Below, one piece after another: positions 1 through 64,000 of a DNA stretch of 64,000 nucleotides. This DNA comes from Octopus vulgaris (lineage: Eukaryota), in the NCBI GenBank assembly GCA_951406725.2, contig OX597831.1, positions 20,274,001-20,338,000 on the forward strand, in the 5' to 3' direction. The notes beneath the pieces are model-generated. The model was not told where the DNA came from. It worked only from the letters and a program-made list of their open reading frames with translations, and ran no database searches. Every line of letters begins with the position of its first letter. Position 1 is the stretch's first letter. The position numbers and the translations under genes are program-made.

Positions 1-30892: not shown

Positions 30893-33833
30893 AACAACAC
30901 CCATATGGACGCAGAGGTGAAAATAAAAGATTTCACCATTGTTCGTGCGGATCGCACAGACCGAAATAAGGGAGGGACAGCCATCTTTATCCATGACTCC
31001 TTTTCACTTGATGCCAAGGACACATTTTCCAATGGCTACTGTGAATCGGTATCAGTATACAACAAAGCCAAGGACATAACCATTGTTGGTCTTTACAGGC
31101 CTCCCCAGGCACCTCTAAAGTACTTTGAAGAGTGCCTTAGCAAAGTCAAGTCCTTCCTTCGGAAGTACCACTCCAGAAACATAATAGTGATGGGTGATTT
31201 TAACCTCCCTCATGTGAACTGGCCCACAAATACTCCGAAGTTAGGCAAGTGCTCTACATCAGATAGGGCAGCAGCAGAACTGCTCTTTAATCTGATGGAT
31301 GAGTATTTCCTGACTCAGCTAGTGCTTGAACCAACGAGACAGAATTAAACGATCTTGGATCTGGTACTGACCAATCACTCTAGCTACGTTCACAGCATTT
31401 CAGTCGAAAAAACTCTCCTCTCAGACCACGACATGGTACTCTGCAATCTTAATTCCCGACGTATAAAAACCAAACCAGCCAATCCCACTCCATGGCACCC
31501 ATTTGACAACATAAATTTCCACAAAGCGGACTGGGGAACAATCAGAAAGGATCTGTCTTCCATCGACTGGTCTTTTACTCTCAATTCCCCTCATATTGAG
31601 ACCGCGTGGCAGCACTTTGAAACCATTGTCACCGACACATGCTCTAAACACGCTCCCAAGAAATCTACTAACACAAACAGAAACCGGCTCCCTAAAAAGA
31701 AAAAAACACTCATCAGGCGCATCAAAAGACTCAACAAAAAAATCAACCAATTAAAATATTCCCACACGCAACACCCACATTCAACAACAATGAAAAGACT
31801 AGAGCTGGAAAAACTTCATCTGCAGACTAACATGAAAACCTCCATTGAAAATCAAAGAGCTGTGGAGGAACAATGGGTAATCAAAAACATCAAACAGAAC
31901 CCAAAAGTGTTCTATTCTTATGGAAATAAGCATAGAACCACTGTCTCACCTATTGGGCCATTGATTGATGAAAACGGCATTCCCCAACACGATGCTAAAG
32001 AAATGGCAGAAATACTGCAGAAACAATATTGCTCTGTCTTCAGTGTTCCCACTGATATTGATGTGAGGGAAACGAACGAAGCTGACTCTCAACACAAAAT
32101 CGCAGACATAACCTTCACTGCCACCGACATCGTAGCAGCAATAAATGAGGTCAAACATTACTCTGCTGTAGGCCCTGATAGATTTCCCGCCAGTCTCCTG
32201 AAGGAATGTAGATATCAACTTGCAGTCCCTCTGACCAACCTCTGGAGAAACTCGTTAGACGCAGGTTATATACCGAAAAAGTTTCTATCCCAGTCGGTCA
32301 TCCCGGTTTTCAAACAGGGAAACAGATCCCTCGCAGTCAACTATCGCCCAATCTCACTCACCTCCCACATCATTAAAGTGTTTGAAAGAGTGTTAAGATC
32401 AAGGATAGCTGACTTCCTGGAGACCCACAAACTCCTAAATTCAAATCAGCATGGCTTTCGCTGTGGCAGGGACTGTCTAACACAGCTCTTACACCACATT
32501 GAAGATGTACTCAAAGCCTTGGGAACAGGTTCGAACTCTGACGTCATATACCTTGACTTCAGTAAAGCGTTCGACAGGGTAGACCATAACATCCTACTCT
32601 CAAAATTGGCAAATGTTGGAATCCGTGGAAAAGTTCTACACTGGATTCAGTATTTCCTAGCGAATAGAACACAACATGTTGTAGTTGATGGAGTCCACTC
32701 AAACCCAGCAAAAGTCACCAGCGGTGTTCCCCAGGGAACTGTTTTGGGTCCGCTACTCTTCATAATTTATGTAAACGACCTTTCCAGTGTCGTACATCAC
32801 TGCAAAGTGAAAATATTCGCTGATGACACTAAGCTCCAGCAAATCGTCAATGAAGAAGCAGACCGAACTCAACTCCAGTCTGACCTATATGCTGTGAGTC
32901 AATGGGCAGACAGAAAAAAAATGCAACTGAATGAGGGAAAATTTGAGCTGATGCATTTTGGAAGAAATTCCTCACTAAAACAACCATACTCTCTTCCTTC
33001 AGGGGAACCGCTCACAGCCTCTAACAATATCAGAGACCTGGGTGTAATTGTTGATTACGACCTCAGTTGGAGTGCACACATCAACAAGAAGGTCGATACA
33101 GCTCGTAGGATGAGTTCCTGGATCTTAAGAACTTTCCGGTCCAGAGAACAAGGTGTCATCATACCACTTTTTTCATCCTTTGTACGGCCACACCTTGAAT
33201 ACTGCTGCCCACTGTGGTCTCCTCACACAAGACAAAACATCTCCAGAATTGAGTCACCCCAGAGGGCTCTCACTAAACAAATTGAAGGCATGGCTGCTCT
33301 CGACTATTGGGATCGCCTTAAAGCCTTGAAACTTTACTCCCTCCAGCGTCGCCGTGAGCGGTACATCATTTTTACGATGTGGAAAATATACCGCCAACTT
33401 TGCCCAAACGACCTAAACATTAGCTTCAAGGTTCATCCAAGACTTGGACCACGGGCTATACGTCCCCTGCCAAATTCAAGATCACAACATACATGTACAC
33501 TGCAACATAATTTATTTTCCTCAACAGGCCCTGCCCTATTTAACATTGTCCCGAGGGAGATCAAAGAGGAAAAGATTCCCATCAACTTCAAACAGAGTCT
33601 GGATAGATTCCTTCAAAGAATACCAGACAAGCCACCCATAATTGGATACAACTCACCCAACAAGAACTCACTACTTGAACAAAACTGGATACAACTCACC
33701 CAACAAGAACTCACTACTTGAACAAAACTTGACTTAAACAGGATTCGAATAATCCTATCAGGTGGTGCTATTAAGTTAGACATGGCCTGGACCAATCTCT
33801 GGTCGAAACATATCTAAGTTTTATCTAAGTTTT
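30893..33833 (+). mobile_element. 5'-truncated CR1-group non-LTR retrotransposon (APE-RT)
   Basis: Abrupt GC shift inside the satellite. APE motifs GDFNLP and SDH; RT motifs YRPISLTS, DFSKAFD, GVPQGTVLGPLLF and FADD; CR1-type C-terminus RPHLEYCCPLWSP and YSLQRRRER. 3' stem-loop GACCA-ATCTC-TGGTC and (TATCTAAGTTT)2 tail. Confidence 0.93.
30905..33721 (+). pseudogene. LINE ORF2 (endonuclease-reverse transcriptase), N-truncated, one in-frame stop at 31346-31348
   Basis: ORFs 30905-31348 and 31355-33721 are in the same frame, separated by TAA within PTRQN*TILDLVLTN. Confidence 0.9.
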
Positions 33834-34114
33834 TATAAATAGAATCTATAAATAGAATCTATAAATACTATCTATAAATAGAATTTATAAATAGTATCTA
33901 TAAATAGAATCTATAAATAGAATCTATAAATAGAATCTATAAATAGAATCTATAAATAAATAAATAAATAAATAGAATCTATAAATAGAATCTATAAATG
34001 GAATCTATAAATAGAATCTATAAATAGAATCTATAAATAGAATCTATAAATAGAATCTATAAATAGAAGCTATAAATAGAAGCTATAAATAGAAGCTATA
34101 AATAGAAGCTATAA

Positions 34115-34485
34115 ATATTGAACATTCCATAGAGGGGGATTTGAAGGTGAAGGGGAAGAATGGGAAGAAGGAATATTGAACATTAAATAGAGTGGAATTT
34201 GAAGGTGAAGGGGAGGAATGGGTAGAAGGAATATTGAACATTCCAGAGAGGGAGATTTGGAGGTGAAGGGGAGGAATGGGAAGAAGGAATATTGAACATT
34301 CCATAGAGGGGGATTTGAAGGTGAAGGGGAGGAATGGGAAGAAGGAATATTGAACATTCCAGAGAGGGGGATTTGAAGGTAAAGGGGAGGAATGGGAACA
34401 AGGAATATTTAACATTCCAGAGAGGGGGATTTGAAGGTAAAGGGGAGGAATGGGAACAAGGAATATTGAACATTCCAGAGAGTTC
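34115..34485 (+). repeat. 58-bp purine-rich minisatellite, ~6.3 copies
   Basis: Unit starts at 34118, 34176, 34234 and onward with period 58. Confidence 0.93.
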
Positions 34486-34490
34486 AGACC

Positions 34491-35095
34491 TGATCAAACC
34501 AGTTCAAACCGGTTCAAACTGGTTCAAACTGTTCAAACCGGTTCAAACCGGAACAAACCAGTTCAAACTCTTTCATCAAACACTTTCATCAAACATTTTT
34601 CATCAGACATTTTCATCAAACATTAAACCGGTTCAAACCGGCTCAAACCGGATCAACCACATCAAACAAGTTCAAACCGGATCTAACCAATTCAAAACGG
34701 TTCAAACTGGTTCAAATCGGTTCAAACCGGTTCAAACCGGATCAAACCAGTTCAAACACTTTCATCAAACACTTTCATCAAACGTTTTTCATTAGACATT
34801 TTCATCAAACATTTTTCATCAGACATTTTCATCAGACATTTTCATCAAACATTTTCATCAAACATTTTCATCAGACATTTTGATCCGGTTTGAACCGGTT
34901 TTATTCGATTTGTACCGGTTTGAACCGGTTTTATTCGATTTTTATTCGATTTGTACCGTATCAAACCAGTTCAAACTGGTTCAAACCGGATCAAACCAGT
35001 TCAAACCGGATCAAACCAGTTCAAACCGGTTCAAACCGGGTCAAACCAGTTCAAACCGGTTCAAACTTGTTGAAACCGGTTCAAAATGGTTCAAA
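34491..35095 (+). repeat. 10-bp GGTTCAAACC and 13-bp ACATTTTCATCA blocks
   Basis: Direct reading; short inverted segment at ~34880-34958. Confidence 0.92.
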
Positions 35096-35129
35096 ATCTA
35101 TAAATAGTATCTATAAATAGAATCTATAA

Positions 35130-35420
35130 ATGTCAGGAATGTCTGGAACGTCAGGAATGTCTGGAACGCCAGGAATGTCTGGAATTTCAGGAATGTCTGG
35201 AATGTCAGGAATGTCTGGAATGTCAAGAATGTTTGGAATGTGAGGAATGTCAGAGATCAGAGGTGCCGACAGAGACACCATCTTTGAACGTCAGAAACGT
35301 CTGGAATGTCAGGAATGTCTGGGATTTCAGGAATGTCTGGAATGTCAGGAATGTCTGGAATGTCAAGAATGTTTGGAATGTGAGGAATGTCAGAGATCAG
35401 AGGTGCCGACAGAGACACCA
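35130..35420 (+). repeat. 9-bp GGAATGTC(T/A) satellite
   Basis: Tandem GGAATGTCT/GGAATGTCA; further blocks at 35825-35936 (minus) and 36944-37087 (plus). Confidence 0.92.
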
Positions 35421-35597
35421 TCTTTGATCATTTTCGGTACTCCTCTTTGATCTCTGTCGGCCCTTCTTTGATCTCTTTCGGCACTCTCTTTGCCGACAGA
35501 GACCAAAGAGGAGTACCGAAAAAGATCAAAGAGGGTGTCGACAGAGATCAAAGAGGAGTACCGAAAAAGATCAAAGAGGGTGCCGACATTCCTGACA

Positions 35598-36127
35598 TTT
35601 GAACCGGTTCGATATGGCTTGATCCAGGTTGAACCGGTTTGATCTGGTTTGATCCGGTTTGAACCGATTTGATCTGGTTTGAACCGGTTTGATCCGGTTT
35701 GAACCGGTCTGATCCGGTTTGATCCGGTTTCAACCGGTTTGATCCGGCTTGAACCGGTTTAATCCTGTCTGTACCGGTTTATCGGCACCGTCTTTGATCT
35801 TTATCGGCACACTCTTTGATCTATGACATTCCTGACATTCCAGACATTCCTGACATTCCAGACATTCCTTATATTCCAGACATTCCTGACATTCCAGACA
35901 TCCTGACATTGCAGACATCCTGACATTCCTGACATTTGAACCGATTCGATATGCCTTGATCCAGGTTGAACCGGTTTGATCTGGTTTGATCCAGTTTGAA
36001 CCGGCTTTATCTGGTTTGAACCGGTTTTATCCGGTGTGAACCGGTTTGAACCGGTTTCAACCAGTTTGATCCGGTTTATACCGGTTTGATCCGCTTTGAA
36101 CCGGTTGGATCCGGTTTGCACCGGTTT
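35598..36127 (-). repeat. Inverted 10-bp GGTTCAAACC blocks with intervening 22-bp and 9-bp units
   Basis: Plus strand reads GGTTTGAACC/GGTTTGATCC, the reverse complement of the upstream blocks. Confidence 0.9.
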
Positions 36128-37245
36128 GTTGGCACCGTCTTTGATCTTTGTTGGCACACTTTTTGATCTCTGTCGGCACCGCCTTTGATCCTTGTCGGCA
36201 CACCCTTTGATCTCTTCGTCACCGTCTTTGATCTCTGTCGGCACCGTCTTTGATCTCTGACATTCCTCACATTCCAGACATTCCTGACATTCTGTCGGCA
36301 CCCTCAATGAACTCTGTTGACACCCACTTTGATCTCTGTCGGCACCCTCTTTGATCTATATCGGCACCCTCTTTGATCTATGTCGGTACCCTCTTTGATC
36401 TATGTCGGCACACTCTTTGATCTATGTCGGCATCCTCTTTGATCTCTATCGGCACTCTCTTTGATCTCTGTCGGCACCCTCTTTGATCTCTGTCGGCACT
36501 CTCTTTGATCTATATCGGCACCCTCTTTGATCTATGTCGGTACCCTCTTTGATCTATGTCGGCACACTCTTTGATCTATGTCGGCATCCTCTTTGATCTC
36601 TATCGGCACTCTCTTTGATCTCTGTCGGCACCCTCTTTGATCTCTGTCGGCACTCTCTTTGATCTGTGTCAACACTCCTCTTTGATATTTGTCGGCACTC
36701 TCTTTGATCTCTGTCGGCACCCTCTTTGATCTGTGTCAACACTCCTCTTCGATCTCTGTCGGCACCCTCTTCGATCTCTGTCGGCATCATCTTTGATCTC
36801 TGTCGACATCCTCTTCGTTCTCTATCAGCACCCTCTTTGAACTCTGTCGGCACCATCTTTGATCTATGTCGGCACACTCTTTGATCTCTATCGGCACCAT
36901 CTTTGATCTTAGTCGGCACACTCTTTGATCTCTTTCGGCAAAGAGGAATGTCTGGAATGTCTGGAATATCTGGAATGTCAGGAATGTTTGGAATGCCAGA
37001 AATGTCTGGAATGTTCGGAATGTCAGGAATGTCTGGAATGTCAGGAATGTCTGGAATGTAAGGAATGTCTGGAATATCAGGAATGTCATCAAAGAGCGTA
37101 CTCTTTCGGTACGCTCTTTGATGTCTGTCGGCACCCTTTTTGATCTCTTTCGGCACCCTGTTTAATGTCTTTCGGCGCACTCTTTGATCTCTTTCGGGAC
37201 TCCTCATTGATCTCTCTCGGGACTCTTTCATCTCTTTCGGCATTT
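36128..37245. repeat. 22-bp CTCTTTGATCTCTGTCGGCACC satellite, degenerating towards 37245
   Basis: Tandem 22-bp units, interrupted by a 9-bp block at 36944-37087. Confidence 0.92.
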
Positions 37246-37816
37246 CATTCATTTCGTTTTCTAGCATATCACTCGCCTGCATGACGCTGGGTTTTCCGCT
37301 GCTCCGCTGCTGCATTAACTTTCGGGTAGTGCTCCATGATCTCTGGGCATCTGCAAACAAAACGTATTCCTCTTCCACAATTACCTCGTCGTCTTCACTT
37401 TCCACCGGCTCTTCGTTTTGCCTTACCTCCTTTGCTATTTCTTCTAGAGTGAAACATGTTGGACAATACAAGTGGCGGTAACTTGTATCAGATATTACTA
37501 ATGATACGAGGGGCCCGACAAGAACATTTTTCGCAGCATCGATAATCTCCTTCTTTTCCTTCAGCGTAAACTCAGTTCGCTTGCGTTTCTGAGCTGACAC
37601 TGTGCTACTTTCTGAACTTTTCAGATACGAAATGTACAAAATGTAGGAGTACAAAATTTCGAAAAGTTGCTTGCGCTAATTTTACAAGTGGCATAGTAGC
37701 GTGAGTTGAGGGTGGCATAGTAAAATTTTTTTGTTTATTATTTGGCCGGGATCGCGCAAAACTGGCATTGTAGTGAGAGTGGCATAGTAGCGAGGTGGCA
37801 TAGTAGCGAGAGTTCA

Positions 37817-37819
<3 letters not shown>
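37246..37819 (-). mobile_element. pogo/Tigger-like DNA transposon remnant (5' TIR plus internally deleted CENP-B-like transposase)
   Basis: Minus strand TA|CAGTGAACTCTCGCTACTATGCCAC terminus with subterminal GTGGCATAGTAGCG repeats. Translation KRKRTEFTLKEKKEIIDAAK (CENP-B/Psq-type HTH start) and acidic TLEEIAKEVRQNEEPVESEDDE C-terminal region; no DDE domain. Confidence 0.75.
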
Positions 37820-37866
<47 letters not shown>

Positions 37867-37871
37867 GTGGC

Positions 37872-37924
<53 letters not shown>

Positions 37925-37930
37925 CATACA

Positions 37931-38002
<72 letters not shown>
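37820..38002. repeat. (TA)n/(TC)n microsatellite
   Basis: Direct reading. Confidence 0.95.
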
Positions 38003-38006
<4 letters not shown>

Positions 38007-38865
38007 GTTGTTTGTTATGACAGGTCATATATCTAGCATTCTTGATCAAACTATTTAATTTCACGTTGCTCCAGTCCATTCAAATGGCAAAATTAAGTAA
38101 GTCTGCGACGGACTAGTGTCCTCTCCACTGGTGGTAGAGACACTATTTACGTCACAGAATCCGGGAAACCGGCCTCATGAGTCTACGACACGGGAAAAAC
38201 TTTTTTTGAAATCATCAGCTTCACGAGCCTGGATTTAACAGATTTCGTATTTAACAGTGATCAGTTTAAACTCTATTTATTCCTCAGTGTAATACGCGTA
38301 CCTCTGATCACGTGGTTACAACTGTTTTGGGTGGCGGTTTGTTTGTTACATTTTCCCGTGCAAAGAGAAAAACAAAAATCATTTTCAAAGAGATCAGGAA
38401 GTCACTGAAGAATTTTTTGATTTTTGGCTGGCATGGGTGGTTAAGAAATAGGATTGGTTGTCACAGCTGGTGGTGGCTTTCGAGTTAATTGATATTTTTA
38501 AATGTGTGTGTCTAAGAATGTTGTGTGATGAGACTAAATATTGTTTATTGTTTGTCTGTGCAAGAGGTGAGGAGAGAGAGAGAATGAGAAGGAGGGAGAG
38601 AGGGAATTCAGAGAAAGAAAGGGAGAAAGAGAGAAGAGAGAGAAAAAGAGGGAGAGAGAGAGAAGAGAGAGAGAGGAAGAAAGGGAGAGAGAAAAGAGAG
38701 TGAAAGAGAGGGAGAGAAAGAGGAGGGAATGGGTTACCGGCTATAGGACAATTGTATTTTATAAGGAAAGAATTTGATTTTAGAAAGAGAAATCCTCTAC
38801 AAGGAAAGGATAAGGAAACAGAAGTGTTTATATAAATGAATAAAGAAATAAATATATAGAGAGAT

Positions 38866-39050
38866 GTTTGTGTTCGTCCCACACCACTAGGTTATGTGTT
38901 TACACCTCCGTAACTTAGCGGTTCGGCAAAGGGACCGATAGAATAAGTACCAGGCTTAAAAAATAAGTTCTGGGGTCGATTCGTTGGTCTAAAATCCTTC
39001 AAGTCTGTGCCCCAGCATGACGGCAGTGCAATGACTGAAACAAGTAAAAT
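38866..39050 (+). mobile_element. SINE family 1, diverged 3' half
   Basis: ACTTAGCGGTTCGGCAAA..GATAGAATAAGTAC..ATGACTGAAACAAGTAAAA shared with 50058-50476. Confidence 0.7.
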
Positions 39051-39703
39051 TTAAGAGAAAATATAAAAGATATGTTTAAAACCCCTATACACTAATCAAA
39101 TTGCTTACAGAACTATGAACACCCGGAGAGAAACGTGTAAGCACACAACCAAACTTTCCGCCTCTCTACATTATTTTGTGAAAAACAGTTGAGACACCGA
39201 ATTGATAAAGGCTTAAATGCTGGACTTTGTACTTTTGACCATTATACTGTCAAAGCAAAGAGATTAAATCCAATAATACCAAAAGCAACGAAAATCCTAT
39301 CACATTTTTGTGCCCACCTAACAAAAGAGAAACACATAAAGACTCGTTTACAACGTTCTATATGCGTGAATAAATTCTAAACAACACCATAACCCCAAGT
39401 TTAATAAATTAACATTTTTTTCAGAACACCTTTCCATAACGACCGACCACAAAAACTTAATTACCACTCCACTCAAACCCACACACCCAAAAGGGGATTT
39501 TAACTCAACCGAGACGAAATAAAGGCAAGACTAACTCTAATACACCGCAGTTCGACACTGGCTTAGCTGGTCGAAACTTCGAAGTCACTATCAAGGAATT
39601 CTTGCATAAAAATAATAAATTTGTCCTCTACAATAGTATTGAGCAATTCATCAGATTAATGTAGAATTGTTTTGATTATAACTGAACGTAAATATAAACA
39701 ATA

Positions 39704-39769
<66 letters not shown>

Positions 39770-39818
39770 ATATATTATATACATGTGGTTGGGAAGCAAG
39801 CTTCTTAACACACAGTCA

Positions 39819-39870
<52 letters not shown>

Positions 39871-40068
39871 ACAATTGAGGGTAAAATTAATTAATCAATT
39901 TCACCAAGTGTTCAGTATGTAAAAGGACCATTTAAGGCGAATTCAAAATATTACATTATATAAGAGAAATTTTCTTTAAGTAGTAGAAATGCTAAGAAAA
40001 TTTTTTTTGGCTGCTATTTCTACTAAGTTCAGTATGTGGCAAAGTAATATATTTTACTAAGCCCTAAT

Positions 40069-40159
<91 letters not shown>

Positions 40160-40205
40160 AAATGTGCATATAATTTTCGTCGAAGGACTGTTTTATAGAT
40201 ATAGA

Positions 40206-40572
40206 CTAGCTTAAGGTGACCCGCTCTACGCGCGGGTAAGAGTGTGGTTGTTACTTTCTGTTGCTTCCTTTCTGTTTTTTATCACCACATTCTCCCTCTT
40301 TGTTTCTCTCTCCTTTCTCTCTCACTTTCCCACTTCTCTTACTCTTCATTTCTCTCGGACTTTCCCTCGCTTTCTCTTAATCTCTATCTTTCTCTATCTC
40401 TCTCTTCCATTTATAAACAACAAAGTTGAGAAAGAAAATATTTTTACGCTTTTTAAACCCTTCGTCGTTATTCTCATTCACTCATTATTACTTTCTCCCT
40501 TCCTTTCATTTCTCTCTATAACGTCGTTTGATAGCGTCTACTATCTTTCCTCCGCCGCCTTCGCCAGCGCTG

Positions 40573-40613
<41 letters not shown>

Positions 40614-41087
40614 GTCTGTCTGCATTCATAGAGAGAATTATCATCGCCACCACCACACAATCATGAGAATTTTTCTCTCTCTATATATAGATAGAGAGAG
40701 AGGGAGAGAGAAAGTAATAATGAGTGAATGAAAATAACGACGAAGTGTTTAAAAAGCGTAAAAATAATGAAGGCGGCGGAGGAAAGATAGTAGACGCTAT
40801 CAAACGACGTTATAGAGAGAAAGTGAAAGGAAAGGAGGAAAGAGAGTGAGATGGAGGAAGACAGGCAGATAATAGAATGAGAGTAGACTTGTCAAAATGT
40901 GCGTTTTTTGCCCTAATAGCCACACCTTTTAAGATAGGGGATTTCTAACCTAGCCCACTCATCCTCACCTCATTTTACATGTCCCTGTAAATTTTGGAGT
41001 TAATCCGACCCCATCTAGTGCCCGTTAACCCGTTCCAATGCCAAAAACCAGACAAACTTTTCGCATTTCAGAATTATAATATAGAGA
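40206..41087 (-). mobile_element. Non-autonomous Helitron-like element
   Basis: Minus strand A|TC start at 41087, GC hairpin ACCCGC-N7-GCGGGT (40219-40237) and CTAG|T end at 40206; no TSD. Confidence 0.7.
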
Positions 41088-41203
41088 TTAAGGGGACATG
41101 TGTCTGTGGAATGCTCAACCACTTACATGATAATTCGGGAGCAGGTATTGATTAGATAACTGAATCCTCATCGATGAACGACGGAGATCCCTCATACACA
41201 CAC

Positions 41204-41260
<57 letters not shown>

Positions 41261-64000: not shown

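Follow-up and report, generated by a model that had tools for sequence, protein, structure and literature searches.

A 22-bp repeat with a TCF-type core as one tile of dispersed mosaic minisatellites in Octopus vulgaris

Background

Transcription-factor-binding satellites have so far come to light one family at a time, as with Human Satellite 3 (HSat3) and TEAD. HSat3, which forms megabase arrays of a pentamer at pericentromeres, has been described as a binding platform for TEAD/YAP, NFAT and HSF1 (PMC11526998), and TEAD1 depots have been reported (PMC13335116). Satellite arrays that are mosaics of divergent families joined at short shared motifs are described for Meloidogyne, where one CENP-B-like box is common to all families (PMC3694981). 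HMG-Helper modules and synthetic multimer reporters, known from Drosophila, provide the third point of comparison (PMC4154663, PMC4999783).

Here we analyze a stretch of 64,000 nucleotides from Octopus vulgaris (the window), which contains at 36127-36940 a tandem array of 22-bp monomers, termed A22. An earlier note on this DNA had likened the array to a natural multimerised Wnt reporter. We put roughly even confidence in the reading that A22 is a tile of dispersed mosaic minisatellites, which probably spread by microhomology-guided templated copying and probably bind TCF, serving as a sink or platform and not as the Wnt enhancer of a gene. A22 may accordingly be described as a candidate factor-binding satellite, and not as an established Wnt response element.

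A22 is a multi-locus tandem repeat with a factor consensus in its unit, as expected of a factor-binding satellite, and, like HSat3, its unit recreates the site of a signaling effector; binding is predicted here from motif content, and a role as sink or platform is plausible. The TEAD core GGAATG is common to HSat3 and to a 9-bp tile of the octopus mosaic. Binding has been demonstrated for HSat3 and is predicted for the octopus arrays. Unlike HSat3, A22 does not form megabase pericentromeric arrays but kilobase arrays at dozens of interstitial loci, and here many unrelated unit families, one of them with a TCF site, are stitched together. The Meloidogyne arrays are likewise mosaics of divergent families, except that in the octopus each tile has its own motif and the overlaps at junctions are mostly 1-4 bp. 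With the Drosophila modules, A22 shares an HMG core accompanied by an RCCG word in two known geometries (AK4 and KK0), and a host TCF with a C-clamp. It differs from them in that its helper departs from GCCGCCR at one base and is unprotected, in that the first S of SCTTTGATS is mostly T, and in being a dispersed satellite with no known target gene.

What is new is the multi-family mosaic together with the motif-centered footprint. In searches of the open-access literature, neither these repeats nor any satellite with a TCF site turned up. If the preferred reading holds, clusters amounting to about 10,000 TCF sites could serve as a buffer on Wnt output or as a source of new enhancers, and such a set of unrelated short units, most having a textbook site for another pathway effector, would make it testable whether the success of a tandem repeat is steered by DNA-binding proteins; should the matches to motifs reflect chance, the repeats constitute an ordinary, previously undescribed satellite library.

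The 22-bp array and the composite block around it

The earlier note placed a 22-bp array with a TCF core here, and the letters bear this out: between 36128 and 36940, CTTTGAT occurs 29 times, CTCTTTGATCT 19 times and the helper-like (G/A)TCGGCAC 22 times. The word CTTTGATC is present in 38 copies in the window, compared to a mean of 0.98 and a maximum of 4 in shuffled sequence, although such an excess is not specific and is expected from any tandem array whose unit contains the word. The exact self-match of a seven-monomer block (Table 1) means that its duplication within the array is recent.

Beyond what that note described, the array belongs as a tile to a larger mosaic and has many copies elsewhere. 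It forms the right edge of a composite minisatellite block of ~71 kb (contig C18, ~20,240,200 to 20,311,240), in which tiles with periods of 9, 10, 13, 13, 20, 21, 22, 22 and 58 bp and a 152-bp SINE-like unit lie in both orientations. The block extends ~34 kb to the left of the window, where it ends in 22-mers with an NRF1 site. The word ATGCAAAT of the 21-bp tiles is presumably an octamer, and the HSE-like word of the 58-bp tile is so labeled on our own assumption. The LINE within the block is near-intact, with one in-frame stop near 31346, and a 43-bp exact tandem duplication is seen at its 3' end (33643-33729).

Table 1. Features of the mosaic and of the adjacent element, in window coordinates
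Feature	Position	Strand	Remarks
AT-rich mosaic of 13-bp tiles (MEF2 CTATAAATAG) and 21-bp tiles (ATGCAAAT)	1..30897	+	
LINE (endonuclease and RT) inserted into 13-bp tile	30902..33820	+	
58-bp tile with inverted TEAD-like cores and one presumed HSE-like word	34114..34482	+	also 28522-28832
10-bp tiles C10, Grainyhead AACCGGTT / CP2 CNRG-N6-CNRG period	35598..36128	.	also 34482-34757, 34961-35095
13-bp tile G13, without verified motif	34752..34885	+	
9-bp TEAD-core tile	35129..35393	+	another at 35824-35936, minus strand
Short A22 tiles in both orientations	35421..35588	.	fold-back near 35492
Two A22 monomers between 10-bp and 9-bp tiles	35778..35822	+	
A22 main tile, TCF HMG core CTTTGAT and RCCG helper-like word on the opposite strand	36128..36940	+	motif counts
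9-bp TEAD-core repeat insert splitting the A22 tile	36257..36292	-	
154-bp (seven-monomer) block duplication inside the A22 tile	36347..36665	+	165-bp exact self-match at offset 154
9-bp tile B9, TEAD core GGAATG at 9-bp period	36945..37087	+	junction with A22 bridged in run X8
Degenerate terminal 22-bp monomers leading into the MITE	37101..37242	+	junction bridged in runs X1, X4
Truncated copy of a ~860-bp pogo/Tigger-like non-autonomous element with TIRs and TA target	37229..37822	-	left 253 bp missing

The A22 repeat is present in contigs from four public DNA runs with four organism labels. Single run contigs bridge the junction of the 10-bp and 22-bp tiles (run X1), that of A22 with B9 and that of the array with the MITE (Table 1), and the locus is therefore not an artefact of assembly.

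Genome-wide occurrence and tile junctions

A 19-mer of the A22 unit has 3415 exact matches in the 2.8-Gb assembly, compared to none for its reversed control. Pattern searches led to 24 A22 loci on 12 contigs, and these, together with stretches fetched later, hold 1161 of the 3415 matches, from which the family is estimated at ~75 arrays and ~10,800 monomers genome-wide; the estimate is rough because the searches were biased towards homogeneous arrays. The A22 tiles are interstitial and 0.2-7 kb long, and the largest composite block seen is the one of ~71 kb, though the assembly may collapse arrays larger than these. Among the 17 A22 loci found without a junction pattern, nine stand alone and eight adjoin another minisatellite family, which is the 9-bp tile in five of the eight. 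Similarly, six of the 19 loci of a 52-bp tile (20 stretches) adjoin other families, including 22-, 10-, 59- and 34-bp tiles. Because the 22-bp and 52-bp loci adjoin one another and shared families, the tile families form one network. The 9-bp, 10-bp and 22-bp words of the mosaic were not found in 200 kb of control DNA, and two long exact patterns matched only the locus from which they were taken.

The ends of 21 arrays inspected by eye lie in microsatellites, SINEs, assembly gaps or unique DNA, one array ending in a fold-back, and no common terminus or convincing TSD was seen around them. Two arrays 27 Mb apart on C9 (L093:6733 and L094:5679) have an identical junction into a 67-bp SINE-tail repeat; thus the array was copied along with its flank. 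Distinct tile junctions number 136 (from 185) and are partly related by descent; at these, the overlap between the adjoining units averages 2.1 bp against 0.7 bp expected, and at least 3 bp are common to both units at 31% of them against 8% expected. This microhomology would fit microhomology-guided templated insertion or template switching rather than transposition, and the copying may have taken place during break repair or template switching.

A general subtelomeric origin of the tiles was considered and rejected: they occur in none of 40 contig-end stretches, few of which reach telomere repeats. They do occur at the start of C18, a stretch retrieved separately. A 15-bp minisatellite with the words CAGGTAA, which we take to be ZEB/Zelda-like, and TAATT lies close to TTAGGG repeats where two contigs begin (L210:1972-2929; L211:6172-9990).

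The adjacent MITE

The window array adjoins a MITE, and arrays are found in both orientations, both of which might suggest that the tiles are internal repeats of a transposon, be it this pogo-like element, a Helitron or a foldback element. Plant MITEs with internal minisatellites of E2F sites, which our literature search did not retrieve, provide a precedent for such a carrier. The neighboring element resembles pogo/Tigger-type MITEs in its TIRs, in its TA target, with TA/TA in 12 of 13 scorable copies, and in a weak similarity to CENP-B_N (E 0.08, below the cut-off). However, none of the 19 other MITE copies retrieved (40 had been scored) contains an array, the missing left 253 bp of the element do not occur in the 80 kb upstream, and the inspected arrays end in unrelated sequences with neither shared termini nor convincing TSDs. 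We therefore reject the transposon as carrier of the arrays, an explanation that is largely refuted and that we consider very improbable; the element is a neighbor interrupted by the block. At the join between block and MITE, up to 8 bp are common to both sequences, two bases out of register. Elsewhere, on C29 (L127:4554-5456), a terminal 74-bp segment of the MITE itself has expanded to a 12-copy tandem array.

Variation in the TCF core and the helper-like word

Variation was compared among 3312 monomers from the 24 loci; five monomers were dropped as too divergent, leaving 3307. The HMG core CTTTG(A/T)(A/T), the consensus given in PMC4999783, is present in 2811 of these and RCCG in 2635. CTTTGAT is the least variable of the 22 circular 7-bp windows, both in raw counts and after normalization by base class, and at 22 of the 24 loci the core varies less than non-motif positions in both base classes. 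Among alleles amplified in at least four loci, none of 21 falls in the core as compared to 16 of 33 elsewhere (p 1e-4), and a base-stratified permutation test also supports sparing of the core (p 0.001). These p-values overstate independence, since junctions and shared alleles are related by descent. An initial Fisher test (p 3e-15) was inflated, because the singleton and amplified counts are mutually exclusive and alleles are shared by descent, and the allele-sharing and stratified permutation tests were relied on instead.

The helper-like word does not share this sparing to a significant degree. Alleles amplified in at least four loci make up 2/12 in the helper and 16/33 elsewhere (p 0.09), the stratified test for CGGC gives p 0.22 (0.075 when restricted to non-HMG positions), and variants that break the helper are widespread. 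Thus, of the earlier proposal that both parts recur while the linker varies, the HMG half stands, whereas the helper is not significantly more conserved than the linker, a result which that note had itself named as counting against it. Nor is the word the canonical one, the full fly helper GCCGCCR being found in only seven of 3307 monomers.

Within arrays, purging of private core variants was not seen in comparisons of low power, the amplified fractions in the core and elsewhere being 4/114 versus 4/69 and 16/206 versus 17/171. Since private variants fare equally in core and linker, the filter must lie in the spread between loci or in a source array, and not in each array. On the reading that we prefer, the core would drift like any other position within a single array, while monomers with an intact core may be favored as seeds or donors between loci. 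This could come about if bound arrays meet and exchange sequence, or if a source array is under host selection, and the protein that reads the CTTTGAT core would probably be TCF.

Arrangement of the sites and the host TCF gene

The arrangement of the two words was read against the oligonucleotides of Table S1 of PMC4154663. A reversed helper-like word lies four bases upstream of the HMG site (AK4) and another lies directly downstream (KK0); the window array has 25 AK4/AK5 pairs and 23 KK0 pairs. The RCCG helper thus stands within a few bases of the HMG site in a permitted geometry. In PMC4154663, AK6 and FF0 are the strongest arrangements and KK0 is intermediate, binding better than HMG alone, while AK0-6 belong to the arrangements with the highest enrichment in fly TCF peaks.

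The C-clamp that the earlier proposal presupposed is also present in the host. A search with HMG_box found the TCF gene at 42.74-42.77 Mb of C6, with HMG exons and a C-clamp exon; the last cysteine of the clamp, past an apparent intron, was not found. Genome searches with the family PF08347 and with a degenerate C-clamp pattern returned no TCF match, the latter because the intron interrupts the pattern. The gene has two alternative copies of its second HMG exon (C6:42,758,000-42,769,900), and a short copy of the 52-bp tile lies ~90 kb beyond the C-clamp exon. An A22 array beside the TCF gene was looked for and rejected, no A22 word being found within 200 kb.

These arrangements, the C-clamp exon and the sharing of the locus junctions by runs of three organism labels are what one would expect if the array were a natural multimerised Wnt response element, which drives a neighboring gene through HMG and C-clamp binding and beta-catenin. 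We nevertheless regard this as improbable. A22 does resemble such a reporter, but it is a dispersed satellite of ~75 arrays in which private core mutations are not purged and helper-breaking variants abound, and the window tile lies at the margin of an AT-rich satellite block of 71 kb, with no A22 word near the TCF gene. Moreover, the only Pfam domains above cut-off in 194 kb, among the 150 longest of 382 candidate ORFs and at the cost of missing short exons, are of transposon type; weak sub-threshold matches around the locus include NAA35 at ~120 kb.

Other tiles and their motifs

Several other tiles also contain words that match factor consensus sites. A 22-bp tile has an exact match to the NRF1 consensus GCGCATGCGC (PMC10810270), and two tiles match the MEF2 consensus CTAWWWWTAG exactly (PMC3250504). 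The 10-bp tile combines an exact Grainyhead AACCGGTT with CP2 CNRG-N6-CNRG, whose spacing in PMC5829564 equals the 10-bp period, and the GGAATG of the 9-bp tile recurs at 9 bp, the common spacing of TEAD double sites according to PMC11526998. The NRF1 tile (576 monomers, four loci) has a footprint of its own: the motif is the least variable window (rank 1 of 22), shared alleles amount to 1/30 in the motif and 11/36 outside, and the stratified p is 0.0007. The labels POU, STAT, ONECUT, CUT and HSF given to words in tiles are our assumptions.

From such matches one may conjecture that each tile multimerises the site of another signal-responsive or developmental factor (TCF, TEAD, Grainyhead/CP2, MEF2, NRF1, POU, STAT), and that binding selects the repeats that spread and gathers the arrays, which would then recombine into mosaics acting as 'natural synthetic enhancers' or as sinks for several pathways, a satellite drive steered by transcription factors. 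This is a possibility that we hold only tentatively. A 15-16-bit site is found in 7 to 10 of 16 tiles, a post hoc count with motifs chosen after the tiles had been seen, and the excess of motif-bearing tiles, indicative only, has p 6e-5 to 1e-8 for a universe of 100 motifs and 0.02 to 2e-4 for one of 300, and loses significance with 1000 motifs.

The last of these values also suits the view that the tiles are an ordinary neutral satellite library, whose members derive from each other and join at short words, site resemblance being a matter of chance and of a bias towards short palindromes, and the core being due to a founder effect or to its use as a recombination or junction box. Some motif is indeed likely in any 22-mer, a 6-base TCF-type word being expected in ~66% of random ones (100-motif universe), and the words for NRF1, Grainyhead and MEF2 are palindromes or close to it. 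Motif protection is not significant in five of seven tiles (B9 0.10, H20 0.15, D13 0.17, S52 0.42, C10 0.80), purging is lacking within arrays, and words are common to tiles at their junctions; the 10-bp tile also contains TTTGATC, and the core may therefore be kept as a recombination box. Protection of the STAT tile, predicted before its sequence was retrieved, failed (site 1 ranks 19 and site 2 ranks 43 of 52), while its N position is free, as predicted. In newly found neighbor tiles the predictions had mixed success, a 63-mer having an octamer word and a 13-mer and a 16-mer having no exact textbook site.

Against neutrality, the least variable window coincides with the motif in two unrelated tiles (rank 1 of 22 in both), the TCF core is no palindrome, and the 10-bp and 9-bp periods equal the published CP2 and TEAD double-site spacings. 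Further, variation peaks at position 3 in the 9-bp tile and at positions 22, 44 and 48 in the 52-bp tile, all of which the presumed consensus leaves free. On balance we consider the neutral library rather unlikely, and retain the dispersed mosaic that probably binds TCF.

Several of these tiles recur in other settings. The 22-bp tile with the perfect NRF1 site is interleaved with the 152-bp SINE-like tandem unit (L063:6236-6942, 8044-8199; L108-L114), a pairing that recurs right at the beginning of C18 and at two places on C30. For the 52-bp tile, with two STAT-type words, a 26-mer has 90 exact matches, distributed over ~40 loci on many contigs (L079, L174-L193; L154 ~5900-6350). Beside the STAT tile lies a 63-bp, 96%-identical repeat (L186:2283-10000) with words that we take to be GATA-, E-box-, octamer- and SOX-like. 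A 34-bp tile (L095, L119, L174, L180, L183), which adjoins 22-bp and 52-bp tiles, has as its least variable stretch TCGATAAAA, presumably CUT-class-like. At the start of C8, 84-bp C2H2 zinc-finger-like repeats that are 99% identical extend over 10 kb (L201). Finally, one 23-bp version of the TCF unit has the TEAD core GGAATG as well, within a single monomer (L175:8-1137).
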